Of a DNA stretch of 64,000 nt, positions 1-64,000 are shown in pieces; the stretch's first letter is position 1, and the number at the start of each line of letters is the position of its first letter. The DNA comes from Guillardia theta CCMP2712 (lineage: Eukaryota; Protista; Cryptophyta): positions 537,794 through 601,793 of the forward strand of contig NW_005434662.1 of NCBI RefSeq assembly GCF_000315625.1. Reading direction: 5' to 3'. Position numbers and translations under genes: made by a program. The notes beneath the pieces are model-generated. The model saw only the letters and a program-made list of their open reading frames with translations, made no database searches and had not been told where the DNA came from.

Positions 1-3000
1 CCCGGCAGAGTTTCATTTTGTTCAGTTTTGTGTCTATCAGGTCCTTGTCCTTGATCTCCAACTTACTCAGGTGCTTCCAGACCTTTTCACCGATCATGCT
101 GTATACCGCAATAATGAACTCGATGGCCGAATTTCTAACTGACGCATCTCTCTCCGAAACAAAGGTACCTATAGTCGATATCACCTTGCCCGGATTACTC
201 GTGACCTCGTCCAATCCTTTTTCTTGAACCATGTAGCAGGCTACAGAAAGACATTCTGCCTTGGCCCGTTGATTTCGGGTGTGGAGCAAAGTATCCAGAA
301 GGAGATTGAAGAACTTGCTCGCTGGATACAGCGCAACAAGGATCAGAAGAGCTTCTCGGATCTGCTTGCGGACGTTCTCGTTGTTGGCTCCGACTTCTTC
401 CATCAGGCAAGGCAAGCACATTTGCGCTTCATAGTCAGATAGGCAGTAGTTTTCCTTGGTCAAGAAATCAAACAGATTCCTCAACAAGTCCAAAACTGCC
501 AACACAACAATTGTGTTGTTTCCTTTGCCAACCAGACGCAAGGAGCAAAATTTCAGGATCATATCCAGATTGTCAATCACCTCTTCAGCTTCAATTTGAA
601 ATGAATTCCCCATAATTCTCATGCCTTCCACTTGCTTTTTGAATTCCTTAGAGAAAAGTTTCGAGTGTATTTCAGAATCTATACATTGAAACATCTGCTC
701 GCTCATGGCTTGTACCAAACTTTCGACCTCTTTGGCGTTGTCAAGTATCCATTTGAATTTCCCATGTCGCTTTTCTCTCAGGTCCTTTTGATTGGTTCGC
801 CGAAAAATCCTTTGATTCAAGTTTGAAGGTGCAGATGCGGCAGATCCTTGGGAGGATGAAATGTTCTCCATAGCGTCAGGCTTCAGAATACTTTTTCTTA
901 CCATGGATGTGGCAGTTGAAGGCCTGCTCAACGAAAGACTCTTACGAGAATTCCGTGTTTCGCTGTCTTTCTCTCTGAACTTCGCGCTTGAGATGTTCCT
1001 TGACAACAGCGAGCTCCGCACGTTCCCATCTCTTCTGTCCTGTATGGGCGATCTCATGGATGAAGAAAGTTGAGGCGAGGGAGGCCTATGGGCGCTCAAA
1101 ACCCTTCCGTTGGAGTCTTGAGGGTCAGGGCTACTTGGCGACGATCGATGGGGCGGTCTGTCCTGCAAGTGATGTCCTGCCGCATGACTGGAAGAGCCCT
1201 CTTCGTTTGCTTCTTGCGCTGCCCTGCTACAAACAGCTTGAAGGGTTTCTGCTAGAGCAGGCTTCTGATCTCTGATGATCTTCTCTAACGTTTCTGTGCC
1301 GTTCAAAGAAATGATGGGAACCAGGCATCTCTCCGCTGCTGCCCGAATCTGCATGGATTAGAGATGCCTTAGGATATTCAACGGACTGAAGGGAAAGAGC
1401 CATACCTCAGCGTTCCTGTGTTGCAAGCTATCTATAATCGGTGGGAGAAGGCTAGACAGATCTAAGTCAGTCTTCTTATCCATGTTCTGAAGAAAATCAG
1501 CCATCCATCTGTCATGGATGTCAGTATCATGCTTGAGTTCAGCCTAATGATGTTCAGCTCATACCTCGTTGCATCCTCACGACCGGCGGGAGCTTCTACT
1601 GAAAGAGCGAAATGCGCATGACGAACAATGATATCGGGAGAAAGGTTCTTTGACAGCGTCTTCATGCATTCAAGAACCGCATCTCTTACGACCTTCTTAT
1701 TGTCTCCTATGAGGGGAAACAGGGAGGGCAGCACAATCTTGTTCACTTTCTCCATGTTGGGCCCAATCGCTTCCGTCAACTGGCTGAGCAACGAGATCGA
1801 CAGCATGACAATATTCTTATTGCTATCTCGCAATCTTGCCTTGAGCTGTGTCCAGAATTCTCCACCATTGACGTCCACGTATGGTCCTTGATGGCCCAGT
1901 GGTTTCGCTTTCTTCAAAGCGTCTTCAATGGCAATCAGAGAACTGTGGCGATCCTTCCAGTTGCTGTTCGAGAGCCCTTCCAACGATTTATGGACAATGG
2001 TTGCAAGCGGTGTTGCCTTGAATGATGCGTCATCAGTGAGCAATTCTTTCTCCTTGCCCGAAGCCTTGCAGACACGTCGAGGGGCTGCTGTTGTTGACAT
2101 GGGCGCTTCTTGCAATTCAGGAATGGAGCTGAACGCCTGCATTGAGTAAGTTCGTATGACATGTAGCGCATGCAGTTACAGTTCACCTCATCTATCACTG
2201 TAAGTAAAGCTGGCTTTACATCCGTCAAGAAGTTTCGGATGTCAGAACCAAGATGGATTCGCATGGTCTTAAGTATTTCGATTGAGCTCTTTTTCACCGT
2301 TGGATTTGGCGAGGTCAGCCTGAAAATTACTGGTGTATGAGGAACGATTTGGCGCAACAAGGAGGGATTTACATGTTCTTGATGAATCCCAAGAGCATCT
2401 TTGGATCCAAAACAGAGAATCCGAATTCCAAACAATATACTTGACAGAAGGCAAGAGCTTCGGAATGCACCTTCAGCATGTTTCAGTGTTTCACGATCCA
2501 CATCAATGGCATGCGCTTCGAACCTTTGGATTCTTGTGTTGACTGACTTGATCGATCACAGCATCCAGAACTTGCTTTGGATTGATCGCCTCTCCAAAAT
2601 TTAAGAGACAGTCGGTCACAACTTGCTTGAGCTTATGGCAAATCTCGTCAATTCCAATAGCATAACAGGAGGAATAGATACCTTGGCGTCAGAAAATTTG
2701 TCAACAAGTACCGGGATGTAGCTTTCGATGAGGTTCATGCTTTGCAACGAACGCTGCATTGAGACATGGTTACGATTGATCATAGATTTCCATCAAAAAT
2801 ATTTCTTCAAACAGAGCGTAAATGTCCATTGTGCATACAGGAATTGATATGATCAGTGCAAAAGAAAGGAAACCAGTCGGGTCCCTGTAATCCTTACCTT
2901 CAAGAACAGATCTGCAGCAATCTGAAAGACTTTAGCCAAGACCTATGCACAAGCATCATGATTGCCGTCTTCTCACCAGGAGACTTACCTGCATGTTGGT

Positions 3001-5576
3001 TTCTTTGCGATCGATGAACATTGCAGTCAGTAGCCTCAATAATGCCTGGTTTGATGAAGCATAAGTCCGAAACAGAATCCTAGGACACTCACCTGAGCAA
3101 TGTTCTCTTGGCCCATAAACTCCTCTATCTTGGTGACGTTCTCGAGTTCTGTGAGAGCTTCAAGCTTATCCTTCCATGCCCCAGTTTCCAGTCGCTCGAG
3201 CATGTTGGGATACTTGGTGTTGATTGCTTCTTTAGCAAAACTCTCTAACTCCTCATCTTTCAGGGCTGTGACTGACGTGCTGCTTGCTGTATCCTTCGCT
3301 TTTTTGACCGCATTCGAGCTTTCTCGAGCTTTACTTCCCAATGGTGTAGCTTCGACTTTGGTCGCCTCCCTTCCATGACCTTTCGCAGGCGATAGCTTCG
3401 GACTAGATTTTGCTCTTCCAATCACTTCCTTCGGGTTGCCTTCACTGCAGTCACACGAAGAAAGCAAACCTTAATTTCAGCCAACCTGCATCATCTTCCA
3501 GCGTGAGCAATCTCGGTTTACTTCTCGTCTTGACGCTCGGAGAATTCCTCGCTGGTGAGGAAGGAACAGATTTGGTTCGCTGACTTGTTGAGCTTTCAGC
3601 AGTCTCTTCATTCTGCCTGGACTCCAGGCGTGCTCTCAGCTTCTCGTCCAATATCTCCATTGGAATATGAAGATTCTCTACAGCAGCTGCAGACGCGAGA
3701 CACGACATTGAGGCCTTTGCTGCATCTCGAACCTCGGATGCACTGCATTCGATCACTGCTCAACCGCGAATGAGAGGTAGCAAACAATTACTTGTCATTC
3801 GTTGCTTTTCCAATGACTTCAACCAAATGCTTCACCCAGAGGCTCAAATCCTGCCAAGTACGTCAGAAGCATGTTCCGAAACGGCCCATCACTCAATGAA
3901 CAGGAAACGAGGGATCTGAATTGATCCATACATCAGCTTTTCTGCGCTCTACCAACACTTGAAGCAATTTCACCGCCTCAATCTTAGCCTGTTGCCCATG
4001 TAAATTCAAGAGCAATCTGGAACATGCGATGCAAAGAAACCAACCTTGATACTAATTTTGGGTTCGAGAACTTTGGAAATTTCGTCCAACACATCGTCTG
4101 CACACAAGGAACTGAAAAGGAAAACGACTGAGGGATTGAACACTCAGTTTTGCGCTGACCTAGGATACAACGAAAGGAACGCAGCATGCAGCGCTTCGGT
4201 CACTCGGCGATCTTTGTCTCGAAAATGATCCAGTAGGGGTCCAATACACAATCTTGCATATGGAGAAAAAGACTTGCGAAGTCCTGTACGAAAGTGAATG
4301 GAAGGACCTAAATTCGACATGCGAAAACTTCATTAACAAACCTCCTGCTAGATTTGAAATGCAAGTTGCAGCGGTGGAAACAACCAGTACCATCGAATCG
4401 TTGAAAAGTTTGAGTAGAGTTTTTACAATCTCCCCGTAATCTCCAGGAGCTATCCTTGGCACCTGGAAGCAATGCTACTTCAAAAGAGACACAGGGGGTA
4501 AAAGAGAACGAAAACGCGAGCAAGAAAGACGTCGAATAGCATTACCTTTGAAAGTTCCATCAAAGTATTCAATTTCTCGAGTCTGATTTGCCATTTTGGC
4601 TCAGAGGTCACTTGCTGACACCAATCCTCTGGGATCTGCTTCAAAACATTCACAGGATCTGAAATCTCCCACAGGTCCAGCTCTGGGAGAGTTTGGACTG
4701 GTTGATCTTCCATGGCCTTGACGTCCGACCCCTGTCCAAGGTTCTGATCGCGACCCGTTGTATCTGCTGGGTCCTCATTCTCCTTGATTTCCACGCTCGA
4801 CTTCTCCATTTGTGCTAGTGCGTCATCGATTTCCTTCTGCTGCGCAGGCCGCAGATTTTGATACTTTTCCCTGAGAGACGAGCCTGGGGAAGAAAGATTT
4901 AGCTGCTGCACACCACAAGAACGACATCACCAAAGACTTTGAAGATTGACAGGGCGATGGGGAGTGCTTCAGCTCTCACAGAGGTCACGGTGCTATCGAA
5001 GAGCTGCACAGAAAGCGATATGATCTCCTTCAACAGCGCCTTGTCAAAGGTGGGCAATCCTTCCGACTGCAAGTAAATCCGCAGGGACTCCACGGCGGCG
5101 GCAGCTATCTTCGGCTGTTTCGAAGAAGCGGCTGCCATCAGTTCGGTGACCACCACGTTGGAATGAAGCTTGCACATCTGCAGCAAAGCTCTCTGTGCTT
5201 TGCCTCGACATTTGGCTTGAACCAGCCCCTTGTAAACGAGCCTGGCTGACAACTGCGGGCTAATTTCCTTCATCGAATGCTCGGAAGCATTTTCAATGAA
5301 GCACACCGCCGCCTCAATGCCTTTCTCTTGCACAATCACATTGGAATCATCGACGCCTTCGAGAACATAGCGCATTACCTCTTCCTCCTTGCATCCTTTG
5401 AAACCGCTCCTGACCTTGGCGGCTACAGCTACCAGGCAGTCGCTGCGATCCTTCCAATTCTTGCTTGCAAACTTCGACTCAAGGGCACCCATGTCCAGGT
5501 CCGCCTGCCCTTGGCCGTTCTCTCCGTCCCCTCCCGCGGTATCATCGAAGTCGCTGAACTTTCCCGGTCCCAGCAT
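1..5576 (-). CDS. CKAP5: XMAP215/ch-TOG/MOR1-family microtubule polymerase (multiple TOG/HEAT domains), multi-exon, 3' end runs off the window
   Basis: Repeated TOG starts in successive exons: ASKNWKDR, SEPKWQIRLEKL, GAWKDKLEAL, SNSNWKDRH. Also DSNVIVQEKG, GDYGEIVKTL, LRDSNKNIV and GDNKKVVRDA. Exons are separated by short GT-AG introns. Confidence 0.9.
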
Positions 5577-5699
5577 GTTCAGCCCTCTCGTCCTCTCATC
5601 CTTTCCTCCCCCTGGATCCCGCCATATTTTCCTCCAAATCTCATTTGATGATGTCGACCCGCCTCATCAGCCCCCTCACATCTCAATCCAACATCACTG

Positions 5700-5960
5700 A
5701 CCCGCCTCAGTTAATGACAGGCCGGCCCAGTGATCGGACCGTCGACGGGCCGCCGGGGACCCGGGCCGCTCAGCTGTGGGCGAAGGCGACGGCCCGGAGT
5801 CGGATCATTGCTTACAGCCGAGACGGCCGGTCGCCGGACGGCTCAGCTCGTTTAAAATTCTCTGGTCAATCTGAGTTCCTTCAAACGAGTCACACTCTCG
5901 GTGACTAGCTAGTGACTCGTGACCATACTACTGCCGATCTGAGTGGCTCCGAGGCTCCAA
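5700..5960. other. GC-rich palindrome-rich intergenic island
   Basis: CCGG/CGG-rich segment with palindromes ccgtcgacgg (5739-5748) and actagctagt (5904-5913), plus TGACTC/GAGTCA words. Lies upstream of the TOG gene. Confidence 0.6.
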
Positions 5961-6059
5961 GGTTGATTCATTTCTCACGATCATGACGACTTCTAATTTA
6001 CAGTGAACGCGTAAATGCTTGGAGAAATTGCAAGCCTCCCTTCCTGTAGCAGAAAAGCA

Positions 6060-7448
6060 TCAATTCCTAGGTTTGCCTTTCGCACCAACCATTACATCAT
6101 CGCTGTCATAGTCTTCATTTGTCTCTGCTGATTCCGTAGGATCCATATCAGACAATTCTCGGCGACGCAACGCCTGTTCGAAGCAAAAGGCCTCATCGAC
6201 GTATTTGTGCAGAGCAAGCAACGACTACCTTTGACAGAAACGTGAAGAGCTTGGCGTTCCCCTCTGCTAGCTGAGACCTTGCTAAGTCTAAAGCTGTCTT
6301 GCCCCACTCATCGGGCCTCGTCACATCTGTGTGAACCACGAGTCACGTCGTCCACCCACATCCCTCACCGCATCACCTGCTCCATGATCGATGAGCACCC
6401 GCGCGGCCTCGAGTTGCTCACACCAGACTGCCTCATGGAGAGGCGTGTACTTGTAGCCTGCTGCTCCTGCACAGCCATGAGCACGCATCCAGCACTTGGA
6501 GGTCCATGGGATACCTCTCTCTGCACCATGCACATCAGCTCCTGATCTGATCAAGACCCGGATCGTCTCGATGTGCCCGCCGGCGGCTGCTCTGTGCAAG
6601 GCAGTCCATTGCATCTTGTCGTGGTGGTTCACATCTGCACCGAGTTGAAGGAGTTTGATCACAGTCTTCACGCGGCCATCAGCGGCAGCATACTGCAAAG
6701 GAGTGTAGCCAAAGTTGTTGCTGGCATTAACCAGCCAAGAGGCATTCTTTGCGATCGTCTCTACTGTATGTGTGTGTCCATTGTATGCCGCATAGTGAAG
6801 TATGGAGCTCCTGCGCTTGTCAGTAAAGTTCATGTCGGCCCCAAGGACTGCCAACAAATCGACAGCATCCTTGTGTCCACATTCGGCTGCTTTCAAGATC
6901 GCACATTGATGTTCCTCGTTGATGAAGTTTACATCAGCCCCCATCTGTACAAACTTCCTGATCTTCTCTAATTTGCCCTTCTTCGCGGCTCGAATCAGTC
7001 TTAGATTGGCTTCATTTTCTCTGTCCAAACTGAAGCCAAGACACGCACCTCCACCCGTAACTCGCAGGCAGAAGTCTTTTCGCATGGCCTCCAAGTGTTT
7101 CAATCTTGTTTCGAATTGAGCTGCCGAAACAAGACCCCTGTCCAGGGATCCATCCCGAGTCACCGAGAGGTTCCTTGCTCCAAAACAGATGTCCGGTCCA
7201 AAATACGATCTGCTAACGAATGCACAAGGTAGTTGGTATGAATTGTCGCGGCAAAGCGAAGAAACCCTTGCTTTGTGCTCTCCCTCCGTCAGGCAAGCAT
7301 AGAATCTCGCAAAATTGAAAGTACCGGACAACCCCTTGCAGGTGGTGGCTGTCTTTCCAGGTATCATCAGAATTGAAAACAGCAGAAACCATTGAGGGGC
7401 CCGTAGCTTCAAAACTGAGAATGGAATCATAAGACAAGGACTTGTCAT
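6060..7448 (-). CDS. Ankyrin repeat protein (start uncertain, 3' exons spliced)
   Basis: ORF 6321-7448 has about 6 ankyrin repeats (GYTPLQYAA, WTALHRAAAGGH, YTPLHEAV). After an intron it continues as TALDLAR and reaches TGA at about 6060. Confidence 0.85.
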
Positions 7449-7814
7449 GTTCGTCCCATGGATGGTTGGGCCCTGTTCCTCTCAACAATGTGAGTGTAAG
7501 CTTCGATTGGTATTGTGTGTTGTTGTGTTTGAAAATTTCTTTGCGGCAGATGACGCGCACGAATCAATTTCCATTGTTCTACGTTGAGGCGTGTCTGCTC
7601 TTTGCAAGGCTTCAGAGTTTTCAAGTGTTCATCACCACCCACTGCGTCTTGAGCAGAAGAGCCCTCAGGTTGTGCTGAGACCCAGCCTAGGATCACGCTC
7701 TTGTAGTGCGAGACATGTCAGCCTCTCCGCGACATCCCCTCCTTCTTTCCACTTCCTGCCTGCCTATTGCAACCGCACGGCCCCCTGTGGCTCCTGCATT
7801 AGAGATCCGTATCC

Positions 7815-8100
7815 CTGACGGGGCGGGCTTGTACAACTGTCGTGACTCGGGGCACTCGGAGCGGCCGGGCCGGGGCGCCCGGGCCCGACTCAGGAAACTG
7901 CACTGCCGCGCGGTCGACAGTACGTTGAACGATCAGGGTAAGGCTTCGGACCGTCAGACGGTCCGATCAGAGCGCCCGAGCCTGATGAGAACCAGTCGGT
8001 CTCTCCAGCTCGGTCATGCCGCAGTGCCCGGCCGCCGGCCGGCGGGGACTCCCCGTCAGTCCACTTAGGTGCGCAGTAACATTGGGTGACTCAAGCTACA
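7815..8100. other. GC-rich palindrome-rich intergenic island
   Basis: tcggaccgtc-a-gacggtccga (7946-7966), ccgccggccggcgg (8032-8045), cgggga-c-tccccg (8043-8055), TGACTC words. Confidence 0.65.
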
Positions 8101-8159
8101 CACGCAGGCAGATTCTCAGTGAAAACTTTGTACATGCGGCAGCTCACGGGTTGACCTTT

Positions 8160-9687
8160 CACTTGTGAAATCTACCGACCTCCTGCGGGGTCGCTGAAGG
8201 ACTTTCTACCTCAGGTTGGTTCCAACCCAGACGTATCTCTACAAACGCCTCACTTGTTTCTTGTCTGTCCTGCGATCACCATGATGTCAGTCAAGAAGTG
8301 AGAAAAGGAACTTGCCTCAGGAGGAGGGGTCAACGGCAGCAAGTTGGGGCACCCATCGAGCTCTGAACTCAAGCTTAAGCGCCTGCAACTGGAGAATCAG
8401 AAGAGAGTAGGCGCACCAGAGCAGAAAAGGATGCACGCAGCTCACAATGAGTTACCTGTTGTTTCCCTCAGCCATCATACTCGAAAGCAAGGTGTCATGT
8501 TCGTATGCTTCATGCTCGTCATGATGTCGAGAAATCTCGATCAGAGAAATCTACGTTCCAAGTATCACACATCAAGGCCTCGGAGTATCGCACCTACCGG
8601 TTGTATTGTTGAGACTGAGTAATTCGATCGTCTCCCGCTGCAGCTCGACGTTAACGTAAACAGCACCACGAGGAAAGGCTCTCACTTCTTCACAACAAAC
8701 ACGAGTCTCAACAACCTTACAATGTCCCTTATCACACGGCTGGGCGGCAGAGAGTCAGCACAAGAGCAATGGAAACACACGGATACATGAGAAGGGCCAA
8801 ATCTTCTTCCAAGGTCTCTGAGATTGCCTGGCTAACTGTTTCAAAACATCGCACTTGTGAAAATTCCATACCGGCATATAAACAAACGCAAAGAGCGCTC
8901 CGACACACATCACAGCAAGAACCTGTACACGCCAATTTAAATTCCTGGGGCAAAGACGTTCCGAATACCGCATCGAATACGTTGGAACGATTTGAGCAGA
9001 AATTCCAAAATCCTTCAGCGAAGGCCTGAAAAAGAAAAGGAAGGCATCAACACCATCCTCCTATTTGCATCACTTGCTCACCCGAATCATGACCTCCACC
9101 AATAGCGCAACTGTTATGAAAACCTCCAACAACTGCAACACATGACGTCACAAGATGTCAGGTTGCAACGTCCCCAACCAGAAACCACACGATGTGTGGA
9201 GCCTCGTCGTACTTGTAGAAGCTGTATACAATAGCAAATACATTTATACATATCATGAGAACCTGCAGACTCGTGTCACGCCATGAAACTTTTGAGTTGG
9301 TTGATTACGTAATAGTAACTGAACCATGAGGAGAAAACGATCAGTCGAGCATAGCCCCTCAGCTGTTGCGTTTCATGCGCGTACTTCCTCTTGTTGTAGC
9401 TGAGCAAGAAGTGAGTCGCTTGTACTTTCCACGATGTCCATCTCACCGGAAAGGAATTTTCCCGAAAGAGCTTTTGATGCCGGACAGTTTCGGCAAGCCC
9501 CTGAACCCTGACAAACAGCGCATCAGCAGAAGCTGCTTCCCTCCAACATGCCAGTACCTTTCGATGTCTCGAGCTGGCCTGCGCACAGTGTGGGAATATT
9601 TTCGTCTCCTTGCTCCGAGTCTCCAGGATGGTGGTGGCTGGGACTTTCTGACTCGTCCGCCAGCTCCCCGAACGGAGTGGGCAACAT
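8160..9687 (-). CDS. Voltage-sensor-domain-only (4-TM, S1-S4) membrane protein, multi-exon
   Basis: Manual splicing from ATG 9687 gives ...RLIVFSSWFSYYY|VLMIC (S1), LLEVFITVALLVEVMIR (S2), AFAEGFWNFCSNRSNVFDAV (S3) and RVIRDIVRLLRLVFVVKK (S4, periodic Arg). No pore domain follows. The 3' end is approximate. Confidence 0.7.
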
Positions 9688-10145
9688 CCCTTGCGGTCAG
9701 GGTAGCAGCAGCCAAGGAGGCCGAACTATCTAGAGCGAGCTATCTCCTTCCTGTCCTTATCTGCAGAAGACCGAATCAACATGGTCAGTTCGCTATAAGT
9801 TATGGCGATACCCTGATGACCTCCCGACGAAGCCACAAATGCATGCTGGGAGGAGAAACCAGTGACCCAATATTCCCAGACCTCCAAGTCACGTGCCTTC
9901 GTTCCTTCAAACTCGGCTCTACCTAACTTATCATAGCTCATGTCCCTTCGGCGTCTCTCTCCTACACCCGTCTGCTCCTCCTTCGCTGCCCTCCTCTTCC
10001 TCCTCCCTCAGCCTGCATCGTTACACCGGTCCCAGCAGAAAAACAAATTCGTGTAAAAGAGAACAAAAAAACCGACCTTGCAATGCTCCGATCAGAATCG
10101 TATGGCCGGGCGGATGAGCATGGGATAAGGAGAAGAGTGAGGAGG

Positions 10146-10187
10146 CAGGAGGAGGAGGAGGAGGAGGAGGAGGAGGAGGAGGAGGAG
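10146..10187. repeat. (GAG)n trinucleotide microsatellite
   Basis: About 13 GAG/GGA units, seen directly. Confidence 0.9.
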
Positions 10188-10270
10188 AGTAATGATGACA
10201 TGGACCAAGTAGATGCAAGGTTTATCTCAATAGCCTGTACGCACTTTCTTATGTGACACCTGGAGACACG

Positions 10271-11728
10271 ATGACCAGGAGCTGCAGCTTGTCTAGTTGC
10301 TCCCTCATTCTCCTCCTCGTTCTCGACTTGTCTTGCTGTGTTCCGCAGCCATTGAGCCAGACCCCGAGCGCTGACGAGAAGGTCAAGCACAAAGATGTGT
10401 GCAGGACACGTGATATCGAAGCCATCTACGCTCGTGAAGGGCTTGCAGAGTTCTTCCGAGTCCATGATAACGAGCGGAGACTTCATGAGGAAAGGCCTTG
10501 GCAGAGGAAGTCAAGACGGTTTCTTGCTTGCAAACCGATGGGTGGGATTGGAAACTACATCAGCGGTTTGATGTCATGCCTGGCTATGGCTATGGCCACG
10601 AACAGAAGCCTGTTGCTGGCAAAGCCTCCTCCCACTCCTCCTGAAAAGACCACAACCTATGATGTTCCAGTATCACAAATGTTTGACTTCCCGGTCAACA
10701 TGTCTCTTGGAATCTTTGGTCCTGTGGAAGACATCCCATTCTTGGTGGACAAAGATGGAAATGCTCAGGAGACAGCTGACTTACAGATGATAGACATACG
10801 TTCCCATGATCTTCTTTGCATCAACTTCTCATCTGTTTACCACAAACCGATTGTGGTGATGCCTGCACATCTGTGGTTGAGCGCGATCACAATGAACAAG
10901 TTCCATTCGCCATGGTTTCAAGAGCATTACGGCGTCGACCGCCACGGTGTTGTGCCGTTCGTACAGAAGGTTGGCCCAAGTTTCGTCCGTCCGAAACGGG
11001 AGCTTCAAGCTTTGATCGACCAGCTCTGGGGGTTTCTGACCAAGGACGTCAATCTTAACAATGTCATCGGCCTTCAAGTCCGTGTGGGCATGCCCATTGA
11101 CACCAGAGCTTACAACGACAGGCCTCCACCGGGTTCTGCTCCCGAGTTTGTCCGATGTGCCTACTCCTACATGTCGGCGCCATGCAAGGAGAGGCCTTCG
11201 GCATGGATCATCGCAGCAGACCAGATGCAGAGCAAACGCGAAATCATCGTACAGATTGCTATCAACGAAGGCCCCGTGGTTGCTGCTGCAAACGAGGAGG
11301 GTCTCAGAAACACTCTGGGCATTCCCGCTGATTTCTTCGCGCACGACGGCAAACTCTCTCCTCCGGCTGGCACTATCAAGCAGTTGCCTTTCTCTGAAGC
11401 TCTGGCCCAGCTCGGGTTCGCTTTGCTGGAGTTTGCGTCCGGTGCGAGGGCGCTGGTCTTGGCCTCGTCCTCTCCTATGAGCACCATCAGTAGCATGAGG
11501 GCAGCGGTTGTCGAAATGTTCCTCCTAAAGCTGGCCGATCTTCTGGTGATCACTGAGAACTCGACATTCTGGATACCAGCTGTTGCCTTCGTTCCAAGGA
11601 GACGCTGGGGGGACGGAGAGAAGGAGCATCGTTGTAAGGAGCGAGGAAGGAGCTGTTGCGATGATGGTGTGTACATCATGACAACGACTAGGAGGTTGTG
11701 TTGGACCTCTAGCTCTCTCACAAACTGA
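10271..11728 (+). CDS. Fucosyltransferase-like glycosyltransferase (GT11/GT23/GT37-type fold) with N-terminal signal/anchor
   Basis: Hydrophobic N-terminus, then motifs GGIGNYISGLMSCLAMAMATNRSL, VIGLQVRVG and AVVEMFLLKLADLLVITENSTF. The last exon may be spliced differently. Confidence 0.75.
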   Translation: MTRSCSLSSCSLILLLVLDLSCCVPQPLSQTPSADEKVKHKDVCRTRDIEAIYAREGLAEFFRVHDNERRLHEERPWQRKSRRFLACKPMGGIGNYISGLMSCLAMAMATNRSLLLAKPPPTPPEKTTTYDVPVSQMFDFPVNMSLGIFGPVEDIPFLVDKDGNAQETADLQMIDIRSHDLLCINFSSVYHKPIVVMPAHLWLSAITMNKFHSPWFQEHYGVDRHGVVPFVQKVGPSFVRPKRELQALIDQLWGFLTKDVNLNNVIGLQVRVGMPIDTRAYNDRPPPGSAPEFVRCAYSYMSAPCKERPSAWIIAADQMQSKREIIVQIAINEGPVVAAANEEGLRNTLGIPADFFAHDGKLSPPAGTIKQLPFSEALAQLGFALLEFASGARALVLASSSPMSTISSMRAAVVEMFLLKLADLLVITENSTFWIPAVAFVPRRRWGDGEKEHRCKERGRSCCDDGVYIMTTTRRLCWTSSSLTN

Positions 11729-11999
11729 CTAGTCCATCAGATGCTATCCCTTGCCGACCTTTGAGCCGACGTCCGACGCGGGGTACCGGAGTCGTGCAAT
11801 GACTCGTTCTCCCTGCTACTCTGACTCGGTTCTTGACCCTTCAGTCACGTGGCTTCCCCCCTCGTGATATCAAAGTCTTGCAAGACCGTAGTAGGTCATC
11901 TTTAGAGATGTTTACAGACATTCAAAAAGGAGAGAGAATATGTGGTTTCGGGTTAGGTTGTAGGATCCTCAAAAAACCCAACTAGCAGATCTTGGCTCC

Positions 12000-13541
12000 A
12001 AGGCAGACAAACAAAATCAGGACAGCACACTGCTTTGAAGATCTTCCAGGCAGTCTAAGACATTCACGAGGTCATCCTTTGCATCTTGTAGACCTTGTAT
12101 TTCCCTGTCATTGCAGTCACACCAAAACGGCAAAACCCTTTTCATCTTTCACGTACTTCTCCACAGTCATTAGCTGCAGCAGCGACAAGTTTTTCTGCAA
12201 ACTAGATCATCTCAAACGCTCTCTACAGCTCTCAAAGAACCTGATTGACCCCATCTTCGTCCTCCTCGTTCGAGCTTGGCTGTTTCATGAGCATGGTCAG
12301 CCCGAATGCACGCAAACTTCTCATGGCACAAACCTCTGCAAGTACTTCGATAAGATGCTGCAGCTCCGGATCTGATTCGTCACGAATCTTCTTTGATCGC
12401 CGTACAGCCGGTCCACTCTTGTGAATCTTGTTTTGAAGATATGGCTGTGAACAGAAAACAAAATTGTAAATGGGCCAACTTGCAACGAGAAAATGTCGTT
12501 ATGTAGCAAAAATGATCACAAAGATTCAAAATTCATCACTTGAAGGCTTTGGAATAATTCTTGTTTGGCCCCATTCTGTTGACCCCACAAACCATATGCT
12601 TGACGCAAAATCTTTTTGCGAACTTCCTTTTTCAGCTTCTTTATCTGGAGCATCTCAAAGTTTTAGCCACTCCATGACAAGATGCCTTTGCAGAACCTGA
12701 TCGTAGCAGGGATTCTCGTAAGGGCTTCTCAGATTCTTGTCTGGGGTAACGCTTTCAACTATAGCTTTCAGCCTCAAAGCTTTTGTCTGTCGCACTCAAG
12801 TTACTTTCTACCCCAACGGACTCCAAGCTTGCCTTCAATCTCTCCAGGTCTTCGGCAGGATCTTTTGTGGCCGGCCTTGCAAGCGGCAGCTCTTGCTTTG
12901 CAGTTCTACTCCCAATGCAATCAATCTCACAGTGATACTGGCCTGGACCAGGGATCTGCATAAAGTGAGGACGGAGCAATCTCTGAGCGCGTTCATATCA
13001 CTTTCTGACTCCGCAGAATCTTCCATTCGAGATCAGACTTGGCCTTTCCGGTTGGAAATCGGACGTATCTTGGTTCAGAGACCAGCCTTCCTCGGTGAGT
13101 GATAGGAACCTGATACCTACACAACAGAAAAGCAACGATACAATCATCAGGCGCGTCCCAACACCTTGCAGCTATCAACACTCACTGTCCTGGCCCTGGC
13201 ATCTTGGCCTTGTAGTATTCGATCCATTCAAGCTCCGTCTTAGGCTTGGCTGTACTGAAGCGAACACCTTCATTCTCCTGCCGTTTCTGGGGACTGTACG
13301 ATCCTGGCCCTGGGATGTTCCTGGTCCTCCTGATCTCAAGATCTATTAAGGTCTGAGCCGTACATGTCAGTGAGAGTCAGATCGCACAGACTCTCTGCCG
13401 TGAGGAGGAGGAGAGTACCGGTAGCTTCCCCTCGCTGAAGATCCCTCCTCGAGCACCGAACATGTTGTAGCGGTACCGGACATGCTCCTCTCGGGACTCG
13501 CTCGTCTTCCTCCCCGGCGACTGCGAAACCTCCGACATCAT
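12000..13541 (-). CDS. PGPGxY (SHIPPO/ODF3/STPG-like) repeat protein, probably ciliary; multi-exon, 3' end approximate
   Basis: Spliced translation from ATG 13541 contains NIPGPGSY, KPKTELEW...KMPGPGQ and KAKSDLEW...IPGPGQY repeats. Confidence 0.65.
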
Positions 13542-14197
13542 GCCATGATTTTATAGGCAACCGCTCACTGCGGCGGCTACTACCAGACCTCTACCGTTGA
13601 AACAATTGACCCGACCGTTGCAGCAGTTTGACCACATACATGAAAAAGGAGTCGATTCGACCTTTTCTTTTTTTGACCATATCAACATCGTTTTTTTTCC
13701 ATCGGACCATATCAAGGGCACACTACTACTGTGACGGTGTGTAGAGCATCGTGGTCAGAGTGAAACAAGTTGAGAGAAAGGGAGTCCTCGAGATACTTTG
13801 ATGACGTTACGAAGAAGTTTAGACATCAGTCGCAGTGCAAGTTGGCATACTTTGTTCATTTTTCTATTCCATTTGACCAGTCTGCTCACCTTTACCCTCC
13901 TCAGACCGTGGATCTTCATGCTCTCAAGATAAGATCATGGTACGTCCTGCAGCTACAGAGGAAAACAAATTCATCGGGCTACATTTTGCACTTGCGGTGA
14001 GTGGGAACCAGAAAGAGGAGACTCATTTAGCACTCCGCTGAACGATTGGCAGGTCACCGTTCCAGTAACTAGCGTTACGCAACAAGTTGGCCACTGCATC
14101 ATAGCTCGGACTGGTCGCTACTCTATTTTCTCAGCTCTGCAAGAATGCTGTCCAACCATCATCAGGAGCGAGGAACCCTTCATAGGTCGCTACGGGA

Positions 14198-15269
14198 TGA
14201 CGGAGATGGAATTCAACAAGGTCTTGGAGAGGAATGGCTTTACCAAAGTCAGAGATCGGAAAGGAACGATTGGACCTGCTGCCGAAGACTGTAAGGACAG
14301 AGGATTCCTTTGAAGTTTGGCTGATTTTTGTCTCTTGCTGCAGCGATGAATCATTTCTTTATCGATCGCAGATGGAGGAACCCCGAGGTGGTCAAAGAGC
14401 GAGAAGAGCTAAAGCAGAGCTTCTTACAGCTGAGAGAATCTGCCCATGTGTTTGCTGGACAGTGCACAGTCGAACGATTCTTGACGATTTGCCACAATTA
14501 TTTTGTTCAGTGGGAGGCTCTGACCAGGTTCCATCATGATTGCAGGACAAAGGGCTCGCGGGGTTTGTCAAAACGGAATCTCTTGCCGAAGCCAATCGCG
14601 AATAAGCCAACCATCCTCCAGCTGAAATTTTCTTCGCCTAACTCCGCGTTCCAGCCCGTTATCAAACTGAAGCCACAGATGAGAACTTGGGGCATTCAAC
14701 CAATCGATTCCTTAACAGTCGTTTCGCCTGCAATCGTGTCAGAACAGGAAACGATAGATTCTTCTGATCAGGGGGCTAATATCTGCAGGGACTTTCTATG
14801 CTCAGAATACCAGCAGCAACATGCGCAGCAGCATCATACGCAGCATCAGCACGAGCAGCAGCAACATGCGCAGCAGCTGCACGAGCAGCAGCATGAGAGA
14901 CAGCAGCAGCAAGCGGAGCATGGGCAGCATGGGCAGACAGACCAGCAGCCTTCCGATCAGGCTGTATCAAATCAAGACAAGGAGCCTCGTCAACCCACCG
15001 ACTCTGAGGTCGCTGGGCTCGCAGCCATATGGAGGGAAACAGAAACGTTGAAACGAGGTTGGCACGAGGCACTGTGTTATCCTAAATGCTACAATCCCTT
15101 CGCCATGGCGCCGACCTCCATGCTGGTGCCTGCGGATCAGAAGCCCAAGCGATCACGGGGGAGGCCGCCCAAGCATGGCTCGGGAATGCACTGGCACACA
15201 GAGGAGCCACTTGTCTATCAAGTAGTTCACGGGCAAGTGCATCTGATGGGTGCAAAACAAGAGGCGTAA
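14198..15269 (+). CDS. Hypothetical nuclear protein with Q/H-rich tract and AT-hook (start uncertain)
   Basis: ORF 14328-15269 has a QQQHAQQHH tract and KRSRGRPPK. A probable upstream exon reads MTEMEFNKVLERNGFTKVRDR. Confidence 0.55.
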
Positions 15270-15521
15270 GCAATGAGATGTATCTGTTATAGACTCCACT
15301 TGGTTCCCTACACGTCTCGAAGCATCACAGACTCTCCTGCCTTCTCCGCGCCATGCCAAGTGAGATCGTCTGAGTTGATCAACCTCGGTCCACTGTTGAT
15401 TTTCCACCCCTACCCCCGATCACATACCTACCACCCCTTCTAAGATATGTTCAACACCCTACCAAAATACCCTAACCTACCCCACCCCACCTACCCTTCC
15501 CATTCTCCGCCGTCTGCCGCA

Positions 15522-16097
15522 ATGGACGGCTTCGCAGATTATGAGAGCGATGAGGAGGCACAGGCGCCAGCACCAGCAGCCATCCAGGACGAGGAGAGTG
15601 ACGAGGAAGAGGACGAAGATGCTGGAGCAGGGGAGAACGTAGAGCAGTCCAAGGGGGGGGAGGAGGAGGAGAGCAAGGAGGCGGAGAGCAAGAAGGAGGC
15701 AGCCCCCAAAAGGAAACTTCCTTCCGCCTTGGATGCACTGGCCTCTGGAGGAGCGAAGCCATCTTTCCTGAACACTGGAGGAGGCGACTTTGAAGTCGAG
15801 GAAGTGCATGTGAAGGACAAGGGTGACTCGAGCGACCGCCAGCAGGAGCAGCCGCAACTGAGCATCGCTGCTGCTACTCCCTCTTCAAACGACCCTGCAG
15901 AGTCAGCAGCTGGTGGGCTCAAGCAGTCATCAGATGCCGCGAGGAAGCGCAAGGGAGCAGGGGATGCTCTTGCAGGGCAGAAGAAGGATGTGAAAGAGAA
16001 AGTCAAGCAGCAACGTGTCCGTGGGCAGACACTTGGAGGCGAAACAAGGCGATGGAAATCGGAGGGAGAGATGTTGCTGAGACAGCAGTTCGACTGA
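15522..16097 (+). CDS. Acidic low-complexity protein with conserved C-terminus (RGQ...WKSEGEMLLRQQFD)
   Basis: Intronless ORF from ATG 15522. The C-terminal motif resembles a conserved uncharacterised plant/algal family. Confidence 0.75.
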   Translation: MDGFADYESDEEAQAPAPAAIQDEESDEEEDEDAGAGENVEQSKGGEEEESKEAESKKEAAPKRKLPSALDALASGGAKPSFLNTGGGDFEVEEVHVKDKGDSSDRQQEQPQLSIAAATPSSNDPAESAAGGLKQSSDAARKRKGAGDALAGQKKDVKEKVKQQRVRGQTLGGETRRWKSEGEMLLRQQFD

Positions 16098-16099
16098 CT

Positions 16100-17501
16100 T
16101 GGCTCTTCTTTGCAATAGATCCAAGTTTCCCAATACTTTGGTTTGATCTTGAGATGTGTTCGCAAAGGAAAGCAAACAATAAATACCTTTTGGTCCCTCT
16201 ACTACAACAACTTCATCACCTGCGTTGACTTTCAAACCATTTTCCAGAATTTTATGTTTTCCCTTCAAGACAGAGTTCCTGAAGTGTAAAATGAATATTC
16301 TAGCCAAGAACACCTGACACACAGTACCTGTGCTGTGTGATTTTCGATCGTCTTGTCACAACTCTGTGTTGTTGCATTGAGTCCATGCGAGGTGTCAGAT
16401 AAATGCGAAGAAAGAGGACGAGCCCTCCGATTCTCTTCCACAGTTTCATTCACTTCCTGAGAGCTGCTCCTGCTGCTCCCTGCTTGGCTCGGCAAGCACG
16501 ACCTTACAATGAGGCGTCAGCAAAAGCATCAGGGCCATAGAAGTGGACCACACCTCAAAAAAGTCTTCTGCAGTTTCCGTGTTTGCCGATTCGTATGTGC
16601 CATATCCACATGCCCCTCGATTCGGTGCTCGAAACAAGCAACCTGTGCTGTATGAGAGACAGCCTCCCACCACCTCTGAAGTCCTCAATCCTCCACTCAC
16701 CGCTAACCCATCGATCTCGCTACCAAAGCACGCTCTTTTTACGCATCCTTCTGGATACAAACACCTTCGATGGCGCAGATCCAGCATATCAGCGGTCTTG
16801 TGCTGAGCACACCACATTCTTGCATCCCCATCCACACACCCTTTGGCCCGATACCCGAAGGAAGGATTCTTGGTACAAGAGGGGAAAGCACACTTTGCGT
16901 TCTTAACATCAACACAATCGTCTGGCCGATGATGAGAGCAATACAAGGCCACTCCTGATTCTCGCTTCCCGAACACCGGGCGCTTTTTGCATCCTTTCGA
17001 GATGCATGTCGGGTTCACCACGTCCACAAACGTGGCAGGCTTGTGCTGCAAGCAAAACATCGCACACCTGCCAGGGGCGCCCACGGGACCGAAGGTAGCC
17101 TTCTTGGCGCAGGTCTGACACTTCCCACGGAGAGAGGTCAAGGAGATGGTATCAGAATTCCCAGCGCATCTGACAGCTTTGACATGCTCTAGACACAAGA
17201 ACGCTTTCCACCTTCGCTCCCCCTCAGCCCCGACGACGCCATACGAGATATCTGGTGATTTGCACAAACAACATGCCCTCAGGATGACGTGCCTATCATC
17301 AAAATCCCCAGAATTGGTGTCTGGCTGCAGCATCGAATCCCCACCGTCGCTGGATATGGTTGGCTGTGTGCGATTGCAACGTTGGGGAGCAGGATCAACC
17401 TGTAGGAGATCTACCTTTGGGATTGAGATCTCATTGATTGCCGATTGAGCTATCCACAAGTACGTGAGGAGATGGAGCAAGACCCTCATTGAAGCAGACA
17501 T
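16100..17501 (-). CDS. EsV-1-7-type cysteine-rich repeat protein with N-terminal signal peptide; 3' exons approximate
   Basis: Repeats C-x2-4-C-x-K-x-P/A-x-FG...YC/FC-x2-H-K...VDV (CQTCAKKATFG...FCLQHKPATFVDV, CISKGCKKRPVFG...YCSHHRPDDCVDV). The N-terminus MRVLLHLLTYLWIAQSA is hydrophobic. Confidence 0.8.
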
Positions 17502-18200
17502 GGGCTTTCCTCCGATCAGAGGTAGGTTTCATCCCTGAAAACTGCGGGGGCTGGTTGAGGAGGAGCTTGCGTTGTGAGCGCCCATGACACAACGTGCCGC
17601 TTCACAAGACGAGAGCGACTCTGTCGTCCTCACCTATCGTCTTGATCACTTCGTCTTTACAGCATGAACTGATGCATCTATCCTGCTCCTGCTCCTGCTC
17701 CTGCTCCACTTCTTATGCTATCCGGTCGCATCCTGGGCTTTCCTTGCTTTCGCCCCCATCGACATCGAAGAGGGTGGGTACATGGATAAGGGGTTAGTCC
17801 CCATTACCATGATGTACCCCTTGTGGGAATATCTTTGCATCCAAATGGAGTTTTGGGGGTTCAGAAGAAAGAGGGTAGGGTGAAGACATTCTAGGTACTT
17901 AAAATGAGGGGGTAGGGGGTAGAAAGTCATTCAGACTGAGGAATCGGACGTCGTTTTAGCGAGTTTGTCGGCAAGACAAGGAAACTTGTAGCTTGACTTG
18001 TTCATTGGGATTCCGACAGGAGCGCACAGTGTTCTCAGTTGTCTGCCCGTCAATGGAGATCGCGCACTGCGTCGGAGCAGCTCCTCAGCAGACAGCTTCG
18101 GCCTTGCCGCCCCACTGTCATAAGGAGAAGAATGGGTCGAGCTGAGCCGGCATCTCACGCAGCCAGTACTCGCCACCCTTCCCTATCCTCATGTTCTGCG

Positions 18201-20465
18201 TTATCTGCTCATACCGTCACTCTGCAAGCCCGACGAGCAAAGAACGCAACTTACCCCTGTGTCCCATACGACCATGGCGGTACTTCCATGGTGGACCTGA
18301 GTGACGGTTCCTGGACCCTGGCACGGGATCCCGTTGGATACCCGGACGCGCTGCCCAAACCTTCCCATCAGGTCCCTCCCAATGACCCGGGGATCGTCGA
18401 GCTCAGCGGAGTTCTCGAACCCGCTGCTGTGTTGCCTCTTCTCGAGCTCCTCAAACATCTTGTCGGCAAGTTCGTGGAAGTCTTGACTGCTGATCCTGGG
18501 GATCTCTCGGGAGGATTGCAGGATCCTCTCCGGATCGAGTTCCATCGATTCCATGTGGGTCAGGATGAAGAGCAGGCCCTCGAAGTCCGCGTCTAGCAGC
18601 TTAGCGGAGATGGACTTGAGGATGGCGATCGAGATGGACACCAGCGATCCCACGCCCTCGAAGAAGAGGATGTCCCACAGGTGGCACACTGTGTCGAACC
18701 TCAAGAAGGACGTGAATAGCGTCATCCACCATTCGAGCAGAAAAAGCTTCAGGTCGATCTTGACCCTGCTTATGTGCGCGTACACCTTGGGGAGGTGCTT
18801 GGCAAGGAAGACTTTGAAGGCCATCAGGTAGCTGTGGATGCGGCCCATGTTCATGTGAAACAAGTTCTGAAACAGCTGATTGTCGAGGATGTTGATGAAC
18901 GACACAAAGGTCTCCTCCAAGCTTGTGTGCAGCAGCAGCACACCCGCTATTGACCCCATCCCCTGAACGTAGCCCATCCCGGGGTCATAGAGGACGAATG
19001 CTTCGAGGACCCGCCTGAGATTTTCTGTGTAGCTGCCTCCTTCGCTGAAGATTTTCAACCTCGGGAGAGTTCGAATGAGGTCGAGACGCACTTGGATGAA
19101 ATTTGTCAGGATGGAATCAGACTGGGATTGAGCGGTATCGTCGTTCTCCGTCGTTCGAGCTCCAGTTTCTCCCGCAGACTGGTGCTTGCCGTCAAGTAGC
19201 ATTGACTCCATGGCTTTCTTGTCTTGTAGTGCTATGGCCGAGTGCAGATCTCTTGCTCTAGCATCGTAGGTGCAGAAATCGTTGATGTCTATTCCCTTCT
19301 TGTTGCCGATCGCAACCATCCACGCAGTTCCCCGGAGACTTGGGGGAATGCCCTGGAAAAGAACTTTATGGACAGTCCTTTGCACCTTGTATTCCTCCAG
19401 AGCGTTCATGATCTCCTGCTCTCTGCTTTGAACTCTCTTCGCTATCAAGTCTCGATACCTCTCCAAGACATTGTGGATTGATTTCAAATCCAGATCGTTG
19501 CAGAAATGAATATTCTGTTCGCTGGACAAGAATTTCAGATCCGGGTTGTGGTAAGATTGCCTGTTTTCCTCAACTTTTGAAACTGCCTGCGACAAGAATT
19601 CCACAAAGAGGCTCAAATCCGCTGGCCCATGATATGACTCTGTACAGATTTTTAGAGGGTGGTAAAGCACAACGAGCCTCGACTCGTGGAAGTCTATAGG
19701 AGGGACTGACTTGACCAGTCGCTTCAACACCTTGCACTGGTTGATGTCGACGAAGGTGAATCTCAGCGCACCAAAGAAGATGCGAGAGAGAATGAGAAAC
19801 CAGTCAGGCGGATCGCTGCGGGTCATGAACATCAAGACGGTCGGGAACTGGATGTGCTTCCTCGTGAAGAGGTAGCTGAAATCGACTTCCTTGTCTATCC
19901 TCTCGACGAAGCCATCCTTGCTGAGGTACCCCAGGATCTCGTTGTCCAGAGAGTGGATCGAGATGAAGATTGCCAGCGGGAGAAACTTGGGCTTCCCTCG
20001 ATAGGGAATGATCACGGTGTCGGAGCCCTTCCCCAGCAGCAGGATGATATCAGGTTTCTCTCTGCAGTTTTGCTCGTTCTTGATGGTGAGCTTCGAGTAG
20101 AGATGGTCTTGCCAGACAGACTTCGCATGTACTTCGCTGTCTTTGAGAATGCCGAAGAAAACCCTCCTGCGGAATGCACGGGCAGCACGGGAGAACTGCT
20201 GGCGCGGAAAGTTGGTCCACGGGAACATGAGCAGTCTCGGGAGCCGAGAGTTCTTCAAGTAAAGGTCATTCGTTCCGAACGACTCGTCCCTCCAGTCTGC
20301 ACTCAGAAAGTCCTCGAAGTCACAATCATGCACAACCCCATCCGCAGTAGTGGCCGTGCTGCCTGCTTCCGGCGAACATGCCGAATCCCAAGACTCGTTC
20401 AGGTCGTCATGAGCTTGATCTACCACCGTCTCCATCCTCTCAAGGAGCCGCCAACGTGAACTCAC
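18201..20465 (-). CDS. TBC/Rab-GAP domain protein with N-terminal thioredoxin-like region
   Basis: GIPPSLRGTAW, QVRLDLIRT (Arg finger), GYVQGMGSIAGVLL (Gln finger), EWWMTLFT, HLWDILFFEG. Confidence 0.88.
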   Translation of the reverse strand: MSSRWRLLERMETVVDQAHDDLNESWDSACSPEAGSTATTADGVVHDCDFEDFLSADWRDESFGTNDLYLKNSRLPRLLMFPWTNFPRQQFSRAARAFRRRVFFGILKDSEVHAKSVWQDHLYSKLTIKNEQNCREKPDIILLLGKGSDTVIIPYRGKPKFLPLAIFISIHSLDNEILGYLSKDGFVERIDKEVDFSYLFTRKHIQFPTVLMFMTRSDPPDWFLILSRIFFGALRFTFVDINQCKVLKRLVKSVPPIDFHESRLVVLYHPLKICTESYHGPADLSLFVEFLSQAVSKVEENRQSYHNPDLKFLSSEQNIHFCNDLDLKSIHNVLERYRDLIAKRVQSREQEIMNALEEYKVQRTVHKVLFQGIPPSLRGTAWMVAIGNKKGIDINDFCTYDARARDLHSAIALQDKKAMESMLLDGKHQSAGETGARTTENDDTAQSQSDSILTNFIQVRLDLIRTLPRLKIFSEGGSYTENLRRVLEAFVLYDPGMGYVQGMGSIAGVLLLHTSLEETFVSFINILDNQLFQNLFHMNMGRIHSYLMAFKVFLAKHLPKVYAHISRVKIDLKLFLLEWWMTLFTSFLRFDTVCHLWDILFFEGVGSLVSISIAILKSISAKLLDADFEGLLFILTHMESMELDPERILQSSREIPRISSQDFHELADKMFEELEKRQHSSGFENSAELDDPRVIGRDLMGRFGQRVRVSNGIPCQGPGTVTQVHHGSTAMVVWDTGVSCVLCSSGLQSDGMSR

Positions 20466-20760
20466 CGGCTCGACGAGCTTCTTAACGATTCCCTACTTGC
20501 CCTATGAGTTGGCTCGGTTTCTCCTGCTTACACCATCCCCTATCCGCTCCCTCTCACAGCGCTCTTCGGGCACGTTCCAATCCTCCTGGGCTCTCCAAAC
20601 ATGCCTTTAGAGCATCTGGCAGCTTCCAGACTCCGCTCCTGCTTTTCTTACCGTCAGTATACATCGCTCCCTTCATCTCCATCATGATCGCCCTCGTCAT
20701 CGTCGGCTCGCAGGTTGCCGCATCGCAGGCAGCATTGTCGGCAGGAGCGAAACCGTCCCA

Positions 20761-22254
20761 ATGTACCCTCGTCCCCGCTCAACCCGATGGTTAGCCCTCA
20801 TCTCCGCCCCTGCTCCCTCCTCTCCCCGACAGCACGCGCATGTGGCTTCGCAAGGCAGTCCGCGCAGAGCTCGCTTCCTTCCCGATCGGTCGATCGCGAT
20901 CATGCGGGATTGTCGGCATGCCGAATGTCGGGAAGTCTACCCTGTTCAACGCCCTCACCAACACTCAAGCTGCTCAAGCTGCAAATTATCCGTTCTGTAC
21001 CATCGACCCCAACGGTGACTGACTTTGCTCGCCTGTTTCGAGTGAGAGTGAACGCATGCACAGTGGGAAAGGTCGCTATCCCCGACATGAGACTTGAAAA
21101 GCTGGCCAAGGTTGCTGCAAGTGCGAAGATCATTGGTACATGGCGCTCCGATGAACAAGGGACTGATCTATTAACAGGGGCACAACTCGAATTCGTCGAC
21201 ATTGCCGGACTGGTGAAAGGAGCAAGCGAAGGAGCAGGTCTGGGGAACAAATTCCTATCGCACATACGTCAGGTATTACTTCACTTCCTGCTGGGAATCG
21301 AAGGGCGCTGAAGAACGGAGTTCTCAGGTTTCCATGATTGTGCAGCTAGTGCGATGCTTCGATGACAGCAGCCGAGAGATCATCACGCATGTGGACGGCA
21401 GCGTCGATCCTGTCAGGCATGCCCCCTGTTTTGGCTCTTCTACCACTGCTGACCTCTGGTGTGAAGAGACATCGAGACGATCGAGACTGAGCTCCTCCTG
21501 GCCGATATCCAGACACTGTCCAAGAAGGACGGGAACTCAAAGAAGTCCGCCAACGAGCAGGAGCTAGCTGCCAGGATCCTGAAGGACCTTGACAAGGGGA
21601 TTCCTGCACGGAAGTTCATCCTCCAGCCCGAGGAAGTTGCCTCCTTCAGAAACTTCTCACTCCTCACCGGCAAACCCATGCTCATAGTGTGCAACGTTCC
21701 AGACTCGCAGCTGTCAGGCAACAAGTACACCGAGGCCGTTCAACAGCTGCTCCAGAAACGCAAGAGCGAAGATCCCGAATACGTGGAGGAACAAGGGGAT
21801 GTCATCAACGTCTGCTCGAAGCTGGAGGAAGAGGTTTCCTTGATGGACGACCCAGAGAGCAGGGAGCAAATCTTGCAGGAGTATGGATTGGAGAAGACGG
21901 GATTGTCGAAGATCGTGGCAGAGAGTAATCGGAGATTGGGTTTGCAAACATACTACACTGTCGGGCCACAGGAAGCCAGGGCATGGCAGTTTCCGGAAGG
22001 CATGCTCGCGCCTCAAGCAGCCGGCATCATCCATACAGACTTTGAGAAGGGTTTCATCAAGGTAAGGAGAGGGTTTGCTCCGAATCCCAGCACGGCTCAC
22101 CCCGCCACATTTTCAGGCTGAAACGATCAGTTATGATGACTACATCGCATGTGGGGGTGAGCAAGGAGCAAAGGAAGCCGGGAAGCTCCGCCTGGAGGGG
22201 AAGGAGTACGTTTGCCAGGACGGGGATATATTCCACTTCAAGTTCAATGTGTGA
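20761..22254 (+). CDS. ychF: YchF/EngD (OLA1-family) ribosome-binding ATPase/GTPase, probably organelle-targeted; start approximate
   Basis: [99 protein letters not shown]. Confidence 0.93.
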
Positions 22255-22299
22255 CGAAGAGAAATGAAGGGAAGACGATCGGATGTCTCTTGTGAGGGA

Positions 22300-22984
22300 T
22301 GAGAGTTCAGTGTTTGCGACCCCCAGCCTACATGAAGATCGCTGGGGATGCCGCATACACAACAGGGGGGCCCTCGTGGACGTCTCCATCCCTGAAGTAG
22401 TCGTTGGTGCTGTTCCATCATGTTAGCTCGCCGGCTCCTCTCACCACCAGCATGCACGCAATACCTGTTGACGGGAGCGCATCCAAACATGCCGGCAATC
22501 GCACATGGGCCGTTGACGCTGTCTCCGACGCCTCCCCACTCAGGAGGGACGCCAGTGTCGCCCGCATGGTGACCCTTGACTTGATCGTCATGCACGAGCG
22601 ACGCTAAGAAGGAGAGAGGTCACCGCAAGGTATTCGTCCACCGTCTGAAGCTGATTGAACGGACGTCCGAGAGGGACCAGGATATATTGAAGCATCTGCA
22701 AACAACAGTGACCTCTACATCTTCCACCCATTCTATCAGAGCATGATTATGAATTTTGATATTGAACGGTATGTTTTCTGCAACACTAAACTGAGTGTAG
22801 CTCATAAACCAAGCCTTGCTGCTGTTCATATTCTCAGTCTGACTACAATCATGAGTGCCGGGTCTCCAACTCGGCTGCCAAGTTTATATGCCCATGTAAG
22901 CATGTGAGCTACGCCCTCTCGTCTGCTGCTCTGCCACGTTCTGCTCCTCCTGCCTTCGCGCCTCTTCGTTCTCAACACGTCCAT
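22300..22984 (-). CDS. Hypothetical multi-exon protein
   Basis: ATG at about 22984, GT-AG introns and exon-sized ORFs (22620-22829). No family recognised. Confidence 0.3.
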
Positions 22985-23391
22985 GCCACCATCTGATCCC
23001 TCCGCCGCCTGTTCGGGAATGACTATTCCCGATCATAGCGGAATGACTATTTCTCAGCCCGCCTCAGCTGATGTGTCGACTAGAGCTTTCACAACGGGGA
23101 ACTTCCGAACTTTCACAAATTGAAACTGAAACACTGACAGGGCCTCGGCCTCGGAGAGCACAGGGACAGCCTCGGACAGATGATCGGACAGACCGCCGGA
23201 AGTTGTGTATTCCTTTCTCACAGGTTAAAATCATCTATTCAATCATAGGTACGCAAAAAAATTCACAAATACTGCAGATACAAGGCAAGCGTGTCTCAGG
23301 CTACCTTGTCCGCGCAAAAATAAAAAAAATGTGACATGTGGCTAATGTTTGATCTGAAGTTGCCCGCGGCATCAAAATTATGTACACGATT

Positions 23392-25255
23392 TCATTTGTT
23401 GCAAGATTCGATTGCCAGAATCCACTTTGACCGATCAGTTTCTGAAACACAAGCGCACTCAAAAGTTCTGCGCTTCATGTTATCGCGAATAGTCAGTTCC
23501 CAGTGATTTCCGCTCCCTGCCTTTGGCTGAGCAAGACATGATTTCAAGGAGATGCATCCCTGAGGATCCTGGCCCGCAGCAAAGGCATCAGAGCTGACAT
23601 AATACTCCAATGATGTCCCCGACAGTACAAAGAAGCGGTCCCTCCAGGAAGAATTGTACCACCCTCGCTTCTTCATCCAGCCTGTGTATTTGGGCGATCC
23701 TTTCTTCGCCGATTCTCTACAAGAAAAAACATCAGTGATGAACTATGCTCAGAGCAAAGAATGCAGAAAAAAAAACTCACTCTTCAGTAAAAATCGTGGG
23801 TCTTCTGTCAATTGCTTTGCGTCTGTTTTCAGGCTCAAAACAAGAAATTCCCTGATAAACAAGTGTTTTTACCTGTCATCCTCTACGATCTGTTTCAAGT
23901 GATCGATCCATGATTTCATTTGAAACTCGTCACTGCATCGACATTCATACGTCCTCTTCTTGACATTATCTCGAATGACGAAAACACTGGAATCATCTTT
24001 GTCACGCTCCACGTTGCATCCCGAAAGAAGTATCGTTCCCCTTGGAGATAGACCATTTTGATACGAGTCGGAGTTTGCGTAGTAGTCTAGACTCCTATTC
24101 TGCCTCAAGACGAAATATCGGCCTTGCCATGCAGTGTTGAACCATCCTCGCTTTTTCAACCAGCCTTCGTGCATTGTGGAGGAAGTCCTGCACAAATGAT
24201 TAAACAGATATAATTTCCTCATGGCTATCTTCAGGAAACAGGATAATTACACTTACATGTCATTTGGCAACATCTTTTGAGAGTTGTTCTGCCTCTGGTT
24301 TGATTCCCAACTAAATAAGTTGGTGAGAGAGCTGCTTCGTTGAATGGTGGAGCTGCCCCTTGGCGATTCGGATACAGACGGGGAAGGAGTATCAGGAGGC
24401 TGATAAAGGAGAAAATGAGATGAAAAAAACACAATAAATCAAATGGAAAAATCTAAAATGACTCACAGAGTCTTTCCATCTTGACTGCATTTTTTCCGTG
24501 AAAGAAAACGAGCTCACTCGACCAGTGTCACATTTTTTCACCAATCTCCCATCGAACAAGCTGTTGAAGTACGGGCACCAGCATTTTCTACAAAAAACAA
24601 AATGAAAATTAGGAGACGATCGATAAAAAGTAAGAAGGTACCTGTGCTCAGGTGAAAGAGAGATCACAATTTCATGCAGCAAAGCAGCTTCATCCCTTCG
24701 ATCCTGCCGGACCAACAAAGCACTCTGATGATCGAGGGTGCGTACGTGCTTCGGATTGAGAACAAGAGACTTTTCAAAGCATTCTTCAGCACCATATAAA
24801 TCATCGAAATCTTCAAGCAGCAACAGACCCAAATAGGCTAATGTACTGCATTTGAGCTCTTGATCGCATTCCATTGAAAGTGCGGTTTCGTAATGCATTT
24901 TGGCAGCATCGCGTCGTTTCACTTCATGCTCAAGTCTGCCGAGATTGAAAATAATCTTTGGTCTCTCTGGGTCTACCTTCAAAGCGTGGAGATAGAGAGT
25001 TCTGGCTGCATCGAATTGACCAGTCCGATGGTTAATGACCGCAAGCGAATGGAGCGCCTTCACATCGGTCTCGTTATTACACAAAATTCTGCAGAAAATC
25101 TCAGAAGCTTCTTCTAGTCTCTTCTCCGATATCAATTTTTCAGCTTGGACGTGCAGTTTTGCATTGTCTAGTTGTTCTTTTCCTCGAATGAACGAAGATT
25201 GATTCAGGTTGAGTTTTACTTCCATGTTGGGGCTCACGATAGGAGCAAGCGACAT
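23392..25255 (-). CDS. TPR-repeat protein with two C-terminal PH domains
   Basis: TPRs (ALHSLAVINH...YLHALKVDPE, AEECFEKSLVLNPKH). Two PH domains: HEGWLKKRGWFNTAWQGRYFVL...WIDHL and GWMKKRGWYNSSWRDRFFVL...KWILAI. Confidence 0.82.
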
Positions 25256-26559
25256 CTTTGATTCTGTTCAATCGTCCAAAAGGGGTAATGTAATCCAGGT
25301 TGATTGCTAGCTAAATGTCGCACGATTGAGTCTGCTATCGAAGCAACAGCGACATGAACCAGCAAACAAAGCTAAATGGTAACAAAGTGACAGCCTGGCT
25401 GTACCTATGGGAGGCAGTTGATGGCAAGCTAACAAGAATCAGAAGTGGATAAGAGGGGAGAGGGAGGGAGTGATGAGGCCAGAGAGGGAGAGGAGGTGGC
25501 TGAGAGGGGTCAGGACGGGAGAGCGCGTGGCAAGAGAGCGAGAACCAGAGGGAAGGCGATTGCGGGAGGTGCTGTGGAAGTGAAGGAGGGGTTAGGGGTC
25601 CTTTCAAATAGGTGGGGTGGGTCAACATAGAAACAATTTGAGGTGGGGTGGGTCGGTAGTTCTGTACCCTTTGATTCCAGATGGGGTACCATGACCCGGA
25701 GGGACGACCAAGTGTCGTGGAGTGAAGAAATTTCTCATAGGCCACATAGGAAAAAAACAGGAGAAAGTGAAGCTAGTCAAGAGGGTGAACAGAAGGTCGG
25801 GTGGAAACTACGGCGAGAGGGTACTGTCATCCTTTTGGGTAGTCTGGGAGGTAGGGGCTTGAGATGCTAGTTTTGGGGTAGGGGTGGGGGTTGTATGAAC
25901 GAACAATCCGCGTACTTTTGGGGAACGAGTGGTAAGACTACCCTACCACTTTCTCCGACTCAAGACAGTTTAAAGAGGGGGTAGGGGTCCACCAACATTC
26001 CTCAAGAAGGCAGGAGGCTGGACCCGTTTTTGCAAAAAACTCTGCCACGTTCCACCCCACCCCTCACTGTTCAGCTGACCCTACCCTGTGTCTCCGAGTG
26101 AAGCTTTCAGAACGACGTGGTTAAGTGGGGGTAGGGTACCTCACCCCCTCGGATATGAACGAGGCTCACTGATGAACCCTACCACTACATTCTGGGGAGG
26201 ACAAGAGATTCTGATATGTACCCCCACCCCCTTTCTGAATATGAATCATACGGGTATTTCATGCGTCACCATCTCCATTTTTCCCCGGATAGTCTGCTCT
26301 GCGCCAACAGCTGCATTCCTCAGTTCGCACATTGTAAAAATTTAGTTGTGGTACAGTTTTAAAAGGTAATAAAATAGAATTTGGCACAGAATTTGCAACT
26401 CGAACAGTACTATGCATGGTTTTACTAAGATAATTCATGGTACTAAACCAAAAACAAGGGTTCGTCTACGTACTATTTAAAATTATAATACCTTTTCCAA
26501 TTCGTGACCTTCAAGTTCCCTTGGACGACTGGTTTTTTTTTCACCGTTCCCTTCACGGT

Positions 26560-26960
26560 TACGAGATCACACCCGCACTGCAGGCTCGGACTCCCACGGT
26601 TCCGCCGGCCCGGAAGGGCCCCGGGCCCGGTCCTGGTCTGGCCGGCGCCGGCGCCCGCCCCGGTGGAAGCCTGTGACGCAGCCCAGGCTGAGCCTGAGTC
26701 ACGGTGTGACTCAGGCCCCACTGAGCGGGCGGTGGCTTTCTCTCGTCACGTGTGAATACGCCGAAAAACGGTAAACTTTCAAGTTGGCAAACTTACTTAG
26801 TTCGCGGCACTGCCGCAGTCACAGTCGGATACTATGATTTCACTGAGTCAGTACAGGCTGATCGGACAGTTGGGCGGCCCCCGGGCCGGCTAGGCCGAGC
26901 TAGTGCGACTCCCGACGGTAGGCGGCTTAGGGCGAAGGAGGATCTCAGGAGCAACTCGCA
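26560..26960. other. GC-rich palindrome-rich island
   Basis: gcctgagtcac-ggt-gtgactcaggc (26692-26716), caggct-g-agcctg (26684-26696), CCGG runs. Confidence 0.65.
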
Positions 26961-29513
26961 CTGAGCCTCGGTAATTCTCAAAGCTGAGCTCGAGTTCAAG
27001 TGCGATGACGTCATTGACCCCTTGCTTGAGGAAGCTTGCCGGCACATACAGGTCGTGCTGAGGGCCCATCTCCTCCCAGTACATCCCTAGGTTGATGCCG
27101 TTGAGCCAGAGGTACCCCTGAGCGCATCACCGTCAGCTGCGGCGAGGACGGAAGGACGTGGTAACACTGCCACTGGAACACCGGGAGAGTCGGGATGGGA
27201 GAATCTCACCTTGCCGAGCTTACGGGTTGAGATGAAGGTGTCACCAATCTGATCTGGGCGCAATTTGAACTCGCCCATCAGAAACAAGGGAGCTCGCTCG
27301 CGTTCTTTGCCGCCGGCGCCTCCTGGCAGCGAGAGAGACTTCAAGTCAGGTTATCAGGCTGCACGAGGACAAGGTACTTGATCTGAGGGCGGCGCGCAGA
27401 GCTTCCAGCGGGAAAGGGTCCAACACGAGGGGGAGGTTGAGCCAATCGCCTTCGATTTCATCATCGCCGAAGAACACTGGTCCAAACAAGCCCTTGGAAT
27501 CTGCAAAACGATCAAGATGCTTATGAGAGCGTTGGAGTTGCTGGTGCTCCGGTAAGCAGCGGCAAGGCTACCTGTGAGGAACTGTCCGTAGTTGACCCTT
27601 CCGAGGTTCTCTACCAGGATGTCGAGCTGCTTGATGCCTTGGTCAGGCCCCACGAGGAGCGAGGCAACACTCGGGCCCTCCTCGTGCCGCGACATGACGG
27701 CAGCAAACTCGCGATCCATGAAGACCTGAGCTCTGTCCTTGACTCTCCCGACGGTCAGATTCTTCTCTCCGTTCTCCCTGCTGTTCAAGGAGATCCCAGG
27801 GCGGCTGTAGAGGACAAATCCGTAGTCGGCATTGATCAGCTCAAAGGGGAGAGGCCTCTGGGATGAGACTGCAATGCCGGAGACCTTGTCCAGGACATCC
27901 CAAAGGGACGATTTCCACGGCAGCTGCACGGTGCCCAGGTCCACAAGAGGGATTGCAGGCGGCTCAGGAGGAAGAGGCGTTCGAGAAAAGTTCCGCAGCA
28001 GAGACTGGAGCGCTTCAAACTTGTCCAGGTTGTCCGAGCCCACCCCATGCTCCCCACACTCAGATATCGGAGATGAGTAGTCGTAGGATGTGATGATGGA
28101 CGCATACTGATACGGACGTGAGTTGTCTAGAATGTTTGCTCCGCTCCAGAAACCGAAATTTGTCCCTCCGTGCACCATGTACATACTGAAAGAGAACCCT
28201 TGCTCTATCATGGTCCTGAGTGTAGTGACCGCTGCCCTTGTAGAGGTACGGGAGACGTTCGCTTGACCCCAAACGCTGTACCAACCTGGATAGTATTCTG
28301 AGCAGAACAGGGGTGCTAAACCTTTTGGGTTCATCTCCAGCTGAGCAAGCATAGCCTCTGTCACGTTGCCACTGGGGCCGAAGTCGCCAGCGCTGAGGAC
28401 GACACTTCCATTCAACGATCCTCGTCGCATGCTGTTGATGTCCCCGAAGTCTGTCGTGTACAAGATGACCTGGAGCACGTGGTCACTGCTTGCAAGACAA
28501 CTGGAGTGTGGAGCGAAGACCTGCGGTCCAAGAAGGCTTCTGCAGAGGTGGATCAGATGATTGAGATACTTTCGATCAGCTGCGATCTTCGAGACATCTC
28601 CATAGCTTCCGAACTCGTTTTCAATCTGAATCATGATGACTGGACCACCGTGCTGGTATAGAAATCTCCGAAACCTGAAAGATCTTCAGCTGAACCTCGT
28701 CTTCTAGGTTGAGAAGGCACTTCGCCTGGGGAGAAGCATCTTCCACCAAATCTCCACCTCCTGGATGTAATTTGGCTCGTAGGTCCGCAGGACGAGCTCT
28801 TGATTCTTCAAGAGCCAAGAAGGGAATCCTCCGAATTCCCATTCAGCACCTGGGAAACAAAACAGCATCAGCAATGCTCCTCTCTCTCAATAGATGCGTC
28901 CGACATATGAAAGGGCCGGGTCTCAGGAGTACAAGCAAACCCAGCTCGTGGGCCAAGGCCATGAACTCTTCAACCTAGGAGAAAACTTCTCAAAATCTTC
29001 TACTTGATCGCCATACTGTTGGCTGCTATACATTGTGTGACCCCGAGAATCTGTACTGTCGCTTCTTACTCTCGTGAAAATTCCAAGCAACCTAAAGTTC
29101 ACGCACTCATGAAACCTACTCACCAGAGAAATATCATCACATAAGTCTGGATCGCATTAAAGCCCAAGGCCTTGACTCGCTGCATTCGATCGCGCCAGTA
29201 CCTGCACACGGATCGTCATTTCGAATCGTTACATTGCAATGTTCCCCATTACGCTTTTGGGATTCGAAAGTAATGCAGTTCCCCAGCAAATATCTGGAAT
29301 GGCTGACCATCTTTGTAAAACTTGTTATCCTTGATGGAAAAGCTCCTCTTCTGGTCTCCTGCCAGCTCCTAGGATGAAACTCAGATGGCAGATAGTCACT
29401 TTGTAGAAGCTCACTGCATGGATCTCCCTGGACACAAGAGGGAAGCCATCGGCATGAAAATTGAAGATGCAAATCGCCACGAAAAACGTGACCAAGGGGC
29501 GCAATACAGCCAT
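26890..29513 (-). CDS. GLB1: Beta-galactosidase, glycoside hydrolase family 35, with signal peptide
   Basis: GGPVIMIQIENEFGSY, FCSEYYPGW, SMYMVHGGTNFGFWSGAN, TSYDYSSPISECG, LDILVENLGRVNYG, MGPQHDLYVPASFLKQGVN. Confidence 0.92.
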
Positions 29514-30649
29514 TCGTGGAGAAACCCACCAAGGAGTTCCAATGACTCCCCGTTCTGACCTTCAGTCCTGACCTTCAGTCTGTACAAAGTAGACTATAAA
29601 TAGCAGTGTGTAAAACCAAACATGAAATATACACCACAGTTGTTGACATTTCAACTATTGAGGATCAATACAACTATATAATGCTTTCTTCCCCGACTTC
29701 CATCAGGCTATGCTAGATGGCATCGAACACTAAAGACCGCAAATTCAGCAATAGAAAGCATATCAGCACGGACCCTAACTAGCTATACGTCTAGCCACAC
29801 GTGTAAATCGCCTCCTGCGACATAACTGAACAGCACATTGCAGTAATTTGAAAGGCAATGCCCTTTGAAAGGCAGATCGAAACGCAACCCTTACTTCTTC
29901 AATGGTACATAGAGCGATATTGTTGTCCCTCTACTCTCTATCGATCCCCTCTTTCACGTGCACACCATACAAGAATGATATCACTTCTCAGGCACCATTG
30001 TCAGCTAGAAAGGCATCGCTGTATCCGCGCCATCCCTGTTCCAACCTGGTTCCGTCGCTCGGACATTTTTGTTGTGCCGCTCCGACAAAAGTCTCATCAG
30101 GAAGAACTACTCTGAGGCGCACCTGATTTCCATTATTCCAATTTCACATTTGGTCCTGTGACTCTGAAATCTACTGCATTCGTACCCTGATTTTGCTTTA
30201 AGTACCCTACATTTGTATTGATTAAGTACCGGTATGAGGTCTCAAAAAGGAAACTATGGTAAGGTGGTGCCAAATTTACCGAGAAATTCAGACCTTACCT
30301 CAACTCGTTCCGGCGACAGCTGTCCAGGCAATGCAGGCGCCGCAGCTACCGACCTCGTAAGTCATCCATGGGCTCTGCCAGCAGTTTCTCTGCTTCTCAT
30401 GTCCTCAATCCTCATCCTACTCATCTCCCATTATCTTTATAGTGCCCCAGCTTGTCTTTCTTCTCCAATGACGGCATATTCCACTTTCAGCATTCCACCC
30501 TCCCATTCCAGCGCTTCTTTGCCTAAGAATGCTGCCAAATTCTTCCACTTCATTGTACATGGATATCCTCTTCATGTCCCTTGAATGTTCTCTGTAATGA
30601 AGATGTCTTTGAGTTACTGTCACTTACTATATCCTCTATTTCTGCCTGT

Positions 30650-31769
30650 ATGAATTGTCCGGATTTCAAATCTGATTTTCACTGCCCACCAACTCCAGCA
30701 GTTTTCTGCTCTTTTCTTTGTTCAATGGTGTCTCTTGTTTTCATTCAATAGAGTTTTGTCCATTCGTCTACAATCCCCGCATCGCTAAAATCCTCATTAG
30801 CCAGGTGGAACAACCGAAGGAAAGTCGCTTTTCGCCATACCAAAACAACGGAGGGTAAGAGATTGGTTTTCGGGGTGGGAATTTGAATTGACCCTGGTCT
30901 AGCACTTGCTTGGCACTTGCTGGTGCGGACTTCTGTATCATAGCAGCAGATTCGAGGTTGAGTCTTGGCTACTCTATCCTTTCTCGGAATACTCCCAAAG
31001 TTGCTCAGCTGACAACAAAGTACGTTGTTTCCCCGAATGTCGAATCAGTGTCTGATCCGATTTCATCTGCCAGAACATGCATCGCATCAAGTGGTTGCAA
31101 CGCGGACATGGTTACACTTCAGAAATATCTCAAGTTTAAGATTCAGATGTATCTTCATCAACATGGAAAGGTTATCTTCAAATAGCTCTTGACAATGTAT
31201 ATGGCGCGTTGACAGCGGTTTTACACAGGAGATGTCAACTCCAGCCGTTGCACAAATGCTTGCCACAACCTTGTATCATCGTCGATTCTTCCCGTGAGCT
31301 GATGAGAGTTTCATGCAGCTTGTAATGATGTTGCAGCTACTATACTTTCAATATCGTCGGAGGGCTGGACCAGAATGGAGAGGGCTGTGTGTTTAGCTAC
31401 GATGCGATCGGTTGTTTCGAACGCTTGAAGTACACGGTAGACTTTGTCATCCATGCTAGGCGTTATGGGAATGACAGAAATTTGCAAGGTTTCGGGAAGT
31501 GGTCATGCATTGATTGAACCGTTCTTGGACAACTTGGTCGCCTACAAGAACACAGATAACAAACCAACTATTGAGAGGTAATTTTTTTTGTTGAAACTTT
31601 ATTGTTCTAAAGCTCATGAATTAGGTCCTGTGATGAAACTTTAGAGCTTGTGAAGGACATTTTCTCCTCGGCGGGAGAACGTGACATTTACACGGGGGAT
31701 TTTGTTGACATTTACATCATTGACAAGAATGGCACTAGATACGAGCAGTTTCCTCTCAAGAAGGATTAG
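30650..31769 (+). CDS. PSMB1: 20S proteasome subunit beta type-1 (beta6); start approximate
   Basis: RFSPYQNNGG|TCLALAGADFCIIAADSRLSLGYSILSR, LYHRRFFP|YYTFNIVGGLD, AGERDIYTGD, FPLKKD*. Confidence 0.93.
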
Positions 31770-32353
31770 ATTGATTTCTTGCTTGATTTAGCTGTGATTG
31801 AGATCTGGTTGGATTTAAAAGCAGAGAGGAATGTAGGCTTGTGATAGACATGAATATTAAAATTTGGAAGAACATTGTTGAACCATGAAGTTTGCTTATC
31901 ATCAATTTCATTTGGAATGTCCTACTCAGGCTAGCATAACTTTCCTTATGACAGTATGCTTACTTATCAGAGACGGCAAAGTTGGGCTGAACGGAGTACT
32001 GTCCGAATGCTCCACGGTAATCGCCGACGGAACCCTGCGGTCAGGACAGTGAGATGCAAGACAGGAAGGATGAAGACATCACGTTGTCGCTGGCAGAACC
32101 ATCACCAAGATCGACTACTCCTCCAAAGGCGATCTCAGACTTCTTGGGGGCAGGAGCAGCGAGGGCAGAGAATTCACGGATGTCAGAAAACATTTTCAGA
32201 AGCCTAGCAAAGTCATGATCAGTTTCTTACACAACGGGAGAAATGCGGAAAGAGCTTTGTTGAACATTTATAAGATTTGTGTGCAAAGCTGGAAATGGAA
32301 GAAGCTGCAACTTCTCCATCCGATGAAAATAGCGGCGTCTCAGTTTGTCACTG

Positions 32354-32532
32354 ATACAACTGATTGAACAGGACTGTGCTCGGGTGAATGGTCAAAAAAT
32401 ACAAGTGATTGAACAGGACTGTGAACGGGTGAATGGTCAAAAAATACAAGTGATTGAACAGGACTGTGAACGGGTGAATGGTCAAAAAATACAAGTGATT
32501 GAACAGGACTGTGAACGGGTGAATGGTCAAAA
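32354..32532. repeat. 45-bp minisatellite, 4 copies
   Basis: Unit atacaagtgattgaacaggactgtgaacgggtgaatggtcaaaaa starts at 32354, 32399, 32444 and 32489. Confidence 0.95.
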
Positions 32533-32849
32533 CCATGAGCTCCCCCAATCGAAACCACTCATAGCTCATCTGCGTACAACGGTATCTCCTTCATGGATTG
32601 CTGAGGTTTCGAATTCTCTCATCTTCACCGATCAGACTCCCTATTCCTGTCTCCTACCAACACATCGTGTTTCGCAGGGGTTATTGGAAGTACCCTCATG
32701 CTGCTTCTCTCTACAGCTCATCCCCCTCTGCTCTCGTCTCGACCGCGCTCCATGCGCAGAAATAGAACCGTCAAGGTCAATGGTAAAGTTTGAAACTTTC
32801 CTCCAAAACTTGACTACGCCAAATATCAAACTTGAAAATTTCTCAAGTT

Positions 32850-33220
32850 CAACCCGGGACCCCCCGGGCGGTGAATCATCATGGCACGCAGGTTCAGTGC
32901 GGCATGCGGCGCCAGCCTCGGAGTGTCAGGACCGACCGTCCGACGGCGGGGGCGGCCCGCGAGTCTGCCCCGGTTGGCCGCGCCGGCGGCGGCAGCTTCA
33001 GCATTGCCAGTGAGGGCCGCTGCCAGGAGTGGCCCGTAGACGCCAATTTAATGGCTTCGTGGACTTGCTTTAGCCATATGTATGAGTCATTCGCTGGCTA
33101 ATACCCTGGCCGATTCTGAGTTATCAGCCCCCCGCACTGTCACTAAGATCCCAGCCTAAGTGAGCTATGATCAGTGCCCGGGCTGAGCTGCTAATATTTA
33201 TACTAGACTGAGTCTCCATT
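32850..33220. other. GC-rich palindrome-rich intergenic island
   Basis: CCGG-rich, ccgtc-c-gacgg (32936-32946), GAGTC words. Confidence 0.55.
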
Positions 33221-33265
33221 GACGACAAACGTCATCCCCTTTGTTTCTGCCCAACACCCGTAAGG

Positions 33266-36200
33266 TCAGCAGGAAAGAGACAGGCCGACAGACGGTAATC
33301 TCACCGAGGTAGTGCCTGGCGTGTTGGAGGAAGGGAGCCATGTCGTGGTTGGAGATGGGCAGGAGGCCGATACCGACAGCACGGATGATCTCTCTCCTGA
33401 CCTCGTTGAGCAGAGGCCCGGGCAGTATCCCGTACTGGAAGCAAATCTGCCGCCCACACTGTCAACCCCCAGGAGTTCAACAGTCGACCGCCGGCTGACC
33501 TCGTTCATGGTGCCTTTGGGGTAAACGGCACCGGAGGCCTTGACCTTCTGCTTCAGGACGTTCTGGATCAGAGACGCTCTGTCCTGTCTGCTCTTCGCGG
33601 TCGGGGATGCAGCTTCCCTGTCTCCTCTCCACCGATGCGCGTCGTTGACTTGGGATGAGCTGCCGCAGGAGTGAAGAGAAGAACCGGGGAGGAGGACTGA
33701 AGAGGAGGAGGAGGAGGAGCTGAAGAGGAGGACTGAGAAGGAGGGCTGAGGAGGAGGACTCGTGGGGAGGACTCAGCAAGAGAGCTGAGCTGGAGAACAA
33801 CATTGGTACGAGATGACAGGGCACCTTAGCTGGACTTGAGAGTGAATGTAGTTTAACAACCGGCTCATGTTGTTGACTCCTGCATGCAATAGGACGGCGT
33901 CGGAGAACCTTCCGAGACTCCCTGGCGGAACATGAAGTGACTCTCCTCTCCTCCTCGTCTGCTGGGGATCTCACCATAGAAAACCTTGAACTCAGCATCT
34001 CCCCTGCCGCCCTCTCTGAACATGGCTGCCACGTGCGGATACACCACTCGCTGCTTGTATTCCAGAGACTTTTCCGCTACATCCTCAGGCACCTCCGCCT
34101 TGAATCGTTCCCTGCGTTGCTGGTGTCAGAGGAGGAGGAGGAGGAGAGCTCGAGTCGACTTTCTCTCATCCCACAGGGACATGTTGGTTAGGATAAGCCC
34201 CGAGCCTGGGGCAAGAGGACAAGGCAGGCGATAATCTCCCTGCAACGCCTTGGGCTGAAGTTAAACAGGATAGCAGCAGGGACAAAGAGAGGAGGGAGAG
34301 GAGGAGGATGAGGAGGATGAGGATGAGGAGACTGGAAAGAAAGATAAGTTAGGCTGCCAAGTCAGACCATATCGAGATAGAGCTCTGGGATAGAGCCGTG
34401 AAGAACTGCGAGGCAGGTTCCGATCTGATCACATACAAGTCAGGAAGCATCCAGCAGCTGCAAGCATCATCTCGCTACCATCTTGCGGATCTGATGCAGC
34501 ATGAAGCTGTTTGCGCAGATCTCAATCTTCACGAAAGAGGCTGAGGCGTTTCCCTGATACAAAGGTATCGCTGTCAGGGGCAAGAAGAGAAGGGAATGAC
34601 GAGGAAATCATCACGTCGTCAAAGTGTAAAGTGATTGGCTCGGCGTGACAACGATAAACGACTCGTTTCGAGTCGACAATGGATCTGTTAACACAACTCA
34701 AATTCAGTCAAGGGCAGGAATATGTCGGGTACCTCTTAGGAAACTTTTTCGCACGCCAAAAGTCCAGATTTTCGTCACTGGTGTTCGATTGGGAAGGAAC
34801 CTGATCAGGAGTAGGTGCAGCAGGAGCTGCACACTTGAATCAACTTCGACGGGTGCAGCAAAGTTACAAGCCTGCTTCATCGTTGATATCCATGGCACCC
34901 TCCTTCGTCGAGGCGTTCTCTGCCATCGAAATGTTTGCACCAGGTTCGTCGACTTCCATCGCCCCTTCAGATTCCATCTTGACATCTTGGTCTGCGTTGA
35001 GATTGACATCTGTCGTTGGAAACATTCTCATCCTTGAATGATTCTTCTGCATCAGCATGTGTCAGGATTCTCCTGCTAGTTGAATCGATGCACCGTTTGG
35101 AACAGAGAATCGGACACGCTGTCCCTTCCACAGAAGTTGATGAAGAATTTGTTGCCGGAGAATTTCTTCAACAAGCTGTTGAGTTTGTCCACCTTCTGAT
35201 CGATGTCAGCAGTCTGAACATTCAACATTTCCGAGCAAACAAAAGTTATTCCTCCAAGGCTTGCAGCGTGGCTCGACCAAGGGAAAGCAGCAAGTGAGGA
35301 GGGCGAGGATGCGATGATGGGTGATCAAGGTGCAGTACAAGTGGCGATGGGGCCCAAGAAGCAGCGGGGAAGGATACCTCCGCCCCGAGAAGACAGGAAG
35401 GCAGAAGATACTCGTAGGTTCGCAGGGAGCAGATGTTGCGAGCTATTCAGCTTGTCAGTCTTCCCCTACCTCCTCTCCATCCCTCACCTCTACAGCGTTT
35501 TGGAGCTCGAAGAACAGCAAGGATCCTTACCGCTCCTCCTCTTTTTTCGCTGATTTCATTCAGCGCCTTCACCTCCTGAAGCCGGGGGAGTGAGATAGTA
35601 CTGAGAGCCTGTCATTGCTTTCACCTCCACGTGAACTCCGTCGGCCTCATCATGGCCAGTTGAGCGATTCAGCTGCAGCTTCATCGAGATGACATTCAAC
35701 GCTTTAAATCTGTCATGTTGGCGAAGAGGAGAGAGGAGGGAGGGAGGGATGGATGGATGGAGGGAGGGAGGGAGGGAGGGAGGGATGGAGGGAGGGAGGA
35801 GACAACCTGCGTGCACGCCCTTATCTGTGCGACTTGCCCGGCTCAGGCACCTAGTCTAGAGTAAGGGGACGAGGAGGGAGGGAGAGCAACGAGTTACAGT
35901 TGTTTTGGGTTCTCCGGGTTCAACACGGCGATCAATCCAGCCTGGTGACACACCTGTAGGCCCAAGATGAGAGGAGAGGCTACGGGAGACTCGTCCAGCA
36001 CCTCCATGAGCTCTTGCTCCACTGTTGGATGCGCAAAGCCGCGGGTCCCATCCGTCTCCCCTGTGTCCTCACTGACATCATCAGGCATCTCGCCGGAGGG
36101 TTGGTCTCTTCTCTTCACTGTCGATCGTGGCTTGAGCTGGATCTGAGATCCGCAGAACTTGGTCCCGAGGTAACCCACCAGAATCAAGCTGTTGAGCCTT

Positions 36201-37097
36201 TTCAACTTGTGTGACCGGTAGCTCGTCCCCCCCTGCCCTGCGGCCTTTGGAACTTCATCCCGCAGCGTCTCAGCCTGCCCTTGTGCATCCATCGTCTCAA
36301 CTCCATTCCCGTGCGTGGAAGTTTGACCTGAAGATCATCGAGTCACCGGATCCCTTCCTCTTCGCGGCATTCCAACCGCAGGTGAAGAAGCTTCTTATGC
36401 CACTGAGAGACTGGAGCAAAGAAGAAAAGATGGAGCTCGGTTTCTCTTGAACATCCTTCCTCACAACCGGAGCATGTGGCCGTCTTGATCGCGTTCCTCC
36501 TCGCAGACGCATCTGGCAGGCATGAGTCAGTCCTGACACCACCTTCACCATCCCCTCGTGGGCGCTCGAACCGAAGCTGCATCCGTCCTCGCTGCGGTCT
36601 CGTTGCTTTCCTCCTTCCCCAACGTCTGGTTCTCCTGCCCTCGGACATGCTTGTGCTCTTCAGCAGCCCCTTGCAACGTGTCAGGGCAACGTTGCTGCGA
36701 AAAGAAAATCACCAGAGGTCGCGTTGTCATGCTTTAAACTCTTGTGCAGCTCAGAGTCGACAGAGGATATCACACCATGAGCACAGAACCGCTCAAAGTC
36801 CTTCTGTATGCTCTTATCCTTGAAAAAGATTTGGCTGCTGTCAAAACTCTCGTCCTCCCCAGATTCTTCGTCCTCACACGTCATGTATGAGCTAGATCCT
36901 CCACGAAGTCGGAGATTGGAGTGGTGTACATGAGTAGAGCGGAGGTAGATGGAACATCCGGCTTGCGTAATGAGCTTTCCTTGGGTCGCTGTCTGAGGAA
37001 TTGAGGAGAGAAAGACAAGCAGCCATGCCAGATATGCGCCAACATGCTGACGTGAACGTGCCTTGCGCCCCTCCGTTCCTTTCCCGCTCACTCGCAT
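33266..37097 (-). CDS. tRNA pseudouridine synthase TruA/PUS1 family with signal-peptide-like leader; multi-exon, 3' end approximate
   Basis: ILVGYLGTKFCGSQIQ, PTVEQELMEV, LSRASRTDKGVHA (catalytic Asp), NVISMKL, GKRLSLFREDEICANSFMLHQIRKMV-type region. Confidence 0.8.
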
Positions 37098-37169
37098 GCT
37101 TGAATATCACCCCTTGGTGTTCACTCCCGACCTATACCGTCCACTCGTCTTGTCCCCATACCATCTCTC

Positions 37170-37233
37170 CTTCTTCCTCTTCCTCTTCCTCTTCCTCTTC
37201 CTCTTCCTCTTCCTCTTCCTCTTCCTCTTCCTC
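37170..37233. repeat. (CTCTTC)n hexanucleotide microsatellite
   Basis: About 10 units, seen directly. Confidence 0.9.
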
Positions 37234-37328
37234 TGCCTCGTGCGCTAGATGAGCATCGCCTGCCAAGGGTCTTATTGAGTGTCCTACGTTTTTCCCACCG
37301 TGTGGGGTAAACACACAAAGACGCTTTC

Positions 37329-38179
37329 ATGGCTGGCTTATTGTGGGTGGGAATGCGTTGGGCGATGGCGGAAGGAGGAGGAGGAGGGGTGGGTCTGGTG
37401 TTGAGGAGAAGATCAGAACAATATCAGGACGAGATCCAGGAGCTCAGGGGACAACTCAAGGTCATGGAGGAAGCAGAGTGCTCCGAGGAGGAGTTGATAG
37501 AGACTGGTCCGGAGCAGCGTAGCACGGACCCCGAACGAGACAGGGAGCTGCTCGAGGGGTGTGGGTTGCACGACAGGTCTTTGCAGGATGAGCATATCTC
37601 GGGGCTGTCAGCGATGGGAGCGACTGGCAGCCGGAGGCTGCAGGTAGTGAGGTGTAGGTATTGCATGAAGGCGGGGGACGTCAATGTGATGAAGAGGTGC
37701 GGGAAGCACCACAAGGAAGGCTGTCTAAGGTACGTCACTTGCCCGCAAGACCTGGTCAACAAGGTTGCAAGGCTCAAAGGAGAACTGTCTGCCGCCATCT
37801 CTCGAGCAGAGGCCTCCGCCAGGGATGACTGTGTCGTGGTTGCGAGGAGGCATGCAGAAGGGCCCGCATGCAGATGCGGAGAGATTGACAACGGGGATGT
37901 GCTTGTCGCTGTGGACAACCATGTCATAGGTGAAGAGCGAGCCTCCGGCTCTTGGCATCCCGTTCCCTGACTTGCTCATCAGGGACTGACGTGCATAAGG
38001 CCTCCAGGCTGATCCTCGGCTCCACGGGCACCGTGTGCAGGCTCAAGATAAGGAAGGAGAGCGGCGTGCAGAAAGAAGTTCACCTGACTCGGGTTGTCAT
38101 CTGGGGTCATTCAGCTCCGGCGGGCTTGTTCGCTCCGGAGAAGAACTACATCGCGATCCCATCTGGCGTCTTGTGCTGA
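37329..38179 (+). CDS. PDZ-domain protein, one intron at about 37930-37982
   Basis: GGVGLVL ... VVVARRHAEGPACRCGEIDNGDVLVAVDNHVI|GTDVHKASRLILGSTGTVCRLKIRK. Confidence 0.7.
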
Positions 38180-38283
38180 CCAGGACCGTCCCTAGGCGCG
38201 CAGCTGCCAGGTTGTGTCTGTACTTTAGACATACAACCTGTCTTTAATTTGAATCTCTTGGGACTATTCCCGTTGAACTACTT

Positions 38284-39741
38284 CTATGGTGTAGAACACC
38301 ATGAGTTGAGTTGTGACATTACCAGCTCATGCTCGCACTCCTGCTCCGCGGTTGTCCCAATTGCGGCTGATAACCATGTCTGCACCAAGAAACATGAGAC
38401 TAACGAAGACGCACTTGCAGTTGTTAACCTTGGCAGCGCAGGTTGGAACCGACTACCCCTCCTCAAGTCCTTTGGTAACGACGATGCTTCTGGAGTCACG
38501 TTACCCTGTGAGGAAGCGCGAGTTGATGGAGTTACGTTTCAACCCGCGCCTGGAGACTTGACCTGCTCAGTTGAGTCGTAAGATCTTCTGCTAGTATTCT
38601 CAAAACAATCGCACATCTTGTGCAGTCCGTGATGGGTCGTGCGACTGACGAGGGTTCCATTCCTTCCTTCACTTCCCACCTGCCAGTTCCACGGTGTCAT
38701 CCCACCCGCAAGCAACGGCTGTGCTGGCATTACCGACTCTCTCCGCTTTCAGGATTGTACAGATAAAAACGCCCTGTTGTTTGAGACTGAAGTTGTAATG
38801 TGTCACTCATCGAGGCAGATCGTGCAAGTATCACCTGCACAAGGTTCCAGCCCTTGGGGGCACGTGGGAGCAGACCGCTTCCAAACGCGCAACTGCCCAT
38901 CAGTACAAGTCAAGGAGGTTGAACGAGGGTGCAAGGGTCCTTGCTTTTCGAGGACGGTACTCTCTCTTTGATTGTTCAGTTGGTCTCTGAGCTGATGGAG
39001 ACGCGAAGTTCAGAGAATGGTCTGAAACAGACTACACGCTTACAAAACAAGATGCAAAGACGTGGGAGGTTTGGTCGGTCCATGCCTGTTTGACAGGTAG
39101 TCAGATGAGCAGGTCTTGGTGGTGTTTAAAGATATCACCTGATGTACTGAGCCCTTACCCTTCCTCACAACATACGAGTAGTCGCCTCTCTTGTCCTGGG
39201 ACTCCTTCAATGAATGTTGCACACTACAACACTAGCTGGTACAGCGTGTACTGACAGCCCAGTTTCGAAGCCCTCCAAGGACCTACAGCATGAAACACGT
39301 CGGTGAAACAAGTCCGGCATTGGTTTGAAGTTGAGGTACTGACGGCGCCAGACTGCTGTATGGGACCCGAATGATGCGCTTGCCATGTCTTGATTGCCGT
39401 AGAAACATCTCTGGACCACTGAGCCCACTGTAGTCCGATTTTCTGTGCCCGATAAGTAACACCCTGCAAGGATGATATGAGATCTTCTTACCTGAATAAG
39501 ATATTGCCTTTCGAACCCATCTTAGTATCGTTTCTTGTGATCAATCGTGTGTGCCTTTCACCAAATAGTCCCCTGATTTTTGTTCCAGGTCACTGGGAAA
39601 ACATCGAATATCAATGCAGACATCAATTCAAGCACAGAAAGAGCATCTCTTGCAGCATCTTCAATGATCATTGATCATGAGTCTCATGTCCTCCTTCCTC
39701 TCCTTCGTCTCTTCGCTCCATCTTCCATACCTTGTGACATG
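38284..39741 (-). CDS. WW-domain-containing protein, multi-exon, ends approximate
   Basis: Splicing two short introns at about 38670-38835 gives LLPRAPKGWNLVQ|SQTTGRFYLYNPESGESR|WEVKEG, a WW domain. Confidence 0.6.
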
Positions 39742-40030
39742 TCGCCGTCATCCTTGTCCCCTTCTTTTGCATGTCTCCAAATCACTGTGCCTCCACCCCC
39801 CTCCAAAGTCCCCATGATATATCAAGTACCCCTTCATTTCCCCAGAAATACCCACCCTCCTCCACGTCCACCATCCCCACCCTGGTCAACTTTACAGAAA
39901 ACCCAACTTCTTGCAAGAAAAACAGTTCCTGATGTGTACCGGACCCCCTACCCCCCATGTATCCTATTATGACCCCCAGTTCCCCAAGACCCTTCAACCA
40001 AGCTGCGGCCCCTGACCAGACTCCTCGACT

Positions 40031-40074
40031 CTCCTGATTGTCCTCGTACTGATTTTAACTTAACTTTGAGTAAA
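40031..40074 (+). repeat. Dispersed repeat copy (ctcctgattgtcctcgtactgattttaacttaactttgagtaaa)
   Basis: Near-identical to the reverse complement of 59840-59884. The core also occurs at 48959, 54443 and 54591. Confidence 0.8.
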
Positions 40075-40149
40075 GAGTTATAAACCTGAAATTTGCACCG
40101 TCTATTTCAAATCCTGAAACCCGTGACGCCACACCCCCATTGAATCAGT

Positions 40150-40506
40150 GACTATCGGATACCGCCGGGGCCGGGCGGCCGGCCGCTCGCGACGGTGACC
40201 GAAGCCGAAGTTGACTTGTGACTCGCCGTACCGTAGTACGGTACCGTACGGTACTTGTGACCGTACAGCTCAACTAGCCTAGTAGTCAGAGTCGCTTCGG
40301 AAGCGACTCTGACTAATAAGTTGCGGCAGTGCAACTTTCACAGTCCGGGACCGTTCAACTTGCCAACCGTTGAACTGTGACTTGCAAGTCACTGACTCGC
40401 AACGCCGTTGGCAACTTGGCAAGTTGCCGCGCGGCTGGGACTCCGAAGTTCGAAACTTGAAACGCTACCGTCACCGGGTGACTCAGGCTCGCCGATCATG
40501 CATGAC
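40150..40506. other. GC-rich island with dense perfect palindromes
   Basis: Palindromes at 40228-40244, 40241-40254, 40283-40315, 40377-40392 and 40410-40428. Confidence 0.75.
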
Positions 40507-43126
40507 CATTCCATGGCATTTACTAATGCCCAATTATAAATTAATATCCTTTTAACAAACACTTGTACCTGTTAATTTGATCATAAGCATACAGTTTTTA
40601 GTCAATTTTGTACCAGAATGATTTGTACCACTCAGTACTCTTTTATATTCGTTTTAAGCATTTGAGTTCCGGCTTACACGCCTCTTAGCTGCTCTCTACC
40701 CTGTGTACCGGTATGTTTATCTGATATGGAGGGGGTAGGGTTATTCGTATATTTCGATACACGCTCATGAAATCTTATATTAGTGTCAGCCATTGACGAG
40801 TGTAGTAAATCCAGCCAATAAGTATTTTTGTTTTCAAATCAAGGAGTCGTATGCCAGCTAGCAACGGCAATCTTTTTTTTCTACACCGGTTGTTTTATAT
40901 AGATACCTACCCTATGTCTATAGGGTGCCACCGAAACACAGGTCCCTTTGCCCCCGATCAAAGAGCAAATAATTTTCATTAAAAATCCTGAGATCTCCAT
41001 TGCAAGTATCCCTCCCCTCCTCCTTCCATGCTCTTCTCCCTCCCTCCCTCCCCCCCTGCTCCCCTCACTTCCTCCCTGCTCCCTCCCTCCCCCCTGCTCC
41101 CCTCCCTCCCCGTTGCTTCCCTTTCCCTTGCGCTCCAGTTATAGACACCAAACAAATGAATCTTCACCGTCGTGTATCAGCAACAAATGGAATTCAGAGA
41201 AGGCGAAGGCAGGAAGATTTCGATACATTCTTGGAGCAGGAAGAGACTTGTGATGAGTCAAAGACACCTGAAGATTTGAAGCTTCGAATGATCCTGCATA
41301 CGTCAGTTGATGATCGAGACTTGCCCAGGATGTACTGGAAAAAGCCAGGCAGTAATTTGAATATCATACTTGAGCCTGGCACAGGGGTTCAATATCAGTG
41401 TGAAGATCACAGGGGCGTTGAAGTGAATCGACTGGGCATGATCAAATCGCTGCACTCAGATGCACAGGTTGTCGAAGTGTACATCATGTACAATGGAGTC
41501 CTCTTGGAACATGTAGACGAAACCATTATAACTAATCGAGTGCCCTGTGTGGCCCTGAAAAGAATTTTGAACAAAGTTGGAAACCGTGATTGTTATCAAT
41601 CAATTTACAAGGATACGGATGAAATAAATGCTATACCAAAAATGTGTTTCTTCAGCTTTCCTTGCATGTTGGAGCATGCCAACGATGATCTCCACGATAA
41701 TTTCAGAGTGCATGGGTATATATTTTTTCATGAAGACGACATCGAAAATAATAAATACTGTGAAATCTCTCACTTCTCGATTGCAAACCCGGCACCACTC
41801 GTTGAAACGATGGCGCAAACAACTTTCTGTTCAGCGGCGGAGTACAATCGGATTTGTCGAGATATGACCGAGGTCAAAAAGATGTTCAATCAGTGGTTGA
41901 AGTCAAGGAGTGAGACCTTTGAGAAGAATTTTTGTTTGTTGTTTTCCATTGATTTTCGTTGCTTTCGATTGCTTTACAATTTTTGTTTGTTGTTTTCCAT
42001 CGCTTTACGTGTGACATGCTCGTCACAAGCCATGTTTATGAACTCCGAAAACCTCAGCATCTTTTCGCTGCCTGTTTCACAACCTCGGAATCATCGCCGT
42101 CTTTGTCCAAACCTACATCCGCAAGATGTTCCTATTCGCTTGGGCACCCGCTTGTCTCCATGCTTCTCTTCCCCACAACTGATAAAAACATTACATTCGC
42201 AGGAATGATATTCAATGGAGACTCTACCTTATGTCTTAGCTCGCTGGTTCTGATACTGAGAAGTCCTGAGGGAAGTTCATTCACATCCGGCATTCATGGC
42301 GTTGAATAGTTCATCGATCTTACACTTGCGATCTATTTGCAATCAAGTTGCCTACACGACTGACATGCCTTATGCTTATGTGCTTGGTTGACACAGAGAG
42401 GAGGAAGTATGGGTCTTGTAGAATGCCAACCAAAACAACAATCAATTGCCTAATCAGAGAGATCCTTTACGAGAACAATCTTGACACCAAACAACTCTAC
42501 AGTCAGAGATGTGCTCGAAGCTCAATCATACGAAAGAGGGTTGTGGATGCTTGATCACCAAAAACGAGCAATTCTCCATCTTGCAATGAGCATCAAAAGG
42601 ATTCGAAAACAGCCCTAGGCTCTGGAATCCATGGCGATGCTGATTCCTACAGCTTCCTTTGAAAAACAAGCTCGAGCTGTTTGAAACGTCGTCTTGCAGT
42701 ATGTCGCAAAAAGTACAAACATTCACACATGATCCAACCTTGGATGGCCTGGAGCTTGAATACGATGAAAGAGCCATTGGCTGAGAGCCATCTGGGATTC
42801 AAACAAACGCCGCCTGCGCCGGCGGGTGCGGATGCAGCAATGGGGGAAGGGTAGGGCAGGCGATTTGGTTGTATATGCACCCCCCAGGCGTGTAAAAGCG
42901 TGTAAGGTCAAAAATAGTTTTAATGTTTGAAACCTTGTTGTTTGGAGGAAGCAAGAATACTTGTAAACCTAAAACTGCTCGACACGGTCCCCGATTCAAA
43001 CATACTTTCAACCATTATCGAAGTTTCTGGTACAAATTTTCAGCGCGCCGACCATTCAAAAATCCTGGGCTGAGGTACCCCGCTCGAAAATGATCAAAAG
43101 CGAGCATTAGAAAATGCCATGGAATG
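40507..43126. mobile_element. Putative DNA transposon with 23-bp terminal inverted repeats (2620 bp)
   Basis: Left TIR cattccatggcatttactaatgc (40507-40529) matches the reverse complement of 43104-43126 at 22/23. Subterminal TGTACC repeats are present, including inverted tttgtaccagaa at about 40607 and 43025. No clear TSD. Confidence 0.7.
41156..42309 (+). pseudogene. Element-internal ORF of unknown function, probably disrupted near 41930-42010
   Basis: Open frame from ATG 41156. A 23-bp direct repeat (41927-41949, 41978-42000) precedes an apparent frame change into ORF 41959-42309. No DDE motif recognised. Confidence 0.45.
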
Positions 43127-43545
43127 CGCCCGGCGCGGCCAGTCCCGGGCCGCCCGGGCGGCCGGCGCGGGGCGGCGGGGGAGGACGCGTACAACTTGGC
43201 AACTTCCGGGCCGCGGCCGTGCTACGGTCACGGCTGAGAGCCCGGGAGTGCAGTCTACCGGCGTGATCATGATGCCCGGCGGCGGGGCCACGGGCCCGCC
43301 GTCCGACCGTGTGGAGTGCAGCCTGGCGGCCGCCGGCGGCGGGCCTCCTGGTCCTGCGCCGCGGGCCTGCGGGCGAACGGGCCGGTCCCCCCGGGCCGGC
43401 CAGGGCGGCCACGGCCGGTACCGGCGCCGCCGACGCGCCGCGGCGGCGAGTCACCGTCGCCGCGCGGGCCCGGCCGCCCGGCCGGGCCCGGACTGCAGTG
43501 CGCCAGCCTGGACTGCCGCCGGGAGTGTCACCACTGAGCGGGGAT
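43127..43545. other. Extremely GC-rich island (right half of the island interrupted by the TIR element)
   Basis: Almost all G/C, with gccggtaccggc (43414-43425) and many CCGG words. The overlapping ORFs are compositional artefacts. Confidence 0.65.
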
Positions 43546-44078
43546 GAGGGCAGGGGATAGCACAATGATGAGGAGGTGACGGGGCAATATGCTGAAGTGG
43601 CGGACGAGGGCACAAGCTGAAGAGCTGGAGGGGGAGGGAGAGAAGAATATGAAAGAGAGGAAGCGGAGGGAATGGTGGAGATGGAGGAATGAGAGCGAGA
43701 ATGGGGAAGGATGCAGAGGAGAGGAGCAGGAAAGAGAGGAAGAGATCGGTGAACGCTGAGGAAACGACAGGTGTAGTGTTTCACTAGGAAGGATGCATCT
43801 TCTGGTGCGTAGTTAGCAGGAAAGTACAGGTCAGAAGGAAGGTATACATCAGTGTTGCAAAAATACGGAGTGAGACAACAAAGTTCTCATGGAGTGAGGA
43901 AATTCATCTATGCTGCCACTCTCTCCAATTTCTCCAACTGCCTTACATCTTGACAGTATCGATCCTGAGCGGATGGACTTTCTACACTGAGATCGTCGGC
44001 AAAGGTAGGTGGATACGTGAAGATGGTTCACATGACAATACATGACGTCTATTCTCAGCGTAGCCTGTCGAACGAGCC

Positions 44079-45868
44079 ATGACAAGGATCAACCTGAGTT
44101 TGCTAGCAGTGGCCGTTGCCGCCTGCTTCTGCATCCTGCTGTGGACAAGATCAGCTCCCGAGCAGTCGCAAGTTCTGTTTGATGAGGCTGACAGCGAGAG
44201 GAAGGTCAGGAATCGAGTGCAAGGTTCTGAGTTCAACCATGACCAGAACTCTCACTACACTGTGTGGCACCGAGGTTCGTGTCCCTGAAGTTGCGCGTCC
44301 TGATCAGTAAGCTGATTGCCAGCTCATTCTCCCTCCTTCAGCGTCATGCACGTCGTTGAGCCCAAGTCGGGGGAGCGCGACCGGCAGGTTGTGATGGAGG
44401 CTCTTGGTATGCCGGAAGCGACTGAAGATGGGGATGCAGTCAGGTGGGATGGGCTCGTTGATGCGGCATGCAGAGAACATGCTGCAGAAGGACAACATGC
44501 AACTGGCGCAGGAGAACAAGCAGTTTGCAGAGAGCAAGCCCAAGGGACTCTACAACAAGATCCGACACTCGGACGAAAGGCCCGAGAAGTACGAGGAGGA
44601 AGCCGTGGACCATCAGATCGACTCGCAGTACAAGAGCAAAGAAGCGCAGAGAGAGTCGCTCAAGTCCGAGCTGGAGAGGAGGAGGGGGGATGTTGCGTCT
44701 GCTATCGCTGACGAGTACAAGGTACGGTCAGTGCCGGGCCTCCAACGAGGTTGATAGAGCTGCGCAGGCAAAGATCGATGAGCACAAAAGAGAGCTGAAT
44801 GCTGAGCGGAGCCGAGCACAGAGAGAGAAGGATGAGGAGGCAGCGCGGAAGATCAGCGACGAAGCCGCCATGGACAAGGACAAGGCCTTGCGGGATGCTC
44901 GCCTGGCAGGAGAGCTCGACGACAGAGCAGATGAGGGAAGCCTTGAGAAGAGGAGAGCAGAAAGAGAGGAACGGCAGTCGTTGCTGCAGCTGAAGCAGCT
45001 CCATGACGAGGTGCAACCCGCAGTCAGGCGAAGCCCACTCCCCCTTGTTCGCTGATGTTGGTGACGTAGGTGAAGCGTGCCGAGGAAGAGGCGAAGAGGG
45101 CGAGGAGAGATGCCCATATGCTTCGTCAAGCAGCAGCTGATGATGTCAAAGTTGCGAAGAAGTCGCTGCTGACAGCCAAACAGCTCATTACCAACGCGCA
45201 AAGCGACAGGTCCGATTGGCTTGCCAAACCCTTCAAGTCTAATCGATGATGTCAGAGAATCTGCAAGGAACAAGCAGATGGAGCTGTCACAAGCTCGACT
45301 CGCCTTGAAGTCAGCTACTCAGGTCTGGATTGGCACACAACGTGCAAGACAGCTGACAGAACTCCCCAGGTTGAGAAAGAGTTGACGATCAAGGCTGCTC
45401 AGTACACGGGGAAGGCGAAGTTGGACTTGTTGCAGTCGCATCTTGTTCGTGTTGTTGTTCACTTCTGTTTGGTGGTGACCCAGGCGTTGCAGTTGAAGAA
45501 AGCGTCACACGAGCATTCGGATCAGGCAGACAAGCTCCACCACGAGGCGAATTCTCGTCGAGAAGCTGTACCACTACAAGTTTATTTCGTCGCAATGACG
45601 TGGCGCACAGATCGAGAGGCTCAAGGAGAAGAAGGAGCATGCGATGGCACGAGAGAGCAGGGCAGAAGTAGATGTCAGAAGGTACAACTAACACAATCTT
45701 GCTCCTCGCCCCCTCTGATTTGTTTTTGAAGGTTACAAGATCAGCTTCATCTTCAAGAGCGGGAAGACAATCGGAGGCTTTCAAGAGCGCAGGTGGGGAG
45801 TGTTCTTTAAGTGGAGATACAGAATTTCGATTGAAACCTTTTGCAGGCATCAGAGCACAAAGCTGAGA
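44079..45868 (+). CDS. Coiled-coil protein with N-terminal signal/TM anchor, multi-exon
   Basis: MTRINLSLLAVAVAACFCILLW followed by E/K/R/A-rich helical exons with GT-AG introns. Confidence 0.6.
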
Positions 45869-46041
45869 TTGCATACAAGAAAGCTGAACTCAAGTACCGC
45901 AACGATGATAGCGAATGAAGGATTGGACATTCGTGGAGCTGAAAGAATTGCAATGACTCCTTCTTTCTCCACTCGAGGGAAAATTCGATACAAGACAGCT
46001 GTAGGAGAGAAATAAATTACATGCTGAACGGCCTTGGCTCT

Positions 46042-47619
46042 TCAACTTGATTTCTCCTGCAGACATCATTCACTCGTAATGCAAGCACATGTAGGAGCAC
46101 CAGACCTTCGGCTTGTCCTCAACCGGCAGCATCGTATCGAAAACATAATCCCACAACTTGCTGGTGATACCATAACCTACAACTTTGTGAGGAATCATCA
46201 TCAGAGGACTTGAGACACCTACCAAGGAGCGGGTTCTTGTAGTGATGAGCGAGATGGTATGATTTCATGCTGCTGAAGTGTGATAGGAAGGGAGTACCAC
46301 TGGAAATCATGCTGTCAAACAGAACAAGGCAAGTCGCAGCGCCGCACCTGTGATGGAGATAGTAGTGTGTTAAGTCATATCCAACATATCCCAGCAAGCC
46401 CCCAGCTGTGAAGGATACGGCCTCAGGGGTGTCCAGGAATACCCTGGAGGAGGGTCACAAAATCGCAAGATCAGAGTGGAGCGGCGAACCTGAACAGGTT
46501 GTAGAAGCCAAGGAGCAGAATGAACGTTAAGATCGGAGGGAAGACAAGTCGCATGGGGTCCATCGGGAGCAAGTGATGGACACCTGCAAATCGGCCAAGT
46601 TAAGATTAGTAGGCCCGGTGGATTCTTCGGTGGGTACCATGAATCAAGAAGTGTAGGGTGATTGCCCAGTAATTGAATTGGACCCACTTTGTACAAGTCA
46701 GTTGATTCTGTGCTTGCCTTCCGCATATCTACCTCATCTAGATGGAACAGAAATCGGTGGAGGACATATTCTATTAGCGTCCATGTGAAAAGTCCTCCAA
46801 GGAAAATCTAGACAGAAAATCAGAATCGACATAAAATTCCTGGCAAGAATGCAGTCACCAGTCCAGCGCCAAGAGGTGTAAGTCCCATCTTCAAGGAAAG
46901 CAAGACCATTCCTGTGATGACAGGTAGCCAGACCAGAGGAACCACATACCATCTGACAGCGATCGCGTGAGCGGCTGCCGCCGATCAACAACAAATGACT
47001 CACGGTGTTCGCGAAAAAATTTCCAGGAAGTCAGATTCAAAGAATCGAGCTGGTTCATCCAGAACTTGGGGACGGTGAATGAAATCATTGTAATTGTTGC
47101 CAAGATGGCCGATCTACAACAAGATACCCACTCAAGACAGGGCGATTAGAGGTGTATCGTTATACCTGCATGATAATCGGTTTACTAAAGTCCAAGGCTT
47201 TCATCCCTTGGTGTTGGGGAGCTGCTTTCCTCTTGGCTCCTGACAGTATTCCAATTCTGTAACGTTGCATCATTGAATGCGCTGCCTTGCTGTGGACATG
47301 GACGTCGTCGTTCGAAAACACTTCAGTGATATCTGTGCCCAGGTGGCTGCAGCAACCGTCAGGGGGATCGCATAGTCTCAAATCCTCATCTATACGGAAG
47401 CACGATGGTGGATCCACCAGGATGTTCTTTGAGGAACTTGCTCACGTCAAAAACCTGAGGACGACTCAGCATCCTCTCTCTTACGGCCATCGCTTGAAAG
47501 TCAACCTCGCCATCCTTCACAACCCATGCATCATTCTCTTTGTCGTGCTTCTTGATCTCGCTCCATTCAAACACCTTCAGCGGCTCCCCGTTGGGTTCGT
47601 CCACACCAAGTGGTGGCAT
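46042..47619 (-). CDS. FA2H: Fatty acid 2-hydroxylase (cytochrome b5 + FA hydroxylase), SCS7-like
   Basis: Cyt b5 motif KFLKEHPGG. Hydroxylase motifs DFSKPIIMQV, EYVLHRFLFHLDE, LHFLIHG, GYVGYDLTHYYLHH, MKSYHLAHHYKNP and GITSKLWDYVF. Confidence 0.9.
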
Positions 47620-48889
47620 GTTGGTTTTGTCTGAGAGTGTCTAGAATGGCAAAATGTGAGTTCACCAACACAACATGCTGAATTTGTGCGTAAACGCTAG
47701 AATCAATCATTGGGTGACGACAAACATTCGATTCACCTCTAGATTCCCTCCCCAATTCTTTTCTACTGAAATGGGCTTTGCACCCATTGTCTTGCTTTCT
47801 TTCACTATAAATCATCCTTAGGTCGTCTTCACTCTCCCGATCCCCTCTAATGGACGAGTTGTCAGACACACTGACTATGCTTATGCCTCGTCTCAGCCAT
47901 GAGATTCCTGCTCTGAGAATCGTTTCCGTCAAGAAGGCATTTTGTTGAGACCCTCCTCGCCATACGTACATGGGGGACGCCTCTACAAAGGACAGCAAGA
48001 GGATTTTTCCATCGCCTGCTCGTGTCTTCTGCTTGTACTATCAATCTGGAGCGTGCAATAACAACCAGCCTGCATGAGCTGCTTTCCCTCTGTCCTCTCC
48101 TCTCTCTCCCGCCCTCCTCGTCCACCGTCTCATCCTCCCTCTGCACCAAAAATCGCAAACCACATGCCAAAGGCTCACCCCTACCCCCATCAATACTCCT
48201 CAACCCTACCCCACCCCACTTCATACACTGACCATATCAATTGTACCCCCATGAAGGCTACAGCAGCAAGATCCATACGGGGAGATAGTATGTTGTACAT
48301 TTTTAATTAGTGCCTTATCTATAAAATATCTCAGCTATACCGATAGATCTCCAACCCAAACACGAATCTGAATGGGTGGACAGCACTGCTACGTTACCCT
48401 CATGTAATCGCTGTACCCCCACCTCATAACCTGACAAGCCACGTTTACAAGGGTGACCGGTGGTTATTAGGCATTTCCTTGAATCTTTTCCAAATACCTT
48501 CATAATATTTCTGAAACAGAGACAACAATTTGAAAAACCCGTGAAAAAATTCAAATTTGAATTGGATGGGGAATATTACCTGGCGGAAGTCTCTGAGCTG
48601 CACCTGGGGTACTTAATAAGATAGGGGGGAGGGGGTACTCGGGACAGGATTAGCTTTCGAATAGGTACCCGTTAGGTTACGCAATAAGTCCATGACCGGT
48701 AGTGTCGTTTTCCAACCACCACGTTATTGACCCCTACCCCTATGGCTTCAAGATCCACCCCCCAACACCTAGTGGGCCAGGTCTGACAAATAAAGCCTGC
48801 GACCACCCCTGTATCCGCGGAACTTAACCATGACTACTCTGGCTCATACGCTACTTGTTTTTTTTTAAGTTTTACTTATCTACGCCTGG

Positions 48890-49230
48890 CGGCCCGGCCC
48901 GGGTCGCCGGGTGCGGCACCGGCGTCAGTCGGAGGCTCAGTTGAGTCACAACGTAGTTACTGATTTTTAACTTAACTTTGAGTACATACTATGACTCAGT
49001 TTCTGTCTCACGGTCATGCCATGATCATCCGGCATTAACTCAAACTTTGGGCATCCGTCTTGTTCCAAGAATGCCTTGCCGCATGCACTAGACGTGGTTA
49101 GTAATAAGTGACTTGCCGCGCCGCCGGCCCAGCTGGTGACACATGCCGGGCGGGCCCGGGCGGGCCGCGTCGGATCACGTAGCCGCCTCAGTGTGCGCGG
49201 CCCGCCGGGCGCCGCCTCCGACAGTGAGAC
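48890..49230. other. GC-rich island with embedded AACTTAACTTTGAGTA repeat (48959-48984)
   Basis: CCGG-rich blocks at 48890-48940 and 49110-49220, GAGTCA/TGACTC words. Directly upstream of the dCTP deaminase ATG. Confidence 0.6.
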
Positions 49231-49330
49231 TCGTTGGAATTCGCCGCTTCCCGCCAAAATACCCGTGCTGGGGAGGCATCGAGGGAGGAGAGACAAGTAG
49301 GAGGCAACGACAGAGCGAGAGCGGGTGAGA

Positions 49331-51256
49331 ATGAAGCATGTAGCTCGGCAGGAGGCCAAGAACATGTCGCCGACGAAGCTGCCCCGTCCTAAGAAGCTAT
49401 TCCATGATGCCGAGGAGGCGGATATGGAGGTGTATCAACCTGCGAGGGAAGGAGCGTGTCTGACCTTGGCTGGTACCGTCAGTTTGCTCTAGTGGACCAC
49501 CAGCTGCACTCGCTCATCGACGAGGGTGCTCTGTGTCTGGCGGACGAGAACGTGAAGCTGCATCACTATGTGCAGCCTGCGAGCATCGACCTGCCGGTTT
49601 CTGGCACCGCGTGAGCTACCCCATCCGCTCCAACATGCATGTCGATTGAAGTGTGCTCAGGTATCTGGTCAAGGAGAAGATCCTTCCTTTCAAGAAGCGG
49701 GTAGAATGCAGCATGTTGCGCTCCACCTGTGACACTTGCCGGATGCAGGTCAAAGACCTGATAGGGGAGCTAACGCTGGAAGAGAAGAGCCTTACTGGGA
49801 AGGGGGCGGTTCTCCTCAAGGGCCAGGTGCATCCCCAGCTCTTCTTGTCGTTTACCGTGTTCTCATTACATGGCAGTCGTACCTGATCTACTGTGGGGTC
49901 ATCTGCCTTCAAAAAGGGCAGCGAGGCTGCCTGAGCCCGAAGAGCTCGATTGGGCGCGTTGATATCATGGTGATAGAGGAAAGGGGCTCGTGGACTCTTG
50001 CTTACTGTGTGTGGTTAGGTGCGAGGGATAGTGGACGGGTGCGGTCTTTACGATGTCGTTCCTGGGGATGGGATCAGCCGCGAGCTATGGCTTGAGATCA
50101 GCCCGAGGTCCTTCAACATCCGGGTGCATGCTGGGATAGCGATGACTCAGTTGATGATCTTCGCTGCTTGCAACGAGGTCGATCGGTGGTGGAGAAGGAC
50201 TCCTTGTCTTCTGATCTGATGACAGGATGACGCATTTCAGACACCGATCAAGAGCGTTTACGATGATTTCGATCACTCTCCGGCAAAGAGCGTGACGCTG
50301 CATTCCGAGGAGGGCGGCGAGATGTGCAAGGAGATGTGTAACTTGAGGGAGGACTTTCAAAGCTTCGCCAGCATCGAAGATGGTGCAGACGAACCAATGA
50401 ATTCACAAGAGCAGGAAGAATGTCTTTGCTTCGATACCGATGGAAAAGTTTTGCCTCTCCACCTACACAAAGGAGCTGTTGTTCTAAGTGTACGCGTTCC
50501 ATCTCAACCAGAGAGTCTAGCGGGTGACTAACGGCTGATATCATCTGTGTCTTGACACGGTTGTCCTACAGGATTTGAGGCTTTGCCCACTGAAGACATT
50601 CTGGACCTTTCTTTGACGGATTTCCATCATCCTCGCAAGTTCTTCCGCGAGATTTTCCCTTCCGATCAAGGGAGGCTGACCTTGGAGAAGGATCGTTTTT
50701 ACATCTTAGCGACGAAGGAGGTGCTTCCTCCTGCCAAGTTTTATTTTTGCTGAACATGATGGTGTAGAGAGTCTGCGTTCCCACGTATCTCAGTGCCGAA
50801 ATGGTTCCTTTCTCACATCACGTCGGTGAACTCCGAGCACACTACGCCGGGTTCTTCGATCCCGGCTTTGGGTACGGAAGGGAAGGAGAAGTGAAGGGAA
50901 CAGTGGGCGTGCTTGAGGTCAGTCAATTTGTAAAGCTTGTCTTTCTGTCAGATCAGAGTTGGAACCAAAGAGGCGCATCTGTCTGACCACGTCCCTGATA
51001 TGTTCTAAGACGAATGCGACAGGTTCGTCCTCATGAGACAATCAACATCTATGATGGCCAACCGATCTGCCTTATGGAATTCTTCAGAAACTCCAGCGTT
51101 CCGCACCGTCCCTACGGTTCGTCAACAACTCTCTCGCCAATCTTCTCACATGCTTGTCCTTCAGGTTTGCAAGGGAGCAATTATCACATGCAGAAAGGGC
51201 CGAAGCTTGCCAAATACTTCACGGAATATCCGCGTGCAGCGCCTCAACAAGTTTGA
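49331..51256 (+). CDS. dcd: 2'-deoxycytidine 5'-triphosphate deaminase (bacterial DCD family), multi-exon
   Basis: VQPASIDLP, PKSSIGRVDI, LWLEISPRSFNIRV, ELRAHYAGFFDPGFGYG, LEVRPHE, GSNYHMQKGPKLAKYF. Confidence 0.85.
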
Positions 51257-51415
51257 CTCGAATCATATTCTTTTCTCACATTACAAGAAGATCAAAAGCT
51301 ACACGTTTGATTGAACAGCTGTGTGCTGGCGTGAACATGCCAACAACTCAGACTCATAAAATAAACGAAAAATATCTTGTCCATCTCTACAAGAATCGCA
51401 AAAATGAATGTCAAG

Positions 51416-53895
51416 TTAGCCGGTAGTAGTCAACTTGTTATATGCCTCGTCAATCTTTGCTTCTTCATCTTCGATCTGCCAGCAGCAATCAGGACACTCG
51501 AAGCTATCTACTCCTCTTACCATGATGAAAGTTTTGCTCTTGCTCCCGAACTTCTGAGTGTGCCTGCTGACTTCACAGCTCACCCACGTGCCAGAAGGGA
51601 ATGTTCGCTTCCTATGTCCTTTGCTCTTGGGCAAGAATCTCTATAACATCGTCATTTATGCTTGAGGGGTAGGAGGAGCGCCCACCTGCTCGCCCTTGGC
51701 GAACCCTTCGGGTGGCTCGAGCTCTCTTGCGCAGTACCACTCACGGACATTAAGCTCTATGGAAGTCGTCTCCTCGTCCTTGGACTTCGTGCTCCAGTCC
51801 TGTTCGTCAAGTGAGCGTCGGCATGCCGGCACAACGAGACTCAGCGACCTCACTCGCGACTTCGAAGAGTCTGAATCCCCTTTCACTCCTCCACTCCTCC
51901 CTGACCGACAGGATGAAGTAAGCACCGCAACCCTCGCCCTTTCCTGAGGTCGCAGTCTCCTCCTTGGCCGCAGTCTGGGAGCCACAGCTGTCCACTGAAA
52001 TGTCATCCTTGGCTATCGCCGGGTCCACCGCCAGGGGCATGCTCAGCGAGTTGATGTCAAGGGCTGCAGGAGGACTCTCGACCTTCCTCATCTTCCTCCT
52101 GCTCTCCTCCGCCTCGTCATCGACCGGCTCCTCCCTCTGTTCCGCCGCGGGGGCGGAGAGCTCGGGGACAGCCAGCGGTCTCTTTGTGGGTTGTTTGTGG
52201 GTTGCGGTGCTTGTGGGCTTCTGCGGTAAGAGGGTCAGGGAAGCTAGTGTGCAAGCAGGCGGTATTGCCTTCAAGGGTTTGACTTGCTCGGCAAGGTCAA
52301 GGTATCCTTCAAACGTTCTCCCTGCTTAGTCACTCAGTGCACAGCCGGCCCACCTCGCACCTCCTTGGCTCTCCCACCGTGCACGAGGAAGCGAACGCTC
52401 ACGCTCGTCCCCTTCCCCAGCACTTGCACGACTGTTCCCTCCACAGTGCATCTGGGACCTAGACCAGCAGCCTCCATCTTCTCTTTCGTCAGAGCCTCTT
52501 GGAGGTCAGTCCTATGGAGGCGTGTCAATCAAAGTATCTCTCGCATGCAACGGGAGCAGTCGACCTGTCGGGATGAGGAATGCCGCACAGACTGACTTCC
52601 CTTCGGAAGAAATCACCGAGCGACTCTCCTCCCACCGAGTCCGTCAGACTGTCATCGAGCCTTCCGAACTGCAGGGGCAACGTCTGAGACACAGGGGACG
52701 AGAACGATGGCAGTTGAGACTGATACGCCTGAGGGAACTCTTGATTCATTCTGAGTTCACTTGACCGATCATATTTCTTTCTCCCCTCGTGTAAACCAAT
52801 GGCATATTCCACCTTGCTATCATACGTGTCCTCCCCGTAGTTGACGTTCTTTCTTTGCCTCCGGCTCCTTCTCCCTGACTCCTCCCGTTTTGTCCTATTG
52901 GATGCACTGTCGTGCTCAAGGTCAGACGATTTTCTGTTCGACGCTCTCTCCTTCCCACTTGCTGCTGCTAACGAGCTTGCATTCGCCCGGTTCTCGTTCA
53001 TACTTGCCTGCGGGATGAAGTGGGTTGCAGCAGTTGGAGTCGAGCTCACAACTTTCTTGGTGTTGTTCAGATCGATGGTAAGAATCGGGTCATCTTCCAA
53101 CACATCCGTCCACACCAGCGGAGCTCGAGTAGGACGGGCATATGGCTTGTCGTACTCGAACGCTCCACGGGAAGCAGGAGCAGACCAAGGAACCTGATGG
53201 CCAGAGAGGGGCCGATAAGTTTCAGCAGGTTTGACCACCTGAGGAGGAGGAGTCAGGAAGGCGCTCCTGGAGTACTCCATGTATCTGGAAGCAGCAGACT
53301 CTTGCTTCCGATCAACCGTCTGCGCAACCGACCGCAACAAAGGATTGATCGACGACGATCTCTGCTCCGCCTCTCTGAACAGCCTCGAGCCCCAATCCAC
53401 CTTGTCATCTTGTCTCCCTTGACCCGTTCCTAGTGACGCACCATGCTTGTACGCAGTTGTCGTCTGCCCCTCCTGCCTCTGCTGATCTTCCGCGGCCTCT
53501 TCCGCAGGTATCGGATCAAACTCACAACCCATAGGAGGGACATTGGAAGGCTGGGGGCCGGGGTTCTGAAGGACTTTCTGGAAGTCTGGGCCCTTGGACA
53601 AGCTGCTGCTGGCCTTGCTGGGAGTGAGGTCGAGCTTCTTCTCTGGGCACACCTGCAGCTCTCTCACCTCCCGGAGACTCGCTTCGTTCACCGGGATCGA
53701 AAGCTCGATGAGGTTCCCCGCTCTTACGTCCTGTGGGCACACGATCATCACGCAGGTGTTGAACTCGTCGATGCAGGCTGCGAAGGAGGTGCCTGGCTGG
53801 ACCCAAGGAGGCACAGTCACGCAGTAGCGTCTGACTGCGTTGATGGGTTGGCTCTCCATGGACGGGGCAGGGGATTGCTTGAAAGCCGAGCTCAT
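51416..53895 (-). CDS. Hypothetical multi-exon protein (N-terminal VTVPP..PG..F..CP..V.AG domain, disordered middle, C-terminal beta-rich/CxxC region)
   Basis: ORF 52525-53895 can be joined by short introns to ORFs 52334-52528, 51807-52274, 51656-52006 and 51416-51634. Confidence 0.55.
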
Positions 53896-54436
53896 GGGTT
53901 CTCTCGATCAACCATCAAGGGAGTTCGTAACGCAGCTCGTGTATCTGTCAGCACCCGCCGAGCTCAGTGCATGGCTGTAAACATCACGATGACGGCATGA
54001 GCTAGGGCGACAGCCGGCTCCTTGGAAGGCCCTCAGCACGGGGGAGTAGCCTCAGGGCCTCTGCGCAATCACGTCGAAAGGCTGCGACGCCATGAGCGCA
54101 AGGCCACCTGCTCGAACATGAGCGATATCAGGCCCCTCCTTTCCATCACAACCATGCGCTACAGATTATAAACTCCAGCCACCTCAAACACTTCTCCCAC
54201 CTCTCTCCAACCCTTGTATAACCCCCATTCTCAAAACCCGCCGCACCTCTTATCCTTACTTCTCCTTCCTGGACCGTTCTCCTTGCCTACAGTCTCCCTT
54301 TCCTGCCTCCTCTCCTTCTCTATCTCATCGCGTTCCTCGTCCTCTATTCCCTCGACTCTCGCCCTCCTTGTTCAGCATCGTCGGCGCGGGCCAGCCATTG
54401 GCGCGAGTGAGTAAAACATATTAAAACTGGCCTTTG

Positions 54437-54618
54437 TACCAGCTGATCTTTCACTTAACTTTGAGTAAAAAGAGAGGAAGGTGACTAAAAAATTCGGAAG
54501 TTCGCCGCGCCCTCAAACCGCGGCCCGGCCGGGGCCGCCGGCCCCGGACCCAGGCCCCGACAAACACAGTAGTGACTGAATCATGGTTTCACTCAAAGTT
54601 AAGTTAAATCATCTGGTA
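54437..54618. mobile_element. MITE-like 182-bp element with about 29-bp imperfect TIRs and TA at both ends
   Basis: Left end taccagctgatctttcacttaactttgagt; right end (reverse complement) taccagatgatttaacttaactttgagt. The core is GC-rich and palindromic (ccggggccg-c-cggccccgg, 54529-54547). Confidence 0.55.
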
Positions 54619-55333
54619 GTCACACTGTGCAGGGCTAGCTGAGCCCTCGGGAGCGAGGGCTGAGGCGACGCTCACTGGTAGTAAAGAATGACGCACCGGG
54701 TCACCGGTACTGATGACTAAACTGAGGGTACCTGGCGACGGAGGGGTCCGTGCCCTCAGTCACAAGGGCTCAAGAAGGGGGGTGGGGGTGGACACGAGAT
54801 GAGCAGAATGGTTTCGGGGGCATGACTCGGTGACATGGCCGGGCAAGGCTGAACCCGAGGGCCATGTGAGGGGGGTGGGGGTGGTGAGAATTGGGGGCCA
54901 TTATGGCACTACACCGGTGGCTATCTCCCCCTAAGGTAGGAAAACGATTCGGTGGGGGTCACGTCGGAGTACGGGGGTGGGCCGAGGGAACGAATGGGTC
55001 TGGGTGGTCAACAATTGTCACCATACAGTGTCAAGTACCCTACCCACCCTTTTACTGTGCCGGTACAGTGAAAGGGTGGCCCTTGGGGTACGGCGGTTCC
55101 GAAACTACTGCCAGCCACCCACTTTCAAAGTGTCGGCACGGTATGGTAATAATGCATTTGTATTGCTGGAGGAAGTTAAGGGTAGGGGTAGTCATCAGGT
55201 TGGTGACCGGTGCAATTTGAGCTCCAGGGGTAGGGTGGTCTCCGGTTGAGGCAGGCTCTTTCTTGTCCGCAGTAGCGGCAGGAAGAGACAGGGGTGCGGG
55301 GCCAGGCTGAGTAGCCGGTAGGAGCAAAGAAAC

Positions 55334-56065
55334 ATGGGGAATGCACTATGCTGTAGTCAGGAGCGCAGAGGCCTCGAGGAGCTAGAGAACATTCAGAACA
55401 ACCAGAATGGCATGAACAAATCGACGGGGAGCGACAGAGACGAGCTCTCCATCAGCAGATCACGCGCTATGTCCATGAAGGCCCAGGTCGAAAGGCAGAA
55501 GTGGATTCGTAAGGCAAGCGGGTATCGATGGGAGGAGACTGTAGACGAGAGAGACACCTTGCACCAGAACCCAGGACAACATGCAGACTCAAGGAGGGGC
55601 TTTCACATTGTACAACCAGTAAGTGCAGAGAGGTTAGACAGGGGCGCAGGGGGCAACGGTGAAGTTGTGATAAAACACGCGCGCCAAAACCAGCATGACA
55701 GGCGAATTTTCCAGCAGAACTACAATCCGGGAAGAAACATCACACGCAACCTACCGAGTGATCAAGAACAAAACATATTACGATCGTCCGACTTACAGCA
55801 TGGACAAATTTCAGGGGGAAATGGAATGACGAAGACTGTGCAGCACACTGCATATGACCTTCGATGCAATCAGATTCATGATGTCTCATACGAACTTTAC
55901 AATGGGTCGGACCCCTTGAACTCTTCAATTGCAAGTAATGCTGCAGACAAATACCCGTTCAAGCCGTCCTCCTACACCTATCTGGATTTCTCCAAAGAGG
56001 ATAACATGGACCAGAAGCTCTCCTTTGATGATTCGAAGCTTCAGAGCTTGCCAATCAGCTTCTGA
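55334..56065 (+). CDS. Hypothetical protein with N-terminal acylation motif (MGNALCC)
   Basis: 243-aa intronless ORF with Gly2 and Cys6/Cys7. Confidence 0.6.
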   Translation: MGNALCCSQERRGLEELENIQNNQNGMNKSTGSDRDELSISRSRAMSMKAQVERQKWIRKASGYRWEETVDERDTLHQNPGQHADSRRGFHIVQPVSAERLDRGAGGNGEVVIKHARQNQHDRRIFQQNYNPGRNITRNLPSDQEQNILRSSDLQHGQISGGNGMTKTVQHTAYDLRCNQIHDVSYELYNGSDPLNSSIASNAADKYPFKPSSYTYLDFSKEDNMDQKLSFDDSKLQSLPISF

Positions 56066-56486
56066 GCCGCGCTGCAATTATTGTGGAGCCACAAACATGT
56101 CGATGTTCTGTTTCACTTGCTGTCAAACTTGCCTTTCTCTGGACGTTGTGACGTAAATGTTCGCGAAAGCATGACAAAACCCCTGCTAGATGTACGAAGA
56201 TCTCGGCTGGTTGGCAACAGGTTCCATGCCTATCTTTCATGTTTAAATCCGACTCCTGCAGAATAATTTGCTGATCTTACGCTCTCGTTCTACACCGAGA
56301 GTGTGTGACTTGATAGGGGAAATGGATATTAAGAAATAAAGTTGGGTGGATGCGTTCAAATCTTTCGTATCACTGTTTCCGATTTCATCTGGACATATGT
56401 GCATTTCTTTGGACGTTTTGGAAACATGACTTCCAAAATGGATTGCAAGTCTCAAAACATTCTAATTTAATCATCGGCATATGCAT

Positions 56487-57470
56487 CTAGTCCCTCCTTT
56501 TCAGAGCCCTGCGAATCTCTTCATCCGAATATATTCGACAGTTTGATTGAGATAAAGTCACATTCTGCTCTGCCAATGGCTTGCGAATTCTCCTCTTCAA
56601 GAGGCTGGATTCATGTTCACCATACCGCTGGCTACTTGCAGTTGACCCACTGGACAATCCAACGTCTGCCATGTTGTGAGGTCTCAATGATTGTGATTGC
56701 ACCTGCGCCAAGATCTGGATATCATTGATCAACGGCTTTAGCAGCTGGTCTGCCAATGTGATCTTTCTCTTCTCTTTCATCCTTCGCTTATTCAGGCGGT
56801 CTTCAATATCCAGCTTGAGGTTCACAATGTCGATCCTGACGCTTCTCATTTCATCGAGGATTGCAATCAAAGAACCGTTTGTTTCCAGGTGATCATGATA
56901 ATTTCCAAGGCCTTCGATCTCGTTGATAATGGCTTTTTTAGCTTGGAGGACTTGGAGCTTGTCTCGAGCTTCTCGCAACCGCGACATGAGATTTGATATC
57001 TGCTCGTTCTGAAAAGCAATGCCGTTGATGCAGTTGATGTATTCAATGCGCAGCGTCTCCATCAAGTACAGCGGTAGAGTATCGATACTGGAGTGGTCCC
57101 CCGCTTCTTCTCCATCATCCCGAGTTAATCTTATTTGTAACTCTTCGCATTTTTGCCGGATATGATCAGAGTTTTTGGTCAGCGCAGCTTCAACGAAGCA
57201 GTACAGCTCTGCATTTTGCAAGTCCGTCTCCAAGAATCGAAATACTTGATCGGTGACGTAAAATTTCTGAAGAGAGTCCGGATGCGTGCTGCTCGCATGC
57301 AGGTTTGCAAGATTGCGGACCCAGTTCCACATTCTGGACAATGGCCTTCCAATTCAGTGCCTGCTCAGGTGCTCGAGCTTGAGAGCCAGTCAAGGTCTTT
57401 ACATCACTAGGTATGTTTCATCTGTTCGGAGCATCTACTCTGCTCTACTGCTCTTCCTCTTCCTATTCAT
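56487..57470 (-). CDS. Hypothetical coiled-coil protein
   Basis: ORF 56487-57341 with heptad-rich segments. A probable first exon starts at ATG 57470 (MNRKRKSS). Confidence 0.55.
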
Positions 57471-57952
57471 GCTCTCCGACATCGTACCGGTAGCCGCCGG
57501 CATTTCTGGAAGTTCCCTCACCCTGTTACCCGGTACCTGTTCTCTGCTAGTAGAAGAAGGGGGTAGGGGTAGGAACTCGGGGTGCATGGCATGGAGTAGC
57601 AGCAGATGAAGAGATGCTAGTTCAAGATGCCTCGAACTGCTATGAAGACCTCCACCTCGTCATACGTGATCGCTGAAGACATGGCGATTCGAAGCGGAAT
57701 GGCCTTTGATTGGCGCTCATGACCGTTCAGGAGTTTATCTCAGGACGAGCCTGGATTACAAACGGCAGAATGCCCGTATCGTGATGGATTTCAGATGTTT
57801 ACTTCCATAGTCGACTCCATGTATTGATAAAATTTTGCACACCACTGTGCTAGATCAAACTTTGATCCCTGTTTCGGTGCCTGACGATAGGTCCTGCAAG
57901 TTAAAAATCTTCCTCAATTGCGTCTTTCTTGCTCGATTGAGTTCTAACTTCG

Positions 57953-59529
57953 TCAGCTCGACGTTTGGATGACTGGAGGGCCCAAACGCCGCTTCATCTC
58001 CGACATGAATCGACCCTTGAACTGGATCTGTGTCAATCCTAGCCCGTCTGGCGATGGAGCAACGAAAAGATCGTGCAAGCTAGCGTCGCGGTAGAGATCA
58101 AGCAAAGTTTTCCCATCAATTCCACCGCTCTCCACACCCTCCGCTGCCTTGGGAAGCTGCATGCTCTTGAACAAGTTCTTGACGTCAGACAAACTCATCT
58201 CAGAGATCTCCTTCTGTTGCTCAATTCGCTTTTTACAATGCCCGCATCCCATCTGAAAAGGAACTTTGGTCACTTTTAACCTTTTTGAGGCTCACAAAAC
58301 AAGACACCCATGCAATCTTACCTTGTCGAAATGTATCCACCCGTTTTCCTTTGCGCACTGCAAGCAATCATGCTCAGTTTGCAATATTTCATATTGTAAG
58401 TTGCGATTCTTTCAATACTCACGTTCTGTTATTGAGCAGTGACAACCAGGTACCAGAACGTCAACAATCAGTGCTTTGGGGCTCAATGCAATAAAGGCTT
58501 ACGCAGCACTTGCGAAGAAGAATCGCAATTCCAGGAGTTCGATTCCATCATTTCAGGGAAGCAACCAAGTTAGTAACAAGACATCATCACGTGCTTGCGG
58601 CAATGTAACTCACATACTGTCAACCCGATAGCAGATCCCAGCCCGTATCAGAAAGAACAAAGTCAGCGAGATAATATATACTAAGAGAAAGGAACTCACA
58701 TCCTACGAGAAGGATCAAGTCACAGATTCCAACCCATGCGAAAGGAAAGAGCAGACAAGAGTCAGCAACTATGTCAAGTCGGTGAGAAGATAGAAAGTAC
58801 TCACATCCTATGCAAAAAGGTTACCCCGGAAAATTAGCAAAGATTAACGAATGAGTCAGTCGCTCGAAATCTTTGGTTTAACTTCTCAAGATACTTACAA
58901 GCTTTCATGGAGCCAACAGTCGAGTTGAACAGAAACAAAAACAGGAAGGAGACAATGGTCAGTCGTCCGAAATCTCACACGCAGAATTTCATGTACTTAC
59001 AAACTGTCGACAGCAATTGACAAAACATAAATCCGCGATGATTCAACAAAGGACTTCAAAGTCAGCCAGTTGAAATTTGAATCAAGTGAATAAACTCACA
59101 ATCTGCCGACGATGGGCATTAAAAATAAGAAACATGCATAGGTCAGTGATTCGATAGTGAAAAGAACATGTAAATTACTCACATCCTATAAGAGACAGCA
59201 AGCAGCAAATCCGATGAATCGACAAGGAGGAAGATCAAGTTCAAGTTAGGCATGAGGCAGAATCAACAACAAAAGAAGTGACTCACGTCCTGTTGGCCCC
59301 AGATCCCACGAAAGAGTAGCAACAAAGAAAAATGTCAGAATGTCAAAATCAAGAATGATCGAGTGGGGCAAAAACAATAAAAGATTTTGCTCTCACCGTC
59401 TGAGGTGACAGACGCCCAACGAGCAAGTACGGAGAGTCAAAGGTCAGCAACCTGTTGGATGCAGATGCATTCAATTCATCTTACGCATGTGGTGCTGTCT
59501 TCGCTCGTTGTCTTGATCTTGATCTGCAT
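57953..59529 (-). CDS. 14-exon micro-exon gene encoding a 138-aa Cys-knuckle + SAM-like domain protein
   Basis: Exons: 59529-59485, 59399-59397, 59289-59287, 59185-59183, 59102-59100, 59003-59001, 58901-58899, 58807-58805, 58702-58700, 58616-58614, 58508-58503, 58425-58423, 58357-58322, 58252-57953. All introns are GTRAG...AG and phase 0. Product: MQIKIKTTSEDSTTC-T-D-D-I-F-L-D-D-Y-CC-N-CAKENGWIHFDK-MGCGHCKKR...SLSDVKNLFKSMQL...GIDGKTLLDL...LGL. Confidence 0.85.
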
Positions 59530-59839
59530 CGTATCGAGGCATCAGGGGCCGCCTCTTGCTACAGCATTCCCTCCCTCTCACCCGGCAAAGTTTGCATAGT
59601 GACATTTCGGCGGAGTGGCGCAGGGGTCTCAACCCTTTTAGATTTTATAGATATAAGGCGTTATAAAACTCATATCCATATATACCATACACCGGTACTG
59701 AGAACCTTCCTTTGGTGGGTAGGGTGCTTCACCACTATCCAACTACCCCACGAATATAGAGCAAGTACCCCAACCCTCCCTAGGGATCTTTGTCAGCCTG
59801 CCGGAGTGTCACCCCGAATAGAGGAAAAGCAGCTAAAAT

Positions 59840-59884
59840 TTTATTCAAAGTTAAGTGAAAGTTCAGTACGAGGACAATCAGGAG
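59840..59884 (-). repeat. Dispersed repeat copy (inverted relative to 40031-40074)
   Basis: Reverse complement reads ctcctgattgtcctcgtactgaactttcacttaactttgaataaa. Confidence 0.8.
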
Positions 59885-60286
59885 ATTCACTGAGGCTGAA
59901 ATGGGCAAAGGCGGAGAGCCGGGCCGCTGCGGCAGAGCTAATGAAGTTTCAGGCGAACCGTAGGCTTCGGAAACTGAGTTAGCTGGATCGGTGGTGGGAC
60001 TTATCATGTCGGATAATAGTGACTGACTCGCCGGGCTCCGCTGAGTCTCCGAGAGCCGACGGTGACTCGAAGAGGTTCCCTACGTTTCAACTGGCAAGTT
60101 TATGATACATCACAGAAATTCCATGTCTTCCATGTCTTCAGAATCGGAGTCGTTCTCTGGTCTCCATAACGGAGCGAAGGTGAGATCTGTCCAGAAGTTT
60201 TCCTGGCAGGAGCATCAGTGGATCCGATCTGAACTTCTAGTGCCGAGCGCACCTTGTGATCCTCCAGGTTGCAGCTCGGATCGACG

Positions 60287-63200
60287 TCATTGGCAGGAGC
60301 GATGCCTTCCGCGTCTTGCCTGTCGAGCTTCGATCAGCGGACACCTCACAGCAAGCCAGTCGAGGGTACGTGGTATCGAGGGTGAGAGCCGTCCGGGTCT
60401 GGATGTGAATGGAGTTGAGGAGCTCTGAGGAGAGGTGACGTCATCATCGGACGTGGGCCGCAGCCTTGTCACTTGCCTGTTTCCAACTCCTTGAGGGCGT
60501 CGGAGATTGACTGGGGGTTGGGGTCATGGGGCCGCCGAGGAAGGAGCGCAATGGGACTTCACCTTGTAGCTGGTGCACCTCCCGGCGTTCCAGTCCTCCA
60601 GCAGGGCGTCGGACTTGACGGCAATCAGGTCCTCTATCCTCGTCCGGAGAGATTCCTTGGTAGGGTCAGGCATGCCGGTGGGCCGGCGGTGTCAGGACTT
60701 ACCTGCAGTGAGCGGCCGCTCTCCGACAGATACTGCGGAAATCCATCATTCAGGTTGCACTGCCGGGCTCTACTTCACTCGCCTGTTTGAACTTGTTCTG
60801 GAACATGGACATGCTCTCGGCTCCCTCGCTCGTCGAGTTGATCGAGACCTTGGAGTAGCTCTTCACGCACAAGGCGGCCGGGGGAGGGGGAGGAGCGCTG
60901 GTGGGACAGAGCAGCAGGGCGGCTGGAGGGGAAGGACTTGCGGCTACCTGCACGATGCGGAGGGCCCGTTCGAGAACTTTCTTGTCATGCATCCCCAGCT
61001 TGATGGGCCGCGTGAGTCCGAGGAGGGTGCAGGAGGGCAAGTTGACTTGTCACCTGTGTGATGACGGTCGAGTCCAGCTGCGTGACGCCGTCGGGTTGAG
61101 CCCTGCAGGATGACTCCTGCTGATCGAGTCGGCGGAGGCGGGAGGGGCGAGAGGAGGGAGGACGCGGTCACCTCAGCGATCTTGTGTAGAATGATCCTTT
61201 GCTGCCATTTGTCTTGGATGCCAATCTCTGCATGCAGATAGTGAGCAAGCGACAGACAGCCATGAAGGTCATCGGCAGGACCGGATTCCAACGACAGGTT
61301 GGTGAGCCCAAGCAGCCGCATCCCATCGACGTCTTTCAGGTAGAAGTTTCTTCTCGGATGAAGATCAGGCCAGGGAGGAAGAAGGAGGGAAGGAGGGAGG
61401 GAGGGAGGGAAGGAAGGAAAGGCAGATGGATGGGTGGATGAAGGGAGGAGGGTGGGGTGGGTGGGAGGGGAGGGAGGGAGGGAGGGTGAGAGATCTAGCA
61501 TGGTGAGGCGGGTAGCAGGGCGACAGCAGCAAACCTGGAGTGTTCAGGGAAACCAATCTTCTCGATGAAAGCAGCAACCTTGAATCAGGAGTCAAAAGCT
61601 CTTCACCCCCTACTCTTCCAGCCTTTTCACCTCCTCCCGATCCCAATCAAGGATGTCCGTAACCTGCACAGGGTGTGAGGGCTCGGGAGGGTTGTCAGGG
61701 GTGAGGGGAGGAAGCAAACGAGCTACCAGGGGGAACCACGGGCTCTTAGGGGCCTCCTCCACATCGTTCTTCTTCCCGCGAGCCACCAGCCTTATCCTCA
61801 TCCTCCCGACTCTGCTGGGGGTGAAGACGCACGTGTACATCCCGTTCCCGTGGTCAATCACCTCAGACTCGATCGGCTCCCCGAACCCGACGACATCGCC
61901 TGCAAGCTCCATGGGCACCTCCTGCCTCCCCCCGCCCGCCCCGTCTGCCTCTTCCTCCTCTTGACTCGCTCCCTTGCACTCCTGCACGAGCAGGTTCCAC
62001 TTCACTCCCCCCGTAGACACCCTGTTGCCGTAGCGATCCCGCGTGACAATCGTGAAGGCCATTGGCAAGTTCTTTCCACCCTTGATCAGCCCGCGGCCGC
62101 TCGTCGTACAGTGGGGAATCGAGACGGGCCCATGGCGCACGAAGAGGTGGAAAGGGCTGTTGTACACGTGCCTGTTCCCCTCCAGCATCACCTTGAGCTG
62201 GTACACGCCTGCCCTCGTTGGGGCCTCGTAGGAGACGAGGTACTCTCCCTGCTGCGAGTCTACAACGTCCAGAGCCTTGGGAGGCTGGTCAGGAGGAGCA
62301 AGGCGTACGTAGAGCGCTCCCCCCGGGCAGGGGTTCTGAAAGCGATCCCTACCGTGGATGGTGAAAATAGCCTTCTCCCCTACGATAACCCGAGCGGCTC
62401 CCTCTCCCGTCACCCTCGTCGTGTATGCGTCCAGGGTAGCGGCGAGGATCGAGATGCTGTAGGGGCTGCCAGCGATGGGCACCCGTCGGCCTGGCCCAAA
62501 GTCCGTCTCGCTCTTGGAGTCCTCGAGGAAGATGTGGATCTTGTAGTTGCCGATCCTCGAGCCGTCGAAGTAGCAGATGTGGTTGTTGGTAGCAGGACTC
62601 GGCATCACTTTGGCCGGTACCCTGATGCCGAAGTCGACGTCCTCGATGTCTACAGTGAAGTCCAGGAAGCCGTCGTTGTCGTTGAGCATGATGCCATAGC
62701 GGTCGCGAGGCTGCACGAAGAACATGCACGAGTCATCAGCCCTCGGCTGCCTCTGCACCCCCGGGCCCTCGGCGGTACAACTGGGAGCATGGCATAGGCC
62801 CTTGGTGAAGGGCGACTGGAATACTCTCCTCATCTCGTCGTTGCGACACATCTCGATGGGGAGGCGGCGCTGTGCGTCAGGGATGTTCAGGTCAGCCCGC
62901 TCTGCGATGAGCAGGCGGGCAGTGTGGACGTGCCCTCGCTCGGTCGCCATGTGCAGTGCGGTCATCTTCTGCTGTCCTCCTCGCTCGTCGATGTACGCCC
63001 TCGACACGATGAGCGCCTTGCAGCACCACGAGTGTCCGTTGGTCGCCGCAAGGTGCAGAGGCGTCATGATCTCGTTGGACACTCGGCCGACGTCAGCCCT
63101 GGCATCCAGCATCACCTCAACGCTCTGAAGCTGACCTCTCTCCGCGCTATGGTGCAAGGGAAGCTTGCCGGAGCCGTCCGGGTGGTTCATGTCGGCGCCA

Positions 63201-63606
63201 TGCAGGGAAAGGTGGACGACTATGTTGACGTTCCCCCGGTAAGCTGCTTTCTTGAGAGGCGTGTCATTGTACTTGTCCACTGCATTCACATCCGCCTTGT
63301 GCTCAAGCAGGACAGTGCAGATCTCCAGGAAGCCCCCAGCTGCAGCTCGGTGGAGAGGAGTGGTACCGATGTTGTCCCTCTCATGAACGAGCTCCGGATC
63401 GTTATTGAGCAGCTCACTAACGGCTCGGAGATCGCCCTTGCGGCACGCGTCCTGCATCCTGTTGCCTGCTACTTCCACAAGCTCCTCATGGTAGCTTGAT
63501 CCTAAGTAGGTTCCTCGCCCACATTCTACCTACCATCATCAGAAACCCTGCCTTCACCTTGATCGACTCCTCCTCCTCCTCCTCCTCCTCCCCGCGCTCT
63601 CGTCAT
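60287..63606 (-). CDS. Ankyrin repeats + three filamin-type Ig repeats + SAM domain protein; ends approximate
   Basis: Ankyrins (GTTPLHRAAAGG, MTPLHLAATNGH). Filamin repeats (PIAGSPY, FTIHGRDRFQN, HVYNSPF, FTIVTRDRYGNR, DHGNGMYTCVFTP). SAM-like segment ILDWDREEV...DVDGMRLLGL...IGIQDKWQQRIILHKI. Confidence 0.85.
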
Positions 63607-63894
63607 TGTTGTGGATATGTTCCCTCCATTTCGCACTAGGATTTAACCTTGTTTTCGTTGCTTACCGCTAATATACTGCATATTAGCGTTGACTTTGATT
63701 ATAGTCTATTGTTTTAAATTATTTTATGAAGCGGCAAAAATATTCAATTGATTCTAAGAACGTTTTTATTTATATTCTATTGCGATGTTTATAGATATGC
63801 GATCAAAAACTATTTTATAGCTTTCATGCCCACTTCACGTGCGCTTTGGCTGAGCGATGAGAGGGGAGAGTGGAAGAGACGAGGGAAGCGGAGG

Positions 63895-64000
63895 AGAGGA
63901 AAAGAGAAGGAGAGAGAAGGAGAGAGAAGGAGAGAGAAGGGGAGAGAAGGGGAGAGAAGGGGAGAGAAGGAGAGAGAAGGAGAGAGAAGGGGAGAGAAGG
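63895..64000. repeat. (AGAGAGAAGG)n polypurine tandem repeat
   Basis: About 10 copies of a 10-bp unit, running to the window end. Confidence 0.9.

Follow-up and report, generated by a model that had tools for sequence, protein, structure and literature searches.

A spliced array of eleven 3- or 6-nt exons in a cysteine-module gene family of the cryptophyte Guillardia theta

With regard to very small exons arranged in tandem, the micro-exon genes (MEGs) of Schistosoma, reportedly described by DeMarco and colleagues in 2010 (Genome Res), constitute a close point of comparison. They form gene families in which a variable segment stems from tandem symmetric exons of 3n nucleotides that are missed by standard gene finders; these exons, 6-36 nt long, vary more than their flanks, and the encoded proteins are secreted and varied by exon skipping. 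Human introns derived from tandem arrays are said to have been treated by Zhuo and colleagues in 2007 (PNAS, 'Modern origin of numerous alternatively spliced human introns from tandem arrays'); each repeat unit has a 5' and a 3' splice site and the repeat is spliced out, alternatively and in non-coding or variable contexts. At the ratchet points of recursive splicing, i.e., zero-length exons, a 3' splice site lies immediately beside a 5' splice site (AG-GT), adjoining intron segments are removed stepwise and nothing is left in the mRNA. Introners, reportedly the subject of studies by Worden (2009), Huff (2016) and Gozashti (2022), are dispersed singly in unrelated genes, often with transposon hallmarks, and are more alike than the adjoining coding sequence. 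As introners or introner-like elements, many near-identical short introns occur per genome (PMC4457414). Furthermore, passages in PMC8831610, PMC8042270 and PMC12871342 report that isolated 3-nt or ultra-short microexons of animals and plants can be spliced and are mis-annotated by aligners, and a passage in the last of these describes a lengthened region between branch point and 3' splice site for neural microexons.

The G. theta gene presented here shares with the MEGs its membership in a gene family, a variable segment built from tandem symmetric exons of 3n nucleotides that standard gene finders overlook, and exons that vary more than their flanks. However, its eleven exons of 3 or 6 nt (phase 0-0) lie below the MEG size range, those of related arrays being 3 nt and rarely 6 or 9 nt long; variation by skipping was not seen, the contigs showing full inclusion or intron retention only; the cysteine module looks intracellular; and a search with the 99-aa last exon of the alga's gene brought up no sequence homology to the flatworm genes. 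While isolated microexons are single cassettes with long flanking introns and often SRRM4-type regulation, 6-20 or more of the Guillardia exons stand head to tail with roughly 100-nt introns between them, and they are constitutive as far as the data seen go; a long distance between branch motif and 3' splice site is shared with the neural microexons. As in human tandem-array introns, every unit carries both splice sites, but here 3 nt per unit are kept and translated, and, unlike at ratchet points, which the stepwise removal of adjoining segments otherwise recalls, 3 nt per junction are found in RNA contigs. The array introns resemble introners in that a single genome contains many near-identical short copies, and in being more alike than the coding sequence beside them; they differ in being stacked into arrays at a few dozen loci, with 3 nt between one copy and the next, and the introns of the present gene show no recognisable membership of a near-identical family spread over unrelated genes. 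Full-text literature searches found no papers describing single-codon exon arrays.

The gene is located in what we call the window, the whole 64-kb stretch of G. theta DNA that was analysed. Its minus strand holds 11 sites of the form (C/T/A)AG-N3 or N6-GT(A/G)AG, corresponding to ten 3-nt exons and one 6-nt exon, and all coordinates that a first-pass annotation, made from the letters alone, had given for these micro-exons were matched exactly. Elsewhere in the window, array excluded, both strands together hold just 14 copies of the 3-nt motif; by our own arithmetic from these window counts, ten successive sites at 77-107-nt spacing would arise by chance with a probability of roughly 1e-24. 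Tandem Repeats Finder, applied to 57800-59800, returned two trivial repeats and none at the array. The structure of the gene is as follows.

59582..59616, minus strand: exon 1, 5' UTR (reaching at least to 59616) and the first 8 codons, MSLCKLCR
59524..59581, minus strand: intron 1, 58 nt, GTGAGA...CAG, phase 0, from the X1 joint 59523/59582
59485..59523, minus strand: exon 2, 39 nt, IKIKTTSEDSTTC, from RNA contig pieces and joints and from translation
59397..59399, minus strand: micro-exon ACG (T), from motif, RNA and frame
59287..59289, minus strand: micro-exon GAC (D), from motif, RNA and frame
59183..59185, minus strand: micro-exon GAT (D), from motif, RNA and frame
59100..59102, minus strand: micro-exon ATT (I), from motif, RNA and frame
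59001..59003, minus strand: micro-exon TTT (F), from motif, RNA and frame
58899..58901, minus strand: micro-exon CTT (L), from motif, RNA and frame
58805..58807, minus strand: micro-exon GAT (D), from motif, RNA and frame
58700..58702, minus strand: micro-exon GAT (D), from motif, RNA and frame
58614..58616, minus strand: micro-exon TAT (Y), from motif, RNA and frame
58503..58508, minus strand: micro-exon TGCTGC (CC), from motif and RNA; positional match to TGYTGY in 18 other loci
58423..58425, minus strand: micro-exon AAC (N), from RNA and family pattern; positional match to AAY in 18 other loci
within 58426..59484, minus strand: 11 array introns interspersed with the micro-exons, GTRAG...YAG
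58358..58422, minus strand: intron 13, 65 nt, ordinary, its branch-point-like motif lying 16 nt before the 3' splice site
58322..58357, minus strand: exon 14, 36 nt, CAKENGWIHFDK, from RNA joints in three runs and paralogue comparison
58253..58321, minus strand: intron 14, 69 nt, ordinary, from the joint 58252/58322 in X1, X2 and X6
57953..58252, minus strand: last coding exon, 300 nt, 99 codons and the stop at 57955-57953
57782..57952, minus strand: 3' UTR, approximate, from the start of the X2 contig at 57782 (contigs of X1 and X6 extend beyond 57700)

The whole gene thus comprises 15 exons and 14 introns, all in phase 0, with an open coding sequence of 435 nt (144 aa). The array introns measure 85, 107, 101, 80, 96, 99, 91, 102, 83, 105 and 77 nt, and most of them would introduce in-frame stops if retained.

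This structure is carried by spliced RNA contigs. In run X1, position 58357 is joined to 59485 via 36 letters whose reverse complement reads all eleven micro-exons in order. Run X2, from a different study, holds 32 of the 36 letters of this string, running into the remaining four, and in run X6, which belongs to a third study, GTT (AAC) is followed by ATC ATC AAG AAA AAT ATC; in all three runs GTT is located between 58357 and 58503. Hence, the search for the spliced micro-exon string that the first-pass annotation had suggested found it with full inclusion in contigs from three studies, and the micro-exons predicted to spell a peptide residue by residue in an uninterrupted frame, TDDIFLDDYCCN, proved genuine, as did the flanking 36-nt exon and the 300-nt last exon. 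The runs are labelled just 'RNA? (a guess)', and we infer their RNA nature from the spliced joints; X17, the sole run on record as RNA, consists of 3'-biased short reads that pile up at 57771-58125 and cover only the last exon. A contiguous copy of the 36-mer is absent from the genome assembly at up to 2 mismatches, so the spliced string does not come from a retrocopy. We therefore consider it very probable that the minus strand carries a genuine, expressed gene of 15 exons, in which residues 22-33 (TDDIFLDDYCCN) stem from eleven constitutively spliced phase-0 micro-exons.

At its 5' end, the model departs from the earlier one. The supposed 45-nt ATG exon is in fact the 39-nt exon 59485-59523, and the ATG assigned to it (59529-27) falls in the 3' end of the 58-nt intron that is spliced out in RNA contigs: the X1 contig covers 59582-59616 and joins 59582 to 59523, skipping 58 letters that read CT..AC on the plus strand. 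The ATG at 59605-59603 is likely the start codon of the gene. An in-frame stop lies 13 codons 5' of it, the frame of exon 1 runs on into the rest of the coding sequence, and the orthologue from Hanusia phi (sister genus) has MSLCQLCR where the Guillardia gene has MSLCKLCR, so that the predicted start is common to both. Gene finders have missed the array, as had been anticipated: the sole protein for the locus in a collection of 5.8 billion sequences is the 99-aa ORF of the last exon.

The locus is not unique: at least 19 paralogous modules, this one included, and dozens of arrays are present in the Guillardia genome, and they came to light in a scan for runs of YAG-N3-GTRAG of the kind proposed earlier. 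Across the genome, groups of three such sites spaced 55-110 nt apart number 303, as opposed to a single one in a reversed-pattern control; the search needs the leading Y, without which it is swamped by (AGTG)n repeats. Across the class, the 268 internal micro-exons are exclusively 3, 6 or 9 nt long, while intron lengths are uniform modulo 3. The pattern AG-TGYTGY-GTRAG...YAG-AAY-GTRAG is present at 19 loci and at none in the control, and defines a family of at least 19 loci with the exon structure [TGYTGY][AAY][36-nt exon][last exon xGCxxCK], in which the downstream exons are conserved, the number of upstream single-codon exons ranges from 6 to 20 among the loci read, and the C-terminal domains vary between SAM, kinase, kinase-RING and coiled coil. 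When the last exon of one paralogue, L047, was used for a homologue search, only bacterial kinases were returned, the candidates being saturated.

These family data also bear on the reading that the region holds no exons at all and is either a single long intron or a repeat, decayed and untranscribed, with splice-like motifs recurring by descent and a coincidentally open frame. Such a reading would accord with the lack of a long ORF, and a diverged tandem repeat whose unit starts with GTRAGT and ends with YAG could in principle yield the pattern; it is, however, directly contradicted by spliced RNA contigs containing a 36-nt string that the genome lacks, by the conservation of CC-N at 19 loci and by the absence of stop codons among all 248 single-codon exons of 32 arrays (P about 7e-6). 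We give it practically no credence.

A property that sets the array introns apart is the position of the branch motif, branch points being assigned by motif. In the window, CTGAC, CTAAC or TTGAC is found 35-61 nt upstream of the 3' splice site of the array introns (median 52; 44 nt in the intron preceding the first micro-exon), and the median is 57 nt for 202 other array introns, compared to 16 nt for 17 control introns of the same genes that precede exons of at least 36 nt (array versus control introns, Mann-Whitney P = 1e-9). This suggests that the displaced branch motif is how 3-nt exons escape steric exclusion. Each unit of roughly 100 nt would be recognised by intron definition, through YAG, a branch-point motif that fits the consensus and a 5' site that nearly does, with some 50 nt, rather than some 16 nt, between the branch point and the 3' splice site. 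Owing to this displacement, about 50 nt or more would remain between a branch point and the 5' splice site that follows it, as across an ordinary exon, and a spacing of at least about 50 nt may avoid the steric clash that normally sets the minimum exon size. Partly spliced intermediates, in which some introns are kept and adjacent ones are already gone, occur among the contigs, and the array introns may be removed without a fixed order.

All micro-exons being symmetric (phase 0-0, 3n), any of them could be left out in frame, and the first-pass annotation had envisaged 2^11 = 2048 isoforms. A combinatorial diversifier, in which regulated skipping of micro-exon subsets yields many in-frame isoforms differing by single residues, would explain the strict 3n rule for the 268 internal micro-exons if skipping were frequent enough for selection, and the Hanusia orthologue provides an mRNA from which the entire module is missing in frame. 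Against it, every joint and inserted string in contigs from the three studies keeps all micro-exons, and the path from exon 1 to exon 14 in X1 is a single unbranched contig. Intron retention is the sole variation and deletion variants were not seen, so the calculated isoform number finds no support; as contigs drop rare variants, skipping at a low level may nevertheless occur. Moreover, the micro-exons carry two cysteines of a conserved knuckle with CC-N fixed in 19 paralogues, so that skipping would break the motif. Overall, we judge such a diversifier very unlikely.

The spliced coding sequence reads as an N-terminal module of eight cysteines, i.e., CxxC (CKLC), a linker and CCNC-x14-CxxC (CGHC), followed by a SAM-fold domain. 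The micro-exons encode the first knuckle (CC, N) of CCNC-x14-CxxC, exon 14 is the family's conserved C-x-K-x-x-G-W-x-x-Y/F-x-x exon, and the last exon opens with the knuckle G-C-G-H-C-K. Both CCNC-x14-CGHC and the upstream CKLC are kept in paralogues, and judged from cysteine spacing only the module looks zinc-ribbon-like and may bind zinc. The predicted N-terminus, MSLCKLCRIKIKTT, is not hydrophobic-looking on reading. Pfam searches with the last exon and with neighbouring ORFs returned no match for the gene itself. The AlphaFold2 model of the last exon (pLDDT 83.5) has six helices and conforms to the five-helix SAM fold: each of the ten best Foldseek matches in the PDB is a SAM domain, with an rmsd of 2.3-3.4 A and a TM of 0.66-0.77 by target, though at weak E-values of 0.13-0.8.

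A homology search with the 99-aa last exon recovered nothing beyond the locus itself and a single orthologue from a cryptophyte, Hanusia phi, whose last exon is 90% identical. This transcript-derived sequence reads MSLCQLCR-I-GCGHCKK and does not contain the 37-aa module made up of exon 2, array and exon 14, which indicates that the module is dispensable, lineage-specific or skippable as a block. Another Hanusia protein, P0024, with 53% identity to the last exon of paralogue L057, keeps the final CxxCK knuckle and has no CCNC; it is uninformative about Hanusia arrays. In Guillardia, the closest last-exon paralogue, C121 (54% identity), has no upstream array and shares just the SAM-like domain.

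With respect to the origin of the arrays, the window introns themselves are too diverged to be mutually alignable beyond splice signals, and their average similarity, whether among themselves or to 234 further array introns, lies close to shuffled background. Other arrays feature a family of introns of about 105 nt, for which neither an Rfam search of seven loci (E <= 1: no match) nor RNAalifold on 47 family introns (no pairs predicted) gave a hit; given the latter result, the conserved introns are no obvious structured RNA or snoRNA host. Similar arrays are present in metagenome contigs of other eukaryotes, one of them a fungus resembling Mucoromycota and another a GC-rich eukaryote. Most of more than 120 metagenome pattern matches are TAAGTAAG-type simple repeats and not arrays, and many of these matches trace to a single group of JGI metagenome contig sets that keeps recurring. 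The count of 0 stops in 176 for the metagenome arrays is biased, as contigs were picked by eye and the frame is offset in several, and is not used as evidence.

The arrays may have grown by unit duplication, as spliceable minisatellites whose unit of intron plus 3 nt is gained and lost by unequal exchange; each change would amount to one residue, codons would diverge under selection while introns decay slowly, and the window array would be an old, diverged example. This would account for the homology of units in young arrays (0.60-0.68 column identity over about 105 nt), for unit numbers that vary from 6 to 20 among paralogues, for exon lengths that are always 3n, as frame-preserving gain and loss of units requires, and for arrays being mosaics with breakpoints within introns. 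It does not sit easily with the triplets, which are unrelated even where they flank near-identical introns: identity at the three exon positions is no better than random (0.21-0.33) where introns reach 0.6-0.97, metagenome arrays have 93-97% identical introns beside unrelated triplets, and junction pairs selected for at most 6 mismatches in 45 on each flank, which are non-independent, diverge by 9% in the flanks versus 49% in the codon. Adjacent identical codons are not enriched either. Duplication appears to us quite possible, if short of an even chance.

Copying of introns alone, introner-like, by reverse splicing or by conversion limited to the intron, placing or refreshing copies of one intron family every 3 nt in coding sequence that was already there, would leave introns alike and triplets unrelated, which is the pattern encountered both within and between loci. 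Intron subtypes are, moreover, interspersed and non-collinear between loci, and the 3-nt exons of the fungus-like contigs enter a kinase ORF only in the +2 register, which implies a 3-nt step independent of codon boundaries. On the other hand, we know of no mechanism by which a strict 3-nt step would arise, neither terminal inverted repeats nor target-site duplications came to notice, and identical adjacent triplets are not enriched; the unrelated triplets beside near-identical introns argue against a duplication of 3 bp. Furthermore, the intron family was seen solely inside arrays and never solitary in what was sampled, similarity spans the codon into both adjacent introns in one pair, and the window introns are without similarity to the family. 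Intron-only copying is held to be possible and only slightly less likely than duplication. The wider proposal that arrays of 3-nt exons are a distinct recurrent architecture, with branch points displaced by some 50 nt and growth by triplet-free intron copying in a 3-nt register, a mode at which the metagenome arrays of the fungus-like and GC-rich lineages hint, is put forward tentatively and is, in our estimate, somewhat unlikely to hold.

What the gene means for G. theta is that its spliceosome can constitutively join eleven back-to-back exons of 3-6 nt, far under the textbook minimum exon size, and a distal branch point that keeps about 50 nt to the next 5' splice site would constitute a testable rule. 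Neither gene finders nor spliced aligners pick up the class of coding sequence that the arrays represent; publicly, this gene is modelled as its last exon alone. Introns that are alike next to triplets that are unrelated bear on the question of how new introns are born; if triplet-free intron copying were true, it would be an undescribed mechanism of intron proliferation, and a protein segment would be reshuffled at single-residue resolution via recombination between introns. The family places linkers of variable length in the cysteine module that heads kinase, RING and SAM proteins, and both length and sequence of such a linker can change residue by residue.

The motif (C/T/A)AG-N3-GT(A/G)AG, or its variant with N6, occurs eleven times on the minus strand between 58423 and 59399, and all eleven occurrences lie exactly at the positions assigned to micro-exons by the first-pass annotation. 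The introns between them measure 107, 101, 80, 96, 99, 91, 102, 83, 105 and 77 nt, the first micro-exon is preceded by an 85-nt intron and the last is followed by one of 65 nt. With the array excluded, the 3-nt form is found 14 times in the window, on both strands, and arithmetic from the window counts puts the chance expectation for ten consecutive matches at array spacing at roughly 1e-24. Tandem Repeats Finder reported no repeat in the array region, and a multiple alignment of the array introns revealed little in common besides GTRAGT, a CTGAC-type motif and YAG. Because these introns are too diverged to be placed within the intron family of other arrays, their sequences suggest that the window array is old.

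Features of the locus
59485-59523 (-), exon 2
58423-59399 (-), eleven micro-exons, ACG (59397-59399) to AAC (58423-58425)
58322-58357 (-), exon 14, 36 nt
57953-58252 (-), last coding exon
61610-63478 (-), ORF of 622 aa next to the micro-exon gene on its upstream side; ankyrin repeats precede three repeats of the filamin/ABP280 type (Pfam E 5e-44 and 2e-33)

Contigs and reads from four sequencing runs, stemming from four different studies, were mapped over 57700-59800. In run X1, a single contig links 58357 with 59485 via 36 intervening letters, the reverse complement of which, ACG GAC GAT ATT TTT CTT GAT GAT TAT TGCTGC AAC, matches the eleven predicted exons exactly and in their order. The search for this spliced junction, proposed in the first-pass annotation, therefore found exon 2 joined to exon 14 through all eleven micro-exons, and the reading of these sites as exons was correct. 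Run X2 contains 32 of the 36 letters, leading into the remaining four, while run X6 links 58357 with 58503 via GTT (the AAC exon) and reads ATC ATC AAG AAA AAT ATC beyond 58616; joints 58252/58322 and 58357/58503 are present in all three runs. Coverage by X17, the sole run recorded as RNA and a 3'-biased 60-nt library, is limited to the last exon. The 36-mer was not found in the 87-Mb assembly with up to two mismatches allowed; it is therefore RNA-derived, and a retrocopy as its source is ruled out.

Partly spliced contigs keep the 105-nt intron 58509-58613 and four introns within 58902-59286 with neighbouring introns already spliced out, and array introns are therefore removed without strict order. 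The intron at 58509-58613 (minus strand), flanked by micro-exons TAT and TGCTGC, remains unspliced in X1, X2 and X6 contigs at a depth comparable to that of spliced exons; if translated, it contains an in-frame stop at codon 8, and its removal may be slow or regulated. A second X1 contig record (58337-59616, 657 nt) follows the partly spliced form and then reverses onto the other strand, where it follows the fully spliced one, with a joint 59280/59616. It was rejected as a real molecule and attributed to a strand turn-back in the assembly graph, its local joints still being valid. The idea that micro-exons are combined into many isoforms is unsupported, as no contig over 57700-59800 has a micro-exon skipped.

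The X1 contig also has a 58-nt intron at 59524-59581 spliced out. The ATG at 59529-59527, originally taken to open the first exon, falls within this intron, and that assignment was wrong. In-frame reading upstream leads to an ATG at 59605-59603 (MSLCKLCR), which lies 13 codons downstream of a stop. The resulting coding sequence comprises 435 nt in 15 exons and encodes 144 aa, all 14 introns being in phase 0. Eight cysteines reside within the N-terminal 55 residues (CKLC, a lone C and CCNC-x14-CGHC), and within CCNC-x14-CGHC micro-exons encode the first knuckle's CC and N. The last exon did not match Pfam; the best structural matches to its confidently predicted fold (pLDDT 83.5) are all SAM domains. 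P0001, the only protein on record at the locus, corresponds to the last-exon ORF (99 aa). The transcriptome-derived orthologue from Hanusia phi, P0002 (155 aa), shows 90% identity across the last exon and reads MSLCQLCR-I-GCGHCKK, i.e., start and last knuckle are as in the window gene and the first CxxC is directly joined to the last. Exactly 37 residues are missing, those contributed by exon 2, exon 14 and the intervening array. They may be skipped as a block, may have been lost, or may have been acquired later in the lineage to which the window belongs.

A genome scan for runs of such sites, likewise proposed earlier, was performed on the 87.1-Mb assembly (669 contigs). Three micro-exon sites at 55-110-nt spacing yielded 303 matches vs. 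1 in the reversed control. A few of the 303 are simple repeats, which can satisfy array patterns, e.g., (AGTG)n or 20-nt units like CAGACTGTGAGGGAGTATGA, and need filtering from any genome-wide count.

Simple repeats matching the array pattern (assembly G000)
C12:382140-382443
C12:899016-899313
C54:28728-29338
C17:621127-621348

Chaining of sites at 20 loci showed that arrays are common, with sizes from 3 to 20 micro-exons. Besides the window array, nine end with TGYTGY then AAY, followed downstream by a 36-nt exon (C-x-K-x-x-G-W-x-x-Y-x-x) and a last exon beginning x-G-C-x-x-C-K; the TGYTGY/AAY pair pattern was detected at 19 genome loci vs. 0 in the control. The C-terminal parts of the paralogues vary from SAM (window) to kinase (L047), kinase plus RING (L046) and a large SPRY-containing protein (L057). 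In 32 arrays of at least five units, internal exons are only 3 nt (248), 6 nt (15) or 9 nt (5) long, none of the 248 single-codon exons is a stop codon (P about 7e-6), and intron lengths modulo 3 are uniform. Locus L048 (G000:C105:48500-58499, plus strand) carries about nine separate arrays of 3 to 11 micro-exons each over 7 kb of one strand, which encode mainly hydrophobic residues, e.g., IVLWIVLWG, and may represent a gene built largely from single-codon exons.

In the younger arrays (L038, L041, L051, L055 and L039), the introns belong to one family, about 105 nt long, with column identities of 0.60-0.68, and the three exon positions show 0.21-0.33, equal to random identity. In junction pairs near-identical in both flanking half-introns, which are not independent of each other, codon positions differ by 49% vs. 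9% for the flanks. Growth or shrinkage of arrays by units of intron plus 3 nt would fit the strictly 3n exon lengths; copying of an intron without its adjoining triplet would fit the near-identical introns separated by unrelated triplets. Adjacent identical codons are not enriched in the arrays. Intron subtypes are interspersed and non-collinear between loci and similarity breaks within introns, which makes the arrays recombinant mosaics. Conserved array introns matched no Rfam family and yielded no consensus structure.

A metagenome scan with GTAAGT...TAG NNN GTAAGT...TAG NNN GTAAGT matched more than 120 contigs, mostly simple repeats; true-looking, predicted arrays are present in about 17.

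Metagenome contigs with predicted arrays
AT-rich (GC 15-26%; WNGF01/WNFZ01/WNGA01, Ga0137368/74): L058, L065, L078, L082, L089, L115, L126, L141, L151, L153, L159, L165, L175
Further eukaryote contigs: L171 and L111 (Ga0105053/Ga0105055), L109 (Ga0114964), L123 (JACKZZ01)

In the AT-rich group, predicted 3-nt exons alternate with introns of about 95 nt that are homologous to one another, and these arrays lie immediately upstream of TKL-like kinase ORFs, whose closest Atlas clusters are Mucoromycota. Only in the +2 register does the reading frame of the 3-nt exons continue into the kinase ORF; these introns are therefore not in phase 0. The GC-rich L171 and L111 (GC 49-57%) have introns of about 92 nt with a CTCAC motif. 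In L151, L065 and L123, introns are 93-97% identical and triplets unrelated; in L123, the triplets GAA, TTG, TCA, TAT and CGT are interspersed with five 53-nt introns that are about 94% identical to each other.

For each intron, the best CTGAC/CTAAC-type motif was located, and branch points are assignments based on this motif.

Spacing between branch motif and 3' splice site
Window array, its ten internal introns: 35-61 nt, median 52
Window intron before the first micro-exon: 44 nt
Introns of other arrays (n = 202): median 57 nt
Control introns (n = 17; same genes, preceding exons of at least 36 nt, the 58-, 65- and 69-nt introns of the window among them): median 16 nt, interquartile range 13-18

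Array and control introns differ in this distance (Mann-Whitney P = 1e-9). With the displacement in array introns, at least about 50 nt separate the branch motif from the following 5' splice site in both intron sets. The displaced putative branch point would replace the exon as a spacer separating 3'-site and 5'-site complexes, and array units would be recognized by intron definition. A likewise lengthened region between branch point and 3' splice site is described for vertebrate neural microexons in PMC12871342.

A full-text literature search retrieved single 3-nt exons, plant and animal microexons, introners and introns from tandem duplication, and no head-to-tail arrays of single-codon exons. 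The genome-wide class, of which the window locus is an old, small member, appears to be undescribed and comes with a plausible, testable splicing rule.
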